From an uncultured Candidatus Saccharibacteria bacterium (GTDB lineage: Bacteria > Patescibacteriota > Saccharimonadia > Saccharimonadales > Saccharimonadaceae): a stretch of 64,000 nucleotides of DNA. Shown one piece after another: positions 1 to 64,000 of the stretch. Made by a program: the position numbers and the translations under genes. The notes beneath the pieces were generated by a model. That model ran no database searches and was not told the DNA's origin. It saw nothing but the letters and a program-made list of their open reading frames with translations. Position 1 is the first letter of the stretch. Each line of letters opens with the position of its first letter. The DNA is taken from positions 48,516-112,515 of the forward strand of contig CAUQMT010000003.1 in the NCBI GenBank assembly GCA_963519435.1, given 5' to 3'.

Positions 1-86
1 ACTTTCTGGTTGTAATCAGTCACTCGATATGGCTGTCCATCAATTTGGCACACTACACCTTTTTTCAAATCAGTTGGTTGATACAT
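1..86 (-). CDS. efp: Elongation factor P, N-terminal part (runs off window)
   Basis: Manual translation MYQPTDLKKGVVCQIDGQPYRVTDYNQK matches the EF-P N-terminus; SD AAGGAG upstream; not in ORF track. Confidence 0.85.
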   Translation of the reverse strand, partial: MYQPTDLKKGVVCQIDGQPYRVTDYNQK

Positions 87-157
87 TTCATCTCCTTTTG
101 CGTCTTTAGAAATACCCTTCAGCGCACGACAAAGCATTTCGTACGCTGGAAAATTCC

Positions 158-361
158 CTAATCTCGCGTCACAAACGGTAGCAGCGCCAGATGACGCGCC
201 CGCTTTACCTCGCGAGCCAGCATCCGCTGCAATTTAGCACTCAAGCCCGTCTTGGCAATTGGCTCAATTTGGCCGCTCACCGGACTAATATAGCGCAACA
301 GTGTCTTCACCTCTTTATACGAGAATACTACTGGAGCATCCTTGCGCATTTTTTTTGCCAT
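158..361 (-). CDS. rpsR: 30S ribosomal protein S18
   Basis: SYKEVKTLLRYIS...TGLSAKLQRMLAREVKRARHLALLPF; rpsF-ssb-rpsR order. Confidence 0.95.
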   Translation of the reverse strand: MAKKMRKDAPVVFSYKEVKTLLRYISPVSGQIEPIAKTGLSAKLQRMLAREVKRARHLALLPFVTRD

Positions 362-383
362 ATTTTATAATCCTTTCTAATCG

Positions 384-827
384 TTAAAATGGGATCTCGC
401 TTAAGTCGATCGGCTTATCGTCGATATCTTCGACGACCACATCTTTGGTGCTAGTCGCTGGCGGCGGTGTCGATGCTGGTGCATTACTGTCGTTGCGACC
501 GCCAACAAAGTTGAAATCTTCGACTACCACCTCGACAGCCGACCGCTTATTACCATCTTTATCTTCGTAGCTACGCTGGTCGAGCCGGCCGCTCACCAAA
601 AGCGGCGCGCCTTTTTTAACGTATTGCGAGATAATCTCGCCCGGCTTACCCCAAGCTACGCAGTTAATGAAGCTGGTCTGGTCTTGCTGCTGTCCGTCTT
701 GGTTGCGCCAACTACGGCTAACCGCCAAACTAAAATTAGCTACGCTCTGGCCGCTCGTCGTCGTTCGCAATTCAACATCGCGCGTCAGATTTCCCATTAA
801 TATTACTTTGTTAAACCCCTTTGCCAT
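384..827 (-). CDS. ssb: Single-stranded DNA-binding protein
   Basis: NKVILMGNLTRDVELR OB-fold start; acidic C-terminal DLSEIPF. Confidence 0.97.
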   Translation of the reverse strand: MAKGFNKVILMGNLTRDVELRTTTSGQSVANFSLAVSRSWRNQDGQQQDQTSFINCVAWGKPGEIISQYVKKGAPLLVSGRLDQRSYEDKDGNKRSAVEVVVEDFNFVGGRNDSNAPASTPPPATSTKDVVVEDIDDKPIDLSEIPF

Positions 828-852
828 GATAGATTTCCCTCCTATTTATGGC

Positions 853-1206
853 TTAATCTTCGCTGTTTTCAGCCTCGCGTTCAGCCGCGCGCTTCTTGGC
901 CTCCGCCAAAGCGGCACGCGCTTTGTGGTCTATCTTAACCAGCAAATATCGGATAACTTCGTCGCTAATATTTAGCGCATTGTTGATCTTGAGCGGCGCG
1001 TCTGCCGGCAGCTCGACATCCATCGACACATATACCGCAAAATCTTCGCCTTTGATGTTGTAAGCGAGGCGATTTTTGCCCCAATTATCCTCGGCCTTAA
1101 CCGAACCGCCGTTATCGGCGATCAGCTGCTTGACCTTGCTAAGCACCGCGTCCAAATTCGCCTCTAAATCAGGCCGAATAAGAACCGTCAGCTCGTATTC
1201 TCTCAT
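853..1206 (-). CDS. rpsF: 30S ribosomal protein S6
   Basis: MREYELTVLIRPDL...WGKNRLAYNIK...VIRYLLVK. Confidence 0.97.
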   Translation of the reverse strand: MREYELTVLIRPDLEANLDAVLSKVKQLIADNGGSVKAEDNWGKNRLAYNIKGEDFAVYVSMDVELPADAPLKINNALNISDEVIRYLLVKIDHKARAALAEAKKRAAEREAENSED

Positions 1207-1283
1207 ACATTACCTCCTTGGTATCCGTACGGATGGTTACGTTATCTCACGCAACCTTAGGTTTAATATCGCTTAATATTATA
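1207..1283 (-). promoter_or_regulatory. rpsF promoter and structured leader (candidate S6:S18 leader)
   Basis: -10 TATAAT at 1278-1283; hairpin 1235-1241/1250-1256; palindrome ATCCGTACGGAT at 1223-1234; SD AGGAGGT at 1212-1218. Confidence 0.5.
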
Positions 1284-1332
1284 CCCTATCTGCTATGAAA
1301 AAGCTAGCTTCATACGTACCCCCAGCACGGAT

Positions 1333-1363
1333 AAAGTGCCCGTTACTACACGGGCACTTTTTT
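1333..1363. terminator. Intrinsic terminator-like hairpin
   Basis: AAAGTGCCCGT-6nt-ACGGGCACTTT followed by T run. Confidence 0.7.
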
Positions 1364-1387
1364 ACCTACTCATTATTTTGAAAACTT

Positions 1388-2158
1388 TTAGTTATCCCAA
1401 CGATCTTTAACCTCAGCAAGCAACTCATCTACTCGATGTACTGCACCGTCGCCTGAATAGACACCCTCCTTTCTCTTGTCTACACCCTCATCTTTATTTA
1501 CATAAATAGTCCAGCTCAGATCACCCCTACATTTCTTACCTGGAGGGTATTCAAAAGGTTCAACGCGCCCGTTTTCGTCGGAATCCCAGGAGTAATAAAT
1601 TCTACTAACGCTAGCGTCATCGCTTCCTACAAATTTTATAGCCTTATCAGGATCGATCTTACCGTCCTTTGTTTTTATATCCCTCAATACTGAACTATCC
1701 TCTGAGCTAAAAGTAGCACATAAATATGAACTATGATCAGCTTTGCCATATTTAGGATTTCTTTCTTCTCGTAAACATAGTTCAACACTCATTCCCTCAT
1801 CTCTATTATAATCCGCAGTTTCACCGACACCAGTCCCTGATGTATTGCCAGCTGGCATTCCAGCAGCTACATCAATACGAAGTGATCTGCCGTCGCCAGT
1901 TGTATAAGAATCGCCCTCTCTAGAACCGTCTTCTCTAATTTCTTCAGCCTTATTCAAAACGACTGCACGCACGTTATCTGTCATATCGCGCATTTGTTCA
2001 TCGCTCATCGCGGGCTTATGTGCTTCATGACAGAGACCAAAAGCTACCGCAACAGATAGAGCAAGAGCACCTAGTTCCCTCACACGGCGTTTCCACTTTT
2101 CCCCTCTGCCAGGCCGTTCAGTGCCTGCGGTAGAGCTAAACTCTCTAGTTTTACCCAT
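1388..2158 (-). CDS. Hypothetical protein with N-terminal membrane anchor
   Basis: 256-aa ORF; hydrophobic LGALALSVAVAFGL; upstream TTGACA-17-TATAAA promoter. Confidence 0.7.
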   Translation of the reverse strand: MGKTREFSSTAGTERPGRGEKWKRRVRELGALALSVAVAFGLCHEAHKPAMSDEQMRDMTDNVRAVVLNKAEEIREDGSREGDSYTTGDGRSLRIDVAAGMPAGNTSGTGVGETADYNRDEGMSVELCLREERNPKYGKADHSSYLCATFSSEDSSVLRDIKTKDGKIDPDKAIKFVGSDDASVSRIYYSWDSDENGRVEPFEYPPGKKCRGDLSWTIYVNKDEGVDKRKEGVYSGDGAVHRVDELLAEVKDRWDN

Positions 2159-2356
2159 ATATTTATCGTAGCCTTTCTACCTACAGACAGTTATGATGTA
2201 AATAACCTGGTGATTTATACTCCATATTTGATAATTTGTCAAGTATATCTCCGCACTTATTTAGTCATTGCAATCATTGGATACTTTACCAGAAGATTAT
2301 AATACTTTTACCACCTAATTTTGCAGCCCAAATCAAAATTGTGCTATGATGCTAGA

Positions 2357-3172
2357 ATGCATGTCGCAATCCAAGGCCAAGCCGGTTCCTTCCACGACCA
2401 GGCTGCCCACCAATGGTACGGCGCTAGCGCCGAAATAGTCCCCTGCACAACGTTTAGCGAAGTCTTTGCGGCCTACAACGAGGGCAGTGCCGACGCTATC
2501 GTCGCAGCGGTCGAAAATACTTTGTTTGGCAGCATTAACGAAGTTTACCGTTATATCGAGGAATGTAGTGCGCCGATCGTCGGCGAAATCAAGCTGCCTG
2601 TCGAGCAAATGCTAATCGGTCTGCCAAACGCCAAAATCAGCGATATTACTGAGGTTTATTCTCACCCAGTAGCTCTTTCTCAATGCCGCTATTTCTTGCA
2701 GGAACATCTACCGCAGGCAACACCTATTGAATTTTTTGATACCGCTGGCGCCGTCGAATTTATCAAGCAAAACGGCTCCCGGCACTGCGCCGCTATCGCC
2801 AGCCAGACTGCCGCCGAATTATATAATTTGCCAATACTACAGCGTTCCATCCACGACAATCCCGATAATATCACCCGCTTTTTGGTAATTGAACCGTCTA
2901 ATGCGCCCGCTGATGCTAATCGTGCTTCTCTGGTCATCACCACCGACCATCAGCCTGGCGCTCTCGTCGAGGTATTACAGATATTCGCCAAGCGCCGTAT
3001 CAATCTCGCTAAATTACAGTCGCAACCAATCGTCGGCCAGCCCTGGAAGTATAAGTTTTTTATTGTCGTCGACTGCGCTGGACAACCGCTACATCAAGCT
3101 ATTCGCGACATCGAACGCAGCAACCACGAGGTTACTATCCTAGGTGAATACAAATCTAGTGCCAGCGATTAG
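2357..3172 (+). CDS. pheA: Prephenate dehydratase with ACT domain
   Basis: AIQGQAGSF, ENTLFGSI, VYSHPVALSQC, NITRFLVI, INLAKLQSQP; ATG 2357 follows TGnTATGAT. Confidence 0.9.
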   Translation: MHVAIQGQAGSFHDQAAHQWYGASAEIVPCTTFSEVFAAYNEGSADAIVAAVENTLFGSINEVYRYIEECSAPIVGEIKLPVEQMLIGLPNAKISDITEVYSHPVALSQCRYFLQEHLPQATPIEFFDTAGAVEFIKQNGSRHCAAIASQTAAELYNLPILQRSIHDNPDNITRFLVIEPSNAPADANRASLVITTDHQPGALVEVLQIFAKRRINLAKLQSQPIVGQPWKYKFFIVVDCAGQPLHQAIRDIERSNHEVTILGEYKSSASD

Positions 3173-3223
3173 CAAATTTTAATTTCACAAAGATGAATAA
3201 GCCACAGGCAGATGTTTATATTT

Positions 3224-5470
3224 TTACATGTCTAGATCATCGACGCTGGATATCAATACGTCGCGCGGTTTTGAACCGTTCGCAGCGCTAATAATACCCC
3301 GCTCTTCCATTTCCTCGATAATCCGCGCCGCTCGTTGATAGCCAATTCCCAGGCGAGTCTGCAGCATGCTTGTAGACGCTTTTTTGCGCTCAATAACCAC
3401 GCGTACCGCATCTTTAAACTTATCATCGCTACCATTACTACCGAAGTCCATCACCACGCCGCCTTTACCGTTCAATTGCACTGGCTGGCTAACGATTTCA
3501 TCATTGTACTGCGGCGGCGCCTGCATCCGCAGCTGATCAGTAATTTTGTTCACCTCGCTATCCATCACCCAAGCGCCCTGAATACGCTTCGGTTTCGGCA
3601 TGCTAGCAGTTTTGATCAGCATATCTCCCTGGCCCAGCAATTTCTCGGCACCAGCCTGGTCGAGAATTGTCTGGCTGTCAGTCTGACTGGCCACCGTAAA
3701 GGCAATCCGCGCTGGTACGTTTGCCTTGATGAGTCCGGTAATCACATCAACGCTCGGACGCTGCGTCGCTAGCACCAGGTGAATGCCAACCGCCCGCGCC
3801 TTCTGCGCCAAACGAACAATTAAGCCCTCGACATCGCGCTTGGCTACCATCATCAGATCAGCCATCTCGTCAATCACAATCACGATATACGGCATTGTAC
3901 CTTCATCAACTTGCTGTACATTACCCTTTTCATCGGCAACGCCAATTTTCTTGCCTTTTGCTTTAGAGCGTTCATTATAAGTTTTGATATCGCGTACTCG
4001 CTCTTCGGCTAGCAAGCTATAACGACGTTCCATCTCGTTAACCGCCCACTTTAGCGCGCTCATTGTCTTCTCCGGCTCGACAATCACCGGCGTCAACAGG
4101 TGTGGAATATCCTGATACGGCGCCATCTCGACCTGCTTCGGATCGACAAGGATTAATTTCATATCGCTCGGCGCGTTGCGGTAAAGCAAACTACTTAGCA
4201 GCGTATTAATCATCACCGATTTACCAGAGCCTGTCTGTCCGGCGACCAGCAAGTGCGGCATTTTGTTAAGTTCGCCGACAAACGGCAGTCCTGAAATGTC
4301 TTTACCAATCGCAAAACTCAGCGGCTCTTTGCGGCGGCGCCATTCAGCGCTTTCTAAAATTGAACGGATACGTACGTCAGCCGCTTTCTTGTTTGGCACT
4401 TCGATACCGACAGCTTTTTTACCTGGAATCGGCGCTTCCATGCGCAAGCTCGACGCCGCCAAATTCAGCGCAATATTGGTTTCTAGCGCTGTAATTTTAC
4501 TCAGCTTGATGCCCGCCGGCGGACGCAGCGTATACTGAGTCACTTTCGGGCCGATATTGGCGCCTTCCATATCGACATTAATGTTAAATTCACGCAAAGT
4601 GTCTTGGATAATGCGCGCGTTCTGCTTGATATCGCCCGCATCAGCTGGCGCTTCCTTCTTTTCTAGCAAATCAAGGCTCGGAAATTGCCAGTTCGGGTCG
4701 CTAACTGCCAGCATCGCCATTTTGTCGTCGCGATCGGCTTCGGCTTTTTTAGCTTGCGGTTTGATTTTAAGCTTCGCACTTTGCTTGCTGTCATCTTGCG
4801 ATACTGTTGGCACGCCTTCGTTAAGCTTGAAATCGTCCATCTTGCCGTGATCATCTTCGGCAGCTTTGCGCATGACCTGGACATTAGCTTCGTTCTCTGC
4901 CTTTTCATTGCTGGCTACTGCCGTCTTGAACATTGCTGCAATATCGCTAAACCGCAGTTGCAACACAAACAATAGCGTAATCGCAATCAGCAAAATATAA
5001 ATAAAAACACCGACTGGTATATTGACCAGCGACAAGACGACCGAGTTCAAACCATCGCCAACAACACCGCCAGTCGACGGCGCACCCTTTTCGCGAAACA
5101 GCCCGAATAAGCCGCTGAACCAAATAACTATCAAGATTGAGGCAAATTTCATGACTGCCGGCAATCGGTTGTTTTCGGCGCCAAATATTCTAACAGCTAC
5201 ATACAAACCGACAACTGGCACTATATAAACCGCCCAGCCAATCGTTCGCTTAGACACTTCTAGCATTTGATTAAGTAATGGACCACCCGCACCGAACCAC
5301 GATACTACCAGCAAAACCGACAGCGCCATCAACAATACTGCTGCAACTTGTGGCCAAAATCCCGACGGCACTTCGTGCTGTGGCGCCGGCACTTTCGCTG
5401 TCTTGCTAGCACGGGCCGCGCGGGTTGTTTTAGTTGTTTTTCGAGTTCTCGTCGTCTTTTTCTTTGCCAT
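3224..5470 (-). CDS. ftsK: DNA translocase FtsK/SpoIIIE
   Basis: 4 TM N-terminus; PHLLVAGQTGSGKS; LILVDPKQVE; gamma domain ASTSMLQTRLGIGYQRAARII. Confidence 0.97.
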   Translation of the reverse strand: MAKKKTTRTRKTTKTTRAARASKTAKVPAPQHEVPSGFWPQVAAVLLMALSVLLVVSWFGAGGPLLNQMLEVSKRTIGWAVYIVPVVGLYVAVRIFGAENNRLPAVMKFASILIVIWFSGLFGLFREKGAPSTGGVVGDGLNSVVLSLVNIPVGVFIYILLIAITLLFVLQLRFSDIAAMFKTAVASNEKAENEANVQVMRKAAEDDHGKMDDFKLNEGVPTVSQDDSKQSAKLKIKPQAKKAEADRDDKMAMLAVSDPNWQFPSLDLLEKKEAPADAGDIKQNARIIQDTLREFNINVDMEGANIGPKVTQYTLRPPAGIKLSKITALETNIALNLAASSLRMEAPIPGKKAVGIEVPNKKAADVRIRSILESAEWRRRKEPLSFAIGKDISGLPFVGELNKMPHLLVAGQTGSGKSVMINTLLSSLLYRNAPSDMKLILVDPKQVEMAPYQDIPHLLTPVIVEPEKTMSALKWAVNEMERRYSLLAEERVRDIKTYNERSKAKGKKIGVADEKGNVQQVDEGTMPYIVIVIDEMADLMMVAKRDVEGLIVRLAQKARAVGIHLVLATQRPSVDVITGLIKANVPARIAFTVASQTDSQTILDQAGAEKLLGQGDMLIKTASMPKPKRIQGAWVMDSEVNKITDQLRMQAPPQYNDEIVSQPVQLNGKGGVVMDFGSNGSDDKFKDAVRVVIERKKASTSMLQTRLGIGYQRAARIIEEMEERGIISAANGSKPRDVLISSVDDLDM

Positions 5471-5558
5471 AACCGTTACCTATTGTACTCTGTTCATATC
5501 TAAAAGAATATACCATTATTGTAGCATAAATTACTACAAAAAGCAATAGCGCTATCCG

Positions 5559-7676
5559 TTAGTACGAGCGGCTGTCTGAGCGGTCGCGCGGCACCACCGT
5601 ATCGGTATCGGGAGTTTGTTTGCGCGGAAAGCGTTTGCCCGACGGCTGCGGCATCAGCGGCTGGCTCGACGTTTTGGCTTGCGACGTACGCGCGTGTGCC
5701 TTCAATGCTCCGCCGACCTCATTGACCACCGGAATAACAATCGGCGTCCGGTGCGTTTGGTCGTACAAAATATGCGTTACTTCGTCTTTGATTTCTTTTT
5801 TAATCACCTCGATGTCGTATTTGCCAGAGAAACTGCGCGCCGCTTTCTGCTTGAGATATTGGCGAATCATTCCCATTAGCTCTTCATTATCGCGCATGTA
5901 AATAAACCCGCGGCTGATAATGTCTGGACTGGTCAAGAGCCGCCCCGTACCGCGCTGAACCGTCAATATGACTATAAATATACCTTCTTGACTCATGTGG
6001 ATACGGTCTTTGAGCACCACTTCGCTGACTACCGCGCCGGCATCATCATACATCGTACCGCCAGAGTGAACAATGCGGCCAATTTTGTGCGCGCCATCGC
6101 TAGTAAACTCAACTATATCGCCCGGATCACAAACAAATATATTTTGCCGCGGAATACCGCATTCTTTCTCGGCCAAGCGTGCATTGTGTACTAACATATG
6201 AAACTCGCCGTGATTAGGCAGATAATACTTCGGTTTAACCGCATTAATCACCCGCACGTGGTCATCGTAATAGCCGTGACCCGATAGGTGCAGCGGCCCG
6301 ATACCAGTTAGGTGTGTTTTGCCATTTTGAATAATCTCGCCGCCCTCGCGCATCAGGCCATCAACTGTCCGCACTACGTATTTTTCATTGCCAGGGATCG
6401 GGTTCGAGCTCAGCACTACCACATCTGAACCCTTAATTTTAACGTATTTGTGCGCCCCTGTCGCCATCCGGTTAAGCACCGCATTGAACTCGCCTTGGCT
6501 ACCAGTACAGACGATTGTTATCTTGTTATCAGGCAATTTAATCAAATCTTCCATCTTAACGACGGTATCTTTCGGTACTTTAATCACGCCCGAACGCAAC
6601 GCCACCTCTAGGTTCTGAATCATACTAAAGCCAGCGAACGCCACTTTGCGGTCGTGCTTTTTCGCTTCCTCGAGAAGTAGCTGAATTCGATGCAACTGGC
6701 TAGAAAAGCTACTGACAATAATCCGGCTCTTCGACCATTTATCCATCACTTCGCCCATACTGTGCTGAATGTCGAATTCACCGTGTGTATGGGTACCGTC
6801 GCTTTCACAGTTAGTCGACTCGTTCATAAACAGCAAGAAGCCTTCTTTCTCGGCGATTTCGCTAATCCGATTAAAATCGAATTTCTTGCCATCAACCGGA
6901 TTTTCTTCAATGCGCCAGTCGCCGCTCGAGAGGATATTACCAACTGGCGTCCGCACCACTACGGCAGCTGCATCTGGAATCGAGTGATTAACGCGTACCA
7001 GCTCAACGCTAAATGAATCACAAAGTTGTACAGTATCATGATTTTCTGGATTTAATTCGTGGTATTCTGGCGTGAAAGCGCCGTCTGTCTCTTCCATCGT
7101 CCGCTGTAGCATGCCAAGCGTGAACTTCGTGCCATAAACTGGTGCTGGCAATTTCGGGATGATATGCCGAAATGCGCCAATGTGGTCGAGATGGCCGTGC
7201 GTAAAGACGTGCGCTCGAATCCGATGCTTATTTTCTTCCAGCCACTGAGTATCAGGAATTATATAATTTATACCCGGATAATCGCTACCTGGAAACAAAA
7301 AACCCATATCAATGACGATGATATCGTTGTCGTATTCAATCGCCGTCATGTTCTTACCAATACCCATCTCGCCAACACCGCCAATCGGAATCACCTTCAG
7401 TGTTGGCCGCGGCGCCCGCGGACGTTTCGGCTGGTCCTTCAAGCTAAATTGCTTGCCGCCATAGCCGTTATAAACCGATTTGTTAACCGGCACGCTGATT
7501 AGGTGCTGGCTAGCCTGCGCATTCACACCTTCTGACATTCGCCGCTGCGCCCGAAAGACTTCGCCTTTGCGCGTAGTTGTCGCGTTCAGCACTGTATTAG
7601 TTGATTTTTGTTTAGCCTGCAAAGGGCGCTTACTCGTGTCATCGCCTTTTGGGTTTGCCAGTCGCCGCTGACCCAT
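5559..7676 (-). CDS. rnj: Ribonuclease J
   Basis: THGHLDHIG, VNHSIPD, CTGSQGE, HLSGH, PNHGE metallo-beta-lactamase/beta-CASP motifs. Confidence 0.95.
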   Translation of the reverse strand: MGQRRLANPKGDDTSKRPLQAKQKSTNTVLNATTTRKGEVFRAQRRMSEGVNAQASQHLISVPVNKSVYNGYGGKQFSLKDQPKRPRAPRPTLKVIPIGGVGEMGIGKNMTAIEYDNDIIVIDMGFLFPGSDYPGINYIIPDTQWLEENKHRIRAHVFTHGHLDHIGAFRHIIPKLPAPVYGTKFTLGMLQRTMEETDGAFTPEYHELNPENHDTVQLCDSFSVELVRVNHSIPDAAAVVVRTPVGNILSSGDWRIEENPVDGKKFDFNRISEIAEKEGFLLFMNESTNCESDGTHTHGEFDIQHSMGEVMDKWSKSRIIVSSFSSQLHRIQLLLEEAKKHDRKVAFAGFSMIQNLEVALRSGVIKVPKDTVVKMEDLIKLPDNKITIVCTGSQGEFNAVLNRMATGAHKYVKIKGSDVVVLSSNPIPGNEKYVVRTVDGLMREGGEIIQNGKTHLTGIGPLHLSGHGYYDDHVRVINAVKPKYYLPNHGEFHMLVHNARLAEKECGIPRQNIFVCDPGDIVEFTSDGAHKIGRIVHSGGTMYDDAGAVVSEVVLKDRIHMSQEGIFIVILTVQRGTGRLLTSPDIISRGFIYMRDNEELMGMIRQYLKQKAARSFSGKYDIEVIKKEIKDEVTHILYDQTHRTPIVIPVVNEVGGALKAHARTSQAKTSSQPLMPQPSGKRFPRKQTPDTDTVVPRDRSDSRSY

Positions 7677-7875
7677 ATTGTTATACTCCTTTTTTATTAC
7701 AATAATCTAAAAACCAGGTAGAGAGGTGTTATCTTAATCGTTAGAAATCCCTCTCGTTAGTAGCTTTATTCTAGCAAACTGTCAGCATTTTGTCAAAAAT
7801 GACCCTGCGCCAACTAAAATGCCAGCGTCGTTTTCCCTTAAGACGCCGGCATTTCCTTAGAAATTTGAAAGAGGT

Positions 7876-9987
7876 TTAATCGTCTCCGTCCACCGAAGTG
7901 TGAGCGAATTTACGCTTGCCACGGTAGATAAAGAAGCCGATCATCAGCAGATTAGCCGCCAGCAAGAATCCCGCCAACACCCACATGCTATCGCTATAGA
8001 ACGAACTGCCCAATCCTCCCGAGATAGCCTGGCGCAGCGCCCGGATAGAATAAGTCATCGGCACCAGCGGATTAACTGCCTGGAAGAAGCTGTTGGCTGT
8101 TTGAATCGGGAATGTTCCCTCGCTCGATCCCAACTGCAGCACTAATAACACCATCGCTAGGAAGCGTCCTGGATTATCCAGCACAATTACCAGCAGCGAT
8201 ACGATTGACATATAAACAAACGATGTCAAATAAATCGCCCCGATGAAGTTCACCGGATGATCTGGCACCAAGCCCAGACAGTAAACCATGATCAGCATCA
8301 AGATCGTTGCCTGAACGAAAGCCGCTACACCAGTAACCGAAGCTTTGGCCAGCCACCAGCGAAAAGCGTTCTCTTGCTCGGCAAAAGTCTTGCGGATTGG
8401 ATAAATAATATTCAGAGCAATCGCCCCGACAAACAAGCTCAGCGACAATACGTACGGTGCCAGCGCATAGCCATAGTTCGGCACGTCGCCCTGCTTGGTC
8501 GTTTCCGACTTCACCGGATTCGCCATCTGCTGCTGGGTGGCTGCACCAGTTGGTTGTATTTTGAGTTGCCGGGAAGCGTCTGCTAGCTTCGTAGACAGAG
8601 TATCCGCGCCGTCCGCCAATTGCGAGGTGCCATTCGTTAATACACTGGAGCGGCTATCTAACAGTCGCGCGCCGTTTGCTAACTGTTGGCTGCCAGTTTG
8701 CGCTTGCGCCAGACCGTTTGTTAGCGATGTCGAGCCAGCCAGCAATTGATTGTTCGCCGTCCGCAGATTGTTATAGCCGTTAAGAGCAGTGGTTGCATTC
8801 GGCGCCAACTGATTAACGCCGTTGTTTAGCGTAGAAACGCCAGTTTGCAATTGTGCCTGCTGCGTTGACAGACTTTGAGTAAGTGTCTGCAAATCTTTAA
8901 GCAGCGCGGCTGCTTGAGTAGTAATTATTTGCGTTTTACTGAGCGCCTGAGAAAGCTGGCTAATTTGCGGCAAAGTTATGGTTGTCGAACCGCCAGAAGC
9001 TACCGCATCATGTCCTAATGTTTGTAGCGTCCCGCCTGCTGCCGTCAAATCTGCTGCTGCAGTTTGCATTGTTTGCGCCAAAATTTGCGCTTCACTCTGC
9101 ACCTTATTCTGCTGGCTGACGAGCATTGGCGATGGATTATGAACGCTAGCATTTAATTGATTAAGGCCTGCCTGCAACTGTTTTATACCGTTTGTTAACT
9201 GCGCAACTTGCGATTCGCTTGGCAAACCGTTCGACAATTGTCCCAAGCCTGCCTGCAATTGGCGCGATCCATCGCCGAGCCTCGCTAAACCATTAGCCAT
9301 CGCCCGCTGATTTACCGCCAATTGCCGAACGCCACCAGCGTAAGTTTGCGCGCCCACTTGCAGCTGCGTCAAACCACCATGCAAAGTAGCTGCGCCGCCC
9401 GCTGCCGACTCCAAACCGCTGCCAAGTTTACCTACATTTTCCAACACGCCCTTAGCGTACGCCTGAGTAATTTGCTCAGCCACCGACGTTTTGACTTTTT
9501 CAGCCGCTTGATTACTGACCAGCGAACCAATATAGTTCTTAGCTGGCGTAGTCGTGTAGCGAATCACTGCCTGCTGCGGTTGAGCAGCAGTAATCGACGC
9601 CGCTTTTGCCGAAAAATCCGTCGGAACAGTCACCACCGCATAGAAATGCCCGCTATTGACCCCGTCATCAGCCTGCTGTTTATCCACAAATTCCCAGCCC
9701 AAATCATGATTACTTTTGAGTTTTTGCTCAACCGATTGCCCGATATTGACCGTTTGACCGTTCAGCTGCGCGCCTTTGTCCTCATTAACAAACGCTACCG
9801 GCAAATTTTTCACCTGCCCATATGGATCCCAAATTGAACCCAAGAAAAAACCGCTGTACATAATCGGAATAAAGGAAATAACCGCCATCGACAGCAGTAA
9901 TATTTTGTTTTTACAGAGATGCTGCCACTCAGCTCGCACCATATTGACGCGGCGTCTATTTGACAGCCGCTTTAATTTTTCAACCAT
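7876..9987 (-). CDS. YhgE/Pip family membrane protein
   Basis: WDPYGQVKNLPVAFVNEDKG; heptad repeats (L..G..QL..G); C-terminal TMs with LQLGSSEGTFPI. Confidence 0.92.
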   Translation of the reverse strand: MVEKLKRLSNRRRVNMVRAEWQHLCKNKILLLSMAVISFIPIMYSGFFLGSIWDPYGQVKNLPVAFVNEDKGAQLNGQTVNIGQSVEQKLKSNHDLGWEFVDKQQADDGVNSGHFYAVVTVPTDFSAKAASITAAQPQQAVIRYTTTPAKNYIGSLVSNQAAEKVKTSVAEQITQAYAKGVLENVGKLGSGLESAAGGAATLHGGLTQLQVGAQTYAGGVRQLAVNQRAMANGLARLGDGSRQLQAGLGQLSNGLPSESQVAQLTNGIKQLQAGLNQLNASVHNPSPMLVSQQNKVQSEAQILAQTMQTAAADLTAAGGTLQTLGHDAVASGGSTTITLPQISQLSQALSKTQIITTQAAALLKDLQTLTQSLSTQQAQLQTGVSTLNNGVNQLAPNATTALNGYNNLRTANNQLLAGSTSLTNGLAQAQTGSQQLANGARLLDSRSSVLTNGTSQLADGADTLSTKLADASRQLKIQPTGAATQQQMANPVKSETTKQGDVPNYGYALAPYVLSLSLFVGAIALNIIYPIRKTFAEQENAFRWWLAKASVTGVAAFVQATILMLIMVYCLGLVPDHPVNFIGAIYLTSFVYMSIVSLLVIVLDNPGRFLAMVLLVLQLGSSEGTFPIQTANSFFQAVNPLVPMTYSIRALRQAISGGLGSSFYSDSMWVLAGFLLAANLLMIGFFIYRGKRKFAHTSVDGDD

Positions 9988-10414
9988 GCATTACCTCCTT
10001 GACAACGTCTTCTAACGTTACCGTTTTTAGATACTCGCTCCACTTCTCTTGCGCCTCGGAAAAGACTTTTTCAATCATACTCATGCCAATTTCCACCTGG
10101 CGAGACCGCGACGCAAACACTCGTTCGACAATTCCTTGAGGCTGAAAAAACGGTGCTTCGCCTTCAATCGCCAGCACCACATCATGCAACGTCACTTGGC
10201 CCATTTCCCGCGCCAAAATGAAACCGCCGCCAGCGCCCTGCGTCGAGGTAATCAACCGCGCCACCACCAGCTTGCGGCTAATTTTCTTCAGGTACGTCGG
10301 CGAAACTGCCATCTTTTCCGCCAAAGCGTCATTGGTCATCGGCGCCTTTCGCTGCGGATCAGCTAAAATTGCCATAATACAGCAGGCTTGTTCAACAGCT
10401 CCCGATAGTTTCAT
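9980..10414 (-). CDS. Rrf2 family transcriptional regulator (no C-terminal 3-Cys cluster motif)
   Basis: VSPTYLKKISRKLV...STQGAGGGFILAR...VTLHDVVLAIEG...TLED. Confidence 0.92.
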   Translation of the reverse strand: MKLSGAVEQACCIMAILADPQRKAPMTNDALAEKMAVSPTYLKKISRKLVVARLITSTQGAGGGFILAREMGQVTLHDVVLAIEGEAPFFQPQGIVERVFASRSRQVEIGMSMIEKVFSEAQEKWSEYLKTVTLEDVVKEVMHG

Positions 10415-10435
10415 AAAGTCCTTTCATGAATTAGA

Positions 10436-10462
10436 TATAGTGGATATCGATTATCCACTATA
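10436..10462. promoter_or_regulatory. Probable Rrf2 operator (perfect 11-bp inverted repeat)
   Basis: TATAGTGGATA-tcgat-TATCCACTATA directly upstream of the Rrf2 start. Confidence 0.7.
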
Positions 10463-10557
10463 CTACACTAGGCTAGCTTTTGCAAGAGTTTAATGAACGG
10501 ATTGGGAATAAGCCCCGGATTTTGAGCAGATATCTATAGGTTGCCAGCGTGCCAACC

Positions 10558-11142
10558 TTACGATTCAGGATTATTCTGCTGCACAAACGCCGCCGCCCGC
10601 ATAAAATCATCAATTAGCGTCTGGCGCATACCGCCGTTATATAGCGCTGCTGCCGGATGATACAGCGGAATTACCACGAATTCCAACTCATGCAAACGCA
10701 CCCGCCGCGGCCGACCGTGGTCCTGACTGATCCGCAGCCCAGGGATAAAACCGCCGCCGCTGTGCCTCCCCAGCGTCAGAACTGCCTTTGGCTGGATAAT
10801 CTCCAATTGCCGCATGAGGTACGGCCAAAATTGGCGCTTTTCCTCTGGCAGCGGGTCGCGGTTATTCGGCGGCCGATACTTCACAATGTTGGTAATATAA
10901 ACATCTGAGCGCCGCAAATCAGCTGCCGCCAGCATCTCGTCGAGGAATTTCCCCGCTGCGCCGACGAATGGTTTACCTTGTAAATCTTCGTTCTTACCTG
11001 GTGCTTCGCCGATAAATACGATATCAGCATCAGCATTGCCATCGCCCATAACCAGCTGCGTTGCTTGAGCCGCCAATTCCGAACAAATCCCAGCTTCGAT
11101 AATTTCCGCCGCTAATGCGTCTAATTCAGCTTGCTTATCCAT
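10558..11142 (-). CDS. Uracil-DNA glycosylase, family 4
   Basis: IGEAPGKNED...PFVGAAG; YITNIVKYRPPNNR; YHPAA. Confidence 0.93.
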   Translation of the reverse strand: MDKQAELDALAAEIIEAGICSELAAQATQLVMGDGNADADIVFIGEAPGKNEDLQGKPFVGAAGKFLDEMLAAADLRRSDVYITNIVKYRPPNNRDPLPEEKRQFWPYLMRQLEIIQPKAVLTLGRHSGGGFIPGLRISQDHGRPRRVRLHELEFVVIPLYHPAAALYNGGMRQTLIDDFMRAAAFVQQNNPES

Positions 11143-11160
11143 AATTACATTTTACCAAAA

Positions 11161-11190
11161 TAGTACCCTCTGCTGATACAGAGGGTACTA
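11161..11190. terminator. Hairpin/terminator
   Basis: TAGTACCCTCTG-6nt-CAGAGGGTACTA perfect 12-bp IR. Confidence 0.6.
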
Positions 11191-11205
11191 CCGGCGCGGC
11201 GAATA

Positions 11206-12087
11206 TTAACGCAGCGCAGTTAATTTTTGATTGACAACGCTTGAAAAGTCGTTGTAGTACCGATCCATTCCGCTATCGGTAACCTTGCGGCTAGCGTTAG
11301 TAATTAACGTATAGCCAGTAGTCGACGGTTCTATTGGACGGCGCGGCCGAGCGCTGAAATTACCGCTGGTATAGGCTCTAGCGTATTCGACGTAGTATTT
11401 CTTCAACGAAGTGTAGTAATCGCTCCATTCTTTACCGAAATTAGCCACATTGCTATTATTTGATTTGCTCAGTTTCTGCATCAAGGATGTGCAATCGCCG
11501 TATTTTTGACTAACTTCCTTATCAACTTCATCTGGCTTCTTGCTTATATGGCCAAGATAAAATACGTTATCGCATTTTTTTCTGACCTCGCTATAAACCT
11601 CTACGTACTGCGACAAGCCCTCCATTTCCGGCTTAGCAACATCGTAAGCTTTCTTATACTTATCGTAAGCTTCTTTGACAGCTTTATCGTGCATAATCTT
11701 AGATTTCGATAATTTGTCGTTTAGTTCATCGCGGCTCTTGATAGCGCTATTAACCGTTTCTTTGTAGGCTTCTGGATTACGTACAGATGAATACTGCAAA
11801 CTGTTCAATTTCGAGCTTTCATCATTCATCCACGAAACGGCTTGACGGTAATCTTCTTTGCTCGGCCCCATATTGAGCAGCAAAACAACCACTATTACGA
11901 TAATCAGCAGTAAAAATCCAACAGAACCGCCAATTATTCCCCACAAAGCCCCCTTGCTGAGGCCTTTGTTAACCGGCATTTGCGGCGGCATCGCTGGCTG
12001 CTGCATAGGTGGCGCGGACATTGGAGCTGGTGGCTGCGCAGGCGGCACTGACTGCGGCGATTCAGGTGGTTGCGGTTGATTGTTCAT
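11206..12087 (-). CDS. Hypothetical single-pass membrane protein (Pro/Gln-rich N-terminus, helical ectodomain)
   Basis: 293-aa ORF with TM LWGIIGGSVGFLLLIIVIVVVLLL. Confidence 0.75.
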   Translation of the reverse strand: MNNQPQPPESPQSVPPAQPPAPMSAPPMQQPAMPPQMPVNKGLSKGALWGIIGGSVGFLLLIIVIVVVLLLNMGPSKEDYRQAVSWMNDESSKLNSLQYSSVRNPEAYKETVNSAIKSRDELNDKLSKSKIMHDKAVKEAYDKYKKAYDVAKPEMEGLSQYVEVYSEVRKKCDNVFYLGHISKKPDEVDKEVSQKYGDCTSLMQKLSKSNNSNVANFGKEWSDYYTSLKKYYVEYARAYTSGNFSARPRRPIEPSTTGYTLITNASRKVTDSGMDRYYNDFSSVVNQKLTALR

Positions 12088-12172
12088 AGACTTCCCCTCT
12101 TTTATAAGTGTATCTCTATTAAGTATAGCAAAACTTAAGCTGTTCCGTATAGTATTCGTTTATGTAGAAATA

Positions 12173-14299
12173 TTATCGCTGTTCAATTCCCTTCATTGTC
12201 AAGCTTAGGCGTCCGCGGTTATCAATTTCTGTTAACTTAACACGTACCGTTTGACCCTCTTTCAAGACATCAGTTACTTTGCCGACTCGTTTATCTGATA
12301 GTTGTGAAATATGCAACATACCGTCAATCCCCGGCAGAATATTCACGAAGGCCCCGAAATCTTTGATACTGACCACCTTACCCTCGTAGATTTTGCCAAC
12401 CTCTGGCTCCTCGACCAGGCTCTTGATCCAGTTTAGCGCTTTCTCGATCGATTCACCATTCGGACTGGCGATAGTAATCAAGCCGTCTTCCTTGATATCA
12501 ACTTCAGCACCAGTTTCCGAGGTAATCTTGTTAATCACCTCGCCGCCCTTGCCGATGACCGCACCGATTTTATCCGGGTCAATCTTCAGTTTTTCGATAC
12601 GCGGCGCATACGGGCTAAGCGCCTCACGCGGCTCTGGCAAAATACTCAGCATATGCTGCAGAATATGCGCCCGGCCCGCCTTGCTCTGCTCGATCGCCTG
12701 GCGCAGCACCGCCACCGGCAAGCCGTGCACTTTCATGTCCATCTGCAGCGCCGTGATGCCCTTGGCTGTACCAGTCACCTTGAAATCCATATCGCCGGCA
12801 AAATCCTCGGCATCAGCAATATCGCTCAGTACGTACGGCGTATCACCGTCCATCATCAGACCCATGGCAATGCCGCTAACCGGCGCCGAGAGAGGCACGC
12901 CGGCATCCATCAGCGCCAAACAGCTCGAGCAAGTCGCCGCCATTGACGTCGAACCGTTCTGACTCATAATTTCGGTAACACTACGAATAGCGTACGGGAA
13001 ATCTTCCTCGCTCGGCAGCACTGGCGTTAAGGCTCGCTCTGCCAAATAGCCGTGGCCAATCTCGCGCCGGCCCGGGCTGCCCATCCGCTTAACCTCGCCA
13101 ACCGTATAGCCCGGCGCATTGTAATGATGCATATAGCGCCGCTCGCCGTCGTTAACCTCCATAGTATCAACCAGCTGCGCGTAACTCAGCGGCGCCAAAG
13201 TCACAATGTTCATACCCTGCGTCACGCCGCGGGTAAACAAGCTCGAACCGTGCGCTCGCGGCAGCAAACCAACCTCTGAGCTGAGCGGGCGAATTTCCGT
13301 CAAGGCGCGGCCGTCTGGACGCATATTATCCTCGACGATACCGCGGCGCACATCTTTATGCAGCGCTAAGGTAAATGCTTCATCGTATTCGTCGCGTACT
13401 TCGTCGTACTCCTCAGCACCCAAGCCCAGCTTTTCGGCCATCGCTTCGTGGAATGCCCAGCGAATCTCATTAACCACCTCGTTGCGCTCTGGATACGGCC
13501 GGCGGATTTTCTCACCCAGCTTGCCGTCAACCCACGCATCAGCCGTCTGCTGAATTGTTTCGTCGGGTAAGACTAATTCATATTCCTGCGGGGTCGGCGC
13601 GACTTTGGCAGCTAGCTCACGCTGCAGCTGAATCGCCGGCTGCATCATCTGGTGCGCCCAGGCCATAGCGTCGACGATCACCTCTTCTGATACCTCCTTA
13701 GCGCCGGATTCCACCATGGTAATACCGCTGGCAATACCGGCCACCACTAGGTCCAAATCAGATCGCTCACGCTCCTCCGGCGTCAAAAAGGCCTTAAACT
13801 CGCCATTCACGCGGCCAACCCGCAAGCCCGCTACCGGCCCGTCAAACGGCGTCCCGGTCAGCATCAAGGCACTCGACGCCGCAATCATCGCCACCACGTC
13901 CGGACGGAAATCCGGATCCATGCTCAGCACTGTCGCCACCACTTGCACTTCCTGGCGGTAGCCCTTTGGAAACAGCGGCCGAATCGGACGGTCGATTAAC
14001 CGGCCTATTAGCACCGCCTCGTCGCTAGGACGGCCTTCGCGCTTGATAAACCGCGAACCAGAAATTTTACCCGCCGCATAGAACCGTTCTTCGTAATCAA
14101 TCGATAGCGGGAAATAATCCAGCTGCACCGGCCGGCTACCTACCTGGGCACTGCCCAGCACCACCGTATCGCCATAGCGCACCAGCACGCTGCCCGTCGT
14201 CCGAAAGCCGACGCGGTTAACCTCCAGCGTCAGCGGCCGGCCGCACAGCTCGGTGGTAACGCTAAAAATCTCCTTGCCGCTCGGGTTAATAATACTCAT
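12173..14299 (-). CDS. pnp: Polyribonucleotide nucleotidyltransferase
   Basis: RLIDRPIRPLFP; RREIGHG; NGSTSMA; GDMDFKV; KH and S1 domains. Confidence 0.98.
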   Translation of the reverse strand: MSIINPSGKEIFSVTTELCGRPLTLEVNRVGFRTTGSVLVRYGDTVVLGSAQVGSRPVQLDYFPLSIDYEERFYAAGKISGSRFIKREGRPSDEAVLIGRLIDRPIRPLFPKGYRQEVQVVATVLSMDPDFRPDVVAMIAASSALMLTGTPFDGPVAGLRVGRVNGEFKAFLTPEERERSDLDLVVAGIASGITMVESGAKEVSEEVIVDAMAWAHQMMQPAIQLQRELAAKVAPTPQEYELVLPDETIQQTADAWVDGKLGEKIRRPYPERNEVVNEIRWAFHEAMAEKLGLGAEEYDEVRDEYDEAFTLALHKDVRRGIVEDNMRPDGRALTEIRPLSSEVGLLPRAHGSSLFTRGVTQGMNIVTLAPLSYAQLVDTMEVNDGERRYMHHYNAPGYTVGEVKRMGSPGRREIGHGYLAERALTPVLPSEEDFPYAIRSVTEIMSQNGSTSMAATCSSCLALMDAGVPLSAPVSGIAMGLMMDGDTPYVLSDIADAEDFAGDMDFKVTGTAKGITALQMDMKVHGLPVAVLRQAIEQSKAGRAHILQHMLSILPEPREALSPYAPRIEKLKIDPDKIGAVIGKGGEVINKITSETGAEVDIKEDGLITIASPNGESIEKALNWIKSLVEEPEVGKIYEGKVVSIKDFGAFVNILPGIDGMLHISQLSDKRVGKVTDVLKEGQTVRVKLTEIDNRGRLSLTMKGIEQR

Positions 14300-14316
14300 A
14301 AAAGAGCTCCTTTCTT

Positions 14317-14407
14317 CGCGGCAAGTAACAGGGATGAAAATTCGTCTTGGCTAGGCTTGGCGATTCAAAGCCGCGCGCCGCAAATTCTCGTCTCTATCAC
14401 TTCCGCG
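14317..14407 (-). promoter_or_regulatory. Long stem-loop in pnp 5' leader
   Basis: Arms 14317-14343 and 14382-14407 pair (with G.U) on the minus-strand transcript; TGnTATAAT about 14425-14433 upstream. Confidence 0.65.
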
Positions 14408-14506
14408 TTAACAATAACTACTTTATTATAGCAGACAACAAAGGTTATTTCATCTATATCACGTCATGCTATTGCTTTTTTATCATGTTTATGCTATAAT
14501 AAAAAA

Positions 14507-15418
14507 ATGAGCACGCTTCCTGTAGTTCAGCTAAGACGCCGCCAAGAGTTCTGGCTAAAAAGCCAAGAGACCGCGAAAGAATTACGGCGAGAAGCGCATA
14601 CGATCGATCCAGAACGTCCGCGGCGCGGTATCGGCCAAGCTGCGCACAATCTACTGCACGTGATGAATCAGATTGAACACCCAACTGCTGAAACTAACCA
14701 GCAAAAAGAGTTCTACATTCTCTACGGCACCTATCGCGACTGGATTGCTGCTGTAACTGCCGAAAAAACAGCTAGAGACTCAAATAGGAGGCCTTCTCCT
14801 AAAGATCGCGAAAAAATTGTTAGTGTGCATTCTTCATTCAACGACTCACTACGCGAAATTTTTAACCGCTGGGGCACTACTATCACGCCAGCTGATATAA
14901 TGCAGATTCTAAATAATTTTATCCCTATAGCCGACAAACCCCACTACCGCAAAAAAATGGAAACAAGCATAAAAGGTGTACGTACAGAATTACTAGCTGA
15001 GCTAGCTCTCGAAAACATGGGCTTTGAAGTGGTCCGTGCGACTACCGAACAAGACAAGAGAGGTATTGATTATCTTATAACTGACAGCCAGGGAAAGCAA
15101 ACAGCGATAGATATTAAATCTTCAAGATTTAAAGCGAACAAAACCAATGATCGAAACGCTAAGTATTATAATGACGGTACTATAGCTATCTGTCCATTTT
15201 CGCCCGAAACCCTCGAAAGTATTCATACGGTTTTGCCTAAAGACCCGTACGGAGAAATGTTACAACCTTCAGAAGAGATGCTTGCAAATCTATATACTTC
15301 TGGTATTGTAGATAAGCATGAATATACTAGAATTATGAATGAATTAGAGAGACAGATGAAAGATCTGCGTGAGAGAAATAATAATCCGGCATCCAGAGGA
15401 AAACTAGTTCATGTCTAG
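14507..15418 (+). CDS. Hypothetical protein with putative PD-(D/E)XK nuclease fold
   Basis: E..A...L...GFEV....EQDKRGIDYL...AIDIKSS pattern. Confidence 0.55.
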   Translation: MSTLPVVQLRRRQEFWLKSQETAKELRREAHTIDPERPRRGIGQAAHNLLHVMNQIEHPTAETNQQKEFYILYGTYRDWIAAVTAEKTARDSNRRPSPKDREKIVSVHSSFNDSLREIFNRWGTTITPADIMQILNNFIPIADKPHYRKKMETSIKGVRTELLAELALENMGFEVVRATTEQDKRGIDYLITDSQGKQTAIDIKSSRFKANKTNDRNAKYYNDGTIAICPFSPETLESIHTVLPKDPYGEMLQPSEEMLANLYTSGIVDKHEYTRIMNELERQMKDLRERNNNPASRGKLVHV

Positions 15419-15818
15419 CGAAACCAGCTCCTTAGAAAGAGGCGGCTCAGCAAGCTCATGGCTTACTCAATACGATCTGGTTAATCCAGAAAAGGCGTAT
15501 GACGACATTACCAACTCAATCAAGAACAGAGAAAAGGTTACACTGGCAGCGATAGTGTCCGCTGGTATAGGGGAAATCTCGGTTAGAGCCACTATTACTC
15601 AAGTTGAAGTTGAAGTTTTATTTAATGGGCTCGACCGAGTAGAGGCAGATAGATTGTTCGGGTCTGACGGCTCGCCTCAACTCGAGGCTAGAGGCGTAAC
15701 CAAACACCCTAACTCTCTGGACTCAGATGATGGCGATAAAAAACCTCTGATCGTTGTTTTCCAGCAAAGCGATGGTAATAATATTGATTCCGGACACTTT
15801 TTCCTGGAAACCGAATAA
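15411..15818 (+). CDS. Hypothetical acidic protein
   Basis: 135-aa ORF overlapping the upstream stop by 8 nt. Confidence 0.6.
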   Translation: MSSETSSLERGGSASSWLTQYDLVNPEKAYDDITNSIKNREKVTLAAIVSAGIGEISVRATITQVEVEVLFNGLDRVEADRLFGSDGSPQLEARGVTKHPNSLDSDDGDKKPLIVVFQQSDGNNIDSGHFFLETE

Positions 15819-15904
15819 TATCCTTGATATTATAATCTTAATGCTAGCCCCTGCTAAATTAAGCTAATCGCAAGCTATTCAAACTTAATCAACAAGGAGG
15901 CCTA

Positions 15905-16402
15905 ATGCCACAAACCGAAAGTCTATATACTGGGCGGCGCATTAATGTACGCGCTATTATTTATCGCGAAGGAAAAATACTCGCCGTCAAACATCGCCGC
16001 GGCGACCAAGCGGCCTCTTATTACGCCGTACCAGGCGGCGGTCTCGACCCGCACGAGTCGCTAACTGAATGTTTAATCCGCGAATTACGCGAAGAAACTG
16101 GCGTGACCGCCAAACCTGGCAAACTGCTATTCATTCAGCAATTCCCATCATCGCGGGCTGGCTACGAAGAAGAGCTAGAGTTCTTCTTCGCGGTCGATAA
16201 TCCTGATGACTTTACTGATATTGACATTAGCCAAACAACACATGGCGCCCAAGAATTAGCGCTTTGCGAGTATATCGACCCGTCGCAATGCGTTCTCTAC
16301 CCCGAATTTCTACAGCACACCGATATCGCACAGTACATCAATAGCAGCCAGCCGGTTCTCGTCGTCGATAATTTCAACGAGCAACACCAACAACTACTCT
16401 AG
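15905..16402 (+). CDS. NUDIX hydrolase
   Basis: Nudix box PGGGLDPHESLTECLIRELREETG; SD AAGGAGG. Confidence 0.92.
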   Translation: MPQTESLYTGRRINVRAIIYREGKILAVKHRRGDQAASYYAVPGGGLDPHESLTECLIRELREETGVTAKPGKLLFIQQFPSSRAGYEEELEFFFAVDNPDDFTDIDISQTTHGAQELALCEYIDPSQCVLYPEFLQHTDIAQYINSSQPVLVVDNFNEQHQQLL

Positions 16403-17062
16403 CGTCACGTTTTGCCGCGCCCAATCAACCGCCGCTTGCGCCCGTTTGCGCGCCTCCAAGCTCTTTCGCGGCGGACGGTCGTCGCCCCACCACTGCCGCC
16501 AGGCCCAATCTGCCGGGTTGAGGCATTCTAGGCAATCCATGTGGCGTAATTTACCGTTCACGAACTCTTCATTGCGCTCGGTATAGACAAGTTCGTAGCC
16601 GCACTTCTCAAGCGCCCGCCAGCTCGCCGCGTTGCCGTGGATGACTGCCGACTTAATTCGGTGCAGACCTAGATTTTCGAAAGCATACCAGGTTCGTGCC
16701 CGGTGGCAAGCACTAGCAATCCCCTGGCCCCAATATTTTTTATCGGCAATAACTATACCACTTGTCGCATAATGAACGTGATCTTTGGTTATCTCGGTAA
16801 GCGCTGTGTTGCCGATCAGCTGGCGCTTGTCGCCATCCATAACCCAAATACCCCAGTTTAGGCTGGTTTTGTTCTTGATCATTTCATCATACCAGGCTTG
16901 CTCGGTCTCGATTGTCTGCGCTCGGTGCGCTGATAAGTACTGTGTTACCGTGCCGAGCGCAAAACCCTCGACAAACACCGCTAGATTATCGCGCGCAAAC
17001 GGTGCCAGTTCAACCGATAAGCCCCTATCAGTTGTTAATTTCATCATCGGCCCAAACGCCAT
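16394..17062 (-). CDS. GNAT N-acetyltransferase (RimJ/RimL-like)
   Basis: YWGQGIAS; LGLHRI...NAASWRALEKCGY; start moved to ATG 17062 after SD AAAGGAG. Confidence 0.85.
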   Translation of the reverse strand: MAFGPMMKLTTDRGLSVELAPFARDNLAVFVEGFALGTVTQYLSAHRAQTIETEQAWYDEMIKNKTSLNWGIWVMDGDKRQLIGNTALTEITKDHVHYATSGIVIADKKYWGQGIASACHRARTWYAFENLGLHRIKSAVIHGNAASWRALEKCGYELVYTERNEEFVNGKLRHMDCLECLNPADWAWRQWWGDDRPPRKSLEARKRAQAAVDWARQNVTLE

Positions 17063-17135
17063 TGTGCACTCCTTTCGCTTAATTGTGTTTATATTATACA
17101 CAATTGCGGAGGTTTAGTACACAAATAGTTATAAA

Positions 17136-18389
17136 CTATAAACTTTCAACGATACTCTGTAGATCTCTGCGAACTTTGCCAGCAAATTTCTGCAAAGCCG
17201 AGCCGCTACCTGGTTCGGTTTGCCATATTGGCGACTGCGGGTTAGCTTCTCTCACTAAGTCAGACATTGCTTGAAGAGTTTCCGCACTAACGTTTAGTCC
17301 TCCTTTAGCTTCTAGCCTACCGGCTAGCTCTACCCTAACATTTTGGTCAAGAAATCCGCCATAAGCCCTCAAGAAGTCTCCCGCCCATTTGTCGGCTCTT
17401 TCTTGGTCGAATGGTTGGCGCTCGCCAGGTTTTGTCGTATTTTGCTCTCCAGCGGCCTGTTTTCCGTCTGACTTCGATACGTCTGCTTCAGATTTTACCG
17501 TATTTTTTTGATTGCCATCTGGCTGCTCTACTGGTGATGTCTTATCTTCTGCCGGCTGCCCGACCTGTTCTGCCGGATTTTTCTCTACGGCGCGATCACT
17601 TGTGACAGGTTTAGCTTCTGCCTTTGGACTTTCGTTTCTAACGGTTTCTGGCGGCGTGCTTTCTTTCGGCGCTTTAGGTTCAGGCTCGCTAGACGGCTTG
17701 GCGGCGGCAGTTTCTGCTTTCGGAAGCTCAGCACGCGGCGGCAACGGTGTTTCTTCTACTTTGGGCACAGCATCGCTAGCACTGGTCTCATGCGATACCA
17801 GCTCACTTGGTTCCTCGCGTATCGCTGGCTGCTCGTATACTGCTTGCTCAACTGGCGGCCGTGAGGCATATTGAACTAGATTATCGCCTCTATCCCTGTT
17901 ATGCTCACCCCTGACAATACCATCAACCAAATCCTCTGGAACGCCTTTTGCTAACAAATCAGCGCGCCGATTGAGCATTTCATCAACACTTTGCGGCCCT
18001 CTCTCGGCGTCAGCATGCGACGGCAACTTACCAGTTATTTTCTCGCCAGTCATGAAAACCCGGCGGGTAGAAGCACGTTCGTTGGTCGGCGCTATTCCGC
18101 CGTCAGTAGCGGCTTTATAAGCCTCGCCAACCAGCAGCTGTCTGCCGGTATTCGACTCTTGGCGTGCCATAGCGGGCGGCTTATCGCCGAAAGCAATCGC
18201 CACCGCATCGCGAGCATCATTGACTTTCTTGGCCCGGCCAGCCGGCGTCCATTCGTGCGGCATGCCACTATCATTATCAAAAGAGTTAGACTCAACTGTT
18301 GGACTAATACCATACTTTTCATAATCAAACGATTCGCCTGGAGTGTTATCAGGCGCTTCATGAGATGGAGATAGTTCTCTTGTGATCAT
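17136..18389 (-). CDS. Hypothetical low-complexity (P/E/A/S-rich) protein
   Basis: 417-aa ORF with disordered central region. Confidence 0.7.
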   Translation of the reverse strand: MITRELSPSHEAPDNTPGESFDYEKYGISPTVESNSFDNDSGMPHEWTPAGRAKKVNDARDAVAIAFGDKPPAMARQESNTGRQLLVGEAYKAATDGGIAPTNERASTRRVFMTGEKITGKLPSHADAERGPQSVDEMLNRRADLLAKGVPEDLVDGIVRGEHNRDRGDNLVQYASRPPVEQAVYEQPAIREEPSELVSHETSASDAVPKVEETPLPPRAELPKAETAAAKPSSEPEPKAPKESTPPETVRNESPKAEAKPVTSDRAVEKNPAEQVGQPAEDKTSPVEQPDGNQKNTVKSEADVSKSDGKQAAGEQNTTKPGERQPFDQERADKWAGDFLRAYGGFLDQNVRVELAGRLEAKGGLNVSAETLQAMSDLVREANPQSPIWQTEPGSGSALQKFAGKVRRDLQSIVESL

Positions 18390-18504
18390 TTTTGTTTTGC
18401 CGTTTACTTACCTTTTTATGCTAGCATAGCTTATGCTTTTTGTCAATAATATTACTTAGATTAGTATTTTTAGCAATACGGCAGCTGCGATCTACCTTTA
18501 CAAA

Positions 18505-18537
18505 CCAAAAACCGCCTCGATATGAGACGGTTTTTGG
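18505..18537. terminator. Terminator downstream of rpsO
   Basis: CCAAAAACCG...CGGTTTTTGG inverted repeat. Confidence 0.7.
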
Positions 18538-18551
18538 CCCAGGCTGCACGT

Positions 18552-18818
18552 TTATTTGCGCAGACCGAGCTTCTCTAGCGTTGCCTTGTAGGCCTCAAAG
18601 TTCGTCTTCTCAAGGTATTTCAGCAGGCGCTTGCGCTTACCTACCATCTGAATCAGTCCGCGGCGCGCCATACGGTCGTGCTTATTGGACTTGAGATGTT
18701 CAGTCACCTCTTTGATACGAGCCGTCAAGATCGAAATCTGCGCTTGCGGACTGCCGACATCGTTCTCGTTGACCTGAGTCAAAGCAATAGCTTTCGCTTT
18801 GTTATCCTTTGATATCAT
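18552..18818 (-). CDS. rpsO: 30S ribosomal protein S15
   Basis: DVGSPQAQISILT...HDRMARRGLIQMVGKRKRLLKYL. Confidence 0.98.
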   Translation of the reverse strand: MISKDNKAKAIALTQVNENDVGSPQAQISILTARIKEVTEHLKSNKHDRMARRGLIQMVGKRKRLLKYLEKTNFEAYKATLEKLGLRK

Positions 18819-18984
18819 AACTAATAACTTTAGCAGAGATACGCTAATCAGTCAAGTTATGCGAACTCCTTATCATATCTATCACTCTATAGATTTTCTC
18901 AATATCGTCAATCGTCATCTGACGAGACTGATCTATCCAGCCCTTAATAAGTTTGGTATCTAAATAAGCAAATTTCTATGCTTC

Positions 18985-19683
18985 TTATGATTCAATGCCA
19001 AGATCGGCCAATTTCTGCGCTTGACTAACTTGCCAATCAGCAATCTGCGTACGGCGCAATTCTTGACAGTAAGCGCCCGTGTTTAGCGCCTCACCGATGT
19101 CAACTGCCAAACTACGAATATAGGTACCGCTAGAGACATGGGCTCGAACTTTGAGCAGCGGATAAGCGTAATCAAGCAGCTCCAGCGCATAAACCGTCAC
19201 TGTACGTTCTGGTATATCAACTTTTTTACCACTGCGGGCTAATTTGTAAGCCCGCTGTCCGTTAATTTTGATAGCACTGAACGCTGGCGGACGCTGTTTG
19301 ATATCGCCAACGAATTGCGCTAGAACATACTTAACTGCTGCTGCATCCGGTTGTTTGAGTAAAGGTAAAGATTCAGCTCCTTGTAGTTCGTCGCTTGCAA
19401 CGTACGGCATAATTTCGCCTTCCGGGTCGCCAGTTGTACTAGTCTGCCCCAACCGGAACGTCGCTTCATAAACTTTATCAAGCTTGGTATAACGCATCGC
19501 GTTGCGGCATTCCTTGCCCGTAACCAAAATCAACAGGCCCGTCGCAAACGGATCAAGCGTCCCGCAATGACCGACTTTGACTTTTTTGCCAACCCGATGG
19601 CTAAGCACGCGGCGAACCCGCGCCACCACCCCGAAGCTAGTCATGCCTGGCAGCTTATCGATCAATATAACCCTGTCATTCAT
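18985..19683 (-). CDS. truB: tRNA pseudouridine(55) synthase
   Basis: KVGHCGTLDPFATGLL; PPAFSAIKINGQRAY; SSGTYIRSL. Confidence 0.96.
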   Translation of the reverse strand: MNDRVILIDKLPGMTSFGVVARVRRVLSHRVGKKVKVGHCGTLDPFATGLLILVTGKECRNAMRYTKLDKVYEATFRLGQTSTTGDPEGEIMPYVASDELQGAESLPLLKQPDAAAVKYVLAQFVGDIKQRPPAFSAIKINGQRAYKLARSGKKVDIPERTVTVYALELLDYAYPLLKVRAHVSSGTYIRSLAVDIGEALNTGAYCQELRRTQIADWQVSQAQKLADLGIES

Positions 19684-19760
19684 ATTTCAAGTATATCAGC
19701 ATACCCCGTAGCATTGATTCTAAAATCTTTTCAGGGCCAATCTGAAGCCTATTCGCAAAC

Positions 19761-21539
19761 TTAAGCTTGCCCTGGAATCTTGAACTGAGCCGGATCATTT
19801 GATGTTGGTGCCGAAACTGCTGGAGCTGGCGGCGGCGGTAGAGTAGATTCTAAAGTGTCAGCTCCGACCCCGCCATTAGCTGGTACTGGCGGCAAGGATG
19901 AAAAATCTGGCAACGGCGGTAATGGCGGTAGTGGCGGCAAATCGTCAACCGCGCCAGACGATGGCGCAGCTGATGCTGCCAACAGAGCTGCATCAACGGC
20001 AGACCGCGCTTGGTCTTGATCTGAACTAGCAGGATTTGCGGCTGACGCAGCTTCTACGCTAGGTGCTGGCATTGCTGGCATATTCGGCTGTACCGTTACC
20101 CCTTTCGAAGAAACCGCCTCGGGCGCCGCGTCAACTGGCGCAGCTTCTGATAAGACATCGCGAACTGTCGGTTCTACCTCGGTCTTATCAGCTACGGCAT
20201 TAAATGGCGATTGCATTGACGGCGGCTGCGACGCCACCGCGCCGCGATCGTGGCTTAAAATGACGCGATTATGCATGTCTTTTTCAGCTTTTCTAGCTTC
20301 CTCGGCAGCCTGTTCGGTTGTCGCGTTAAAAGTACCACCAATCGACGGTTCGCCCGGGCTAACTGGCATCGCTAGACCTGGCCCTGGCGCAAATGGAGCA
20401 ACTGGCGGCAAAGCTAGATCTTCTTTGGCCGCTTCATCTACTTCTGCTGAGCTGGCAGCAATATCGCGCTGCAAATCGGCGACCGACGGCATATCTCGCC
20501 TATCAGCTTCAGGCTCAACAGCAGGAATTGATGCTAACTGTTCGGCTAATTTCTTTTCGGCGGCAGCGGCGGCATCTCGACTACTTCGCTTCTCTAATTC
20601 TTCATTGGCAGCCCTCAGAGCTTCGTCGGAATGGCGCCTATCAATTACATTCTTGACGTCGTCAACATCACCAACTGGCTCGTGCGAAATCGACAATGCG
20701 CCAATGTCGCCAGAATTTTTAGACTCATCCTTTTTGGAGGATTTCTCTTCGTCCTTGCTTTTTGCTTCAGGCACTGGAATCGGTTTGTCGTACGATTCCT
20801 TTAGTTTAGTGGCAATTAGTTGCTGGTTAGCACCGTCTGCCATCAATTGAGCAGCCACAGTCATCGCCGCTGAGCTGGTATGCGCATTGCTGAAACGATC
20901 GGTTGCTGCCACGATACCAGTCAAAAACGCCGTAGCGATTTGCTCGTCAATCAGCCGGCTCTCGCCTCTTAATTCGTTAGCCAACCGGCACAAAACCTCG
21001 CTATAACAGCTAGCTCGCGGATTACTCCACTCCAGACTACCGAGCTGGGTTGACTCGCCAAGCGATACGCTTGCTACAACCGCATCGTGCAAAATTCGGC
21101 CATGGCTCTCGAGCGCATGATCCAAATCAGCTTCATCTTTGACGCCAATTGCCAACACCATCTCGACATTATAGTCGCCTTGGCTAAAGTCCAAATCTTT
21201 CTGGTTGATTGTCGTACGGTACGGCGTAATAAAAATCTTGACCATATCATCGACAATCTTGTAACGTAAGTGATCGGCCTTTTCCTTATCCAGCGCGATG
21301 ATAAAGTCGCGCAAACTATCAACTGTACTTTCAAACGTTTTCTCGGGCTGTAGAAATTTAATCGCTGGCGGCACTGCCCCGCTAAATACTGCCGTCGCAT
21401 GCTTATTTAACTTATTGATTAGCAGCGTGATGCCCAAAGCAGCGCTCAATTCGTCAACCGACGGATTGGCGCTAACCGTAACGAGAATATTATTACTTTC
21501 TTTGACTTTCTCTACTATCTGGTTTAGCACGTCTGCCAT
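19761..21539 (-). CDS. Degenerate DHH/NrnA-like N-terminal domain plus long disordered tail
   Basis: ILVTVSANPSVDELSAALG...ATAFLTGIVAATDRF...AAQLMADGA resembles the NrnA scaffold but DxD/DHH are absent; lies just upstream of truB. Confidence 0.6.
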   Translation of the reverse strand: MADVLNQIVEKVKESNNILVTVSANPSVDELSAALGITLLINKLNKHATAVFSGAVPPAIKFLQPEKTFESTVDSLRDFIIALDKEKADHLRYKIVDDMVKIFITPYRTTINQKDLDFSQGDYNVEMVLAIGVKDEADLDHALESHGRILHDAVVASVSLGESTQLGSLEWSNPRASCYSEVLCRLANELRGESRLIDEQIATAFLTGIVAATDRFSNAHTSSAAMTVAAQLMADGANQQLIATKLKESYDKPIPVPEAKSKDEEKSSKKDESKNSGDIGALSISHEPVGDVDDVKNVIDRRHSDEALRAANEELEKRSSRDAAAAAEKKLAEQLASIPAVEPEADRRDMPSVADLQRDIAASSAEVDEAAKEDLALPPVAPFAPGPGLAMPVSPGEPSIGGTFNATTEQAAEEARKAEKDMHNRVILSHDRGAVASQPPSMQSPFNAVADKTEVEPTVRDVLSEAAPVDAAPEAVSSKGVTVQPNMPAMPAPSVEAASAANPASSDQDQARSAVDAALLAASAAPSSGAVDDLPPLPPLPPLPDFSSLPPVPANGGVGADTLESTLPPPPAPAVSAPTSNDPAQFKIPGQA

Positions 21540-21710
21540 ATTTTATCCTATTTGTTTTTATTCGCTATAGACTTTATGTACTATAACATAAGCATCACGG
21601 CAAAGTCAATACTATTTTGTAAAGCAGCGCCGCTTTACAAACAGAGGTGTATAAGTTATAATTGAAAACTGATTGTATACACTAAATCAATAACAGAGGT
21701 AAAGGAATTT

Positions 21711-22061
21711 ATGCCACTCATCAAATCAGCCGTTAAGCGAATGAAGCAAACCGCTAAGCGCCGCCAGCGTAACATCGGTATTAAGCGCGATATCAAATCT
21801 GCCACCAAGGAATTTTTGGCCAACCCGAACGCCGCTACCCTAAGCAAAGCTCAAAGCGAGCTAGATACTGCTGTCAAGAAAGGCCTGCTCAAAAAGGCAA
21901 CCGTTAGCCGCCGCAAATCAGCCCTAGCCAAGGTCGCTAAAGCTGCTGGCGTCAAGCTAGAAAAGAAAGCCGCTAAGCCAGCTGCTGAGGCCAAAAAAGC
22001 TCCTGCCAAAAAGCCAGCCGCAAAGGCCGCACCTAAGAAAACTGCAGCCAAAACAGCCTAA
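21711..22061 (+). CDS. rpsT: 30S ribosomal protein S20 with Ala/Lys-rich C-terminal extension
   Basis: MPLIKSAVKRMKQ...LDTAVKKGLLKKATVSRRKS. Confidence 0.95.
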   Translation: MPLIKSAVKRMKQTAKRRQRNIGIKRDIKSATKEFLANPNAATLSKAQSELDTAVKKGLLKKATVSRRKSALAKVAKAAGVKLEKKAAKPAAEAKKAPAKKPAAKAAPKKTAAKTA

Positions 22062-22076
22062 GTTTAACCTTATCGA

Positions 22077-22108
22077 AATAAACGCTCTCGGTAACCAGGG
22101 CGTTTATT
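22077..22108. terminator. Bidirectional terminator between convergent rpsT and holA
   Basis: AATAAACGC...GCGTTTATT. Confidence 0.65.
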
Positions 22109-23048
22109 TTTGCCGCAAAGCCACCCGAAACAAAAAATCCTCCAACGCCATCCACGGATCAACTGATGAGGTTTTCATTTGATAATCACGTTCTGCTGCT
22201 AATTCGGTTAATTCCGCCAAGTCCTTTGGCGACAGCTGCCGAGCAAGCGGCCGCAACTTCTTGGCAACAAACGGATGCATACCGAGATCAATCGTATCGC
22301 TAGCGCCAGCCGCTTCAGCCTTGGCTAATAACACCAGCTGCGACCACTGCGACCAGACCAACGGCGCCACTTTATAAACATCGTCGCTGCGGCGAAGTTC
22401 ATCAAGCGCGCTCCGTAGATTTGTCGTCTCGCCGCGCACTGCCAATTCAATGATATCAAACGCCGAAAACTCACGTGCTGGCGGAAAAACCGTAGCAATC
22501 GCTGCATCGTCAATTTTCACGGCATTTTTCAAGGCAGCTACAGCATGAGTTAATTGTAATTGATCAATTTCAGCAGAACGCGATTTTTCATCGGCGACAA
22601 TTGCTCGCGCTACCATATTACTAGCCTGTGTTTTCGTCAACTTTACTCCGTGCTCGCTTGCATAGTCTAGCAGCCACTTTTCGGCCGCCGGACGCTGGCG
22701 ATCGATCAGCGGCGTTGCTTCAATTAGCTTTGCGGTTTTTTGCAAGGTTTTGAAAGTTTTGGTACGCTTATCCGGGCGCGGCTCAATCAATACCAAGTAG
22801 GTTTCTGCCGCAATATCGCTAGCCCATTCGCCGAGCTTATCCCACAAGTCTTTTCGTTCCGAGAGCCGTTCAATAACAATCAGCCGCCGTTCTTGAAATA
22901 AACTCAAGCCGCGTACCGTATCGGCTAATTTATTCAAATCAAGACTGCCTACGTCAATTTTTTCAGGCCGTACATCCAGTGCTTTCACCAATTGCTGCAG
23001 CTCATACTGCGCGCGGTAAGCGTTCGTGCCAATAATCAGATAAATCAT
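22104..23048 (-). CDS. holA: DNA polymerase III delta subunit
   Basis: MIYLIIG; SLFQERRLIVI; LGMHPFVAKK; D..MKT; adjacent to rpsT. Confidence 0.8.
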   Translation of the reverse strand: MIYLIIGTNAYRAQYELQQLVKALDVRPEKIDVGSLDLNKLADTVRGLSLFQERRLIVIERLSERKDLWDKLGEWASDIAAETYLVLIEPRPDKRTKTFKTLQKTAKLIEATPLIDRQRPAAEKWLLDYASEHGVKLTKTQASNMVARAIVADEKSRSAEIDQLQLTHAVAALKNAVKIDDAAIATVFPPAREFSAFDIIELAVRGETTNLRSALDELRRSDDVYKVAPLVWSQWSQLVLLAKAEAAGASDTIDLGMHPFVAKKLRPLARQLSPKDLAELTELAAERDYQMKTSSVDPWMALEDFLFRVALRQK

Positions 23049-24013
23049 TTAACCTCCACCTGACAGACTGGGCAAATATGCGTACCGCGGCCGCCAACTT
23101 TCAGCTTGATGATCTCCTGGTCGGGGTGACGATGACAGGCTTGGCCTTCGCGGCGAAATACATGAGCAAATGTCAGATAATTCCCTTTCCGGCCCTCGGC
23201 ATCAACATAATTCCTATCAGTCGAACCGCCCTGGTCAATACTCAATTGCAAGATTTGCCGCAGCTCATTAAATAATGTATTCAACTGCTGATCGCTAATG
23301 TTTTTTACCCGCGTTTGCGGATGAATCTGCGCCGCCCACAGTGCCTCGTCAGCGTAAATATTGCCAACCCCAGCGATCACCGCCTGGTCAAGAAACGCTG
23401 GCTTAATCATTGAGTTTTGGCGGCGGCGAATCCGCTGGATGAAATCCTCGGCGCGCGTCTGAGGATCAAGCGGTTCTGGGCCGACTTTTTGCATAAACGG
23501 CAAGTTTTGCACTTCTGCTGTCGGCAGCAACTTCATCCAGCCGAATTTGCGCTGATCATTAAAAAACAGCCGCGACCCATCCGTAAACTCAATTTGCACC
23601 CGCGTTGAGCGATCAGGCAGCTCGCCGATTAAGCTGTCGTTTGGATGCCCGCCAGCAAAGTCGTCGATCTCGCGAGCGGTATCCGCAGAAAAATCTTGGG
23701 CAACTTTACGTGGGCCCCGAGATTTTTTTGGGGATACCCGAGCGCTATGACGAGAGCTTTGGCGAAACACCAACTGCCCCGTCATTTTCAAGTGTACCAC
23801 CAGCGAATAGCGCGTATCCAAATCAATCATCAGTACCTTTGCCCGCCGCCGCACCGCCGTCACCCGCGCACCATATAAAAATTGTTCAACATCAGCCGGC
23901 GCATTCGGAAAGCTTTTTGGCGAATCAAACACCGCCGCCCGCGCTACCACTCGGCCTGGCAGTAGCTCCGCCAACCCGCGGCGAACCGTCTCGACTTCGG
24001 GAAGTTCCGGCAT
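23045..24013 (-). CDS. mutM: Formamidopyrimidine-DNA glycosylase with about 30-aa insertion
   Basis: MPELPEVET; HLKMTG; DQRKFG; AGVGNIYADEAL; C-terminal zinc finger. Confidence 0.96.
   Translation of the reverse strand: MPELPEVETVRRGLAELLPGRVVARAAVFDSPKSFPNAPADVEQFLYGARVTAVRRRAKVLMIDLDTRYSLVVHLKMTGQLVFRQSSRHSARVSPKKSRGPRKVAQDFSADTAREIDDFAGGHPNDSLIGELPDRSTRVQIEFTDGSRLFFNDQRKFGWMKLLPTAEVQNLPFMQKVGPEPLDPQTRAEDFIQRIRRRQNSMIKPAFLDQAVIAGVGNIYADEALWAAQIHPQTRVKNISDQQLNTLFNELRQILQLSIDQGGSTDRNYVDAEGRKGNYLTFAHVFRREGQACHRHPDQEIIKLKVGGRGTHICPVCQVEVK
23661..23753. repeat. Palindromic element inserted in frame in mutM
   Basis: Arms 23678-23700 and 23716-23738 match at 20/23; outer TCGTC/GACGA; coincides with extra peptide after HLKMTGQLVFR. 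Confidence 0.75.
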
Positions 24014-24592
24014 TTATGCCTCCAACAGAGCGTTCAAACGCTTAATAAGCAGCTCATTATCGGTGTACTGCAACGCCATCATTCCCGCTACCTCGGCTCC
24101 TTCGCAATTTTCGACACGATCATCAATCATCACACATTCGCTAGCCGCAACCCCTAAACGGTCAGCTGTCAGCGTGAAAATTTCCGGGTTTGGTTTGGCC
24201 AAGCTTTCCTCGTACGACAATACGCACACATCAAACATTTTTTCTAATTCGCCTGGCGCAAATAGATATTCCAGCGTACCGCCGCCAACATTACTCAACA
24301 TCGCCATCTTCAAATTAGCGTACTGCTGGCGTAAATTCACGATATAGTTTATCAATTCCTCGTTGCGAATCCGCTTGTGCATCAAGAAATCATGCGTCTG
24401 CTGCCGTGTCCAGCCAAACAACTCAGCAATTCCCGATTCATACTCGCTGCCGCTAATAAAACCGTAATCGTGCTGTTTACTGAGGTCGCGCAGCATTACC
24501 TTGCCCTCTGGCTCGGCCATTCTTATTAGCGTATCAATACTGCCTCCGTACAGTACGCCAAAACAATCGAAAATAACTGCTTTTATCGCCAT
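24014..24592 (-). CDS. HAD-superfamily phosphatase
   Basis: IFDCFGVL; LSN; KPNPEIF; MIDD. Confidence 0.9.
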   Translation of the reverse strand: MAIKAVIFDCFGVLYGGSIDTLIRMAEPEGKVMLRDLSKQHDYGFISGSEYESGIAELFGWTRQQTHDFLMHKRIRNEELINYIVNLRQQYANLKMAMLSNVGGGTLEYLFAPGELEKMFDVCVLSYEESLAKPNPEIFTLTADRLGVAASECVMIDDRVENCEGAEVAGMMALQYTDNELLIKRLNALLEA

Positions 24593-24594
24593 AA

Positions 24595-25197
24595 TTAGAA
24601 AATATTATTAAATGACGGTTTGAAATCTGGAATCTGATTGACAAAAAGAGCCTGAAGCTTCAGAGTATCAGCGTTAAGCGTACCAGGCGAATCCTTGCAA
24701 GTTGAAGTCCACAAATTGGTATCGGTATTGTCGCCATCGCGCGTCTCGAATACGTAAGCCAGCCCTTTAGTGGCACATACGCCGCGAATATCATCGTTTG
24801 ATTTGTTATCAGAGGCCTGAATGTTGACCTTGACTAGCGCATAAGTAAACTGTTCATAAGCATTACTGTTATTAGCATATTCCTTCTTGTCCAAAACTCT
24901 ATCCAGATAACCCGAATAAATAACGTATTTACGCGATGTTGGACTAACTGTAATCTGGTAGCTCTTGAACTCCTCATCAGCAACAATCGGACCGCGTACC
25001 GTCCAGCGCACGCTGCGAATTGGGTCTTGATTTTTGATTTTGCTCTCTAACGATTGTTCGGGGGTTTGCGGCTGCTCGGTCTTTTTGTCCGGATTCAGCA
25101 ATGATCGCACAAGTGTCACCAAAATAGCAATAACAACCACCACAGTGATAATAGTAATGATTATCGGTAAAATTCTCGGTCGGGATCCTCTGTACAT
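24595..25197 (-). CDS. Hypothetical membrane-anchored protein
   Basis: N-terminal TM; Cys pair; leaderless start after TGnTAAAAT. Confidence 0.75.
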   Translation of the reverse strand: MYRGSRPRILPIIITIITVVVVIAILVTLVRSLLNPDKKTEQPQTPEQSLESKIKNQDPIRSVRWTVRGPIVADEEFKSYQITVSPTSRKYVIYSGYLDRVLDKKEYANNSNAYEQFTYALVKVNIQASDNKSNDDIRGVCATKGLAYVFETRDGDNTDTNLWTSTCKDSPGTLNADTLKLQALFVNQIPDFKPSFNNIF

Positions 25198-25218
25198 GTT
25201 TGTATTTTAACACATTTA

Positions 25219-25929
25219 TCACGCAGCTACGCGTACCATGGTAGAAACAGCCGTAGCACCTAAACCTTCTTCTGCGGCAGCACCTAAACCCTCTTTTTCA
25301 AGAGGCCCAGTTATTTCTTCAAAGCGTTTATTTGTATCGTCATCGTTATTATCAGCTGTTATTTCTTCAGGTCGTTTATTATCTGTATCGTTCTTTTTAG
25401 CGATTAATTCGTCAAGCGGTAAAAATTCTATACCGCGATTATCTGCTACTACTAACTTTTTACCTTTACCTTTATCTTTATCTTTATCTTCTTTCCAGAA
25501 AATATTAATGCTAGGCCCACCACCAGCAAGATGAAGCGTATCAACACCTTCATAGCCAATTGGCAAGAAACGATATCCTTCGCTCTTAGTTTTTTCAACT
25601 TTATATATTTCTTGATTTTCTACGTTTATTTCTGATCGATTTTTATCGCCCTCGTTAGACACACAGCGAACCACTAACCAATCATCGGATATCGTGCCGT
25701 AATTTCTGTTACTAATACCCCAAACATCACCATCCGGACCGACAAACATACCAACTAAATAACCATAATCGGCTCCCCTAAGAAACTTTTTTACGGCGTC
25801 GCCCTGCTCAATGATACGTCTTAGTTGTTGCTCGTCCTGTCTTAGCCGCTCTATACGCTCTTGCCTAGACAAAAGCCTAGCCCCTTCAAGTTTAGGGTTG
25901 CTATTTTTTGGTAACATTTTCCGTTCCAC
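25219..25929 (-). CDS. Hypothetical AT-rich accessory protein with C-terminal tandem duplications
   Basis: 236-aa ORF (GTG start); repeats NKRPEEIT/NKRFEEIT and EGLGAA/EGLGAT. Confidence 0.6.
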   Translation of the reverse strand: MERKMLPKNSNPKLEGARLLSRQERIERLRQDEQQLRRIIEQGDAVKKFLRGADYGYLVGMFVGPDGDVWGISNRNYGTISDDWLVVRCVSNEGDKNRSEINVENQEIYKVEKTKSEGYRFLPIGYEGVDTLHLAGGGPSINIFWKEDKDKDKGKGKKLVVADNRGIEFLPLDELIAKKNDTDNKRPEEITADNNDDDTNKRFEEITGPLEKEGLGAAAEEGLGATAVSTMVRVAA

Positions 25930-26038
25930 AACATCCGCCTTTTTGCTTAAGCTAACTGTAATTAGATTATACCACAGTTGTAGTTATTTGTCCATATTTG
26001 TACGGGTTTTCGCTAATTTTCAGCAAATTTTAAGTTTT

Positions 26039-28687
26039 TTACACTTCGCCCCAATTATTACCGATTTTGACGTCGACTTTGAGCTTAATACCGAGCTGCG
26101 GGTAGATATTTTCCATGGTCTCTACCAGCATTTTGCTGACTATTTCGGCGTTTTGGAGCGGACACTCAACCATGATACTGTCATGGATTTGCAATATTTG
26201 ATGGCCGAGCGAGATATTTTTATGTACAAGCCCAGACTTGCTGCCTGAAGAGACTTGCCTTTCCGGCAAGGCGAATTCGTTCTTTTCGAATTTGCCGGTC
26301 TCTGAAGGTAGCAAATCTGGGCTTGTCATTGTCGTCAGTCGCTTCTCTACCGCCAGCATCGCCAACTTCATCAAATCCGCCTCGGTACCTTGTATCGGCA
26401 TATTAGCTGCTGCTCGCTCGGCAGCCGAACGAACAGCAAAATTATTCGATCTAACATCGGGCGTCGGCCGGCGGCGGCCAAACAATGTCTGCACAAAACC
26501 ATCTTCGTGCGCTTGACGGATTGTTCGTTCCATAAATTCTTTGATGTGCGGACGGATACGATAATACTCGTCGATAAAATGCTGCGCCTCGCCGTAACTC
26601 ATATTAGCAGCAGCCGCCAAACCATGCTGGCTCATGCCGTATAATACGCCGAAATTCACCACTTTAGCGCGGCGGCGCTGCGTTGGCGTCACTTCATTAA
26701 TCGGCACGTTATAAACTTCAGCTGCTGTCTTGGCGTGAATATCAACGTCGGTATTAAAATCTTCAATCATCTGTTTTTCGCCAGCCATCACCGCCGCCAG
26801 GCGCAGCTCAAATTGCGAATAATCAGCATTTACGAAAACATTGCCAGGTGCTGGCACAAAGGCATCGCGAATCTGCCGCCCCAACTCAGTACGAATCGGA
26901 ATATTCTGCAAATTCGGGTTAGTGCTCGACAGCCGCCCAGTCGCTGTCGCATCTTGGTTAAACGTCGTGTGAATATAGCCGTTAGCGTCCGTTTGCTCTG
27001 GTAAGGCTGCCACATAGGTATTCTGTAATTTCGACAGTTCGCGAAAACGCTCGACCAACTCAATAATTGGATGTTGCCCGCGCAGCTTATCGAGTTCCTT
27101 TTGGTTGGTTGAATAACCCGTCTTACCTTTCTTGATACCAGTTGTCGGCAAGAGCAGCTTATCAAATAGCGCGCTAGCCAACTGCGCCGGGCTGGCGACA
27201 TTAAATTCGTAACCGACCATATCATAAATATTTTGCTGAACCGCTGCAATCTCTTGCGCTAATGATTTATTCATTTTTTCGAGTTTGCTGGCATCAATCT
27301 TGATGCCTCGAAATTCCATTTGCGCTAAAACATTAATCAATGGAAAATCCATCGTCTGCGCCACCTGCTGGAGGTCGGGCAGCTCAGCAAACGCCGACTT
27401 TTGTTGTTCATAAACTACCCACAGCGCTGCCATCGCCAATCTTGGGTCATCCAAAGATTCTAAACCCGCCAAATCCGCTAATGCGCGCGATTTGCGCAAA
27501 GGATTTAACAGAAACGAGCCCTGCGCAGTATCGTGTTTAACAGCCGGCAACTGCTGGCAACCAGCACCGAGAAGTGCTTTGAAAAACTCCTTGGTATCGT
27601 GGCCGACTATCGAAGCTTCTGCTAAAATAGCGCTTGCTTTAGCCAGCGGCAAGCAGGCAACCTTGCCTTTTTCATGGCTCAGCCAAACCATATCACCATC
27701 CCAAATTACCAGTAATTCTGGCGCCATTACCAACATCGGGATGACTTTATCGCCCGATATCTCAACAGCCGGCGCAAGAATATTATTTGTAGCCACTCCT
27801 GAAGCGCCATCGCGCATGTGTTGTGGTAATTTTCGCAACAATGAGCGAAACTCCAGCTTTTCGAGTAACTCTCGCAACTTTGCCGTGTCTAAGTCGCGCA
27901 CGTTCATTGCCTCTAAATCGAGTTTCACTGGCGCATCGGTGAATAGCCGCGCCAATTCCCTACTCATATAAGCAGACTTTTTACCAGCTTCTAGTTTGCG
28001 GCGCAAACTGTCTTTAATCTGCCATAGATTCTCATAAACACCGTCTAGCGTTTCAAATTGTTGTAGTAATTTGACGGCTGTCTTTTCGCCGACCCCCGGT
28101 ACCCCAGGGATATTATCCGACGAATCGCCTTTCAAGCTTTTCAAGTCGAGAAATTGGCCAATCCGAATACCGTAGCGCTTTTCAAATGCTGGAATATCAA
28201 ATTTATCAATGTTAGTCAGGCCTTTTTTGAGCGCGTAGAGATACGTATTTTGGTCGAGAATTTGCAGCGCATCCAAGTCGCTAGTAATCAAATATGTTTC
28301 GATGCCGCCGTGCTGTTCAGCCTGCTTGTCTAGCGTTGCCATGATATCGTCGGCCTCATAATCATCAAATTCATACAGCGGCCAGCTAAAAGCCGCCAGT
28401 AGCTCGTGCAAAATCGGAATCTGCGCATAAAAATCCGGCGGTGCTGGTTTGCGGCCGGCCTTATACTCAGAGTAAATTGCCAGGCGGCGGCGAATATTCG
28501 TTCCTCGTTTATCCCACGCCACGCAAACATAATCAGGTTCAAGCTGCTTAATTAATTCCAAGCTCAGCGCCGCGAAACCATACACGCCGCCTGTCGGTGT
28601 CCCGTCTGCGGTCGACAACCCAGGCATAGCATAATAACCGCGATAGAACACGCTTTTACCGTCGATAATCACCAAGCGTTTGGCCAT
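26039..28687 (-). CDS. polA: DNA polymerase I with about 40-aa insertion before motif C
   Basis: 5'-3' exo EADD and GDSSDNIPGVPGVG; ADYSQFELR; AKVVNFGVLYG; LQIHD. Confidence 0.98.
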   Translation of the reverse strand: MAKRLVIIDGKSVFYRGYYAMPGLSTADGTPTGGVYGFAALSLELIKQLEPDYVCVAWDKRGTNIRRRLAIYSEYKAGRKPAPPDFYAQIPILHELLAAFSWPLYEFDDYEADDIMATLDKQAEQHGGIETYLITSDLDALQILDQNTYLYALKKGLTNIDKFDIPAFEKRYGIRIGQFLDLKSLKGDSSDNIPGVPGVGEKTAVKLLQQFETLDGVYENLWQIKDSLRRKLEAGKKSAYMSRELARLFTDAPVKLDLEAMNVRDLDTAKLRELLEKLEFRSLLRKLPQHMRDGASGVATNNILAPAVEISGDKVIPMLVMAPELLVIWDGDMVWLSHEKGKVACLPLAKASAILAEASIVGHDTKEFFKALLGAGCQQLPAVKHDTAQGSFLLNPLRKSRALADLAGLESLDDPRLAMAALWVVYEQQKSAFAELPDLQQVAQTMDFPLINVLAQMEFRGIKIDASKLEKMNKSLAQEIAAVQQNIYDMVGYEFNVASPAQLASALFDKLLLPTTGIKKGKTGYSTNQKELDKLRGQHPIIELVERFRELSKLQNTYVAALPEQTDANGYIHTTFNQDATATGRLSSTNPNLQNIPIRTELGRQIRDAFVPAPGNVFVNADYSQFELRLAAVMAGEKQMIEDFNTDVDIHAKTAAEVYNVPINEVTPTQRRRAKVVNFGVLYGMSQHGLAAAANMSYGEAQHFIDEYYRIRPHIKEFMERTIRQAHEDGFVQTLFGRRRPTPDVRSNNFAVRSAAERAAANMPIQGTEADLMKLAMLAVEKRLTTMTSPDLLPSETGKFEKNEFALPERQVSSGSKSGLVHKNISLGHQILQIHDSIMVECPLQNAEIVSKMLVETMENIYPQLGIKLKVDVKIGNNWGEV
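26226..26326. repeat. Branched palindromic element inserted in frame in polA
   Basis: Arms 26226-26246 and 26306-26326 match at 19/21; inner AGAGAC/GTCTCT; internal hairpins CTTGCC/GGCAAG and GGCGAATTCG/CGAATTTGCC. Confidence 0.8.
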
Positions 28688-28758
28688 ATTTATATTATAC
28701 GCTATCTAAGAGGCGTTACTTACAAGCGAATATAGCCATAATCATGTATACTAAGGTT

Positions 28759-29340
28759 ATGACATCACAAGAAAAACCAGCCAAGATTTTGGCATTCGTC
28801 GGGCTGCCTGGCGCCGGTAAAACCGAAGCAACCAATTTCGTAGCCGCCAAAGGTTTTCCCAAAATCTACGGCGGCGGCATTTTGTACGACGAAATGCGCG
28901 CTCGAGGCGTTGAAATCACGCCCGAATCGCAAGCCGAATTTCGCAAACAGTGGCGCGAACGCGACGGCAAAGACGTTATCGTCCGCCGCGCCGCCGAGCA
29001 ATTGCACCGCTTAATTGATGCTGGCCAGCATCGTTTATTGTTCGACGGGCTCTATTCCTGGACAGAGTACAAGTTCCTCAAACACGAGTTTCCTGGTGAG
29101 CTCATCGTTGCTGCCATTGTCGCGCCAAAACATTTGCGCCACCGCCGTCTCGCAACTCGTCCCGAGCGGCCATTTACCGCCGAACAAGCCAACCAGCGCG
29201 ACTGGTCAGAGATTGAAGATATCGAAAAAGGCGGACCAATAGCTATCGCTGATTATTATTTAATTAACGACAGCGATATTACTGCACTATATGCCAAGAT
29301 TAATTCGCTGCTCAGTACAACTGGTTTTGTTAACTTATAA
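28759..29340 (+). CDS. P-loop nucleotide kinase (dephospho-CoA kinase-like)
   Basis: VGLPGAGKT; FDGLYSWTE; RDWSEIE; IAIADYYLIN. Confidence 0.8.
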   Translation: MTSQEKPAKILAFVGLPGAGKTEATNFVAAKGFPKIYGGGILYDEMRARGVEITPESQAEFRKQWRERDGKDVIVRRAAEQLHRLIDAGQHRLLFDGLYSWTEYKFLKHEFPGELIVAAIVAPKHLRHRRLATRPERPFTAEQANQRDWSEIEDIEKGGPIAIADYYLINDSDITALYAKINSLLSTTGFVNL

Positions 29341-29355
29341 CACCTAAAACCAAAG

Positions 29356-30333
29356 TTATTGCAGATAAGTATAAAGTTTTTTAGCGTCTTTATGTTTGCG
29401 TAGCTTCGCTAGCGCCTTAGCTTCAATCTGGCGAATTCGCTCGCGCGTCACTGCAAATTCTTGGCCGACCTCTTCGAGCGTGTGGCTCTTGCCATTATCC
29501 AGACCAAAGCGCATCCGCACAATCTTTTGCTCGCGATCGCTAAGCGTGCCTAGCAAATCCTTGACTTGTTCTTTCAATAATTGATTCGACGCCGATTCCT
29601 CCGGGCTAATCGTGCCCTCGTCCTCGATAAAGTCGCCCAGCACCGACTCGCCTTCATCATCGCCGTCGCGGCCGACACCAGCATCCAAGCTCGAAATGTC
29701 CTGCTTGATTTTCATGACATATTCGACTTTTTCTGGTTCCATCTCTAGCTCTTTAGCTAGCTCTTCAATCGTTGGCTCGCGATTCAGCTCCTGCGTCATG
29801 CGCCGCTGCGTGCGCAGCAATTTATTGATGGTTTCTACCATATGAACTGGAATACGAATCGTTCGCGCCTGATCAGCAATCGCCCGGGTAATCGCCTGGC
29901 GAATCCACCAGGTGGCATAAGTCGAGAATTTGAAGCCTTTATCTGGATCAAATTTTTCGACGGCGCGCAGCAAACCAGTGTGGCCTTCTTGAATCAAATC
30001 CAAGAAGTCTAAACCGCGGCCCGAATACCGCTTAGCGATCGAGACCACCAGACGCATATTTGCTTCGGCCATTTTATCTTTGGCTTTTTTGTCGCCTTCT
30101 TTGACGCGTTTTGCCAATTCTAGTTCTTCCTCGGCGCTCAGCAGCGGGATTTTGCCAATCTCGCGCAAATGCAGCCGCACTGAGTCGTCCGAAATATCAT
30201 CGAAATATTGATTAGCATTGAGTACATCTTCAGGAGTATCTTCGTCCATCAAATCGTTGATATCAGGCTCATTGATGTCCTGATCTTGTATATTGTCGTC
30301 AGATGGCTTCTGCGCTTGGTCGTCGTTTGTCAC
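29356..30333 (-). CDS. rpoD: Primary sigma factor (no region 1.1)
   Basis: [54 protein letters not shown]. Confidence 0.97.
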
Positions 30334-32059
30334 GAGCTTTCTCCTTGATTATGTTATTGAGTGCCGCACGCAACTCTCTAGCCGCTGCCTCATCGCCAGC
30401 AGCTTCAGCGTCGCGTAACTTAGCTAATAATTCTTGTTGAGTTTGTTTGTTATGTTTATCCTCTTTATCCCGCAGCAGTTGGCACATCGCGACATAGCGA
30501 TCGCCGCTATCCCATGCTGCATAACGCTCCTCAGCGCGCAATGATACCATTTTTACATAAATATCAGCTTTTTGCAACTTTTTAGGGCGATTTTGCGGAT
30601 CGTCTTCTTCGAGGAGTACCGTCGCTAATAACTCTCGCTCAGCGCTGCTCCATTGCTGGCGGCCAGCGCGGCGCAATTCTTCTAAACACCTAGCATCATA
30701 AAGCGCCAAAGCCAAAATGTTATCCTCTAGCACCGCCTGTTCGTTCTTAATAATCGATGTATTTGCAACAACGGGTTTGAAAGTTTGTTTCTTGACTGGC
30801 TCACCAGCTAATTTTTGGCGCACCGCCTCCTCGCTAGTATGCGACATAGTAGCTACCCGCTTGATATAGTATTCGCGCTCGACGGGGTCAGCTAGCCCGC
30901 GCACTACTCGCAGCGCTGCCGTAGTAAAAGTTCGCCGGCCAACCGCTGTATCCAAATCACAGCGCTCGGCATGCTGGCGCAATACCCATTCGACAGCCGG
31001 CTCATTGCGAGTTACCGCTTCGTGCCACGCCTGAACACTCGATTTGATCAATTCATCTGGGTCTTTAGCACCATCTGGCAACGAAATAATTGTTAGCTCA
31101 ACGCCCTCGTGCGAAGCCAGCTCAATTGCCCGCTCGGTCGCTGCCACACCCGCTTTATCGCTATCATAAGAGAGGCGAACATCGCTAGTCAGCCGTTTGA
31201 CCGCTTTGAGATGATTTTCAGTCATCGATGTGCCTGCGGTCGCGACTGTTTGCGCTACACCCGCTTGGTGGCTGCTAACTACATCCAAATTTCCCTCAAC
31301 CATCACTACGAAGCAACTTTTGCGGATCGCCTCTTTGGCTTGGCTCAACGCGAAAATATGACGACCCTTATCATATAGTAATGTCTGCGGCGTATTCAGA
31401 TATTTCGGCGCATTCGGCACATTGCCAATAATCCGCCCGGTAAAGCCAATTACTTGCCCGCCCTGATCCATCAACGGTATCATCATTCGACCGCGAAACA
31501 AATCTTTGCCATAGCGGTTTAATAGCCCCGCGTCGTTGATCTCTCGCTTAGTAAAACCTCTTTTTTCGAGCGCCGCCAGCAACGCCGTGCCGCTATCCGG
31601 CGCATAACCAATCTGAAAATTCTGAACAGTTTGCCGCGACAATCCTCGCTGCTTAAAAACATATTCAATCGCCTGCTGGCTACGCAATAAACTCTGTTGG
31701 AAATATCGTGCTGCTAGCTCGTTGGCTGCCAACAGCCGCTTTTTGTAGGCGGTGCGCTTCCTGGCACTAGCCGATTGATATTCGCTGAGGTCAACTCCAG
31801 CTTTGCGCGCCAAAAATTCCATCGCCTGGCGAAAATCCATCCCCTCGGCCTCCATTACAAAAGCGAAAACATCACCGCCTTTGTTGCTCGAGAAATCATG
31901 CCAAATATTTTTTTCAGGACTTACGAAAAAGCTAGGCGTTTTCTCGCCAGTAAACGGACTTAACCCCTTATAGCTGCGCCCTGCCCGCTTTAGCTCAACA
32001 TATTCGCCAATCACATCTTCGATATTGAGCCGCGAGCGAATTTCCTCCTTGGCATCCAT
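30299..32059 (-). CDS. dnaG: DNA primase
   Basis: [27 protein letters not shown]; precedes rpoD. Confidence 0.97.
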
Positions 32060-32113
32060 ACATTTTAGTATATCACTCTTTACCTCTGTTATCGGTTGTG
32101 GTTAAATATAGGT

Positions 32114-33016
32114 ATGAATCAGGACCCTTACACCAATCCGCAACAACCGTATTCGCAGGGTTCTGCTAATAATTTACCGCCAGAAAACCCGCAGCAGCCA
32201 GCCGCACCGTACAATCAAGTCTACGGCCAGCAAACACCGCAGCAGCAAACGGCGCCTAATCTGTATTACAATAGCCAAGCCGCCCAGCCGCAGCAGCCGG
32301 CATACCCGCAGCAAACATCCAGCCTGGCAGCTAATCAGCCTGATCAACTACCGCAAATTAACCAAACCGCGCCATCGTACGACACAGGACCGCAGCCGCT
32401 AAGCACCTTCCCAGTTTACGCCAGCAGCTCGGATGATGATTATAATACTGTTGACTACCTTAACCGCATCGCTCCGCAAGAACAGCACACCATCAATCGA
32501 ATCGCTATATTTGCGCTCATTGGCACTGTTATTGCTAGCGTTATCATCATTTTGATTCTAATCATCAACCCTGGCGCATCTGATGCCAACAGTCTAATCC
32601 AGCCGATCCGCGACCGCACTGATACACTGAACAAAGTCGTCGATGAAAACGAAGGCCGCCTGACGCAGACTGAAATTGCCGAGGCCAACACTGCGCTCAA
32701 CAGCACCCTGACGACCATGCAGACCCGGCTAGACGCCATCATCAAAGAGCGCAAAATCCAGAAAAAATCCTCTAGTACCGAAAAAAGCTACCTAGAAGCC
32801 CTGCAGAAAAAGCTCAACGATTCCTACCAAAAAGGCAAGCTCGACAGTAGCTACGCCACCGCCATGACTTACGAATTAACCATTTTAAAGTCGCAACTCA
32901 ACAAGCTTAAAAAGGTTAGCGACTCCAAATCAATCCGCTCGTTCTGCGACGAATCCATTAATAATATCAATGTTATTCTCAAAGCTTACCACGACTTCGC
33001 TTCAACCAAGCAGTAG
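32114..33016 (+). CDS. Hypothetical single-pass membrane protein (Q/P-rich N-terminus, coiled-coil C-terminus)
   Basis: DYLNRIAP then TM IAIFALIGTVIASVIIILILII. Confidence 0.75.
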   Translation: MNQDPYTNPQQPYSQGSANNLPPENPQQPAAPYNQVYGQQTPQQQTAPNLYYNSQAAQPQQPAYPQQTSSLAANQPDQLPQINQTAPSYDTGPQPLSTFPVYASSSDDDYNTVDYLNRIAPQEQHTINRIAIFALIGTVIASVIIILILIINPGASDANSLIQPIRDRTDTLNKVVDENEGRLTQTEIAEANTALNSTLTTMQTRLDAIIKERKIQKKSSSTEKSYLEALQKKLNDSYQKGKLDSSYATAMTYELTILKSQLNKLKKVSDSKSIRSFCDESINNINVILKAYHDFASTKQ

Positions 33017-33019
33017 CAG

Positions 33020-33358
33020 CTATTCCGTCACCAGCCGATAACTTAACCGCGCCAGATCAAAAAGTTCTTCGTCGCTGAGCTGGCCGCTGCAAATCACCGT
33101 AATCCAGTGTTTTTTATTAAGATGAAAGCCCGGCTGAACCGATTCGTACTTTTGTTGTAACTTTAACGACAATTGCGGATCACATTTCAAGCTAATCCGT
33201 AACGGTTTTGAATTTTCGGCTATCAACGCAAACATCTTTTCGCTTTGGCCAGCATCTTTGCGGCCGACTTTGTACACAGCCACCTTATCGCCAAACGGAT
33301 AGTCCAACCAGGCGCCTGGCAAACTTAGCAAAAACTCTTCAAACTGTTGGTGCGTCAT
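33020..33358 (-). CDS. MmcQ/YjbR family DNA-binding protein
   Basis: DYPFG; KMFAL; SLKCDP; PGFHLNKKHWITV; start overlaps corA stop. Confidence 0.9.
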   Translation of the reverse strand: MTHQQFEEFLLSLPGAWLDYPFGDKVAVYKVGRKDAGQSEKMFALIAENSKPLRISLKCDPQLSLKLQQKYESVQPGFHLNKKHWITVICSGQLSDEELFDLARLSYRLVTE

Positions 33359-34221
33359 AGCCATTTGCTCCGTATAAAGTATACCAGCATCAATATCGGC
33401 AAAACGACCAGCAGCGCCATCGTTATCCAAAACATTACATCGCTATGAAACGGCAGCTGCGAAAAATTCATGCCTGCCAGACCCGTCAAAAAAGACATTG
33501 GCATAAATATCGTCGTTACAATCGTCAAACGCTTCATTACATCATTCATTCGATTAGACACTACCGACAAATACATATCCAGCGCACTAGTCAATAGATC
33601 GCGCATGGTATCGATTAGCTCGTGCACGCGCCAAGCGTAATCGTAGCTGTCGCGCGCATAAATCGCGCACTTTTCATCAAAAACACCGTATCGGCCGTTA
33701 CTCAAACCATTCAGCATATTCATCAGCGGCAAAATCACCTTGCGCAAATCCGCTAGCTGGCGCTTATACACAAAAAGCTGCTGCAACTGATGCTTGCCCG
33801 GATCGCGAATCATTGTATCTTCTAATTGATCGGTTACATCGTCAATTGAATTAAGAATCGGCATATACTGTTCGACTGTAAATTGAATCATCGTTGCTGC
33901 GATTAGCGACGGCGACAGAGCACCTGGCCGGTACGCTTCAATCCGCTCGGCAACCTCGCTATCTAATTCATCGCGGTGCAAAGTGATAACTTTGTTTTTG
34001 CTGAGCAAAATCGTCAACCCTTGCCAATGAACATTGCGGCGTTCAATACTGGGGATTTCCGCCTTAATCAGTAGCCAATCGCCGCCTTCGACCGCTTGCG
34101 GCAGCCAACGGTTCTCAATCAGAATCCGCCGTTGCAACTCCGATAAGTTTAATTTTTCAATTAAACTTTGCCGTACTTCTAGCGAATCCTCGCCGATATC
34201 ATGCCATATTTTATCTATCAC
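33355..34221 (-). CDS. corA: CorA family Mg/Co transporter
   Basis: SNRMNDVMKRLTIVTTIFMPMSFLTGLAGMNF (GMN motif). Confidence 0.9.
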   Translation of the reverse strand: MIDKIWHDIGEDSLEVRQSLIEKLNLSELQRRILIENRWLPQAVEGGDWLLIKAEIPSIERRNVHWQGLTILLSKNKVITLHRDELDSEVAERIEAYRPGALSPSLIAATMIQFTVEQYMPILNSIDDVTDQLEDTMIRDPGKHQLQQLFVYKRQLADLRKVILPLMNMLNGLSNGRYGVFDEKCAIYARDSYDYAWRVHELIDTMRDLLTSALDMYLSVVSNRMNDVMKRLTIVTTIFMPMSFLTGLAGMNFSQLPFHSDVMFWITMALLVVLPILMLVYFIRSKWL

Positions 34222-34769
34222 GCTTTCACCTTTTTTAAATAATACTTCAGCTCCATGATGCTGCCGCGGATGTCCTCCAGCGCCCGATGGTCCTCTGGCT
34301 TGGCAAATTTCTTGCCATATTTGCCCTCAAACACTACTTTCCAAGCACTGACATCCAACATCCGATAGTGTAGTCTTTTTGACAACGCAGGCCACCATTG
34401 GTCGATAAACCGCCGGTCTTGGTGAATTGAATTACCACCCAGTAAAATCCGCGGCTCATCTGCAAAATATTCATCACAAAACGCCAGCAGCTCACGCTCC
34501 ACCTCGGCCAACGGCTTGCCCGAGGCATTTTGTTCCTCCAGCCCAAGCCGCGCCGCTGGATGTTCATTCCAAAAGCTAGCATTTCGATCAAGCAATTTCC
34601 TTAGTTTCTCTGGGTCGTGTTGTACAACTCCCTCATATGTCGCAATTTCCGTAAAATCCCAATCAGTGGCAATCGCCGCCACCTCCAAAATCTCATCGTG
34701 CACCGGATCTAGCCCGGTCATCTCCAAATCCATCCACAGAATTTTTTTCGGCTTAAAACTCGCTTTCAT
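34218..34769 (-). CDS. orn: Oligoribonuclease
   Basis: WMDLEMTGLD; GNSIHQDRRF; HYRMLDVS; HRALEDIRGSI. Confidence 0.95.
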   Translation of the reverse strand: MKASFKPKKILWMDLEMTGLDPVHDEILEVAAIATDWDFTEIATYEGVVQHDPEKLRKLLDRNASFWNEHPAARLGLEEQNASGKPLAEVERELLAFCDEYFADEPRILLGGNSIHQDRRFIDQWWPALSKRLHYRMLDVSAWKVVFEGKYGKKFAKPEDHRALEDIRGSIMELKYYLKKVKA

Positions 34770-34859
34770 ATCTCTAGTATACTACTTTTTGGCGTCATAG
34801 TAATCTCGAGAAAACTGCTCTGGCACCTGCTGCAACAAACGCTCTAATACAAAGAAAAT

Positions 34860-34954
34860 ACCCCTCCTGGCGCGAAGAGGGGTCTGCCGCCCCAGCGGAG
34901 ATTGCAGCCGAAAACGGCCGGTCAATCCCCGCTGGGGCGGGATGGGAGGGTAAT
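34860..34954 (-). terminator. Structured 3' trailer and terminator of cassette 1
   Basis: Long hairpin CCGCCCCAGCGGGGATTG...CAATCTCCGCTGGGCGG, then ACCCCTC/GAGGGGT followed by ATTTTC. Confidence 0.7.
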
Positions 34955-35299
34955 TCACACGAGACTATCGTAAATTACCCTCACTACGTCCCACCCGTCT
35001 CGTGGGTAGTAATGAAGTTTTTTGACCTCAGCCAAGCTGGGGTCAAAAAAACTCATAGACTGAGGAGGTTTTTCAGTTTCAATATTTCTCACCTCCTCAA
35101 TCATCCCCAACCCCGAGAACCGGAGACGCGTAAGCACGCCTCCGGTCCTCGGGTACACCCGCCACACCCACACATACGTGGGCGGACGGGGAACAATAAA
35201 ATCGAGCGGGACATAGTCCCACTCGAAGAACAACCCCAAGTAAGTAAAAAACTCGAGGAATGATTCAATTGCTAGGGGCGGCTCCCTTTTCTCGGCCAT
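34955..35299 (-). CDS. Hypothetical 114-aa protein (cassette 1)
   Basis: SD GAGGAGG; own promoter and terminator. Confidence 0.7.
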   Translation of the reverse strand: MAEKREPPLAIESFLEFFTYLGLFFEWDYVPLDFIVPRPPTYVWVWRVYPRTGGVLTRLRFSGLGMIEEVRNIETEKPPQSMSFFDPSLAEVKKLHYYPRDGWDVVRVIYDSLV

Positions 35300-35482
35300 C
35301 TCTGGCCTCCTCTCTGCCCCCTTCCGGGGCGGTCAGCGGAGCTCGATCCTGTACCGAGCCCTCTTTAGCGCCGTGAAAACCACCGTTTCGCAGCATCAAA
35401 GAGGGCTCGATTCTACGTCTATATTAAAGTGCGCCAGAGACCGGCGGCATCGCCCCCAGCCCCTCGCCGGTATTATAACACA
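35300..35482 (-). promoter_or_regulatory. Extended -10 promoter and about 165-nt structured leader of cassette 1
   Basis: TGTGTTATAAT (-10 at 35472-35477); 12-bp IR 35355-35366/35398-35409; GCACTTTAATA at 35422-35432. Confidence 0.65.
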
Positions 35483-35558
35483 TTCTTGCAATTACTACCA
35501 TAATAATGTTAAGCACTAGCGCGAAGCAGCCAAGTCCCTCTCAGCCCGCACCCAAAAA

Positions 35559-36233
35559 CTACCGCCGCTGGCGCCGAAGGTTGCTATCCAACCACGCATA
35601 GCGAGCAGCTAGCCATCCTAAATACTCCTCGCGGCTGTGCAATATTGGGTGTCTCTCGTCCATACCACCTTCTCTGTCATCCACAATAATCGCTTTATCA
35701 AGCCATAACCTTTCAGCTTCTGCTCTTTGTTCGGGAGTTACTAATGACGGATCACCCGGTTCGCCGCCTCCCGCACCGCCGGTATGAGCGGTCGCTACTT
35801 CCCAAAAAAGGTTGTTAGGACTGTGACCACCGACACCCCTTAGCTTGGTAACTACTGTTACATCGCTTGTTGTCTGAATATCCCATTCAGCAACATCTTC
35901 TGTAGAGATCAGCTGCGAATAGCCTGAACGACCTTTTCTTACTGCATAAAAAACGCCACCTCTGTTGCTATCATCAATGCAAACTAGTCCGTTGCTAAAC
36001 GTATATTCAGTTTCTTTGGTGTGAACAATTTTTCTATCATCTGGCTGCGGTTGTATTTCGGCAATCACCTCTGGCAAAACGTCTTCAAAATTTGCCCGCT
36101 CAACAGGATCTGCTGGATAATGTATATGTGAACGTGCTGAGTCAAACCTGTCGACGACAGGCTGTCCATCTCTGAAGTAGCCAACAACTGGCCGGCTGCG
36201 GCCGCTGATAATCAAACTTTTACGTTGTTCCAT
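35559..36233 (-). CDS. Hypothetical protein
   Basis: 224-aa ORF; SD GGAGG; motifs SHIH, YAVRKGR, EPGDP. Confidence 0.7.
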   Translation of the reverse strand: MEQRKSLIISGRSRPVVGYFRDGQPVVDRFDSARSHIHYPADPVERANFEDVLPEVIAEIQPQPDDRKIVHTKETEYTFSNGLVCIDDSNRGGVFYAVRKGRSGYSQLISTEDVAEWDIQTTSDVTVVTKLRGVGGHSPNNLFWEVATAHTGGAGGGEPGDPSLVTPEQRAEAERLWLDKAIIVDDREGGMDERHPILHSREEYLGWLAARYAWLDSNLRRQRR

Positions 36234-36248
36234 GCTTTTGGCCTCCGA

Positions 36249-38111
36249 TTATAACGACTTATATTCTCCGCAAGCTGCGCACCACGAGGTTACTTTGGTT
36301 ATCAACTCGTTTAGCTTTTTAGCAGAGTTTTCGTCCTCGTAGGCAACATACCTCAGATCAATTGTTAGCGCCAACCGTTGTTTTTGAAGCTCGGCTGGAA
36401 GTTCATTGCCAAAAGATTCCATATAAGCTACAAGATTCTCCACCTCTGCGTAAAAAGCTCGTTCGCGCTTGGCAGCCTCTTCTTGTTTTTGTTGTTCAGC
36501 ACGGATTTGGCTAGCTTTTTCACGCACCTCCTCTGGCGAAACAATCACAAGACTTGTCCAGGTTTCGTAACCGATGGATTCCTTCTTCTCTACTTGGCAC
36601 ATAATTTGCTGCCCGCTCGGTATTTCAAAAGCTTCCGGATCTATATCAAGAATATTATCGACATTAACTGTTCTGTAGCTGAAATACGGGCCCGTGTATT
36701 TTTCGTTTCTTTGATATTCTACCTCTAGTTTTTCATCGCCGCTCGTGACGTAATCAGGGTAGAGACGATTAATATCGTCAACAGTCTCTTGTCCGCAAGA
36801 TTCTGCGGCAGTAAAGCTAGCAACTCCTTCAGCAATCTCGCTGATTCTGCGAAGTTCGCCGTTTTCATCTGTCAAACCGACTGCCGCGAGATGCTCGGCA
36901 ATCCGCGTTTCCAAATCTTCATCACTGAATTCTCTAAACGGTTGACCCGACTTTCTGGTAAGCCTCGCCAAATAGGTATTGGTACGACCCATGAGCCTCG
37001 TCCTATTATTTTTTGCGATGTATTCTACGACGAAATTAGCCATTTCCTCGCTAGGCTCAGCTGCAATCCGTTGTTCGCCCAACTGGAGCAATCCGTTGTC
37101 CAACACGGATTCTACTAACCTAACCGGCTTATCGTCGCTGCCTACCACAAAACCTCTGTCTTCATCAGCAAACAGCTGCGGAGCAACCTCCCGCAGGTCG
37201 CTTAATTTAACATTGGTGATACCTTTTAGAACTGGTATTTTAGCCTCTTTACCATTCTGTCGAAAACATATATCCTCTGGATCAGCCACCACCAGCTGGC
37301 CCATTTTAATCAGCGATCGCTGGCTCCGTTTTCTTTCTTCGCCTTCACTATTGCGATAAAGCCTGCCTTTATCTGTATCTACTAGTCTATAAGTATCTAC
37401 GGCGAACACTTCAGATCGTGTGTAGTTGCTACTTACTAAATCTGTTATCTTCATCTGGCGCCATAATTTATCGGCGCTGCCAGCTATTATACATTTCACT
37501 ATCTGCTTGCGCTCTTCATCAGATGGAAGCGTCAAGTCGCATTCAGCTAACCCCTGCTGATTTTTCAAGCGGCGCAATTCTCGATTAACCTTACCAGGAA
37601 CGCCTGGCCGTATATCGTGTCCGAGCAGCTCTTCCCTCGTCATATTTTGTATAGACGCCAACACTTCTAGTTGCTTCAACCAATCGGAATCATTGTATCT
37701 TGGGTCTATTAGATTTCTCCAGCGTTCCTCGCATGGTCTCTTCTTGCTGCCGTACACAACCAAGTCTGCCGGTGTTTTCTGCAAGGCCACTATAGCGGCA
37801 ACTTGCATTCGCACTGTTTCAGGGAAACGTTCTGCTTCGGCCAGCATACGGGCGTGCTCGGGACTTTCGCTGGTAAATTGTTCCATCTGGCGGCCAACCT
37901 CGGTCAATTCGCCATTTTCGTCAAGCGCGCCGAGGCGCTGTAATTTCTCTACTGGCACGTCGTCTCTAGTGTAATCCAGTACAGCCGCGCTAGCTACTGT
38001 GTCGTCCGGGTTTGTGCCATCGCTAGATTCTCGTACAGCCATCTCGGGATTGGGACGTTTCGGAGCACCAAACAAATCTCCTGGGGTTGGTATTTTTCTT
38101 CCTTCGCTCAT
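36249..38111 (-). CDS. Protein with DEAH-helicase C-terminal (HA2/OB-like) region but no ATPase core
   Basis: LQRLGALDENGELTEVGRQM...HARMLAEA; IVKCIIAG; no Walker A or DEAH motif. Confidence 0.6.
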   Translation of the reverse strand: MSEGRKIPTPGDLFGAPKRPNPEMAVRESSDGTNPDDTVASAAVLDYTRDDVPVEKLQRLGALDENGELTEVGRQMEQFTSESPEHARMLAEAERFPETVRMQVAAIVALQKTPADLVVYGSKKRPCEERWRNLIDPRYNDSDWLKQLEVLASIQNMTREELLGHDIRPGVPGKVNRELRRLKNQQGLAECDLTLPSDEERKQIVKCIIAGSADKLWRQMKITDLVSSNYTRSEVFAVDTYRLVDTDKGRLYRNSEGEERKRSQRSLIKMGQLVVADPEDICFRQNGKEAKIPVLKGITNVKLSDLREVAPQLFADEDRGFVVGSDDKPVRLVESVLDNGLLQLGEQRIAAEPSEEMANFVVEYIAKNNRTRLMGRTNTYLARLTRKSGQPFREFSDEDLETRIAEHLAAVGLTDENGELRRISEIAEGVASFTAAESCGQETVDDINRLYPDYVTSGDEKLEVEYQRNEKYTGPYFSYRTVNVDNILDIDPEAFEIPSGQQIMCQVEKKESIGYETWTSLVIVSPEEVREKASQIRAEQQKQEEAAKRERAFYAEVENLVAYMESFGNELPAELQKQRLALTIDLRYVAYEDENSAKKLNELITKVTSWCAACGEYKSL

Positions 38112-38138
38112 TGTAAGTCTCTTATCTTTCAGTCTATA

Positions 38139-39572
38139 TTAATTATTGAATTTATTCTGTAGAGCTGCTAATAAACTATCCATATCTTGGGAATTTATCT
38201 CTGCGTCGCGTTTGGCTTGCGCTTCGTCGTTTAAGTCTCCTTCTGTAAAGCCCCAGCCATCACCGATTGACGGCGATTCCTTACCAGACATACCAGTTGC
38301 ACCATCCCACTCTTCGGCTATAGATTTCTGGATAGCTTCTATTCGCTCAAGCTGCTCTCTTGTAATACCCTGCGGCGGCTCGTAACGCACGCCAAACCCA
38401 TGCGGAGCGGCCGTGTAAGCTTTCTCGTGCGTAAGAATCACTACACTTTCGTTAAGAACTTCCGGGCCCCACGTTTTATAGTCATCGCGGCGATAGCCAG
38501 ATTCGCTAGGCTCAACAAGCTCGCCGTCAGCACCTATCACGTAGGCTATGCTTCTACCAGTCATACCATTTGTACGCGTAAAAAACGAGAGTGTATATGG
38601 TAAATCGTGGCGCGTCTCGCGCTCGCCAGAACGACTAGTACCACAAAGCGGCACTATCTGCCACACCTTTTCATACCATTGTTCTGCCCGTCTACCTGCT
38701 GATTGAATAATTGCCGAACGCTGTTCTGGCGACTGAAAACCGCGCTCTGCTTCGTCAAGCATCGCTAGAATACCAACCGCCTGCTCGCGCAGAGCTGGAT
38801 CTCGAATATTATCTATATATTTACCTAATTCTTTGCGTATCGACAAAATTTCTTTCTGTGCCTCAGGAGTAATTGTTTTCTCTTTTAATTCTAAGGCCTT
38901 GATTCTGATAACTTCGCGGTTAATTTCTGACGTGTATAGCTTACCGCTATGCGTCACTCTTTGCTCTTCTTGCAGCCATCGATCGTCGTCATCAGGCAAA
39001 ACGGCGTTACCGCGTCTCAAGGTCGCTTCTGCAGACATATCTATTCCAAGCTCTTCGCCGATAGCTTGCCGCATATCTTTTAGTTCGTCGTCGCGCCAGC
39101 TATTGACTCGGCGGCGGCTGCCATGCGGCCCTTCATGCTGCAATCTATACAGCTGATTCATCCGAAGGATTGTCGCTAAACCCGCCACCGATAATTGCTC
39201 AGACACTACCACTAGATTAGGATGTTCCTCATCTTTTTCATCTCTGTTATAGTACCAATCGGCTAGTTCAATAGTCTGGCGGACCGGATGCCTTTCACTC
39301 GCTTTACTCAAGAGATGGTCCGACCGTCTCCAATCCCACGCTGTATAAGTATCTAGCTCGTAATCATCATTACGCCTAGAAGACGTCCATGTTTCTACAT
39401 ATTCATGCAATACACGCGCAGGCTGCCCAACCGTAAAATCTGGCAATTCATATCCGTGGCCGTCTCTAGCTTTTCTGTACGCCACACGCGCAAATTCCTG
39501 CTGAAAGCCGCTAACATCACCCAGCAATTCTGGCGTGACACGGCTTTCTGAATTTAGCCTCTTTGGGCTCAT
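38139..39572 (-). CDS. Hypothetical protein
   Basis: Long ORF; likely start ATG 39572 (MSPKRL) after CAGGAG/TATACT. Confidence 0.7.
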   Translation of the reverse strand: MSPKRLNSESRVTPELLGDVSGFQQEFARVAYRKARDGHGYELPDFTVGQPARVLHEYVETWTSSRRNDDYELDTYTAWDWRRSDHLLSKASERHPVRQTIELADWYYNRDEKDEEHPNLVVVSEQLSVAGLATILRMNQLYRLQHEGPHGSRRRVNSWRDDELKDMRQAIGEELGIDMSAEATLRRGNAVLPDDDDRWLQEEQRVTHSGKLYTSEINREVIRIKALELKEKTITPEAQKEILSIRKELGKYIDNIRDPALREQAVGILAMLDEAERGFQSPEQRSAIIQSAGRRAEQWYEKVWQIVPLCGTSRSGERETRHDLPYTLSFFTRTNGMTGRSIAYVIGADGELVEPSESGYRRDDYKTWGPEVLNESVVILTHEKAYTAAPHGFGVRYEPPQGITREQLERIEAIQKSIAEEWDGATGMSGKESPSIGDGWGFTEGDLNDEAQAKRDAEINSQDMDSLLAALQNKFNN

Positions 39573-39654
39573 CGTAAGTATACTCCTGTCTCTCGAGCCT
39601 TGACTGCTCGTTACCGCCGGCCGAATCGGTCGAAGATAATAAACTTTCAAGGAT

Positions 39655-39901
39655 TAATCCCCCGCATTTTACTGGCGCGGGGGGAGCCAGATAGGGCAGC
39701 GCGGCGCTAACTCGCCAGTGCTGCATTGAAAGGACCCCGAGTTAGCGGGAAGAGATGGTAGTGATACGTGAATAGGTGACGAACCATTTCACACGTATTC
39801 AACACCTTTAGCTCTCTCCAGAGCGAACGAATTTTTCGGACGAAGCCTACTCAATCCGTTTTTTCCCGGGTTACTGCCGGTTCAGTGTGACCGGGAAAGG
39901 G
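39655..39901 (-). ncRNA. About 250-nt structured 3' trailer of cassette 2, ending in a GC hairpin
   Basis: Hairpins TTTCCCGG/CCGGGAAA, CGCTAACTCG/CGAGTTAGCG and CCCCGC/GCGGGG; segments complementary to the 5' leader. Confidence 0.6.
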
Positions 39902-40237
39902 CTAGTCGAGCCGGATCAGCCGCTTAAAGCTGAATCCGAGCTGGGTAAGCTCGGATTCGCTCAGCTGCACCCCATTCGGGATGCGGCCTCCTTCAAGTCG
40001 ACAGACCAGAGCGACCTGCCCGACCTCGTGAGTAAAGAGACCCCGGTTGTACGGAATCTCCACACCCAAGAGCCGGGTCAGAACGTCGTTCGTCGGCTGG
40101 TGGCCAACGAACGACGTGATCTTGCCCTTTACCATCTGACGAGCCTCCTCGAGACTAACCGTCTCGAGGTCATAAAGCCCGTCCGCGGTGGCGATGCACG
40201 AACCGAGCACCGCCACCGGGCGGTTATAAAGCGCCAT
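39902..40237 (-). CDS. DUF1874 / YddF / AcrIII-1-like protein (putative cA4 ring nuclease), 111 aa
   Basis: SLEEARQ...SFVGHQPT...LLGVEIPYNR...ALVCRL.GRIPNG..LSESEL; SD GGAGGTGA 5' of ATG 40237. Confidence 0.8.
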   Translation of the reverse strand: MALYNRPVAVLGSCIATADGLYDLETVSLEEARQMVKGKITSFVGHQPTNDVLTRLLGVEIPYNRGLFTHEVGQVALVCRLEGGRIPNGVQLSESELTQLGFSFKRLIRLD

Positions 40238-40553
40238 TTCACCTCCTTCGGTGAGCGTGCGTGACTCTGTAAAGCGCTTTGGGAGCCCCAAAACTGTCAT
40301 TACAGCGCACAAATGATCGCCATTCCAGCCAGGTGTCGCACCCAGCCAGACTGCCAGCCTCGACATTTCGAGACCGCTAGTCTGACCAGGGCGATAACAT
40401 GCGTTATACTGAACCAGATTCTTCCATTTTAAAGCGCTAGCTTCCCAACGAAAGCTCGTTATGCAGCGCTACGCTGCCCAGGGCTAGCCGTCTAGCAAAC
40501 CGCTTTCCGTCCAGCCACTGAGCAATAATAGCACACTATTTATCGTATGTCAA
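40238..40553 (-). promoter_or_regulatory. Consensus promoter and about 280-nt structured leader of cassette 2
   Basis: TTGACA (40548-40553), 17 bp, TATTAT (40525-40530) with TG; multiple hairpins; GCGCTTTAAAA at 40427-40437. Confidence 0.7.
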
Positions 40554-40622
40554 CACTATTTTATAATAATTTTTGCCAGACTTGCCCTGCGGTGCTATCA
40601 CCCCCTATGCTATACTAAACTC

Positions 40623-41327
40623 ATGACTAAACGTATCCTTCTCAAATTATCCGGCGAGCAGCTACAGGGCGAGTTCGCCAGCGGCTTCGACCCCAAGCGG
40701 GCCCGCTGGATTGCCGAACAAATCAAACCAGCGCTAGAAACTGGCGCCGAAGTCGTCATTATGGTTGGCGGCGGCAATTACGTCCGCGGCAATCAGATCG
40801 TCGGCCACGGCATCCAGCCGGTCTCGGCTCACAATATTGGCATGCTCTCGACATTGATGAACGCTATTGCCTTGGCTGATGTTTTCAACGACGCCGGGCT
40901 GCCGACCCGCGCTCTATCGACCGTCGAAGTCAACCAATTTATCGATCACTATACTTTTCGCCGTGCCCTCAGCCACATTCAAAAAGGCCGGGTTGTCATC
41001 GTTGCCTGCGGCACTGGCCGGCCGTTTTTGACCACCGACACCGCTGCCTTGAATCTAGCTTTGGAAATGCAATGTGATGTTGTGATTAAAACAACGAAAG
41101 TTGATGGCGTGTACAATAAAGATCCTACCAAATTCCCTGACGCCACCAAATTTGATAAGCTCAGCTATCACGAAGCTCTGACCAACCCCCATATCGCCGT
41201 CATGGACAAAGCCGCCATCGGTCTAGCCATGGACGAACATATCCCAGTTGTCATCTGCGACCTCCTCACCGACGGTAATATCGCCCGAGCCGCCTGCGGC
41301 GAAACAGTCGGTACGCTGATTAGTTAG
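40623..41327 (+). CDS. pyrH: UMP kinase
   Basis: KRILLKLSGE; VGGGNYVRG; GTGRPFLTTDTAA; TKVDGVYNKDP. Confidence 0.96.
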   Translation: MTKRILLKLSGEQLQGEFASGFDPKRARWIAEQIKPALETGAEVVIMVGGGNYVRGNQIVGHGIQPVSAHNIGMLSTLMNAIALADVFNDAGLPTRALSTVEVNQFIDHYTFRRALSHIQKGRVVIVACGTGRPFLTTDTAALNLALEMQCDVVIKTTKVDGVYNKDPTKFPDATKFDKLSYHEALTNPHIAVMDKAAIGLAMDEHIPVVICDLLTDGNIARAACGETVGTLIS

Positions 41328-41399
41328 CATTTTTTACCGCCGAGGCAAGTCGCCGCAATGACCGCCGTTCCGTCAAGCCACGGCCGAGCCTCAAAAACG

Positions 41400-41807
41400 T
41401 TAATCTTTCTTCTTATCTAATTTATCCAGCTTGAAAAAGTGTACAATTGCATACACCACAAAGGCCACCGCTAGCAGTGTAATCAGCGAACTGACAAACG
41501 CGCCGTAGAGAAATTCAGCTTTGCGACCAGCAATTTCGACGGTAAACGATGCCGCCTGCAAGCCTTTTTGCGAGCCGACGATCAGCTGTACTAGCGGGTC
41601 AATAAATGCCGTCACCAACTTTTTCACCGTATCGCCAGCTGCTGTACCAATCGCCAAACCAACCGCTAGACCGACTATACCCTGTTCGCGGATAAAATTA
41701 ACGAAACCGCCCATATGGGTGTCTTTAACTATTGTTTGCGCCAATTTTTTGTCAGCTAGCTTTTTGGCAGCTGATTTTTTGGCTTTTTTGACTGTTTCTG
41801 ATGGCAT
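41400..41807 (-). CDS. mscL: MscL-family mechanosensitive channel
   Basis: FVNFIREQGIVGLAVGLAIG...LV..FIDPL...YGAFVSSLI. Confidence 0.85.
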   Translation of the reverse strand: MPSETVKKAKKSAAKKLADKKLAQTIVKDTHMGGFVNFIREQGIVGLAVGLAIGTAAGDTVKKLVTAFIDPLVQLIVGSQKGLQAASFTVEIAGRKAEFLYGAFVSSLITLLAVAFVVYAIVHFFKLDKLDKKKD

Positions 41808-41893
41808 TTAGCCTCCTTTAACTGTTTGATTATAACCTGGTTTCTGTGATAAATCGCTCGTATTAGCTTATTCCGCGACCTTACAACGTAACC

Positions 41894-43534
41894 CTACAAG
41901 CGCTCCGGCGCCGCAATACCCAAAATCGTCAAACCAGCCTTCAAAATATCCGCGTACACTGCCACCAAACCAACACGGTGCGCTTCTTTGTCGCTGCCAA
42001 CAACTTGATTCTTCTCGTAGTAACGATTGAACTCCTGCGCCAACTCAAACAGGTAGGTGCAGATGTGGTGCGGTTCCAGACTCTCGGTAGCGTGATTAAC
42101 CGCCTCAGCGTATTCGCTCAGTTTCCTAACAAGCAACCGATCTTCGTCGAACAATTCTGTCGGAAATGCAACTGTTTGCTCAGATTTCGCCAAAATACCT
42201 CGCGCCCGAGCGTGCGCGTATTGTAGGTAGCTACCAGTATTGCCAGTCAGACTAACCGCATCATTGATATCAAATACCACGTCGCTGCCGATTTTTACTT
42301 TCAAGAATTGATAGCGCAGCGCACCCGCCACTACTTCGTCGGTCGGCTCGCCGCCAGCTTGGGTGATAGCCTTTTTAAACTCGTTAAATAGCCAGTCAAT
42401 AGTGATCACCTCGCCAGTGCGCGAACTCATCTTGCCAGTTGTTAATTTAACCAGGCCAGTCGCATAATTAAACAATTTACCTTTCAATTCTGGAATTGCC
42501 AATTCACTAGCGGCGATCACCCCGCGGAAATACGCTGCCTGCTCCTCACCGTTGACCGTAATCGATAGGTCCAAGTTTGGATAATCTTGATGCTTCAGCT
42601 GAATTAGCCCCATATCGTGTGCACCATATAATCCGTTGCCGTGTGAACCGATGAACACATTATCAAACGCACCGTATTGGCTGCCTTTGAAGATATACGC
42701 ACCATCTGATTTGGTAAAGACCTCTGGGGTTTTTGCTTTGATCAAAGCTTTACCTGGCACTTCGGTTTCACTCTCGACATAACGCCGTTCAATTGGCACA
42801 TTGCCTAATCGCGCCACATTGGCGTCAATTTCATCAAAGCTCCAGGCCTTACAAATCTCATACACCTGTTTGTACAGCGGATCATCCAGCACAAACGACT
42901 GCTTGGCCAACTCATCAATTTCCGCCCGCACCTCTGGCGATTCCTTGGCTGCCCGTGCTCCCTCAACATACATACGACTCATAAACTCGTTGCGCTTATC
43001 AGCCGGAATAGCGTCTAGTTTGCTGACATCACCGTCAATTTCGCGAAGAATCGCCCACATACTCTTGCCGACATGTGTGCCGACGTCGCCGTGGTAACTG
43101 ACCCGGTGTACCGCCGCGCCGTCCACCGCCAATAAGTTCGCCATGGTGTCTGCCAAAATCGAGTTCAGCGCATGGCCGATGTGCATGGCCTTAAACGGGT
43201 TCGGACAATTGGTCTCAATAACGACCGTCTTGCCTGCACGATTAGTCGCTGGCCGCACCTTCAGCGATTCCAACACCGCTTGGTCGCTTAACGTCACGTT
43301 GATAAAGCCCGGACCAGCCACACTAACCTCGCCCAGTTCCTCATGACCGCGCAACTCTTCCGCGATCGCCTCGGCAATCTCGCGCGGGTTTTTACCCAAG
43401 GGCTTTGCTAACTGCAGCGCCGCATTGGTTGCAAAGTCGCCGAACTTTGGGTCGGGGCGCGTTAACTGTACATCAACCTGCTGCTGATATAGTTTGTCAA
43501 TTATTTTCTTCAGTGTAATAACACAATCAATCAT
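41894..43534 (-). CDS. argS: Arginine--tRNA ligase
   Basis: FGDFATNAAL; AGPGFIN; PNPFKAMHIGH; KMSSRTG; YLQYAHAR; start moved to ATG 43534 after TGnTATAAT. Confidence 0.95.
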   Translation of the reverse strand: MIDCVITLKKIIDKLYQQQVDVQLTRPDPKFGDFATNAALQLAKPLGKNPREIAEAIAEELRGHEELGEVSVAGPGFINVTLSDQAVLESLKVRPATNRAGKTVVIETNCPNPFKAMHIGHALNSILADTMANLLAVDGAAVHRVSYHGDVGTHVGKSMWAILREIDGDVSKLDAIPADKRNEFMSRMYVEGARAAKESPEVRAEIDELAKQSFVLDDPLYKQVYEICKAWSFDEIDANVARLGNVPIERRYVESETEVPGKALIKAKTPEVFTKSDGAYIFKGSQYGAFDNVFIGSHGNGLYGAHDMGLIQLKHQDYPNLDLSITVNGEEQAAYFRGVIAASELAIPELKGKLFNYATGLVKLTTGKMSSRTGEVITIDWLFNEFKKAITQAGGEPTDEVVAGALRYQFLKVKIGSDVVFDINDAVSLTGNTGSYLQYAHARARGILAKSEQTVAFPTELFDEDRLLVRKLSEYAEAVNHATESLEPHHICTYLFELAQEFNRYYEKNQVVGSDKEAHRVGLVAVYADILKAGLTILGIAAPERL

Positions 43535-43562
43535 AGACCATATTATAACACTTTTACTACAG

Positions 43563-43727
43563 TTAATCTTCCGTGCCGTCAAAATCTGGCTGGCGATATA
43601 CCGATACTGGCGTAATATTACGAGCATGATCCGATTGCAGCACCGCACGCAACATCGCTGTATCGTCGCTGCTCTCGTTGTAAGTTGGCTCGAAATCTTC
43701 TACTTTTTGTTTTTCTTCTTCTGCCAT
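43563..43727 (-). CDS. Small acidic hypothetical protein, 54 aa (not in ORF track)
   Basis: MAEEEKQKVEDFEPTYNESSDDTAMLRAVLQSDHARNITPVSVYRQPDFDGTED; TGnTAATAT 6 nt upstream. Confidence 0.6.
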   Translation of the reverse strand: MAEEEKQKVEDFEPTYNESSDDTAMLRAVLQSDHARNITPVSVYRQPDFDGTED

Positions 43728-43758
43728 ATTCTCATATTAGCATAAGTAGTATAATTTG

Positions 43759-45357
43759 TCAAGAGACAGCCGCTCTAATAAGTCCAGCAAACAGTGGATG
43801 CGGCCGCATTGGCCGCGAACGAAACTCGGGGTGCGCTTGCGTTGCGACAAAATAGCGGCAATTTGGCGCCTCGACAAATTCGACTAGCTGCCCGTCTGGC
43901 GACAAGCCCGACACCGCCACGCCGCCGCGGGCAATCTCATCTAGAAACTGCTGGTTCACCTCATATCGGTGGCGGTGGCGCTCCTCGGTGTGATCCGACT
44001 GATATACCTTAGAAGCAAGCGACCCTGGCGTGAATACTGCTGGATAATTGCCCAGCCGCAACGTACCGCCAGTCGATTCTTTGCCCTCTTGGCCAGGCAT
44101 AATATACACCACATCATGCGTCGTAGCATCGTCAAACTCCGTGCTGTTAGCATCGTCAAGCCCGGCTCGACGCGCCGCCGCAATTACCGCTGTCTGCAAA
44201 CCTAAGCAAATCCCCAAATACGGCACGTCGCGCTCAAGCGCATACTGCGCTGCCGCAATCTTGCCCTCAATCCCGCGCGGGCCAAAGCCGCCTGGCACCA
44301 GCAGAGCATCAACCGTCTCGAAATCGCGCTCGGTAACTGTTTCGGCATTGAGCCACTTGATATGCAGACCAACATTTTCATACCAAGCCGCACTCTTGAG
44401 CGCCTCGGTCACCGATAGATAGGTATCCTTGTTTTCCATATATTTAGCGACTAAACCGACAGTTACGATATCGGTTGGCTTTTTGCTTTGCAATTGAGTT
44501 AACGCTTGCCATTTCGCGAGATTCGGCTGAGTAAAATTACCAGTGAACTTATCAAGAATGGTCATCAGCGGACTAGCGGCAATCCGCTCGGGAATCATAA
44601 ATACGGTATCGAGATTTGGCAGCATCAGCACGCCCGGCAAATCAACGCCGCCGTACAAAGCAATTTTTTGAGCAACCGACTCAGGCGCTGGCTCGTCGCT
44701 GCGGACAACCACAATCTCTGGCACAATACCGAAACCGCGCAAATCGTTTAAAGCATTTTGCGCCGGCTTACTCTTAAATTCCTTACTGGTATCAATAAAC
44801 GGCACATAAACCACATGTGCGTATAAGCAGCGTTCCTTACCGATTTTGTGAGCAAATTCGCGGATCGCTTCAATGAAACTCAGCCCTTCATAATCGCCCA
44901 CCGTGCCGCCAATTTCTACGATGTGCACATCGCTGCCTTCGCCAGCCGCAATAATTGACTCTTGAATGGCATGTGTTAAGTGCGGGATTAGTTGGACAGT
45001 TTTGCCGTGAAAATTACCGGCGCGTTCATCGGCAATCAGCTCTGATAATAAGCGTCCCGCCAGCGTGGCGTTTTTCTGCGTCAATTCTATATCCAAAAAC
45101 CGTTCGTAATGCCCGAGATCGAGGTCGGTTTCGGCACCATCGCGTGTCACAAAGCATTCGCCGTGCTCTGCCGGATTAAGCAAACCCGCATCCACATTGA
45201 GATACGGGTCGCATTTCTGAATTGAGACTTTAATACCCTTGGCTTGCAGTACCGCGCCGATGCTCGCAGCGGTAATTCCCTTCCCTACCCCCGAGAGAAC
45301 GCCGCCAGTTACAAAGATATATTTTGTCTGTTTGCCCATGTATGATTGCTCTTTCAT
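43759..45357 (-). CDS. pyrG: CTP synthase
   Basis: TKYIFVTGGVLSGVGKG; ETDLDLGHYERF; LGICLG; ERHRHRYE; QAHPEF. Confidence 0.98.
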   Translation of the reverse strand: MKEQSYMGKQTKYIFVTGGVLSGVGKGITAASIGAVLQAKGIKVSIQKCDPYLNVDAGLLNPAEHGECFVTRDGAETDLDLGHYERFLDIELTQKNATLAGRLLSELIADERAGNFHGKTVQLIPHLTHAIQESIIAAGEGSDVHIVEIGGTVGDYEGLSFIEAIREFAHKIGKERCLYAHVVYVPFIDTSKEFKSKPAQNALNDLRGFGIVPEIVVVRSDEPAPESVAQKIALYGGVDLPGVLMLPNLDTVFMIPERIAASPLMTILDKFTGNFTQPNLAKWQALTQLQSKKPTDIVTVGLVAKYMENKDTYLSVTEALKSAAWYENVGLHIKWLNAETVTERDFETVDALLVPGGFGPRGIEGKIAAAQYALERDVPYLGICLGLQTAVIAAARRAGLDDANSTEFDDATTHDVVYIMPGQEGKESTGGTLRLGNYPAVFTPGSLASKVYQSDHTEERHRHRYEVNQQFLDEIARGGVAVSGLSPDGQLVEFVEAPNCRYFVATQAHPEFRSRPMRPHPLFAGLIRAAVS

Positions 45358-45388
45358 GGGCCCTTATTATAGCATAACCGCTTAGAGT

Positions 45389-45404
45389 ACGCTATATGTA
45401 GCGT
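45389..45404. promoter_or_regulatory. NrdR-box-like palindrome at pyrG promoter
   Basis: ACGCTATATGTAGCGT vs consensus acaCwAtATaTwGtgt; covers the -35 position of TGCTATAAT (45366-45374). Confidence 0.6.
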
Positions 45405-45406
45405 GT

Positions 45407-45580
45407 CTATTGACAGCCCTCGCACATAGTTAGTGTTGCTGGATCAATTGGCGCTGATGGTAGGCCGTCAGCTTCAGCTTTTTGATCGGCTTCAGCCTGT
45501 GCTTTGGCTATCTCGCGTTCAATCGCCTCGAGTTTTTCCTCGAGCGTCATGTCGTCGTTAATTATCGCTGATGGATTCAT
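45407..45580 (-). CDS. 57-aa protein ending in CxxC, resembling a detached NrdA C-terminal redox tail (not in ORF track)
   Basis: MNPSAIINDDMTLEEKLEAIEREIAKAQAEADQKAEADGLPSAPIDPATLTMCEGCQ; SD AAGGGGG; TATAAT at 45604-45609. Confidence 0.85.
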   Translation of the reverse strand: MNPSAIINDDMTLEEKLEAIEREIAKAQAEADQKAEADGLPSAPIDPATLTMCEGCQ

Positions 45581-45643
45581 TATTTCCCCCTTTGCTTATA
45601 TTCATTATAGGCTAATAGACCGCTTATTCAATTGCTAAAACTG

Positions 45644-46642
45644 TTACTTTACGGTGTTAACTTCATAGTTCGTATTGGTGCTTTCAAAGAAATTGACTAA
45701 TTCAAGCGTATCGTTGGCCGCCGCCATCCACTTGGCTGGGTTAGCTACGTTATATTCTTTCTCGAAGCCTAATTCTTCTAGGCGGCGGTCAGTCATGAAC
45801 TTGACATACTGGTTCACGTAATCCGCGTTCAAGCCCAAGATACCCTTTGGCAGCATGTCTTTGTTGTAAGCCTCCTCAAGCGCTACCGCCTGCAAAATCA
45901 GATCGCGAATCTCGTCGGCGAATTCTTGCGTCTGCAAATCTGGATTCTCGTCAAGAATTGTCAACAGCAGGTTAATACCGAAAGTTAAATGCAGATTTTC
46001 ATCCTTGGTAATCCAATCTAGCAAACTACCGACATTACGCAGCAAATTGCGCCGACGGAAACTCATACCAACCATAAAACCGCTATAAAACCAAATACCT
46101 TCGAGTACAATATTATAAGCTACCAGATTGCGCACGAAATCTTTTTTGCCTTCGGTAGTGGTAACATCTAATTTGTCATTCAGCATACGGCCAACATATT
46201 TCGTCTGAAAATCTGATTTGTCTTTCAAGCTCTTTTTGCCATAGCCGGCTGCGTAAATTTCTTGGCGGTCAAACGGAAACGTTTCAATAATGTATTCAAA
46301 GGTCATAAAGTGGTTAGCTTCTTCCCACATCTGTTTCGATAGATACAAGTGCGCCTCGGCGGCATTGACGTATGGATAAATACCAAAAGCTAACGACTTA
46401 TTGATAAGTAATTCGTTTGGGTTTAAGTAACTAATCACCGTTTTCAGCGCATGTTTTTCGTCGTCGGTCAGCTTCTCGAACGCCGCCAAATCTTGCACTA
46501 GTTGTACTTCATTCGGGAACCAAGTGTTAGCAACTGCCTGATTATACAAATCCATCGCCCATTGGTAGCGTACTGGCTTGAGTTGCAAGCCGTCGCGCAG
46601 GCCTGATCCCAAAATACCTTGCGGTTGTGTTGTTTGCGTCAT
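45644..46642 (-). CDS. nrdB: Ribonucleotide reductase small subunit, class Ic-like
   Basis: NTWFPNEV; PNELL; EEANHFMTF; EGIWFYSGF; DENLH; NFFE...Y. Confidence 0.93.
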   Translation of the reverse strand: MTQTTQPQGILGSGLRDGLQLKPVRYQWAMDLYNQAVANTWFPNEVQLVQDLAAFEKLTDDEKHALKTVISYLNPNELLINKSLAFGIYPYVNAAEAHLYLSKQMWEEANHFMTFEYIIETFPFDRQEIYAAGYGKKSLKDKSDFQTKYVGRMLNDKLDVTTTEGKKDFVRNLVAYNIVLEGIWFYSGFMVGMSFRRRNLLRNVGSLLDWITKDENLHLTFGINLLLTILDENPDLQTQEFADEIRDLILQAVALEEAYNKDMLPKGILGLNADYVNQYVKFMTDRRLEELGFEKEYNVANPAKWMAAANDTLELVNFFESTNTNYEVNTVK

Positions 46643-46675
46643 ATTTCCTCCTTATTATTGTGATTTTAGCAACGT

Positions 46676-49084
46676 TTATGATAGTTTGCGTCGAGCAAAG
46701 CCAAAACCGCTTACCCTTTTCGCACTGTCGGTACGAACTTTCTGTACCGATTGCGATGTGACGGTGGTTTGCTCGGATTGATGGCGCGGCTTGACATGCA
46801 GATAATATGTCGTTTTCAAACCGCGGCGCCACGCTTCTGAATAGATTTCGATATATTCATCAATATCGCGCGACTCCAGGTACATATTGCGGCTAATTGC
46901 TTGGTCAACCCATTTTTGCGCTCGCGCCGCTACCTCGATAAAGGCGTACGGGCTCAGCTGAAAACTAGTTTTGTAGACGTCGCGGACTGCCTGCGGAATT
47001 TGCTCAAAACCTTGGATATCGCCCTGATTCGCCAGCAAGTCGTCTTTGAGCGATTCCCACAGATTAAGTTGTTTGAGTTTACGCACCAAATTAGCATTAA
47101 CCTCTAGGAATTTGCCGTTAAGCGTACTACGGCTAAAAATTTGGCTAAACTGCGGATCAAGTCCCGGCGTCGTACCTACCACATGCGAAATATTAGCTGT
47201 CGGTGCAATCGCCATCAAAGTTGCGTTACGCATACCTTTTTTGACTTTTTGGCGCAGCACTTCCCAATCCAGGCGCGATTTACTATCAATTTTTACCTTA
47301 ACGCCACGCTCTGTTGTAAGTTTATCAACGGTATCGATAGACAGCAAGCCTTTGCTCCAGCCGCTGCCAGCAAAGTTCGGATAGCTGCCGCGCTCAGCTG
47401 CTAGGTTAGCCGATTCATCAATGGCATGGTAGCTGATAAACTCAGTTAGCTGATCAACCAGATCGTAGGCAGCCTCGCTTTCGTAACTAATCTCTAGCTT
47501 CTCCAAAACATCCGATAACCCCATATAGCCGAGCCCAAGCGCCCGATTCTGCTCATTACTATGCATAGCTTCGGCAACTGGCGTGTTCGTAATGTCAATC
47601 AAGTTATCTAACTGGCGCGTAGCGGAGCGTACTGATACCGCCAAGCGGTCCCAATCCCAGGTCTTATCAGCATTGAGAAAAGCCGACAAATTCATGCTAA
47701 CCAGATTACAGGTCGCAATATTATGTTCGTCCTCGGGCAAAGTTATTTCGGTGCACAAATTACTGAGGTGGATTGTCCCAGTATTATTGTTGAGCGCTCG
47801 CAAATTGATGGCATCCTTCCAGGTTAGCCAAGGGTGTCCAGTCGCTTGCAAACTACTGAGAATCTGGCGGAATTGCTGGCGCGCTGGCACGACTTCGAAG
47901 CGGTTAATTTTACCAGCTTCTGCTAGCTTGATATATTCCTGGTAGCGGCGGCTAAATGCTTCTCCGTATAGTTCGTTTAAGTCGCCGACTTCAGCCGGAT
48001 CAAACAAATACCAATCCTGCTCGTCTTGGACGCGCTTCATAAACTCGTCCGAGATAAACACCGCCGTATCTAGAAACCGCGTCCGCAAATACGGATCGCC
48101 CGAATTCTGGCGCAAATCGAGGAATTGCGAAAAATTAAGGTGCCAGTTCTCCATATACGCCGCTGCCGCACCCGCTTTCTTGCCCTTGCGCGACACCGCA
48201 AACAGCGCCGTATCGATCATTTTCATGAACGGAATTGGACCAGTTGACTCGGTATTGGTGGTTTTGACAGGACTACCAGCAGCACGCAATTTATTCATAC
48301 TAATGCCGATACCGCCAGTACCTTTAGCGATGAACATGGTGTCGCGAATGCTTTTGGCTATCGAAGCCATGTCATCTTGAACCTCCATGACAAAACAGTT
48401 GCTTAGCTGCGGAAACGAACCGCCAGCGTTAACCCGCGTGCTACCGCCCGGACTGTATTCCAGATTAGCCATGTGGCGGTAAAATTTTATCGCCGCCTCG
48501 GTCGGATTGACTTCGTTAAAACTCAAACCCATAGCAATACGCATGTTAGTGAATTGCGGCACCTCGATCGGATCGCCGCTTTGGCGCCGCAGCGCGTAAC
48601 GATTGCGGTTGGTCACTACACCGAGATACTTACTGAGCGAGTCCTTGCTCGGATCGAGCGCCGCCGCCAGCTTCTTGAGGTTAAATAGCTGCGAATCAGC
48701 CATTCGCTTATCTAGTAGACCCTCTTTAGCGGCTTGGCGAATATAGATGGGAAACTTCTGCGCATGTAACTTTTTAAGCTCGATTTCGTTAGTATAATCG
48801 CCGAGCACTTGCTGGTATATAGTTCGCAGCAGCAACCGCGCCGCAATCGTATCGAAATCCGGGTCGTCTTTGACATTTTGGACTGCCGTCTGGATAAGCC
48901 CTTCATCAAGCTGCTCGGTAGTAATGCCATCAAACAGCGTCAACTGCAATTCGGCCGCTATTTGTGCCACTTTCGCAATTTGGCCTGGCAAGCCTTCGCT
49001 AGCTGCCAGCAGAGTTAAATTAATTTTGTTAGCGTCAAACGGCTGCTGGCTACCGTCGCGCTTCACAACTGTAATATCTGCCAT
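46676..49084 (-). CDS. nrdA: Ribonucleotide reductase large subunit with ATP cone, lacking C-terminal cysteines
   Basis: VVKRDG; LSNCF; SNLCTEI; CNLVS; AIAPTA; GLKTTYYL; ends ...GFGFARRKLS. Confidence 0.97.
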   Translation of the reverse strand: MADITVVKRDGSQQPFDANKINLTLLAASEGLPGQIAKVAQIAAELQLTLFDGITTEQLDEGLIQTAVQNVKDDPDFDTIAARLLLRTIYQQVLGDYTNEIELKKLHAQKFPIYIRQAAKEGLLDKRMADSQLFNLKKLAAALDPSKDSLSKYLGVVTNRNRYALRRQSGDPIEVPQFTNMRIAMGLSFNEVNPTEAAIKFYRHMANLEYSPGGSTRVNAGGSFPQLSNCFVMEVQDDMASIAKSIRDTMFIAKGTGGIGISMNKLRAAGSPVKTTNTESTGPIPFMKMIDTALFAVSRKGKKAGAAAAYMENWHLNFSQFLDLRQNSGDPYLRTRFLDTAVFISDEFMKRVQDEQDWYLFDPAEVGDLNELYGEAFSRRYQEYIKLAEAGKINRFEVVPARQQFRQILSSLQATGHPWLTWKDAINLRALNNNTGTIHLSNLCTEITLPEDEHNIATCNLVSMNLSAFLNADKTWDWDRLAVSVRSATRQLDNLIDITNTPVAEAMHSNEQNRALGLGYMGLSDVLEKLEISYESEAAYDLVDQLTEFISYHAIDESANLAAERGSYPNFAGSGWSKGLLSIDTVDKLTTERGVKVKIDSKSRLDWEVLRQKVKKGMRNATLMAIAPTANISHVVGTTPGLDPQFSQIFSRSTLNGKFLEVNANLVRKLKQLNLWESLKDDLLANQGDIQGFEQIPQAVRDVYKTSFQLSPYAFIEVAARAQKWVDQAISRNMYLESRDIDEYIEIYSEAWRRGLKTTYYLHVKPRHQSEQTTVTSQSVQKVRTDSAKRVSGFGFARRKLS

Positions 49085-49191
49085 CGTTTCCTTTCTTATT
49101 TTTAGCTGCTATTTTTGAGTGCAAAAAACTAGCTAGACCATCTAGGCCCGCTTTGCGCAATTTATTTGCATATTTGTCTATTTTACTAAAC

Positions 49192-49240
49192 ACTATACAT
49201 ATAGCGTCTGTATATCAAGCATAAACGCTAAATATGGATT
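49192..49240. promoter_or_regulatory. Tandem NrdR-box-like sites upstream of nrdA
   Basis: ACGCTATATGTATAGT (rc of 49192-49207) and ACGCTAAATATGGATT (49225-49240), 33 bp apart. Confidence 0.55.
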
Positions 49241-49300
49241 TTTCAAGCATTTTTGCTAGTAATTTTCACAACTGGTTTGGCCCATGCTATCATGGAAAAT

Positions 49301-50041
49301 ATGGAACCTATTATTTCTATTACTCATTTCAAGATGCAATTCGGCAAAACCGAAGTCATCAAGGATCTAAGCTTCGAAGTCAAGCGCGGCGAAACATTCG
49401 GCTTTCTCGGCAGCAACGGCTCGGGCAAAACTACCACCATTCGCGCCCTACTCGGCATTTACCAGCCAACTGCTGGCGAGCTATTAGTCGGCGGCAAGCC
49501 TTATTCGGTATCAAGCGGTATCAAACTGGGTTATCTGCCCGAAGAACGCGGCCTTTACAAAAAAGAGCCGGTTATCGACATCATGACTTATTTCGGCCAG
49601 CTCAAAGGCATGAGCCGCCTCGACGCTCGGCAAAAATCGCTTGATTTTTTGAAGCGCGTTGATTTGCTCGACAAAGCCAAAACTCGCCTCGATAAGCTCT
49701 CGGGCGGCCAGCAACAAAAAGTCCAGCTCGGCATCACAGTCATCGACAACCCAGAGCTGCTAATTCTTGACGAGCCAACCAAAGGATTTGACCCGGTTAA
49801 TCGCCGGCTACTGATGGAAATCATTGAAGAGCACCAGGCCAAAGGCGCTACCGTCGTGATGATTACTCACCAAATGGAAGAAGTTGAGCGTCTATGCGAC
49901 CGCATATTACTGCTGAAGGATGGCGCAGCGCGCGCTTACGGCACCGTCGCCAGCGTTCGTAAACAATTTGGCGGCAAGTCGCTCGATGATATTTTTGTTC
50001 AAGTCTACAGCCGCAACAACGAGGAGAAGCAAAATGCATAA
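49301..50041 (+). CDS. ABC transporter ATP-binding protein
   Basis: GSNGSGKTT; LSGGQQQK; LILDEPT. Confidence 0.95.
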   Translation: MEPIISITHFKMQFGKTEVIKDLSFEVKRGETFGFLGSNGSGKTTTIRALLGIYQPTAGELLVGGKPYSVSSGIKLGYLPEERGLYKKEPVIDIMTYFGQLKGMSRLDARQKSLDFLKRVDLLDKAKTRLDKLSGGQQQKVQLGITVIDNPELLILDEPTKGFDPVNRRLLMEIIEEHQAKGATVVMITHQMEEVERLCDRILLLKDGAARAYGTVASVRKQFGGKSLDDIFVQVYSRNNEEKQNA

Positions 50042-51248
50042 TTTATCAACTGTCATTCGTTTCGAGGTCGTTCGCGCCCTTAAGAAAAAATCATTCTGGA
50101 TTCTAGCAATTAGCTTTCCACTGATGTTTGCGGCAATTTTTGGGATGGTCTTTTTATCTAATCAAGCTACCAACGATGCTGCCGAAAAGCTCAAAAACCA
50201 GTCGTTCAGCATTGCTATTACTGACGAATCAAAGATAGTCAAACCGCAGCTAATCGCCGCCTCGAAAGCCACCGAAATTAATCCCAGCGACAAGCAAAAC
50301 GCTATTGACCGCGTCAAAAATGGCCAGCTTGATGCATACATCTACTATCCAAAGAATCTCGACCAGCAATCAATCGAAGTTTACGGTAAAGATGTCGGTA
50401 TTTTTGACAACGGCCGCTACGGCAGCCTGGCTAGCAGTCTATTAGCCACCTCTGTTCGGTCAGACGTTAATCCGGCTATTCAAAAAATTATCCAAGGCAA
50501 AATCAACTCAACCAGCACTATTTACCGCGACGGCAAAATCCACGACAGCGTCCAAGAGATGATCTTGCCGGGTATCTTTTTAATCCTCTTTTATTTCCTA
50601 ATCACTTTCTTTGGCAATCAAATGCTGACCAGCACCACCGAAGAAAAAGAAAATCGCGTTATCGAAATGATTCTCACTACTATCGAAGCGCGCACCTTAA
50701 TCGTCGGCAAAATTATCTCGCTAATAGTTCTGGCAATAGTTCAAGGCTTGCTGGTGGTCTTGCCGGTGCTTATTGGCTACTTGTTTTTCCACGACCAGCT
50801 CAAGCTACCGTCAGTCGACCTCAGTAGCTTGCCAATCGACCCGTTACGTATCGGCATCGGCTTTCTAGCCTTTGCTAGCAGCTTCATGATGTTTACCGGC
50901 CTGCTAGTAGCTATCGGCGCCGCCGTGCCGACCGCCAAAGAAGCTGGCAGCTTTTTCGGCGTAGTAATGATCTTACTGTTCGGCCCGCTTTATGCCGTTT
51001 CAATGTTTATATCAATGCCAAACGCGCCGCTAGTAAAATTTTTGTCACTCTTCCCGCTGACATCGCCAATCCCGCTGATGCTACGCAACGCCGCTGGCAA
51101 CCTGGGAATCAGCGAAGCAGTAATCGGTATCGCCCTACTGGCCGTTTCTGCCGCCATCATCATTGCTATCGCCGTACGCATCTTCCGCTTTGGCGCGCTC
51201 GAATACAACCGCAAACTCAGCGCCAAAGAAATCTTCGCCCGCAAGTAA
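50034..51248 (+). CDS. ABC-2 type permease (NatB/YhaP-like)
   Basis: EEKENRVIEMILTT...LIVGKI; multiple TMs; overlaps ATPase stop. Confidence 0.9.
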   Translation: MHNLSTVIRFEVVRALKKKSFWILAISFPLMFAAIFGMVFLSNQATNDAAEKLKNQSFSIAITDESKIVKPQLIAASKATEINPSDKQNAIDRVKNGQLDAYIYYPKNLDQQSIEVYGKDVGIFDNGRYGSLASSLLATSVRSDVNPAIQKIIQGKINSTSTIYRDGKIHDSVQEMILPGIFLILFYFLITFFGNQMLTSTTEEKENRVIEMILTTIEARTLIVGKIISLIVLAIVQGLLVVLPVLIGYLFFHDQLKLPSVDLSSLPIDPLRIGIGFLAFASSFMMFTGLLVAIGAAVPTAKEAGSFFGVVMILLFGPLYAVSMFISMPNAPLVKFLSLFPLTSPIPLMLRNAAGNLGISEAVIGIALLAVSAAIIIAIAVRIFRFGALEYNRKLSAKEIFARK

Positions 51249-51273
51249 TACTCGCCGCTTATTGAGCAGACTA

Positions 51274-51355
51274 TTGCCAAAATTCTCTTAAAGTTGTAAA
51301 ATAGCGAAGTTGCAGCAACCGCTGTGACTTAGCTCCTTTCAGATAGGGAAAAACC
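51274..51355 (+). promoter_or_regulatory. Promoter and leader of cassette 3
   Basis: TTGCCA-17-TAAAAT; GCTCCTTTC (51332-51340) complementary to trailer GAAAGGAGC (51772-51780). Confidence 0.6.
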
Positions 51356-51766
51356 ATGTCTCAGCTGGATGACTTTCAAAATAATCTAAAGGTTGCCAAA
51401 AGACGCTATAAAAAAGCGTTGAAAGAGTATAAAGAGGCCAACGAAAGGCTTTCGGCGATACAAAATCTTAAAGTCACAGGACGAGCGTTTGAGGCAGCAA
51501 TGACGCGAGTCGAGGAGGCCCAGACTGCACTTAAGCGGTCAAAATCAGACATTAAGTCAGCGAAGAAGCAGAGAGACATTCTGTTCGCCGCCCATGCTGA
51601 TATTGTTGGTCATGTTGACAACATGGAAATACATCCTATCGTAGGATATGGGTATGACATTTTCTATGGAGGTCTTGAAAAACCTTGTGGAATGGGTCAT
51701 GGTCATGTGGTCATAGACCGTAGGGGTAAGGTTGTGTATAAGCGCGCCCCCACCTTCTGTCTGTAG
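51356..51766 (+). CDS. Hypothetical protein (N-terminal coiled coil; C-terminal FYGG...GHGHVV domain)
   Basis: 136-aa ORF with own promoter. Confidence 0.75.
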   Translation: MSQLDDFQNNLKVAKRRYKKALKEYKEANERLSAIQNLKVTGRAFEAAMTRVEEAQTALKRSKSDIKSAKKQRDILFAAHADIVGHVDNMEIHPIVGYGYDIFYGGLEKPCGMGHGHVVIDRRGKVVYKRAPTFCL

Positions 51767-51785
51767 ACAAAGAAAGGAGCACACA

Positions 51786-51815
51786 AGACCTGAGCCATGT
51801 CTAAAAACTGGCTCA
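51786..51815 (+). ncRNA. Compact H-type pseudoknot candidate at the 3' end of cassette 3
   Basis: AGAC/GTCT crossing TGAGCCA/TGGCTCA with an A-rich loop. Confidence 0.5.
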
Positions 51816-52009
51816 CTTCCATAGATATTTTACAGAACTAGATAGAATGATACACGAGACATCAGACAACAAAACCCAAGAAGCATTGTCTATATTGAGC
51901 AACCTAGACAAAGATATCGATAAACTGGGAGGCTAGCGCGCGCTATTTGTAATTGCTGACGAGAGCAGTGCGCGCAAAACGAATCATCAAGACCGTTATA
52001 ATGATAAAT

Positions 52010-52303
52010 ATGAACAGTAGTAACAGCCAGTACCATCAAATGACCTACAAACAAGCAGTCGAGCACTGTAAGTATTGGGCAGATCAAATTAGACGCGACG
52101 GGCTTGACTTATTGACTACTGATTACGGCACAGCTATTGGGGTTTCTGACCAGTTAGCGTATCCTTTGGAGATGCAGACTTGGATTAATTCAAAAGAATA
52201 TCCTCTTATGTATAAAGTTTGCGTATACGCCGTTACCGTTGATAATGACCACACCGACAGAGCCTCGTGGGAAAAGCTGCTAGAGCTAATTGATAAATTA
52301 TAA
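52010..52303 (+). CDS. Hypothetical protein
   Basis: ORF to 52303; start uncertain (52010 or 52040); TATAAT upstream. Confidence 0.6.
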   Translation: MNSSNSQYHQMTYKQAVEHCKYWADQIRRDGLDLLTTDYGTAIGVSDQLAYPLEMQTWINSKEYPLMYKVCVYAVTVDNDHTDRASWEKLLELIDKL

Positions 52304-52459
52304 GACCATAAATATTATACGTTCCGCATACGCAGCGTGATATGTATGATCTGCAACAAAACAGACGATGCTAACACGATTAAATGTTTCAATATTTGCA
52401 AGCGGTCAATCTAGAAATTTATTCCAAGAGCATGATAGCTTAAAAGTTAGCGTCATCCT

Positions 52460-52549
<90 letters not shown>

Positions 52550-52646
52550 TTGTACGGACAATTATACCCCACTCTATCTATTTTTGCTAATCATGTTAAA
52601 TATATGTAAACTATATGCATACACTTTACATATTTAAGGAGTAATC

Positions 52647-53054
52647 ATGGACGATTCAATTTTTACCAAAATTATCAAAGGCGAGATTCCTTGCCGCAAA
52701 GTTTACGAAGACGATGATGTTATTGCCTTTCTCGATATCAACCCGCTCAGCGACGGCCATGTTCTAGTTGTACCGAAGGAGCAAATAGATTTGCTCTGGG
52801 ACCTCGACAACGAGACTTACACTCACCTCTGGCAAACTGCCAAAAATATCGCCCAGGCTATCCAGGCCGAACTCAACCCTATGCGCGTCGGCGTAGTTGT
52901 TGAGGGTCTCGACGTACCGCACGCCCATATCCATCTAGTACCGCTGTATGACCGCGACACCTTGCAGCTCCATCACGACTACCCTGTCGATATTTCAGAT
53001 GAACGGCTCGATAATATCGCCAACAGTATCAAAGAGCGCTTAATCGCCATATGA
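52647..53054 (+). CDS. HIT family hydrolase
   Basis: SIFTKIIKGEIP; AFLDINP; HAHIHLVP. Confidence 0.95.
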   Translation: MDDSIFTKIIKGEIPCRKVYEDDDVIAFLDINPLSDGHVLVVPKEQIDLLWDLDNETYTHLWQTAKNIAQAIQAELNPMRVGVVVEGLDVPHAHIHLVPLYDRDTLQLHHDYPVDISDERLDNIANSIKERLIAI

Positions 53055-53506
53055 TCACTGTTATCGCCGTTGGTAAAAAGCACGAGGATTGGGTCTCAGG
53101 CGGCATCAAACGCTACCAAACGCGCTGCAAGCAGCCTTGGAGTTTTGAGTGGCAATTGATACCGCATAGCAAGCTAGATGGCCAGCAGGCCCGCCAAGAG
53201 GAGTCTGAGCGAATTTTAGCGCGTTTACACCCCCAAGATTTCATAATTCTGCTCGACGAACACGGCCAGATGTTTGACTCGCCTGCCCTATCGTGCCAGC
53301 TAAACGAGCTCTTTGTGCAAGGTAAAAATATCACGATAGTTATCGGCGGCGCCTTTGGCGTCAGCGTAGCACTGACACAGCGTGCTAACCTGGTTTGGTC
53401 ACTGTCGCCATTAGTCTTTCCACATCAGTTAGTGCGACTGATCCTCGCCGAGCAGCTATACCGGGCCCAAGAGATTACTCGCGGTGGCAAATATCATCAC
53501 CAGTAG
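53051..53506 (+). CDS. rlmH: 23S rRNA m3Psi1915 methyltransferase
   Basis: IAVGK; LDEHG; IGGAFG; SLSPLVFPHQLVRLILAEQLYRA; YHH. Confidence 0.96.
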   Translation: MITVIAVGKKHEDWVSGGIKRYQTRCKQPWSFEWQLIPHSKLDGQQARQEESERILARLHPQDFIILLDEHGQMFDSPALSCQLNELFVQGKNITIVIGGAFGVSVALTQRANLVWSLSPLVFPHQLVRLILAEQLYRAQEITRGGKYHHQ

Positions 53507-53658
53507 ATAGCCAACCTGCGCGCTAAAACCTAGCGGTAATCTGTTTATAAACCGTCCGAACACTGCCTCAGACTAACTTATAATCTTATTTTATGTCATA
53601 CTATTGACTTTTTATCATACTTGTGCTATATTTGTAGGCATAATACCTTAAAATAAAC

Positions 53659-54018
53659 ATGATTATGACATATTTTACTCACATCATTAACGCCTTATTC
53701 GCCGCACTCAGTCTGCTGATAGCTAGCGGCATTGCTGTCCACGACGGGCATTTCGGGCATGCAATTGATATCAGTTTGACGCATGATCATTCCATGCAAA
53801 AGCTCAGTTCGCAAGATTTGCGAACCATCAACGAGTCGCGAATGCAGCACACCCATTCCGAACATAATCTCTCAGAAGGCATGCTCAGCAACAGTTTTCG
53901 CTACCAATCGCCTAGCATTTCGCCAGATCGCCGTCATCACCACAAAAATATTTTAGCCTTATTAGAAGAAGGCGGCCGGCACGCTTTTGATAACACGAAT
54001 TTACCAGTTATCGACTAG
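53659..54018 (+). CDS. Hypothetical His-rich protein with N-terminal hydrophobic segment
   Basis: 119-aa ORF; TTGACT-17-TATATT promoter. Confidence 0.65.
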   Translation: MIMTYFTHIINALFAALSLLIASGIAVHDGHFGHAIDISLTHDHSMQKLSSQDLRTINESRMQHTHSEHNLSEGMLSNSFRYQSPSISPDRRHHHKNILALLEEGGRHAFDNTNLPVID

Positions 54019-54021
54019 CTT

Positions 54022-56577
54022 TTACTTATTCGACACAACTTGCAGCTCGTTCTGTAGCCGGGTAATTAGCTCTTGTTTTTCACGGAGTGTCTTGCGCGAC
54101 TCCTCGACCAGAGCCGCTGGAGCTTTGGCTACATAGTTATCGTTTGCCAAGCGCGTCTCGAGCGTCCGGATATGCTGGCGTTCTTCGGCTAAACGTTTCT
54201 CGAGGTTAGCTTGATGCTCGTAAAGCGTTTCGTCGTCAATGTCTAGCCAAACGTCTCGCCCGCTAGCCGCCAAGCGCAATCCCCTAGCCTGGTCAACATG
54301 TTCTACCGAGGTAACGCGCGCTAGCTTCTTGACAAGTTCGATATTATCAGCCACCAGCGAATCGTCCATATACAACAGACCATAACGTTTATTGCCCGGC
54401 AGTTCGCTAACTACGTAGCGTGCTTCTGATACTAAATCTTTCAAGCGGCCGAATGCAGCAGCAGCGATATCGTCGTACTCTAGGCGGTCTGGCATAGTTT
54501 CGCTAGCCAAGATCGTATCGTGCCACGGCAAAGCCTGCCAAATTGTTTCGGTCAAGAACGGCGCGAATGGGTGCGTTAACCGCAAAATTGTGTCTAAAAC
54601 ATACGCGTTCATATCGATATTTTGCTCAACTTTGCTAGCCTCAATATACCAGTCGGCTACATCATCCCAAACGGTGTGATAAATCGTCTCGCCAGCCTCA
54701 GCGAAATGATAGGTCGCAATCTGCCGATCTAGCGACTGTGCTGCCTCGTCTAGTTGGCGAGCAATCCAGTGGTCAGCCAGCGATTGTAGTTGCGGGCTGA
54801 CCGTTGGCGTGCGGTCGCCAACCAAATTTTCAGTATAGCGAGCAATATTCCACAGCTTGTTGCAGAAATTACGAGCTGCTACTACCTTGCCAGTATTAAA
54901 CGCTTGCGGCTGAGCAGCACTGCGGCTAGCAATAATACCCATACGTAGCGCATCCGAGCCATATTTCGCCACTGTCTCCATTGGATTGATGACATTGCCC
55001 TTACTTTTACTCATCTTGACACCCTTTTCATCAAGCACTAAGCCATGCAAATACACATGTTTGAACGGCACCTGGCCAGTCCGATATAGGCCCAGCATAA
55101 TCATCCGCGCTACCCATGCAAACAAAATATCGCCTGCTGTCTCCATGACGGTATTCGGATAATACTTGGCTAGCTTGCCAGCATCCAAATAATCGGTAGT
55201 GATATACGGCCACTGGCCGCTGCTGAACCAAGTATCAAGCGTATCCTCCTCGCGGCGATACGTTGTACCATCTACAACGATTTCTTTCTTATCGACTTCG
55301 GTGCTGTAGCGCCAATCGTCTAGATTGGTCTTGGACTGAAACATTGGAATCGGAATGCCCCACGGTATTTGGCGGCTGATATTCCAATCTTTGATATCTT
55401 TGAGATATTTGATGACAACATCGCCTTTATTTTCAGGGGTAAACGTCACTTCCTTGCGCTCAATCACCGCGATAGCGTTATCGGCCAATTGGCGCATTTT
55501 GACGAACCACTGCTCTTTGGCGAGCGGCTCGATGACCGAACCGCATTTGTAGCAATGCCCAACCTGGTGTTCGATGTCTTTTTCGCCGCGCAGCAATTCG
55601 TCTATTTCGAGCGCTGCTAAAACGCGTTTACGAGCTTCTAGCGCCGTCATACCAGCAAATTGACCCGGCACATTGATCATTTTACCGTCGAAATCGATCA
55701 CCTGAACCAACTCCAAGTTGTGGCGCTTGCCTACTTCGAAATCATTCGGATCATGTGCTGGTGTAATTTTCACCATACCAGTGCCATAAGCTGGATCGAC
55801 ATAATCGTCAGCGATGATGGGAATTTCGCGCTTGACAATCGGCAGCAGCGCTTTGCAGCCGACAAGGTCTTTGTAGCGCTCGTCGTTTGGATTGACCGCT
55901 ACGGCTACGTCGCCAAACATCGTCTCGGGACGCGTCGTAGCGATAACAATTTCGCCGACTTTATCGATTAGCGGATAAGCGATTTCCCACAACTTCCCTT
56001 TTTCATTTTTGTGAACAACCTCGTAGTCCGAAAAACTCGTCTGGTGCTGCGTACAGTAATTGACAATGCGTTCGCCCCTATAAATATAGCCGTCCTGCCA
56101 CATCTTTTCAAAAGTATCGTAGACAGTTTTGATAACTTTATCGTCGAGCGTGAATACCAAATCGTCCCAATCAGCGCCCACGCCAATCGCCCGCAGTTGT
56201 AATTCCATATCGCCGCGGCGTTTAGCTACAAAATCCCATACCTGCGCGTATAATTCTTCGCGATTGAAGTCAAAGCGCGTCTGGCCGTGCTTTTCTAGCT
56301 CGCGCTCGTAAACTACCCAGGTTTCAAAGCCGGCATGGTCAGCCCCTGGTATATACACAGCATCATAGCCTTGCATACGGTGATAACGTACTAAAATATC
56401 TTGAATTGCCGACCCTAAAGCGTGCCCGACATGCAAATTGCCGTTAGCATTTGGCGGCGGCATCACAATCGCGTACGGCTGGCCCTGCCCTTTCGGTTTA
56501 AATACGCCAGACTCCTCCCACAAGGCGTAAATCGACGGTTCATATTCGTTCGGAGTATAAGTTTTAGCTAAGCTCAT
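54022..56577 (-). CDS. valS: Valine--tRNA ligase
   Basis: PPPNANGNLHVGHA; DWNISRQ; DTLDTWFSS; KMSKS; C-terminal coiled coil. Confidence 0.97.
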   Translation of the reverse strand: MSLAKTYTPNEYEPSIYALWEESGVFKPKGQGQPYAIVMPPPNANGNLHVGHALGSAIQDILVRYHRMQGYDAVYIPGADHAGFETWVVYERELEKHGQTRFDFNREELYAQVWDFVAKRRGDMELQLRAIGVGADWDDLVFTLDDKVIKTVYDTFEKMWQDGYIYRGERIVNYCTQHQTSFSDYEVVHKNEKGKLWEIAYPLIDKVGEIVIATTRPETMFGDVAVAVNPNDERYKDLVGCKALLPIVKREIPIIADDYVDPAYGTGMVKITPAHDPNDFEVGKRHNLELVQVIDFDGKMINVPGQFAGMTALEARKRVLAALEIDELLRGEKDIEHQVGHCYKCGSVIEPLAKEQWFVKMRQLADNAIAVIERKEVTFTPENKGDVVIKYLKDIKDWNISRQIPWGIPIPMFQSKTNLDDWRYSTEVDKKEIVVDGTTYRREEDTLDTWFSSGQWPYITTDYLDAGKLAKYYPNTVMETAGDILFAWVARMIMLGLYRTGQVPFKHVYLHGLVLDEKGVKMSKSKGNVINPMETVAKYGSDALRMGIIASRSAAQPQAFNTGKVVAARNFCNKLWNIARYTENLVGDRTPTVSPQLQSLADHWIARQLDEAAQSLDRQIATYHFAEAGETIYHTVWDDVADWYIEASKVEQNIDMNAYVLDTILRLTHPFAPFLTETIWQALPWHDTILASETMPDRLEYDDIAAAAFGRLKDLVSEARYVVSELPGNKRYGLLYMDDSLVADNIELVKKLARVTSVEHVDQARGLRLAASGRDVWLDIDDETLYEHQANLEKRLAEERQHIRTLETRLANDNYVAKAPAALVEESRKTLREKQELITRLQNELQVVSNK

Positions 56578-56723
56578 TTCATTCTCAATTCATTTCACGT
56601 GAAAATTAGCAAAATAACCAAGCATAGCAATTCCACAGTTTGCTATTCCTCACCTCTTGCTGTTTTTTATTCCACGTGTTTGTGTTCTATCCTATTATAG
56701 CACAAACGATGTATACTAAACAT

Positions 56724-57710
56724 ATGATTGATACAATACTATGCGACGAAAAAGCTGCCTGGGACAAGATTGTTGCTAGGTTTGGCGGGCACCCGCTGCA
56801 GCTCTGGGGATGGGGAGAAGTAAAAGCGGCGCACAATTGGCGCGTTCAGCGAATTACTATAGTTGACGGCAACGAAACAATTGGCGCTGCGCAAATATTA
56901 CTGAGAAACCTGCCTAAACCGCTTAATCAATTAAGCTACATTCCGCGCGGGCCAGTTTACAAACAAGGTAGAGAAGACGATGTCTTGACGGCAATTGTTA
57001 ATTACGTTAAGCATAATCTGCCATGCGCTGCGCTAACTATCGAGCCAGATACTGAACATCCGCTCCGCGCCAAAGGTTGGCGCCAATCGCCAAACAATAT
57101 TCTGCTATCGCGTACTTTGATTTTGGATTTGACTCATACAACCGACGAACTATTGGCCGCGATGACCAAAAAAACCCGCCAGTATATCCGTAAATCTGGC
57201 CGGGCTGGACTTGATATCAAACCGGTAAAAACGCACCAAGACATCGCTGCTTGCCTCGAAATTTACCGCCAAACTGCTAAACGCGCTAAATTCGCTCTGC
57301 ACGACGACCAGTATTATTACGATATTCATGACAAACTAGGGGAGAACTCGCAGATTTTTGCTGCTTACGAAGACAATCGCCCGGTATCATTTCTTTGGCT
57401 GGCGACTAGCCGCGAAACTTCATTCGAGCTATACGGCGGTATGAACGATCGCGGCCAAGCCTTGCGCGCTAACTACGCGCTAAAATGGCACGCTATCGCC
57501 GAATGTAAGCGGCAGGGAATTAAGCGCTACGACATGAACGGCCTGCTCAACGACGGTGTTAGCAACTTCAAGCGCGGTTTTGCTAGCCATGAGAATAAAT
57601 TAGCCGGTACTTATGATTATCCAATGAGTCAATTATACCCAGTTTGGCGGTATGGGTTACCGCTAGCTAAAAGAGCTATCCGCAGCACCAAAAAATTACT
57701 TGGTAAATAA
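56724..57710 (+). CDS. FemABX-family peptidyl transferase
   Basis: HPLQLWGWGEVK; YIPRGP; IEPD; TRQYIRK; NYALKW; FKRGF. Confidence 0.88.
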   Translation: MIDTILCDEKAAWDKIVARFGGHPLQLWGWGEVKAAHNWRVQRITIVDGNETIGAAQILLRNLPKPLNQLSYIPRGPVYKQGREDDVLTAIVNYVKHNLPCAALTIEPDTEHPLRAKGWRQSPNNILLSRTLILDLTHTTDELLAAMTKKTRQYIRKSGRAGLDIKPVKTHQDIAACLEIYRQTAKRAKFALHDDQYYYDIHDKLGENSQIFAAYEDNRPVSFLWLATSRETSFELYGGMNDRGQALRANYALKWHAIAECKRQGIKRYDMNGLLNDGVSNFKRGFASHENKLAGTYDYPMSQLYPVWRYGLPLAKRAIRSTKKLLGK

Positions 57711-58289
57711 CCGATCTATATCAACAGCCCCGCGGCGAAATATAATGATATTTGCATGCTCATCAAGGCCGATAATAGTTGACGGCTGATTATTAGTTAT
57801 AGTACCGCCATCGACATAAAAATCGACCTTGTCGCCAAAATAGGCTTTAGCTTCAGTAATTGTCGACGAAATTGGCCAGCCTGGCACATTAGCGCTAGTA
57901 GTCATCAATGGTCCAGTTTGCGCTAAAAGCCGCGACAGCGAAGGGTCGTCGGGAATGCGCACAGCCAAGTTATCTCGCGTTTGCTTGAGATAAGTAGCGA
58001 CATTATCGGCATTAATAACAACGCTAATTTGACCAGGCCAAAACTTGGCTGCTAACGATAATTGGCTAGAGTCTAGTCCTAATTTCGCCAAATCATTAAT
58101 TGAACTAGCGATTAGCGTTCCTGGTTGGCTAGCGCGCTTCTTGGTGTCGTACATTTTTTGGATCGCTGCTGGATCAGCGGCCCGTGCTACAAGTCCATAA
58201 ACTGTGTCGGTAGGCAGCACGCCAATACCGCCGCCATTCAAAATATTGATCAATTCATCATTATTAACAGAGGTAAATAGTTGTGACAT
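57696..58289 (-). CDS. tsaC: Threonylcarbamoyl-AMP synthase (Sua5/TsaC)
   Basis: PTDTVYGL; AVRIP; TTSAN; PSTII. Confidence 0.93.
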   Translation of the reverse strand: MSQLFTSVNNDELINILNGGGIGVLPTDTVYGLVARAADPAAIQKMYDTKKRASQPGTLIASSINDLAKLGLDSSQLSLAAKFWPGQISVVINADNVATYLKQTRDNLAVRIPDDPSLSRLLAQTGPLMTTSANVPGWPISSTITEAKAYFGDKVDFYVDGGTITNNQPSTIIGLDEHANIIIFRRGAVDIDRLFTK

Positions 58290-59387
58290 TTACAACGCTC
58301 CGGTCTTGTTCCAGGTGGTTTTGGCCATTGACAGGCTAGGAACCACCTCGAGAGTGTACGGATCGGCTGGAGTACTCAGTCGAGCTTGCTGATAGCCTAG
58401 CGCCGCAATCATTGCCGCATTATCAGTACACAGCTGAATCGGCGCGTACTCAATGTTAATCGGTAGTTTCTGGCGCAGTTGGCGGCGCAGTTCTTGATTA
58501 GCAGCCACGCCGCCAGCAATCACTACCGATTGCGGCTGAAAGTCCTGAAAAGCGCGCGAGGTACGCTCAACTAGCGTTTCGACGGCTACTTTCTGGAAAC
58601 TAGCTGCAAAATCGTGCTGCTGCGAACTCGTGACAAGCCCTGGTAGCTCGTGCGATGGAAAAGTGAAGTCTTTGCCTACTTCGCGCTGTATAGCCCTTAA
58701 AACAGCTGTCTTGAGGCCTGAGAACGAAAAATTGTACGGATTATCGAGCTTAGCTTTGGGTAAATGGTATTTATCAGGATTACCCGACTCGGCCGCGCGC
58801 GCAATCGACGGGCCGCCAGGGTAGGGCAAGCCGAGAATTTTGGCCACCTTGTCAAAAGCTTCGCCGACAGCGTCGTCTTGGGTTTGCCCCAGCAGTTGAT
58901 AATCACCGTGGTCGCAAAAGAGCACCAACTGCGTGTGTCCACCAGAAACAATCAAGGCCAAAAGAGGAAAGCGCGGCTGGGACTTTGGCAAGGCAAGCTG
59001 AACAGGCCCAGGTGCTTGCTCGGTAATAAAATTGGCGTAGACATGTCCCTCGACGTGATGCACCGGGTAAAGCGGTTTGCGATGTAAAATCGCTAACGTT
59101 CGCGCTGCTAGCGAGCCAATTAGCAGCGAACCAATTAAGCCTGGCGCATAGGTCACGGCGATAGCATCAATGTCGTCCCAAGTGCAGTTTGCTTGAGCGA
59201 GAGCTTCGTCGACGACTGGGCCGATAGCCTCGATATGGCTGCGCGCCGCAATTTCGGGCACCACGCCGCCAAAATGCGCGTGAATATCAATCTGCGATTG
59301 CACCACATTTGACAACATCCGAAAACCGTCCTCAACTACGGCTGCCGCGGTTTCATCGCAGCTTGACTCAATTCCCAAAACCTTCAT
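58290..59387 (-). CDS. tsaD: tRNA t6A transferase
   Basis: LGIESSCDET; HHVEGH; VSGGHT; DDAVGEAFDK; FSFSGLKT; DNAAMI. Confidence 0.97.
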   Translation of the reverse strand: MKVLGIESSCDETAAAVVEDGFRMLSNVVQSQIDIHAHFGGVVPEIAARSHIEAIGPVVDEALAQANCTWDDIDAIAVTYAPGLIGSLLIGSLAARTLAILHRKPLYPVHHVEGHVYANFITEQAPGPVQLALPKSQPRFPLLALIVSGGHTQLVLFCDHGDYQLLGQTQDDAVGEAFDKVAKILGLPYPGGPSIARAAESGNPDKYHLPKAKLDNPYNFSFSGLKTAVLRAIQREVGKDFTFPSHELPGLVTSSQQHDFAASFQKVAVETLVERTSRAFQDFQPQSVVIAGGVAANQELRRQLRQKLPINIEYAPIQLCTDNAAMIAALGYQQARLSTPADPYTLEVVPSLSMAKTTWNKTGAL

Positions 59388-59433
59388 CTACTTAATTGTA
59401 CCACCGCCAAGAGGTCGATGCTATAATATCGGT

Positions 59434-60726
59434 ATGAATTCACTCAAGAAAACTTTGAAAAAGGCCATTCCCGCTAGTTTATACCAATCAATTGAGCCAA
59501 CTTATCATCTATTGACAGCTACTGCCGCTGCTACCAAAGCTGGTTATCCAGCGCACAATATGCGCGTCATCGGCGTGACTGGCACCAATGGCAAAACCTC
59601 GACCTGCTTCATGATTCACAAAATGCTAACTGAGGCTGGCCTCAAAACAGGGTTGATGACTACTGTCGCTTACGGTGTCGGCAATGATATTACGCCGCAA
59701 GTTGCTCATATGACAACAGTTTCAGCGCCGCTGCTACAAAAACGATTAGCGGAATTCAAGAAACAAAATGTCGAATGGGTAGTTTTGGAAGTGACTAGCC
59801 ACGCGCTAGCCCAGCACCGTACCTTTGGCGTACCAATCGAGATCGCCGTCATGACTAACGTTACGCACGAACACCTCGACTATCACAGAACTTTTGAGCG
59901 CTATTTAGCTGCTAAGACCAAACTATTTAAACTAGCCAGCCGCGTCGGTATCATTAACGCCGACGACCCGTCTGCTGCAACTTTCCGCCAAGCCGTCAAA
60001 CAATCGGTCAGCTACGGCCTCAAATCTGGCGATTGGCGGGCGCAAGATATCAATTTGAGCGCCCACGGCAGTGATTACATAGCATTAATTGATGGCGATT
60101 CTTACCATATTCATGTCAATATCCCAGGCGAGTTCAATGTTTATAATAGCCTAGCAGCGGCAGCCGTTGGCCGCGAGGTTGGCTTAACCAAAACCCAAAT
60201 TGAGCGCGGAATTGCCGCTCTGGCAGGCGTAGAAGGCCGCATGACAGTGGTCGACGCTGGACAGCCGTTCTCGGCGATTGTTGATTTCGCACACACGCCA
60301 GACTCGTTCGAACGATTGTTGAGTGATGTTAGAAATACAACAAAAGGCAAGCTAGTGGTATTGTTCGGCTCGGCTGGCCGCCGCGACGAAGCTAAACGCG
60401 CCATTCAGGGCGAAATCGCTGGCAAATACGCCGATGAGATTGTCTTAACCGAGGAAGACGATCGCGATATCGATGGCAATGCCATCCTATCGCAAATCGC
60501 CTCGGGTGCTGAAAAAGCTGGCAAAAAACGCGAGAAAAACCTCTTCCTAATATCAGACCGCACTGCGGCCGTTAATTTCGCCGTCTCGCGAGTGTCCAGC
60601 TCGAAAGATACTGTTATATTCCTAGGTAAAGGACACGAAAAAACTATTGAACGCGCCGACGGAGCTCACCCTTGGAACGAAATCGAAACAGTGCGGCAAG
60701 CAATTTTGAATATTAAAGCTAAGTAG
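59434..60726 (+). CDS. murE: UDP-MurNAc-tripeptide synthetase
   Basis: GVTGTNGKTS; EVTSH; TNVTHEHLDYH; VDFAHTPD; GKGHE. Confidence 0.92.
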   Translation: MNSLKKTLKKAIPASLYQSIEPTYHLLTATAAATKAGYPAHNMRVIGVTGTNGKTSTCFMIHKMLTEAGLKTGLMTTVAYGVGNDITPQVAHMTTVSAPLLQKRLAEFKKQNVEWVVLEVTSHALAQHRTFGVPIEIAVMTNVTHEHLDYHRTFERYLAAKTKLFKLASRVGIINADDPSAATFRQAVKQSVSYGLKSGDWRAQDINLSAHGSDYIALIDGDSYHIHVNIPGEFNVYNSLAAAAVGREVGLTKTQIERGIAALAGVEGRMTVVDAGQPFSAIVDFAHTPDSFERLLSDVRNTTKGKLVVLFGSAGRRDEAKRAIQGEIAGKYADEIVLTEEDDRDIDGNAILSQIASGAEKAGKKREKNLFLISDRTAAVNFAVSRVSSSKDTVIFLGKGHEKTIERADGAHPWNEIETVRQAILNIKAK

Positions 60727-60759
60727 CGACGATTAGGGCTGAGAATGCTTCTAAGTGGC

Positions 60760-61791
60760 CTAATAGTATGATTCATGATGCCGGGCGAAGTATAATCGGC
60801 GCACTAATCGTTCGATATATCTGCTCCAAAGCCGCGACTTAATAGGCGAAACTGGAATCTCGAAAGCGCCAATATAGTCAGTGATATGCTTATTGAAGCT
60901 AGTTTTGAAGCGCCCCAGACCATAGCGCGGATGGTTTGGGTTACTCATTTCGTCAGAAGCTGGCGTACCACAGAGGTCGTGTTCGAGCGAGCCATGCTCT
61001 TTAGCCCATTTGATTACTTCCCACTGCAAGCGGTGGCTAGCGCCGTAGGCCGTACGTTTGCGAACCGAAGCGCCGTCTTTGTAGGTACTTTTGGTACCCA
61101 GAATCACCGCAAAAGCACCAGCCACCAGCTGATCTTGATAATAGGCAAAAAATAGCTGACCTTGACCGGCATCAGCATATCGCTGGTAGAATTCACGGTA
61201 GTATTGCGGCGAGCGGATCGTAAAGCCAGCACCATCGGCCGTTTCTTTGAACAAATCATACATCGCCTGGCAAGTTTCATCATTGACTGACACCTGCTTA
61301 ACAACAACACCGTCGCGATCAGCGCGGCGAATAGCGTGGCGGCCCTTTTGCGGTAAGTCCTTGAGGATTGTATCAAGATCGCTATGTAAATCAACCACCA
61401 CGGTCGAGGCATTGTATTGAATCGGCCGAGTAGGCAACAGTTCAATCATTGAAACGTCAGTACCACGCAATAATTCCGGCTCAATTTTGATAGTAAAAAC
61501 GCCCTGCTGGCGAGCAAAATCGCGCAGCACTGGCACTACCGAAGCTAACTCGCTAGCGGTTGCTACGCCCGGACCTTTCGGGATATACCATACTTTACCG
61601 AATAGGGGAATATGCTTTTCGATCGCGCCAATTGCTAACTCGCCGCAGATGATAAAACGCGGCCGCCAGTTAGCTAGCCGTTTCAAATTTAAAAAGACCG
61701 ACCCTTGCAGCATATTGCCGCGATCGCTATTACGAACCACTAGATTATCCCAGCGGTTGATTTCATCATCAGTTGCAAAACGAATAGCCAT
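60760..61791 (-). CDS. FemABX-family peptidyl transferase
   Basis: YIPKGPG; IKIEPE; RHAIRRA; LQWEVIKWAK; GLGRFKTSF. Confidence 0.88.
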   Translation of the reverse strand: MAIRFATDDEINRWDNLVVRNSDRGNMLQGSVFLNLKRLANWRPRFIICGELAIGAIEKHIPLFGKVWYIPKGPGVATASELASVVPVLRDFARQQGVFTIKIEPELLRGTDVSMIELLPTRPIQYNASTVVVDLHSDLDTILKDLPQKGRHAIRRADRDGVVVKQVSVNDETCQAMYDLFKETADGAGFTIRSPQYYREFYQRYADAGQGQLFFAYYQDQLVAGAFAVILGTKSTYKDGASVRKRTAYGASHRLQWEVIKWAKEHGSLEHDLCGTPASDEMSNPNHPRYGLGRFKTSFNKHITDYIGAFEIPVSPIKSRLWSRYIERLVRRLYFARHHESYY

Positions 61792-61800
61792 AACTATAGT

Positions 61801-61835
61801 ATAACACCTCCGAGGAGGGCTTACGGAGGTGTTAT
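61801..61835. terminator. Hairpin overlapping the femABX promoter
   Basis: ATAACACCTCCG/CGGAGGTGTTAT 12-bp IR. Confidence 0.6.
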
Positions 61836-61859
61836 CGCGTGATTAACAGAGAAAATCTA

Positions 61860-62321
61860 TTACGGCTGCGGGTTTGATAAGAAATCAATCTCTTTAATGA
61901 CATCAAGCAAAGCCTGAGCGCGGCGAGATTCATCAGCAATATCTTTGGCGGCCTCATGCGCCGGCGCAATCAAGGTTTTGTCGTCCGTCGAGCGGATCAA
62001 TAGCAGATAAGTGTCAAATTTTTCTTCGGCAGAGATGTTGAGCTTATCTACCAGCGGTCGAAGCTCTTTGATGGCTTCGTTCTTGACATTATCAAGATCG
62101 TTGTCAGCAACTGGCGTAACTGCAGCTGATGTTTTAGCCGGTTTTGGCTGTACAACTGGTTCTGGCTCCGGCGCTGGCTCTGGCGGCAAATCAGGCAGCG
62201 GCGGCAATTGTGCTGCTGGTTGTGCGCTCGTTGCGCTCGCGCCGTTACTTACGCCAGCCAAAACCTTAGCGAGATCCTGATCGTCGCTAATTGGCTGCGT
62301 TGTTTGCGGTTTTATATCCAT
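61860..62321 (-). CDS. Hypothetical protein (Pro-rich linker, helical C-terminal domain)
   Basis: 153-aa ORF; SD GAGGGTGG. Confidence 0.75.
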   Translation of the reverse strand: MDIKPQTTQPISDDQDLAKVLAGVSNGASATSAQPAAQLPPLPDLPPEPAPEPEPVVQPKPAKTSAAVTPVADNDLDNVKNEAIKELRPLVDKLNISAEEKFDTYLLLIRSTDDKTLIAPAHEAAKDIADESRRAQALLDVIKEIDFLSNPQP

Positions 62322-62410
62322 GTGCCCACCCTCTTCATTACTTTTATGCTTTATTTAGTATATACTGTATCATAGTTATAGGAAATATCGCAAGAGAAAG
62401 GTGATTTTAC

Positions 62411-63454
62411 ATGCTAGATGACTCTAATATTTTGAAGCAAAGAGACAACGGGGGCGCTCTCGAAGTTGCGGCTAAACTCTATCAACAGGCAAATTTTGAC
62501 TGCCAACTGCGCGATGCCGAGCACGACGGCCGCGAACTGCGCAACATCATCGTCGCTGGCATGGGCGGCTCGGCGCTAGCGGCCGACCTCGCTAAGTCGC
62601 TGCTCAACGACACGCTATCAATTCCGTTCGACGTCGTCAAGGACTACGATTTGCCGCATTACGCCGATCACAATACCTTAGTTATCGCTAGTAGCCACTC
62701 TGGTAACACCGAGGAAACTCTATCATGCCTCAAGCAGGCGATTGAACACGGCTGCCAAATTGCTATCATTGCTACTGGCGGAGAACTTAACGAGATTGCT
62801 CAACGAGAACATATCCTATCAGCACTCATTCCCAAAGATTGCCAACCGCGCATGGCCGTAATTTATTCGCTGCGAGCGCTATTTGAAGTGCTTAATGCCT
62901 TCAAGTTGATTGACCGCACCTACATTGACGAACTAGCAGCTATTAGCACTTGGCTAGAGAAAGAAAGCGCGCTCTGGACCAAAGATGTACCGACCAAGCA
63001 AAACTACGCCAAGCAGCTGGCCTTAATCGCTGTCGGCAAAACGCCGGTTTTCTACGGCGGTAGTTTGATGGCGCCGCTAGCTTATAAGTGGAAAATCAGC
63101 TGGAACGAAAATGCTAAAAATGTCGCTTTCTACAACTATTTGCCAGAATTCAGCCACAACGAATTTATTGGCTGGACTAGCCACCCGGTCGAGAAGCCTT
63201 TCGCGGTATTTGATTTGCTAAGCGATCTCGAACACCCGCGCATTCTCAAACGCTTCTCGCTCAGCGATCAGATGCTATCTGGCAAACGCCCGAAATCAAA
63301 TGTGGTACCGCTCGCAGGCAAAACACCGCTACAGCAGATGCTGTGGGGTTGTATTTTAGCAGATTTTGCCAGTATTTACGTGGCAATTCTCAATAATGTC
63401 GACCCGACCCAGGTTAACTTAATTGAAAAGTTCAAAAAAGCCCTCGAAAAATAA
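62411..63454 (+). CDS. Bifunctional phosphoglucose/phosphomannose isomerase
   Basis: GMGGSA; SHSGNTEETL; QPRMA; NENAK; PEFSHNE. Confidence 0.92.
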   Translation: MLDDSNILKQRDNGGALEVAAKLYQQANFDCQLRDAEHDGRELRNIIVAGMGGSALAADLAKSLLNDTLSIPFDVVKDYDLPHYADHNTLVIASSHSGNTEETLSCLKQAIEHGCQIAIIATGGELNEIAQREHILSALIPKDCQPRMAVIYSLRALFEVLNAFKLIDRTYIDELAAISTWLEKESALWTKDVPTKQNYAKQLALIAVGKTPVFYGGSLMAPLAYKWKISWNENAKNVAFYNYLPEFSHNEFIGWTSHPVEKPFAVFDLLSDLEHPRILKRFSLSDQMLSGKRPKSNVVPLAGKTPLQQMLWGCILADFASIYVAILNNVDPTQVNLIEKFKKALEK

Positions 63455-63475
63455 ACGCGCGTGGATATAAGTAAA

Positions 63476-63512
63476 AATAAAATAGACAGAATAAGCGCTG
63501 TCTATTTTATTT
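63476..63512. terminator. Bidirectional terminator
   Basis: AATAAAATAGACAG...CTGTCTATTTTATT between convergent genes. Confidence 0.7.
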
Positions 63513-63538
63513 ATCGTCTATCGGTAGAAATTCGGGCT

Positions 63539-64000
63539 CTAGTGGTATTGCCGCAGCGATTCAATAGTATTCTTGCGCGCCGCTTTCAGGGCAGGGTAAG
63601 TACCGAAAATTACGCCAGAACCAACCGCCATCAACAACGCCGCAATCGCCGTTGACCAGGTCATTGTCGGCCCAAAGCTCATTTGCGAACTAATGATCAC
63701 AGCTAACAAACAACCAACCAGATAACCGCAAGTGCCGCCTAGCAGGCTAATCATCAGCGACTCGACCAAAAATTGCCCGATAATCGTCCGCTGGCTAGCG
63801 CCAACTGCTTTGCGGATACCAATTTCGCGAGTGCGCTCAGCCACGCCAACCAGCATGATATTCATGATACCGACGCCGCCCACTACCAGCGAAATCGCTG
63901 CAATAGCTGCCATCACTGCTGTTAAAGCACTAAACAATTCACCAGTCGGCCGGCCAATATCAGCGCCACTTAGAATAGTAAAGTTGGCTTCGCCTAGGTG
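63539..64000 (-). CDS. MacB/FtsX-like ABC permease, C-terminal part (runs off window)
   Basis: ISLVVGGVGIMNIMLVGVAERTREIGIRKAVGA; QFLVES; GTYPA. Confidence 0.92.
   Translation of the reverse strand, partial: HLGEANFTILSGADIGRPTGELFSALTAVMAAIAAISLVVGGVGIMNIMLVGVAERTREIGIRKAVGASQRTIIGQFLVESLMISLLGGTCGYLVGCLLAVIISSQMSFGPTMTWSTAIAALLMAVGSGVIFGTYPALKAARKNTIESLRQYH

Follow-up and report, generated by a model that had tools for sequence, protein, structure and literature searches.

We describe a single-gene cassette in which a 111-aa AcrIII-1-like ORF is carried by a conserved and highly structured RNA. The cassette lies in a 64,000-nt stretch of a Saccharibacterium genome (hereafter the window), and its conserved ends wrap either of two unrelated ring-nuclease families in one slot. 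Synonymous shuffles and covariation show that the fold is under selection. We estimate a probability of about 0.5 that this is a stabilised expression cassette for counter-defence against host cyclic-oligoadenylate (cOA) signalling. A preliminary description of this DNA had proposed an undescribed RNA scaffold with the ORF as its cargo; cargo exchange at sharp borders, covarying hairpins and an occluded start region bear this out. The best-supported conserved structure is a 3' double pseudoknot, which that description had missed.

The genome of origin (G000; 650 kb, 76% complete) carries the cassette on the minus strand. Oriented divergently from pyrH (40623-41327), it opens a variable island, the last gene of which is oligoribonuclease-like (34769-34218, a label taken from the RNase_T match of a homologue). 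The named GTDB records with the same cassette are Candidatus Saccharibacteria. In 15 genomes, the cassette occupies a fixed chromosomal locus with its promoter, the -35 box being deleted in G005. The near-consensus promoter and the lengths of the leader (282 nt) and the trailer (about 250 nt) were found as previously stated. The parts, from 5' to 3' of the transcript, are the following:

40525..40553, minus strand: sigma-70 type promoter (read 40553-40525), TTGACA-17-TATTAT with TG (extended -10), 11 of 12 matches
40482..40516, minus strand: 5'-terminal hairpin (p 0.85; paired in 20 of 20 clade I copies)
40471..40479, minus strand: 5' strand of helix 1 (H1), the basal long-range helix, partner 39694-39702 (p 0.96)
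40433..40470, minus strand: local AGCGCU hairpin, rival of inner H1 (p 0.57)
40420..40425, minus strand: 5' strand of helix 2 (H2), partner 39748-39753, with a 3-nt overlap with a PK2 strand
40408..40417, minus strand: 5' strand of helix 3 (H3), antisense to PK1, in clade I only
40341..40390, minus strand: long leader hairpin, two-sided changes in alignment A6
40234..40316, minus strand: start-proximal folded domain, with the SD (40240-40248) in a hairpin and the AUG paired
39902..40237, minus strand: cargo ORF, 111 aa, AcrIII-1/Crn2 (DUF1874, STIV B116) ring-nuclease family, PF08960 E 1e-16, GC3 0.75
39865..39886, minus strand: PK1, predicted H-type pseudoknot, 16 nt past the stop, its 5' edge being the cargo-swap border
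39826..39860, minus strand: variable hairpin separating the two pseudoknots
39751..39824, minus strand: PK2 (predicted), with stem-loop 39824-39811, linker UARA 39810-39807, stem P5, an A and the tail strand
39694..39747, minus strand: 3' hairpin (39747-39705) and 3' strand of H1 (39702-39694)
39659..39683, minus strand: terminal G+C hairpin, likely transcript end, with a weak U-tract (p 0.91; invariant in 20 copies)

Folding the reverse complement of 39655-40520 gives -411.7 kcal/mol (z -13.2), a value equalled by none of 20 shuffles, in agreement with the highly structured transcript claimed earlier. When folded separately, the leader (z -4.3) and the trailer (z -3.0) are less folded than the ORF (z -7.9). 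Under codon shuffling, the ORF reaches z -8.9 and it ranks first among 638 ORFs of its genome, which were compared on their last 180 nt with 7 shuffles each. All six cargo alleles behave in the same way (codon-shuffle z -5.0 to -10.7, 0 of 30 shuffles as good), and eight neighbouring gene segments range from z -1.2 to +1.4. Synonymous shuffling keeps the composition and costs 28-56 kcal/mol. Beyond these alleles, z is below -3 in 13 of 25 family-level Crn4-like loci and in 4 of 14 ring-nuclease genes from outside Saccharibacteria; three viral AcrIII-1 genes likewise fold beyond shuffles.

The start region is predicted to be occluded. Pairing covers the AUG and half of the SD, and opening this region would cost 14.8 kcal/mol compared with a median of 8.3, which places the gene 7th among 108 SD genes. 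The 16S rRNA of the genome bears an anti-SD. Leaderless genes are common here, and their presumed majority was not confirmed by a strict test, in which 109 of 487 genes had a -10 box right next to the ATG on its 5' side and 122 others had an SD.

Then, we investigated the pairing between the ends. The three leader-trailer complementarities that had been reported are indeed present. Helix 1 forms 14 of 15 pairs, including one G.U; its outer 9 bp are well supported (p 0.96) and its inner 5 bp (p 0.07-0.19) are outcompeted by the local AGCGCU hairpin (0.57), so that the proposed competition between the two is recovered. Helix 2 forms 6 of 6 pairs (p 0.6) and helix 3 forms 10 of 10, including one G.U (p 0.3). 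With the ORF held open, as in translation, helix 3 rises to 0.84 and its competing local stem drops from 0.66 to 0.09, in a folding program whose model does not include pseudoknots. In the consensus fold of 20 distinct clade I copies, the three helices have p 0.95, 0.57 and 0.98. They are near-invariant among these copies, the sole two-sided change being at one helix 1 position. At position 8 of helix 1, 6 of the 20 have a mismatch (A.C), the terminal pair of this helix varies between G-C, G-U and A-U, and one helix 3 pair is broken in 2. The 5' partners of helices 2 and 3 are absent from the diverged clade II scaffold, whose own long-range pairing is inconsistent among copies. End pairing is therefore plausible but clade-specific. 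In comparison, local hairpins show two-sided changes at 17 of 45 predicted pairs across both clades. The covariation expected in homologues was thus found for the local UTR hairpins, but not for the long-range helices, which are mostly invariant. The long leader hairpin has homologues in clade II and in the leaders of cassettes with other cargoes (G086, G128). One row, L074, was left out of alignment A4 because its coordinates were wrong.

An Rfam/Infernal scan, which had been suggested as a check, gave no covariance-model match for the element (ribozymes, riboswitches, tmRNA, RNase P, large ncRNAs) and nothing relevant in the window or in 16 + 8 related loci. Identity with tmRNA was rejected, as ARAGORN found none in the window's genome (it reports 36 tRNAs), and so was identity with RNase P, the RNase P-like motif sitting elsewhere in this genome. 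Among public RNA runs, 13 had matches, each with a share below 0.2. Four of them were examined and gave six short contig pieces at a depth of 2-5, too thin to place ends or assess expression. In one low-depth piece, the end of another ORF is joined at 39886, and portions of the ORF and trailer are covered by three; circular-RNA joints were not seen in these four low-depth runs.

The 3' double pseudoknot starts with PK1, whose stems are S1 (39886-39883 with 39876-39873) and S2 (39880-39877 with 39869-39866). After PK1, the general order is a variable hairpin, a stem of 3-5 bp with a loop of 6-8 nt, UARA, then a stem that covaries, an A and finally a strand that complements the loop. In the window, the covarying stem P5 pairs 39806-39803 with 39760-39757, encloses a hairpin and shows two-sided changes, and the tail 39755-39751 is complementary to loop 39819-39815. 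A motif model detected it in 18 of 105 genus genomes, as a single copy in the window's genome, and in none of 140 other genomes of the phylum; a pattern search of 300 other family genomes found none. No Rfam match was obtained for the motif at gathering score or E <= 1. The same motif follows unrelated ORFs of 51-73 aa in three genus genomes, and in environmental contigs it lies 8-37 nt past the stop codons of unrelated ORFs; on one of these contigs, the neighbours are 71% identical to genes of the window's genome.

The search pattern fixed most PK1 letters and left one S2 pair free, so the invariance of these letters was selected by the search itself. Of 32 distinct contexts, which are not mutually independent, 30 have C-G or G-C at the free S2 pair. 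PK2 lay outside the pattern. Its loop-tail complementarity is 4.58 within lineages against 2.75 across them (0 of 20000 permutations), in 12 hand-picked lineages having the stem, a blind rule misplacing the tail in the window, L139 and L064. This comparison leaves out L049, L099, L228 and L230, for which no stem was found within 200 nt, as well as L065, L077, L137 and a 57-fold variant, all taken as chance. The variant accounts for 57 of 118 metagenome matches, with a C.C mismatch and no PK2 stem. In a pair count over 12 rows, 95% of cells were paired and covariation was 0.273, a value reached in 0 of 500 shuffles; slid partners gave at most 0.056. In clade I, PK2 comprises five pairs; in clade II, it is weak.

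In the window, helix 3 runs antisense to PK1 and helix 2 shares nucleotides with a PK2 strand; the nested leader-trailer form and the pseudoknot form therefore partly exclude each other. A strand antisense to PK1 with 8 Watson-Crick pairs was found in only 4 of 15 loci, and within the leader only in clade I, so it was rejected as a general feature.

These results raise the question of whether the double pseudoknot is the core of the cassette, either as a new class of self-cleaving ribozyme or as a roadblock to exonucleases that would define or protect the mRNA end, all the rest being secondary. Its recurrence just past the stops of unrelated small ORFs, its free S2 pair, the complementarity and covariation of PK2 and its absence from Rfam all point this way. 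Against this, PK1 letters were set by the search, PK2 is weak in clade II with no stem near the motif in four loci, and G003 and G082 break an S2 pair yet keep H3. To our knowledge, neither pseudoknot contains a known catalytic core. We regard this reading as rather unlikely, and it is compatible with the one that we prefer. Hammerhead, twister, pistol and HDV-like self-cleaving ribozymes occur next to small ORFs, and the pseudoknot motif resembles them in sitting just past a small ORF. Like preQ1-II-type pseudoknots, PK2 carries a hairpin within its pseudoknot linker; the strand order differs from those known for pistol and HDV. The double pseudoknot is a covarying, previously uncatalogued RNA, a candidate ribozyme or stability element.

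To follow the cargo, we used the trailer to recover the same locus in 11 of the 105 genus genomes. The ORF is AcrIII-1-like in six and Crn4-like in five. Relative to the window, identity is 88-100% for leader plus trailer, 85-92% for pyrH and 32-100% for the cargo ORF, and four AcrIII-1-like alleles share 50-80% protein identity. In G081, leader and cargo are identical to those of the window and lie next to an 86% identical pyrH. The borders of the swap are sharp and lie at 39886 and just past the SD. Four more genomes have the diverged clade II scaffold with a Crn4 cargo, and 25 BLAST-confirmed copies, both cargoes being represented, were found among the 118 pattern matches in metagenomes. 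The alternative cargo matches the Crn4b profile (PDB 9r7b) at E 4e-11 and keeps the Thr and Arg of this family; the His is present in three of four aligned alleles and is a Tyr in G005. Within one Saccharibacteria family, 32 of 401 genomes have Crn4-like profile matches, some of them weak, as against 2 of 401 class genomes for PF08960, so Crn4 is probably the older cargo. In another Saccharibacteria genus, a Csx3-like ORF (Crn3 ring nuclease family; L174:2724-3299, G728) lies two genes from a Crn4-like gene and is possibly a third ring-nuclease family. According to the available text of PMC12830947, Crn4 has a fold unrelated to other ring nucleases and degrades cA3, cA4 and cA6; Crn4a was first characterised from an Actinomyces type III locus. 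There, Crn4 is described from type III loci, phages and plasmids, and here it is found in Saccharibacteria genomes; the string 'Patesci' has 0 matches in that text.

The annotation of the window ORF (40237-39902) as AcrIII-1-like, made previously from the letters, is supported by both the DUF1874/B116 sequence match and the predicted fold of the protein (Foldseek E 2e-7 to 6e-5). The parts of PMC11317161 available assign catalytic roles in Crn2 to a His (H47/H495) and an Arg (R514). In alignment A3, H46 and R65 are invariant, and the window allele retains H46, R65 and R85. It has Gly and Asn at the positions aligned with N451 and E88/E536; the N-terminal Asn is retained in G010. According to the same source, mutating N451 or E536 lowers Crn2 activity. 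As their equivalents are replaced in the window allele, and as the His is a Tyr in the G005 Crn4 allele, activity is perhaps low, and to judge from its residues the window protein may be a slow nuclease or a binder. The cassette protein thus resembles AcrIII-1/Crn2 in sequence family, predicted fold, His46, Arg65 and Arg85, but its gene is chromosomal in an epibiont, outside any virus or CRISPR locus, its N451/E536 equivalents are replaced and it is interchangeable with Crn4. By direct reading, no export signal is evident in the cargo proteins.

Taking these elements together, the counter-defence that we favour would proceed from a chromosomal, moron-like single-gene cassette of the Saccharibacterium, driven by its strong promoter. 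Its mRNA, of probably about 870 nt, would be base-paired from end to end, ORF included, with an H1-clamped base, terminal hairpins and the 3' double pseudoknot. This fold most likely renders the message nuclease-resistant and slowly initiated. The UTRs are a reusable scaffold for the two unrelated ring-nuclease families, whose alleles may be reshuffled via homologous recombination in naturally competent cells. The protein would bind or cleave cyclic oligoadenylate, as expected from its family, and could reach the host alarm by export or by draining the signal at contact. The clade I leader appears to have gained antisense strands (H2, H3) over both pseudoknots, which might couple their folding to translation.

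We also looked for similar units and for their codon use in the window's genome. A composition-corrected scan of 4326 windows found about 8-11 such folded regions. Those inspected are stand-alone units, in most of which a full promoter and a folded leader are followed by an SD, a small ORF and a terminal hairpin, and several have common leader or trailer modules around unrelated ORFs at scattered loci. Their other cargoes match PHROG families only weakly and Pfam not at all. Compared with the rest of the genome, eleven structured cassettes show a codon use strongly shifted towards G/C endings (GAG 0.76 vs. 0.45, AAG 0.73 vs. 0.39, CAG 0.85 vs. 0.51, TTA 0.02 vs. 0.15).

Such a codon use would be expected if the mRNA itself were the effector, made in the epibiont, protected by its fold, delivered into the host and translated by host ribosomes. 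A ring-nuclease cargo would then make sense, as an RNA invader is what type III CRISPR senses. In line with delivery, the AcrIII-1 alleles all hold GC3 at 0.71-0.78 despite their 50-80% identity, three Crn4 genes (L166, L169, L172) reach GC3 0.81-0.85 without strong folding, and common UTR modules surround unrelated ORFs. However, GGG (0.29) and AGG (0.22) are also raised in the cassettes, which suits folding better than what we take to be the codon bias of the host. In AT-rich relatives, cargo GC3 follows the genome (0.25-0.38), and the anti-SD of the epibiont's own 16S rRNA also argues against delivery. In favour of delivery, Saccharibacteria have a type IV secretion system (T4SS) mostly without relaxase, as the portion of 10.1101/2025.01.22.634366 at hand indicates, but in the accessible text of PMC10633639, reporters under housekeeping promoters were not seen in host cells. 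We regard delivery of the message as unlikely. The broader proposal that host-directed genes travel in a nuclease-proof mRNA delivered into the host, and/or that the 3' pseudoknot is a new self-cleaving or exonuclease-blocking class of RNA, is a tentative one and somewhat unlikely.

Returning to counter-defence by the protein, we searched for the system on which it would act. Among 105 genus genomes, marker genes were rare (RAMP 1, Csm1_B 0, SMODS 4), and all three were absent from 13 of the 15 ring-nuclease carriers, which are MAGs 76-98% complete. No cOA-making system is seen in most carriers, so the cargo most likely acts on the host's alarm, be it type III CRISPR or CBASS. The gene could instead reset or limit a type III or CBASS system of the epibiont itself, its fold merely tuning expression. 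One carrier (G065) does have a Cmr operon of type III-B (L186/L187, C1:729.6-734.6 kb), another (G034) has a SMODS gene with a neighbouring membrane-protein ORF, and systems of type III-B have been reported in Saccharibacteria in the available part of PMC10746230. This self-directed control nevertheless seems quite improbable, given the 13 carriers without markers and a cassette that lies outside any CRISPR locus. Among 72 neighbouring ORFs of related loci, one is csx3-like and there is otherwise no cas gene.

As for the host, cultivated Saccharibacteria grow on Actinobacteria, are naturally competent and require a T4SS of unknown substrate, according to the text available for PMC11665869 and PMC10633639. 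Actinobacteria spacers match predicted Saccharibacteria phages (PMC10746230, same part). A VirB4 Pfam search of the window's genome (76% complete) gave nothing.

Finally, a recent import by a phage or an integron-type element, without special RNA function and with a fold that is a by-product of high G+C, is hardly credible: the cassette is missing next to pyrH in close relatives, phages have both cargo families and three viral AcrIII-1 genes also fold beyond shuffles, but synonymous shuffles lose 28-56 kcal/mol at equal composition, UTR hairpins and pseudoknots covary, the scaffold spans two diverged clades, the motif has only one true match in IMG/VR, and the ORF has no close outside relative, as the next clusters, defined at 50% identity, share about 50% identity with it or less. 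A phage origin of the scaffold was likewise rejected, one search giving 0 matches and another 1 true match, with 18 loose-pattern matches all due to chance.

Several known RNAs can be compared with this expression cassette. As far as its published description goes (Weinberg 2017, PMC5737381, available in part), the DUF1874 RNA motif is structured and tied by name to DUF1874 genes and small-ORF cassette arrays; it is multistem, with a conserved internal loop, and lies in 5' UTRs of consecutive intergenic regions. By this description, which mentions no pseudoknot, our element appears to differ in being a single cassette with a 3' double pseudoknot, though the two motifs may be identical. Repetition in consecutive intergenic regions, as in this motif or in an integron attC-like array, is absent from the window's genome, where the element is single-copy. 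The hbs mRNA of B. subtilis also has a strong SD and UTRs whose long-range pairing modulates the access of RNase, but it is described in the excerpt of PMC5737220 as one 14-bp helix on a housekeeping gene, and there is no cargo exchange, folded ORF or pseudoknot. No antisense gene, as in hok-like type I toxin-antitoxin systems, was identified; the opposite strand has a weak promoter match (9 of 12) at 40382-40410. Type I toxin mRNAs (hok, aapA) share with the cassette their end-to-end pairing, occluded start and alternative conformers. Unlike theirs, its cargo is a ring-nuclease homologue and not a toxin peptide. The literature searched, which mostly excludes subscription papers, contained no account of the cassette, of the motif or of any ring nuclease from Patescibacteria.

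The available text of PMC11665869 presents as an open question by what means Patescibacteria manipulate their hosts and which substrates are carried by their essential T4SS. The locus offers a cargo with a ready assay (cOA degradation) and a logical site of action in the host. Because the scaffold tolerates ORF exchange, reporter swaps in tractable Saccharibacteria could ask whether protein or RNA crosses. The locus also suggests counter-defence of cell against cell by anti-CRISPR enzymes hitherto described from viruses and plasmids, and it supplies the covarying RNA as a candidate for ribozyme or stability studies.

Other observations were made in the window. A second hyper-folded cassette occupies 34790-35480 on the minus strand (ORF 34955-35299; z -14.1, codon-shuffle z -9.7). 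It has a conserved leader and a very fast-changing cargo of 109-134 aa, and directly adjoins pyrH in relatives without the ring-nuclease cassette. Two orphan ORFs, of 620 aa (36249-38111, with a short HA2 helicase-associated match) and 477 aa (38139-39572), are not unusually folded. Direct reading of 39643-39615 on the minus strand shows TTGAAA with CGATT 16-17 nt downstream, possibly an alternative promoter of the next gene; it recurs after the trailer of L026. The gene pyrH was detected in only 29 of 61 genus genomes.

Elsewhere in the same genome, paralogous scaffolds (C1:213174-213542, C1:232457-232705, C1:93031-93231, C2:45892-46455, C1:157.9-158.1 kb) have in common a leader hairpin and an inverted repeat in the trailer; the small ORFs in between are unrelated, mostly of membrane type, and have GC3 0.76-0.81. 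Five further structured cassettes (C1:231940-232059, C2:34493-34744, C1:207759-208169, C1:219173-219616, C2:102504-103280) include two with a common 5' module, two with a common 3' hairpin and one with a 39-aa acidic peptide. In other genomes, L228, L229, L230 and L231 (G067, G078, G086, G128) have folded leaders of 500-600 nt beside a TrmB-type regulator, with ORFs of 51-79 aa and GC3 0.85-0.97. L026, L027 and L029-L031 carry a cassette with a variable 140-aa ORF, whose trailer end resembles that of the window element. L049, L099 and L267, the last on a 92-kb IMG/VR contig, are tandem arrays of paralogous cassettes with ORFs of about 140 aa, long structured spacers and the PK1 motif. L116 contains, in an AT-rich contig, a DUF1874-like gene that is divergent (reverse strand 382-729; GC3 0.87). 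This gene lies upstream, by one cassette, of an ORF that the pseudoknot motif follows, and a separate module of about 85 nt repeats between cassettes.

Follow-up and report, generated by a model that had tools for sequence, protein, structure and literature searches.

Ring nucleases have so far been encountered either as phage weapons or as off-switches within CRISPR loci, and both groups considered here, i.e., AcrIII-1/Crn2 and Crn4, are already known families. AcrIII-1 has been described as a dimer that cuts cA4, with His47 as the catalytic residue and with Asn8, Arg66 and Arg85 binding the ring, and as leaving cA6 defence unblocked (10.1101/778746). Crn2 is reported from 7 CRISPR loci and AcrIII-1 from 36 phage genomes (10.1101/2024.09.24.614671; review PMC8284326). 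Crn4 is described as having an unrelated dimeric fold, and Crn4b as cutting both cA3 and cA4 and as needing a His and an Arg (PMC12830947). The DUF1874 RNA motif has been described as multistem elements located by DUF1874 genes in consecutive intergenic regions, with an attC-like role suggested (Weinberg et al. 2017, PMC5737381). We found no publication on ring nucleases of Saccharibacteria in a search that missed most subscription papers.

The nearest named relatives of the window (i.e., the whole stretch of 64,000 nucleotides analyzed here) are Candidatus Saccharibacteria assemblies, in agreement with an earlier note on this DNA that had taken it for a probable epibiont chromosome. The 111-aa ORF proposed in that note as a DUF1874 homolog is present with the quoted motifs on the minus strand (positions 39902-40237), and the family assignment is confirmed by a profile search, as PF08960 (STIV_B116-like), presumably DUF1874 under a new name, matched the ORF over profile positions 2-100 of 101 and scored 61.2 bits (cut-off 26; E 1e-16); B. 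subtilis, among the controls, was also matched by this profile. We thus list the gene as a DUF1874/AcrIII-1-family ring-nuclease homolog. A 154-aa ORF starting further upstream was ruled out by the Shine-Dalgarno (SD) site and by the exchange point described below, which mark 40237 as the start. The best solved relatives of the window protein are AFV3-109 (2j6b, E 7e-8) and STIV B116 (2j85, E 0.13). Many of the nearest DUF1874 relatives (P0017-P0160) are fusions of 190-260 aa; 26 of them were scanned with Pfam, and the extra part mostly remained without a match.

Residues of the window protein were mapped to gp29 numbering by motif and compared to 149 distant homologs (i.e., the best 150 of 1674 profile hits, minus one close relative). 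The window protein keeps His46, Arg65 and Arg85, equivalents of which are present in 148, 140 and 147 of these 149 homologs, respectively. Equivalents of the conserved Asn8 and of the lid Glu88 are absent: at position 12 the protein has Gly, as opposed to Asn in 143 of the 149, and at position 88 it has Asn, as opposed to Glu in 130. The replacement of the usual Glu by Asn (RIPNG), to which the earlier note drew attention, is therefore real, and a second substitution, Gly12, was overlooked there. According to the journal version of the AcrIII-1 work, Glu88 reportedly matters for rate. A structure model of the monomer (built from 67 sequences) reached a pLDDT of 90, with low confidence only at loop 81-90, which would fit the mobile lid of the AcrIII-1 family. 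Alleles of the window type show a dN/dS of approx. 0.2 (dS up to approx. 1.1) and are under purifying selection; between the two allele types the ratio is 0.46-0.82, a range that is likely saturated.

The gene was described in the earlier note as standing alone, which holds for the lack of phage and cas neighbours but not for its setting, as it represents the cargo of a conserved unit in which a structured leader precedes the folded ORF and a trailer, likewise structured, follows it. From the promoter to the end of the trailer, this stretch of the minus strand measures approx. 920 nt. A putative sigma-70-like promoter with an extended -10 (40525-40553) has 11 of 12 consensus matches, the best in 34700-40700, this being a consensus match alone. 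The leader that would follow (40238-40518, approx. 280 nt from an inferred start site) has a folding z of -3.7 against dinucleotide shuffles, as compared to -3.2 and -2.5 for two intergenic controls, and it contains a hairpin (40341-40390) that is also found before Crn4 genes at other chromosomal sites (aligned with G100, G022, G025 and G070). Ahead of the ORF is a strong SD site (40239-40248) with a duplex energy of -13.4, which ranks it in the top 10 among 582 scored ORFs. Shortly behind the stop codon lies a compact predicted H-type pseudoknot (39865-39886), the variable stem pair of which is complementary in all 47 after-stop loci (20 G-C and 27 C-G; the loci are redundant) and mismatched in 4 of 6 chance matches within ORFs. 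This pseudoknot belongs to a multi-hairpin trailer (39598-39901; z -2.9; aligned across 10 loci), and a short 3' motif of the trailer's terminal stem recurs in the leader, both here and in G025. A second trailer pseudoknot is supported in L060, L076 and L092 (4, 7 and 20 of 2000 shuffles, respectively), where the strands have changed but are still complementary; it was not supported in L079, L102 or window-type trailers.

Neither the window region nor 11 loci had an Rfam match at E ≤ 1, and three accessions guessed for the DUF1874 motif turned out to be other families (DUF2693, EGFOA and DUF3577). A hammerhead ribozyme was rejected, as its core pattern occurs in 0 of 5 units and Rfam gave no match, and other ribozyme classes did not appear to fit. 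The leader is possibly the published DUF1874 RNA motif.

The window contains housekeeping genes, and a Pfam scan of 57 ORFs (11 + 46, with the argS ORF left out) detected no phage, integrase or cas family, as the earlier note had stated. The same scan of the window ORFs detected neither an integrase nor a transposase or reverse transcriptase in the vicinity of the gene, and the genome's sole tyrosine recombinase match lies approx. 56 kb away, beyond the window. No convincing terminal repeats or repeat family were found in 34700-40700. An integron cassette with attC sites was rejected for want of an integrase in the window and of a convincing repeat family in 34700-40700. The assembly comprises 650 kb in 5 contigs and is 76% complete; tmRNA was not detected in these 5 contigs (G000). 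Sequencing runs matched just small shares of the stretch and provide no evidence either way.

On the right, the unit is flanked by a UMP-kinase-like gene, pyrH (40623-41327, plus strand; PF00696), which adjoins it in all 6 DUF1874 carriers. To the left, the unit heads a 5-kb variable island, the whole of which is absent from 6 close relatives and beyond which lies an oligoribonuclease-like gene (34218-34769, minus strand; PF00929) that we take to be orn. All island ORFs are on the minus strand. The first passenger (38139-39572; no known family or Pfam match, GC3s 0.41, folding z -0.9) is missing in G081 and G005, both of which keep the unit. The second (36249-38111; 620 aa) has a helicase HA2 fragment (PF04408) at residues 57-76 and a weak HrpB match; it retains just the HA2 part of an HrpA/HrpB-like helicase. 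A third passenger (35559-36233; 224 aa) belongs to no family and is variably present among relatives. The island also contains a second short gene (34955-35299; 114 aa) with the strongest SD of the 582 and the most strongly folded coding sequence (z -12.2); its flanks are kept in most relatives, where the ORF is replaced by ORFs that have no identified family.

Among 105 genomes of the genus, PF08960 was found in 6, always next to pyrH. A common leader, ribosome site and 3' flank enclose a DUF1874 gene in these 6 genomes and a Crn4 gene in 5 others (hereafter, the slot). In G016, G005, G003, G082 and G102, DNA identity with the window breaks at 39885/39886 and resumes at 40235-40237, and a different 111-aa ORF lies between the shared flanks, such that the exchange runs from start to stop codon. 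Solved Crn4b (9r7b) matched the inserted ORF of G005 with E 2e-10 and that of G003 with E 0.009. This exchange could have come about by homologous recombination within the flanks that both types share. Overall, Crn4-like genes were found in 11 of the 105 genomes: 5 carry them in the slot, in 4 they lie on the side of a tRNA or of orn and have a related trailer, and in the remaining 2 they lie elsewhere and have a leader hairpin that is related. DUF1874 or Crn4 genes are thus carried by just 17 of 105 genomes. The leader had matches in 14 of the 105, of which 3 were promoter-only and 11 nearly full-length (88-100% identity), with DUF1874 or Crn4 behind each of the latter. Mutual exclusion of the two genes at the level of genomes was rejected as evidence, as its chance probability is 0.51, and only the shared flanks therefore count.

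A 21-base motif just after the stop codon retrieved 53 metagenome loci, of which 14 contain DUF1874, 22 contain Crn4 and 17 were classified as other (2 broken Crn4 genes, 1 cut-off Crn4 gene, 6 chance matches and 8 other short ORFs, accompanied in these 8 loci by a related, longer RNA-like element). Where the flanks are of the Saccharibacteria type, each of the 37 loci contains DUF1874, Crn4 or a remnant, with no third family, a count that omits 16 of the 53 (the 6 chance matches in other contexts, the 8 other short ORFs, and L095 and L102, the flanks of which are of another type). The catalytic His is kept in all 14 slot DUF1874 ORFs; Glu88 occurs in none of these 14 and 2 have no equivalent of Arg65, while positions 12 and 88 are Asn-Asn in 6, Gly-Asn in 3 and Gly-Pro in 5. 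Both His and Arg are kept in 18 of 22 Crn4 alleles, whereas 4 of 22 are without a catalytic residue, some of them without both. The presence of an unrelated Crn4 in the same slot provides independent support for a ring-nuclease function of the DUF1874 gene, and the acceptance by one slot of two folds with one known shared activity suggests that ring cleavage is what is selected.

Related elements occur beyond the slot. One of the 8 loci with other short ORFs, L090, contains a tandem array (1280-2640, minus strand), in which a near-identical element of approx. 90 nt lies behind each of two genes, namely a further folded ORF and, one unit upstream, a divergent gene resembling DUF1874. The DUF1874-like gene (Pfam E 0.034; 30 of 30 atlas hits) matched only weakly in a profile comparison with the close alignment (probability 4%), and it has a GC3s of 0.87, as compared to 0.25 for its neighbour. 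In seven loci (L060, L070, L076, L089, L092, L079 and L081), found mostly on contigs resembling Patescibacteria, the after-stop pseudoknot lies behind other short ORFs, including hydrophobic peptides of 28-55 aa.

The coding sequence of the window gene is predicted to be 75% paired, with folding z values of -11.2 against dinucleotide and -8.9 against synonymous shuffles (-6.4 in a rerun with fewer shuffles). Its folding energy lies approx. 46-50 kcal/mol below synonymous shuffles, as compared to an average of -3.0 (sd 8.4) for 55 random genes, the two outliers among which are strong-SD accessory genes. The GC3s of the gene is 0.74 against a genome mean of 0.48 (sd 0.087), a value reached by 3 of 556 genes. 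Only 4 of 569 ORFs in the genome are extreme folding outliers (39902-40237, 34955-35299, C1:213174 and C2:45892); a strong SD is common to all of them, as compared to 76 of 565 other ORFs. Two genes on C1 and C2 of G000 (L122 575-943, minus strand, and L123 593-1156, plus strand) stand alone and share a hairpin leader ahead of a strong SD; both have hydrophobic N-termini, a GC3 of 0.77-0.81 and coding sequences that are folded. The trailer of the folded C1 gene was rejected as part of the present unit, as it is a multi-copy terminator-like repeat. Overall, these data point to an unexplained class of genes, for which folding in the manner of an RNA virus genome is predicted over the whole coding sequence.

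In one set of further ring-nuclease alleles, all 11 tested had a folding z of -4.5 or lower; values elsewhere were -7.1 (G100), -4.0 (G070), -2.5 (G025) and -2.3 (L090 gene). Hairpin positions recur among alleles, with an SCI of 0.59-0.67 in wider sets and 0.94 for three close alleles. A fixed covarying structure within the ORF was supported only partly, as compensatory changes were barely above partner shuffles. Folding is neither a rule of the family nor unique to these bacteria, as strong folding was obtained for one of 4 phage Crn4 genes, weak folding for another and none for the remaining 2. The strongly folded one (L133 308-772; z -4.9) is gp061 of Microcystis phage Ma-LMM01, an unannotated Crn4 homolog.

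We also surveyed the genomes for possible sources of cyclic nucleotides. Across the 105 genomes of the genus, Cas10 together with RAMPs was detected in G065 alone, mCpol in none, and SMODS in 4, 3 of them above the cut-off; G034 and G025, with SMODS, are ring-nuclease carriers. In G065, which carries Crn4, a type III-B locus, the effectors of which are a CARF nuclease and CorA, lies approx. 290 kb from the Crn4 unit; this locus (L114 549-15020) also has a gene resembling an RT-Cas1 fusion. In G034 (L130 4219-6046) and G025 (L129 3985-5812), the SMODS nucleotidyltransferase adjoins a small two-helix membrane gene, near a LexA-like gene, and the two adjoining genes are likely a CBASS pair. Neither Cas10 nor RAMP was found in any of the 6 DUF1874 carriers (assemblies 76-96% complete), and no match to Cas10, RAMP, mCpol, SMODS, SAVED (searched without a positive control) or Csx1-HEPN was found in the present, 76% complete assembly, such that the earlier suggestion of control over a system elsewhere in this genome receives little support. 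Incomplete assemblies limit every such absence, and the survey leaves some support for a target in the host and for one in the epibiont alike. The interpretation of the gene in the earlier note is partly supported.

Our preferred reading, held tentatively, is that of a ring nuclease aimed at host cyclic-oligoadenylate immunity. The gene is the exchangeable cargo of a Saccharibacteria chromosomal unit in which DUF1874 and Crn4 proteins alternate. A predicted homodimer would close its 81-90 loop over cA4 and cleave with His46, perhaps more slowly or with a shifted specificity owing to Asn88 and Gly12, and the message, folded end to end, would resist single-strand RNases and type III targeting. 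Protein or RNA would reach the host cytoplasm, with type IV secretion as a guess for the route. Activation of type III or CBASS in the host would stall or kill the cell that feeds the epibiont; with host-made cyclic oligoadenylate as the substrate, its removal would keep the host alive and growing under the epibiont. A host target is favoured by the observation that most carriers show no source of the ring, as 14 of 17 showed no Cas10, RAMP, mCpol or SMODS. We also counted for it that the after-stop motif was found in no viral contigs and the window protein has no relative there, that VirB4-like ATPases occur in 5 of 5 carriers tested, that TM7x is reported to live on Schaalia and to alter its phage biology, and that a type III locus of Actinomyces procaprae includes a Crn4 of its own (PMC12830947); the host group is likely Actinobacteria. 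Against it, we counted the lack of any signal peptide or extension on the DUF1874 or Crn4 cargo and of a VirB4 match in this 76% complete assembly, as well as the restriction of either gene to 17 of 105 genomes. Some alleles may be weak or dead, given the loss of Glu88, of Arg65 equivalents and of Crn4 catalytic residues described above. As cA6 signalling has been described for Actinobacteria and AcrIII-1 does not block it (10.1101/778746), the main signal of the host may escape the DUF1874 allele. Crn4 is reported to be able to trigger Panoptes toxicity (PMC13577387), which would harm a host. The DUF1874 protein SIRV2 gp37, for which a moonlighting role and no anti-CRISPR effect in native infection are reported (10.1101/2023.01.10.523387), also argues against a host target. 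A bolder extension, in which Patescibacteria export compact, folded, strong-SD mRNAs for translation in the host and the ring-nuclease slot is their anti-immunity member, appears improbable to us; if true, a cellular parasite would disarm host CRISPR signalling by RNA delivery. The idea that a strong SD implies host translation because these bacteria have no anti-SD was rejected, as the 3' end of the genome's 16S rRNA has an anti-SD and the strong SD thus does not point to host ribosomes.

The same survey also bears on an off-switch of the Crn2/Crn4 type acting in trans within the epibiont, which would remove cyclic oligoadenylate made by its own, intermittently present systems or a ring scavenged from the host; we consider this rather unlikely. 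It is favoured by the type III-B locus and separate Crn4 unit of G065, by the SMODS genes of G034 and G025, and by the finding that carriers make up 3 of the 4 genomes of the genus in which a clear cyclase is encoded (P = 0.013, with kin that are not independent), and it needs no secretion signal. Given the reported importance of Glu88 for rate, its absence here would fit a slower, regulatory enzyme. However, the 14 of 17 carriers that show no cyclase stand against it, and the folded coding sequence is left unexplained; moreover, the known Crn2 and Crn4 regulators lie within CRISPR loci (10.1101/2024.09.24.614671; PMC12830947). Folding would be accounted for by a single-stranded stage if the unit were a domesticated or still mobile element, i.e., a cassette with ssDNA/RNA recognition structures and a ring nuclease as anti-defence cargo. 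Related leaders and trailers at different chromosomal sites, the 5-kb island missing in 6 close relatives, the strong folding of the Ma-LMM01 gene and the GC3s of the units (0.60-0.89, as compared to 0.25-0.50 in most neighbours, with one G070 neighbour at 0.71) are consistent with such an element, as is the tandem order of ORF, motif, ORF and motif in L090, which resembles that described for the DUF1874 motif (PMC5737381). We nevertheless regard this account as doubtful, given the absence of integrase, transposase and reverse transcriptase genes near the slot, of convincing terminal repeats in 34700-40700 and of any match in viral contigs. Alleles at the same site, down to 50% protein identity, are under purifying selection and still folded, and the sense strand folds much better than its complement (-186.6 vs. 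-150.3), as would be expected for RNA with G-U pairs. Finally, the protein may be a non-catalytic sponge, or have a role unrelated to cyclic oligoadenylate, with the RNA as the main functional product. The change of two conserved binding or catalytic positions in the window protein, the Crn4 alleles without both catalytic residues and the moonlighting of gp37 would fit, but an alternation of two folds that share, as far as is known, only ring cleavage would be unexpected and His46 is kept in all DUF1874 alleles; this explanation is very improbable in our view.

By both profile and solved relatives, the window protein belongs to the same family as AcrIII-1 (SIRV1 gp29, STIV B116, AFV3-109 and ICEBs1 YddF), with which it shares the GH histidine, the NR arginine, the lid arginine and a lid loop that is modelled with low confidence. 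Unlike AcrIII-1, its gene is not located on a recognisable virus, plasmid or ICE, has Asn88 and Gly12, and is exchanged with Crn4. As a chromosomal DUF1874 gene it resembles Crn2, but there is no cas gene nearby and no Cas10 was found in this assembly or in the 5 other DUF1874 carriers. The multistem elements and their association with the gene are like those of the DUF1874 RNA motif, a likeness by description, with no Rfam match here; a folded coding sequence is not part of the available description of that motif (PMC5737381). The alternative cargo matches Crn4b (PDB 9r7b), and both catalytic residues, His and Arg, are present in 18 of its 22 alleles; whereas Crn4b has been described in type III loci, phages and plasmids (PMC12830947), here it is an allele of DUF1874 in an epibiont chromosome. 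With this slot, manipulation of host immunity by Patescibacteria could be tested directly, and its swapping, within an epibiont, of two ring-nuclease folds with different reported ring-size ranges has the look of an arms race against the signal of a partner.

Follow-up and report, generated by a model that had tools for sequence, protein, structure and literature searches.

In one family of Saccharibacteria the redox-active C-terminal tail of NrdA, the catalytic subunit of class I ribonucleotide reductase (RNR), is very probably encoded by a separate gene of 57 codons that was detached from nrdA by gene fission in an ancestor of the family. The initial annotation of the locus had proposed that the redox Cys pair of NrdA was relocated to the small gene, and co-occurrence, motif spacing and recurrence across genomes now support that core reading. 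The locus lies within the window (the whole stretch of 64,000 nucleotides that was analysed) and has the following features.

46676..49084, minus strand: nrdA, class I RNR catalytic subunit, 802 amino acids (called ORF with Pfam, NCBIfam and PDB matches)
45644..46642, minus strand: nrdB, radical-generating subunit, 332 amino acids (PF00268)
49218..49246, minus strand: promoter-like TTGAAA-17-TATGCT upstream of nrdA (consensus match only)
45407..45580, minus strand: small gene, 57 amino acids, read as the probable detached NrdA redox tail (ORF downstream of nrdB, and comparison)
45586..45590, minus strand: Shine-Dalgarno-like GGGGG, 5 nt 5′ of the small-gene ATG (sequence)
45604..45631, minus strand: promoter-like TTGAAT-16-TATAAT in the spacer between nrdB and the small gene (consensus match only, 10/12)

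The reductase genes

The ATP cone, active-site Cys residues and Tyr-Tyr dyad that had been claimed for NrdA were all located by Pfam and motifs. The ATP cone spans residues 5-90 (Pfam), the all-alpha domain (PF00317, E 2.5e-14) and the barrel domain (PF02867, E 1.5e-162) are recognized, and PQLSNCF, SNLCTEI, ATCNL and KTTYYL are present. The residues in question, C230 (SNCF), N442, C444 and E446 (SNLCTE), C459 (ATCNL) and Y760/Y761 (TTYY), show no variation among the 23 sequences of an alignment (A3), and the roles of Cys230, Cys444, Cys459, the Asn and Glu, and Tyr760-Tyr761 are presumably those known from E. coli R1, by homology. The top PDB relative is 5im3 (E 1.5e-186). NCBIfam model NF005101 gives 1262.6 bits against a cut-off of 988, the alignment taking in only profile positions 3-790 of 822, and the end of the profile is without a counterpart. 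NrdA ends in ...RVSGFGFARRKLS, with GFGFARRKLS as its last residues, and there is no Cys in the 45 residues from TTYY to the end, bearing out the earlier claim of a basic end devoid of Cys; the same-chain C-terminal Cys pair that serves as a class I criterion is absent. The K/R-GFG basic motif also occurs in NrdAs of relatives with a fused tail, and so the basic end is not special to the split form.

For NrdB the nearest solved structure is 1syy (E 3.4e-71). Where NrdB has ‘eeanhfmtfey’ and 1syy has ‘eeavhthtfly’, Phe stands opposite Phe in the column that we take to be the radical-Tyr site, and it is plausible on this sequence comparison that NrdB is class Ic-like. The tail-less NrdA is the sole PF02867 match, with no NrdD, in four of the five single-contig genomes checked and also in the source genome (76% complete); as the only RNR found, the enzyme must work. 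The source genome encodes a thioredoxin as well as a thioredoxin reductase-like gene (315.5 bits, below the curated 343.45).

The small gene and its product

Downstream of nrdB and on the same strand, the initial annotation had pointed to a 57-amino-acid ORF with its own Shine-Dalgarno (SD) and −10 sequences, specifying an acidic, helical peptide. All of this was recovered: the ORF lies at 45407..45580, GGGGG (45590-45586) is 5 nt before its ATG, a TATAAT forms part of TTGAAT-16-TATAAT (by consensus match only), and the product has a net charge of −9 with a predicted helix. TTGAAT-16-TATAAT is the top promoter-like site of the scanned stretch, which holds 8 such sites against 7.0 ± 2.7 in shuffles and thus no excess of them. 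The protein, MNPSAIINDDMTLEEKLEAIEREIAKAQAEADQKAEADGLPSAPIDPATLTMCEGCQ, starts with a conserved N-terminal motif, D-x-M-T-L-E-E-K-L-x-A-I (residues 9-20), continues with a variable helix and closes with a conserved P-x-D-P-x5-C-x-G-C-Q, here DPATLTMCEGCQ, of which MCEGCQ are the final residues. Its predicted model is a single long helix (residues 13-38) with the Cys pair, Cys53 and Cys56, which comprises the only two Cys in the protein, at the extreme end. Searches of Pfam, NCBIfam and PHROG gave no match, and neither PF00085 nor PF00462 was found in it at E <= 0.1, by which measure it lacks a thioredoxin fold. The exact protein is present in several public sources, and the sole name on the cluster members examined is ‘hypothetical protein’. 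Among sequencing runs screened by sampled words none contained half of those words; the sole run recorded as RNA (X11) yielded one contig of 151 bases over 46567-46700, the small ORF being uncovered, and the remaining runs consist of contigs whose kind is uncertain.

Clustering at 50% identity divides the small-protein family into about 100 groups. Across 98 diverse members the two Cys alone show no variation, and both are kept in about 100 diverged full-length ones. Along the small protein, pN/pS is 0.26 at the N-terminal end, rises to 0.53 in the middle and is lowest, 0.13, at the C-terminal end, and 8 genomes that share an identical small protein differ at 10 nucleotide columns, each of them a third codon position, with no non-synonymous difference. 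This pattern indicates that the ORF is under purifying selection. The small gene is found in all 25 genomes of the genus and in none of 16 from other families of the order; its presence throughout the genus, together with variation at third positions only, marks it as a gene beyond chance.

Co-occurrence, tail loss and descent

A census covered 201 genomes of the same Saccharibacteria family. The small gene is present in 106 of them and the tail-less type of NrdA in 103, with 102 having both and 94 neither; the 4 genomes with the small gene only and the 1 with nrdA only are all fragmented assemblies or have a weak partial match. In a sample of the phylum, a separate small gene is found in none of 40 genomes having a CxxC-ended NrdA. 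The expectation that the small gene would go with Cys-less NrdA and not with CxxC-NrdA, raised when the locus was first annotated, is thus borne out. Wherever both genes are present (102/102) nrdA and the small gene share a contig and a strand, the small gene being the downstream one. In 69 of these genomes it directly follows nrdA, starting 13-257 nt past the NrdA match, and in the other 33 it follows nrdB, 1.05-3.1 kb past that match. Among 13 loci of the adjacent type, the frame offsets 0/1/2 of the small gene with respect to nrdA number 4/4/5, most have several stops between the two genes, and a purine-rich SD-like run precedes the small gene in every one. The frameshift or assembly artefact named earlier as something that would undo the relocation of the Cys pair is excluded by the more than 100 genomes, two gene orders, varying frame offsets and own SD. 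In the closed genome G019 the small ORF is intact, nrdA is in pieces and NrdD is present.

All 8 family NrdAs examined for the point have no tail Cys and 44-48 residues after TTYY; in the rest of the phylum, a terminal C-x-x-C is present in all 40 NrdAs sampled, which come from other families. A profile of the small protein matches three fused NrdAs at their C-termini, those of G278 (VPVDPQEKFLCESCQ), G439 (CPVDPQERLQCDSCQ) and G059 (CPVDPQERLNCESCQ), with E values from 4.7e-5 to 2.6e-4. These three nearest fused NrdAs have VDPQE..C.SCQ ends whose spacing equals the DP-x5-C-x2-C-x of the small protein, the tail-motif stretches being DPQEKFLCESCQ in G278, DPQERLQCDSCQ in G439 and DPQERLNCESCQ in G059, and the DP-x5-C spacing is kept in 86 of 98 small proteins. 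In all three genomes a similar nrdB adjoins the fused nrdA and there is no small gene. A tree built from 33 NrdA cores unites the 14 split NrdAs in a single group (support 100/100), nested with the fused NrdAs of G278, G439 and G059 (again 100/100). The likely order of events is that the arrangement nrdA-tail-nrdB came first and that the small gene was later shifted behind nrdB, as at this locus. Two further profile matches from the phylum scan (G235 and G188) were weak, involved the helical part only and fell in unrelated ORFs, and are set aside as spurious; two 400-419-residue members of small-protein clusters (P0270 and P0297), considered as fusions, are unrelated proteins.

Proposed mechanism and alternatives

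We infer that the small protein would act in trans with thioredoxin. After each turnover its flexible end would enter the NrdA active site, where its dithiol would reduce the Cys230-Cys459 disulfide by dithiol-disulfide exchange; thioredoxin and thioredoxin reductase, whose genes lie elsewhere in the genome, would then return the oxidized small protein to its dithiol form. The N-terminal amphipathic helix motif, which has no counterpart in fused NrdA tails, would dock on the reductase and so substitute for the lost covalent tether, though this role is a guess; docking may involve the acidic helix of the small protein and the basic NrdA end. A predicted complex of NrdA and the small protein scored 0.25 against a mark of 0.32, which, in a prediction made without control runs, speaks neither for nor against binding.

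The small protein might instead be an accessory factor with another use for its Cys pair, for example delivering Mn/Fe to the class Ic-like NrdB as a metal chaperone, or regulating or inhibiting NrdA; thioredoxin or a low-molecular-weight thiol would then reduce NrdA without an intermediary. A terminal C-x-x-C is able to bind metals, and the closeness of NrdB to 1syy, with Phe at the radical-Tyr position, makes a heterometal cofactor plausible; moreover, the small gene occurs in phages without any RNR and its ORF persists in G019 despite the broken nrdA. Yet its end matches, spacing included, the redox tails with which the nearest fused NrdAs terminate, and the gene tracks loss of the NrdA Cys pair rather than NrdB type, as G278, G439 and G059, with their similar nrdB and no small gene, illustrate. 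The fusion of a glutaredoxin domain to the tail motif in phage-like contigs also points to thiol-disulfide chemistry, and an accessory role is considered improbable.

Decay is less probable still: that the small gene is a functionless remnant of the tail, with the truncated NrdA working tail-less, strikes us as very unlikely. According to the available text of PMC4078304, dithiols of the DTT type reduce RNR active sites without C-terminal Cys, and a tail-independent route is therefore chemically possible. A remnant, however, is hard to square with strong purifying selection and synonymous-only differences between close genomes, with retention of the gene in 102 of the 103 family genomes having a tail-less NrdA, with both Cys in all of the about 100 diverged full-length members, with an SD of its own at every locus examined, or with acquisition of the gene by phages. 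That a frameshift or faulty assembly of nrdA only mimics a split, or that programmed read-through or frameshifting still yields a fused protein, is hardly credible. At one locus (L015) nrdA and the small ORF are parted by just a single in-frame TAG and 12 nt, but 102 family genomes, with two gene orders among them, show the split, and the 13 adjacent loci vary in frame offset (4/4/5) and mostly have several intervening stops. At the locus described here nrdB stands between nrdA and the small gene, which already contradicts it. The preferred reading remains a detached redox tail.

Phage copies

Homologs of the small gene are present in 34 viral contigs, none of which has a PF02867 match, and in phage contexts they are found away from nrd genes (L130-L135), from which the function could be wider than RNR. 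In phage-like contigs a glutaredoxin domain is fused to a tail motif of the DP-x5-C-x2-C-x type. A further match, to the motif only, is upstream of a class Ib nrdI-nrdE-nrdF (L141), whose NrdE retains a CVACEL end of its own. The glutaredoxin-tail fusions and the viral copies without RNR are independent hints of a redox module that may act in trans. One phage record shares short stretches of a helicase-like gene, 67-86% identical, with 81 of the 201 family genomes, a likeness that is suggestive of kinship only and assigns no host; two short near-exact matches between phage and genome (24 and 31 nt) are outside repeat arrays.

It is possible, if somewhat doubtful, that the tail has become a free-standing, exchangeable subunit, and that RNR-less Saccharibacteria phages bring only a tail of roughly 55 amino acids, or a glutaredoxin-tail, to drive the tail-less NrdA of their host in infection. 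If so, no smaller auxiliary metabolic gene with an action on RNR would be known, and such swaps would be made possible by the conserved N-terminal helix, serving as a docking handle, the suggestion being that phages may tap the nucleotide supply of the host by means of a gene of less than 200 bases.

Significance and comparison with known systems

Class I RNR is the textbook two-subunit enzyme whose large subunit bears its own electron-relay tail. Across a whole family of ultra-small epibiotic bacteria that relay apparently is a third subunit of 57 residues, which would explain the ‘truncated’ look of the family NrdAs and adds a conserved, so far unnamed small protein family. It would also be a natural system for titrating, mutating or labeling the tail apart from the 800-residue catalytic subunit, and a separable tail would help in studying re-reduction, a step of the RNR cycle that is hard to observe. 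The literature searched, the coverage of which stopped short of subscription journals, yielded no description of a class I RNR with its tail detached.

As described in the accessible parts of PMC9669993 and PMC4078304, the tail of class I NrdA is disordered and carries the Cys pair that re-reduces the active site, being itself reduced by thioredoxin or glutaredoxin; CXXC is present in 1737 of 2022 class I sequences (PMC9531940, in the portion available). The small protein shares with such tails the DP-x5-C-x2-C-x end of the nearest fused NrdAs. It differs in that it is encoded as a chain of its own, with a start, an SD and, at this locus, a promoter-like site to itself, and in that it has acquired a conserved helix motif at its N-terminus.

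The nearest precedent is found in Pseudomonas aeruginosa, which has a split class II RNR. According to PMC4520616, NrdJb ‘mediates efficient reductive dithiol exchange’ and the enzyme depends on both chains in vivo; some of the class II C-termini without Cys belong to split NrdJ sequences (PMC9669993, same parts). There too the redox Cys are missing from the catalytic chain and are found on a second one. In contrast, NrdJa/NrdJb is class II and B12-dependent, whereas the present enzyme is class I, apparently Ic-like, with an NrdB partner, and the small protein has 57 residues, two Cys and a predicted architecture of one long helix and a short end. The nrdA of Aeromonas phage Aeh1 is another comparison; a mobile endonuclease gene reportedly broke it within the catalytic subunit. 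In the present case the break removes nothing but the tail, and at this locus the parts have no mobile gene between them. The Aeh1 class I nrdA functions as two polypeptides, NrdA-a and NrdA-b (PMC3045599, available text).

Small nrd-encoded CxxC electron donors are known in NrdH and glutaredoxin, and in the glutaredoxin domain fused to NrdB in Facklamia ignava (PMC6187632, in the part available). Those proteins adopt the thioredoxin fold, and the tail of NrdA or NrdE is what they reduce; the small protein, in contrast, is without that fold and seemingly is the tail itself, and the glutaredoxin-tail fusions of phage-like contigs unite redoxin and tail. That a tail need not serve its own chain has a parallel in yeast, as Zhang et al. 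are said to have reported in PNAS in 2007 that the C-terminal CX2C of Rnr1 acts between protomers; the Rnr1 tail, unlike the one here, is covalently attached to the large subunit.

The nrd locus and the small gene

The ribonucleotide reductase (RNR) genes of the window and the small ORF beside them are co-directional, with pyrG (CTP synthase; PF06418 and PF00117) next after them and a divergent ABC transporter gene pair upstream.

49084-46676, minus strand: nrdA, class I RNR catalytic subunit, 802 aa
46642-45644, minus strand: nrdB, class Ic-like, 332 aa
45580-45407, minus strand: small ORF, 57 aa, ends …PIDPATLTMCEGCQ

The initial annotation had described an NrdA that keeps its ATP cone, active-site cysteines and tyrosine dyad but has no cysteine at its end, and downstream of nrdB an ORF with a Shine-Dalgarno (SD) sequence and -10 element of its own, encoding an acidic, helical peptide. 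As the genes, motifs, cysteine-less tail, SD and promoter-like site are all seen, that description was accurate and the observation is confirmed. Pfam recognizes the ATP cone, all-alpha domain and barrel of NrdA, SNCF, SNLCTE, ATCNL and TTYY can be read in its sequence, and NCBIfam NF005101 matches with 1262.6 bits, covering just profile positions 3-790 of 822. From TTYY onward, over the last 45 residues (…GFGFARRKLS), cysteine is absent. A GGGGG run stops 5 nt ahead of the small-ORF ATG, and TTGAAT-16-TATAAT in the spacer after nrdB is the best promoter-like match in the 4.2 kb scanned, across which such sites are in total no more frequent than chance would give. The 57-aa product has a net charge of -9 and no Pfam, NCBIfam or PHROG match. 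By alignment NrdB is class Ic-like; among solved structures its best match is 1syy, with Phe on Phe in the column that we take to be the radical-Tyr site, and the Tyr of its C-terminal NYEV is retained.

The small ORF is a genuine gene and is conserved. All 25 genomes sampled from the genus have it with its frame open (54-100% identity), and among eight genomes with an identical small protein all 10 differing nucleotide columns are third codon positions. In a comparison of 24 orthologues, residues 1-22 have a pN/pS of 0.26, residues 23-42 one of 0.53 and residues 43-57 one of 0.13. A genus-level profile searched against 1.84 billion representative proteins (E <= 0.001) gave 132 matches, none of them an NrdA; 100 are proteins of less than 100 aa ending C-x-x-C-x, most of the remaining 32 are versions with a truncation or frameshift, and three are long repetitive proteins. 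CEGCQ (37 times), CDGCE (15) and CDGCQ (7) are among the C-terminal variants, and the sole name seen in public records is ‘hypothetical protein’. Only the two cysteines are invariant in a 98-member alignment, with L13, K16, L17, I20, D46 and P47 conserved to at least 90%; 97 of the 98 proteins are net acidic (median charge -6), and from this alignment AlphaFold2 predicts a helix (residues 13-38) and a short end (mean pLDDT 87.6).

Some loci have additional features. In one subgroup of the genus (L020-L025, e.g. L020:4311-4538, minus strand) the small protein, read from a putative start codon, is 76-79 aa long because its N-terminus is extended by about 20 residues of low complexity, rich in Thr and Gln. 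At another locus a PNPOx-like ORF (FMN-binding, PF01243, E 2.4e-7; L027:4548-4994, minus strand) separates nrdB and the small gene, and ORFs of 143-148 aa in L020-L025 resemble it and have the same position. At a third (L014:4426-4530) the nrdA frame, read past its stop and before the small gene, gives a Cys-rich stretch (…NNCTCTCDCCKDCKSC…) that stems from a CTGC-rich repeat and may be due to chance.

Co-occurrence with cysteine-less NrdA

The initial annotation had raised the possibility that the small gene accompanies cysteine-less NrdAs across genomes, and it does. When a 98-row small-protein profile was run on 401 genomes of the phylum, 13 had a match, eight strong and five weak, with all the strong ones in the family Saccharimonadaceae (the window genome and seven of the 11 other members sampled). 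A search of the same genomes with the last 141 residues of the window NrdA found 48 NrdAs. Eight belong to the family and fall in exactly the genomes with the small gene, every one having a tail of 44-48 residues after TTYY without cysteine; in the other four family genomes both the small gene and this NrdA type are missing. All 40 NrdAs of other families have a C-x-x-C end, and a separate small gene was found in none of their 40 genomes (profile, E <= 0.001).

A denser sample of 201 family genomes has the small gene in 106, the cysteine-less NrdA type in 103, both in 102 and neither in 94. The small gene is alone in four (G457, G509, G510 and G570, the last with a weak partial match) and an nrdA fragment is alone in one (G459), all of these assemblies being fragmented or incomplete. 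In all 102 genomes with both, the small gene is downstream of nrdA on the same contig and strand: in 69 it starts 13-257 nt past the NrdA match (order nrdA-small-nrdB), and in 33 it lies 1.05-3.1 kb on, behind nrdB, as in the window. Nrd genes adjoin the small gene in 10 of 10 JGI metagenome contigs from a divergent branch of the family (L120-L129), and the seven that reach upstream have, directly before it, an NrdA whose match runs to about residue 800 of the 802.

Relation to fused NrdA tails

Three of the five weak matches (genomes G278, G439 and G059) cover the final 20-30 residues of long NrdA ORFs, followed by nrdB. These NrdAs have TTYYLHMKPRH…KVNK…GKKGFG in common with the window NrdA and extend 40-50 residues past it, so that their tails measure 88-96 residues from TTYY versus 45 in the window; they end VPVDPQEKFLCESCQ, CPVDPQERLQCDSCQ and CPVDPQERLNCESCQ, respectively. 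The spacing DP-x5-C-x2-C-x is identical in the three fused NrdAs and in 86 of 98 small proteins. The small gene is very probably a detached NrdA tail. The other two weak matches, rejected as relatives, are unrelated ORFs aligned over the helical part only.

In a midpoint-rooted tree of 33 NrdA cores of 384 residues each (six loci of the genus used; two short fragments and one duplicate tail omitted), the 14 split NrdAs, those accompanied by a separate small gene, form one group (100/100), which nests with the fused NrdAs of G278, G439 and G059 (100/100) apart from 16 other fused ones. The nrdA-nrdB-small loci are a single subgroup (93/91) inside the split group and the adjacent nrdA-small arrangement is scattered over the rest of it, a distribution that fits a split in place and a single later relocation of the small gene.

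Adjacency could also allow read-through or frameshifting to yield a fused protein. At the 13 adjacent-type loci the frame offset relative to nrdA is 0, 1 and 2 in four, four and five cases, several stops usually intervene, and a purine-rich SD precedes the small ORF in all 13, so a fused product is not the rule. In the window it is impossible, since nrdB stands between nrdA and the small gene. This favors separate translation of the small protein.

Reductases of the organism

The window genome (0.65 Mb, five contigs, 76% complete) has PF02867 matches in the window nrdA only, and neither NrdD nor a glutaredoxin domain was found in it. It encodes thioredoxin, and a TrxR-like gene scores 315.5 bits, under the cut-off of 343.45. 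Near-identical NrdAs carry the source names Candidatus Nanosynbacter or Minimicrobia, i.e. Saccharibacteria/TM7. Four of five single-contig relatives have the cysteine-less NrdA as sole RNR catalytic subunit; the fifth, G019, is a closed genome from the genus of the window organism and has an NrdD (E 2.6e-200). Its nrdA is broken into pieces that lie in three or more frames (266, 351 and 216 aa; locus L026, G019:C1:46000-55000, 1867-4282), and the small ORF beside it remains intact. Sixteen genomes of the order that lie outside the family were covered as well, and in 15 of them the sole RNR is about 25% identical, with an open frame of 902-983 aa.

Homologues in mobile elements

Homologues away from nrd loci, which had been named as a possible argument against a trans-acting role, do exist, but they are a minority and lie in mobile elements. 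Six (L130-L135) neighbor phage tail lysozyme, RNase H-like exonuclease, HNH, PNKP, CHAP and M23 genes. In IMG/VR, 34 viral records (L151-L184) have a homologue and none of them has PF02867, including 0 of 18 rated at least 90% complete; most records are about 40 kb and 13 have direct terminal repeats. In G559, a genome of the family, a second copy (5737-5964, plus strand) lies on a 9.3-kb contig (L191, G559:C19:1-9280) with tail protein, integrase, DnaD-like loader and endolysin genes, a probable (pro)phage. To a phage that lacks an RNR, a tail-only gene would be of use chiefly if its peptide worked in trans on a host enzyme; a host link is suggested only by this binned contig and by short DNA similarity of a helicase-like gene. 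At seven loci (L142-L145, L148-L150) a protein of about 95 aa joins a glutaredoxin domain (PF00462, E 4.4e-15) to the tail motif of the small proteins, in the form …APVDPSDALACEGCQ. The domain has a CAPC site, the contigs are phage-like (e.g. L145:4887-5171, plus strand, with terminase and SSB nearby), and the fusion points to a thiol-disulfide relay.

Two further cases are of a different kind. A putative ORF ending …IPIDPADEFACESCQ (L141:4809-5099, plus strand), a motif-only match, precedes a class Ib nrdI-nrdE(intein)-nrdF set whose NrdE retains its own CVACEL end. Three contigs of high GC (0.60) with an integrase close by (L138-L140, around 5020-5087, plus strand) have a possible 22-codon ORF, MNPTEYEVPVDPADEFACESCQ, with the tail motif and almost nothing besides.

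Proposed mechanism and known systems

Turnover of class I RNR is described as leaving an active-site disulfide that is reduced by a C-terminal Cys pair, itself re-reduced by thioredoxin or glutaredoxin (PMC9669993, PMC4078304). The 57-aa protein would do the same disulfide reduction in trans, with thioredoxin as its likely reductant, and on the combined sequence evidence it is probably a trans-acting redox shuttle. Its N-terminal motif (D9, L13, E14, K16, L17, A19, I20) is conserved, constrained and absent from fused NrdA tails; on the simplest reading it would be a docking helix that restores proximity. The basic K/R-GFG… end of NrdA, the docking site suggested in the initial annotation, is present in fused relatives too and so is not a special adaptation.

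Burnim et al. report a C-terminal CXXC in 1737 of 2022 class I sequences (PMC9531940), and no description of a detached class I NrdA tail was found in the literature searched. The phage-borne tail-only copies are a more novel lead than the bacterial split RNR. For the latter there is a parallel in the NrdJ enzyme, in which Crona et al. showed reductive dithiol exchange to be mediated by NrdJb and which they describe as unique, a split RNR of a free-living organism (PMC4520616). The logic of NrdJa/NrdJb would be the same here, in a class I, Ic-like enzyme, but unlike NrdJb the second chain in this family is cut down to a helix and a tail.
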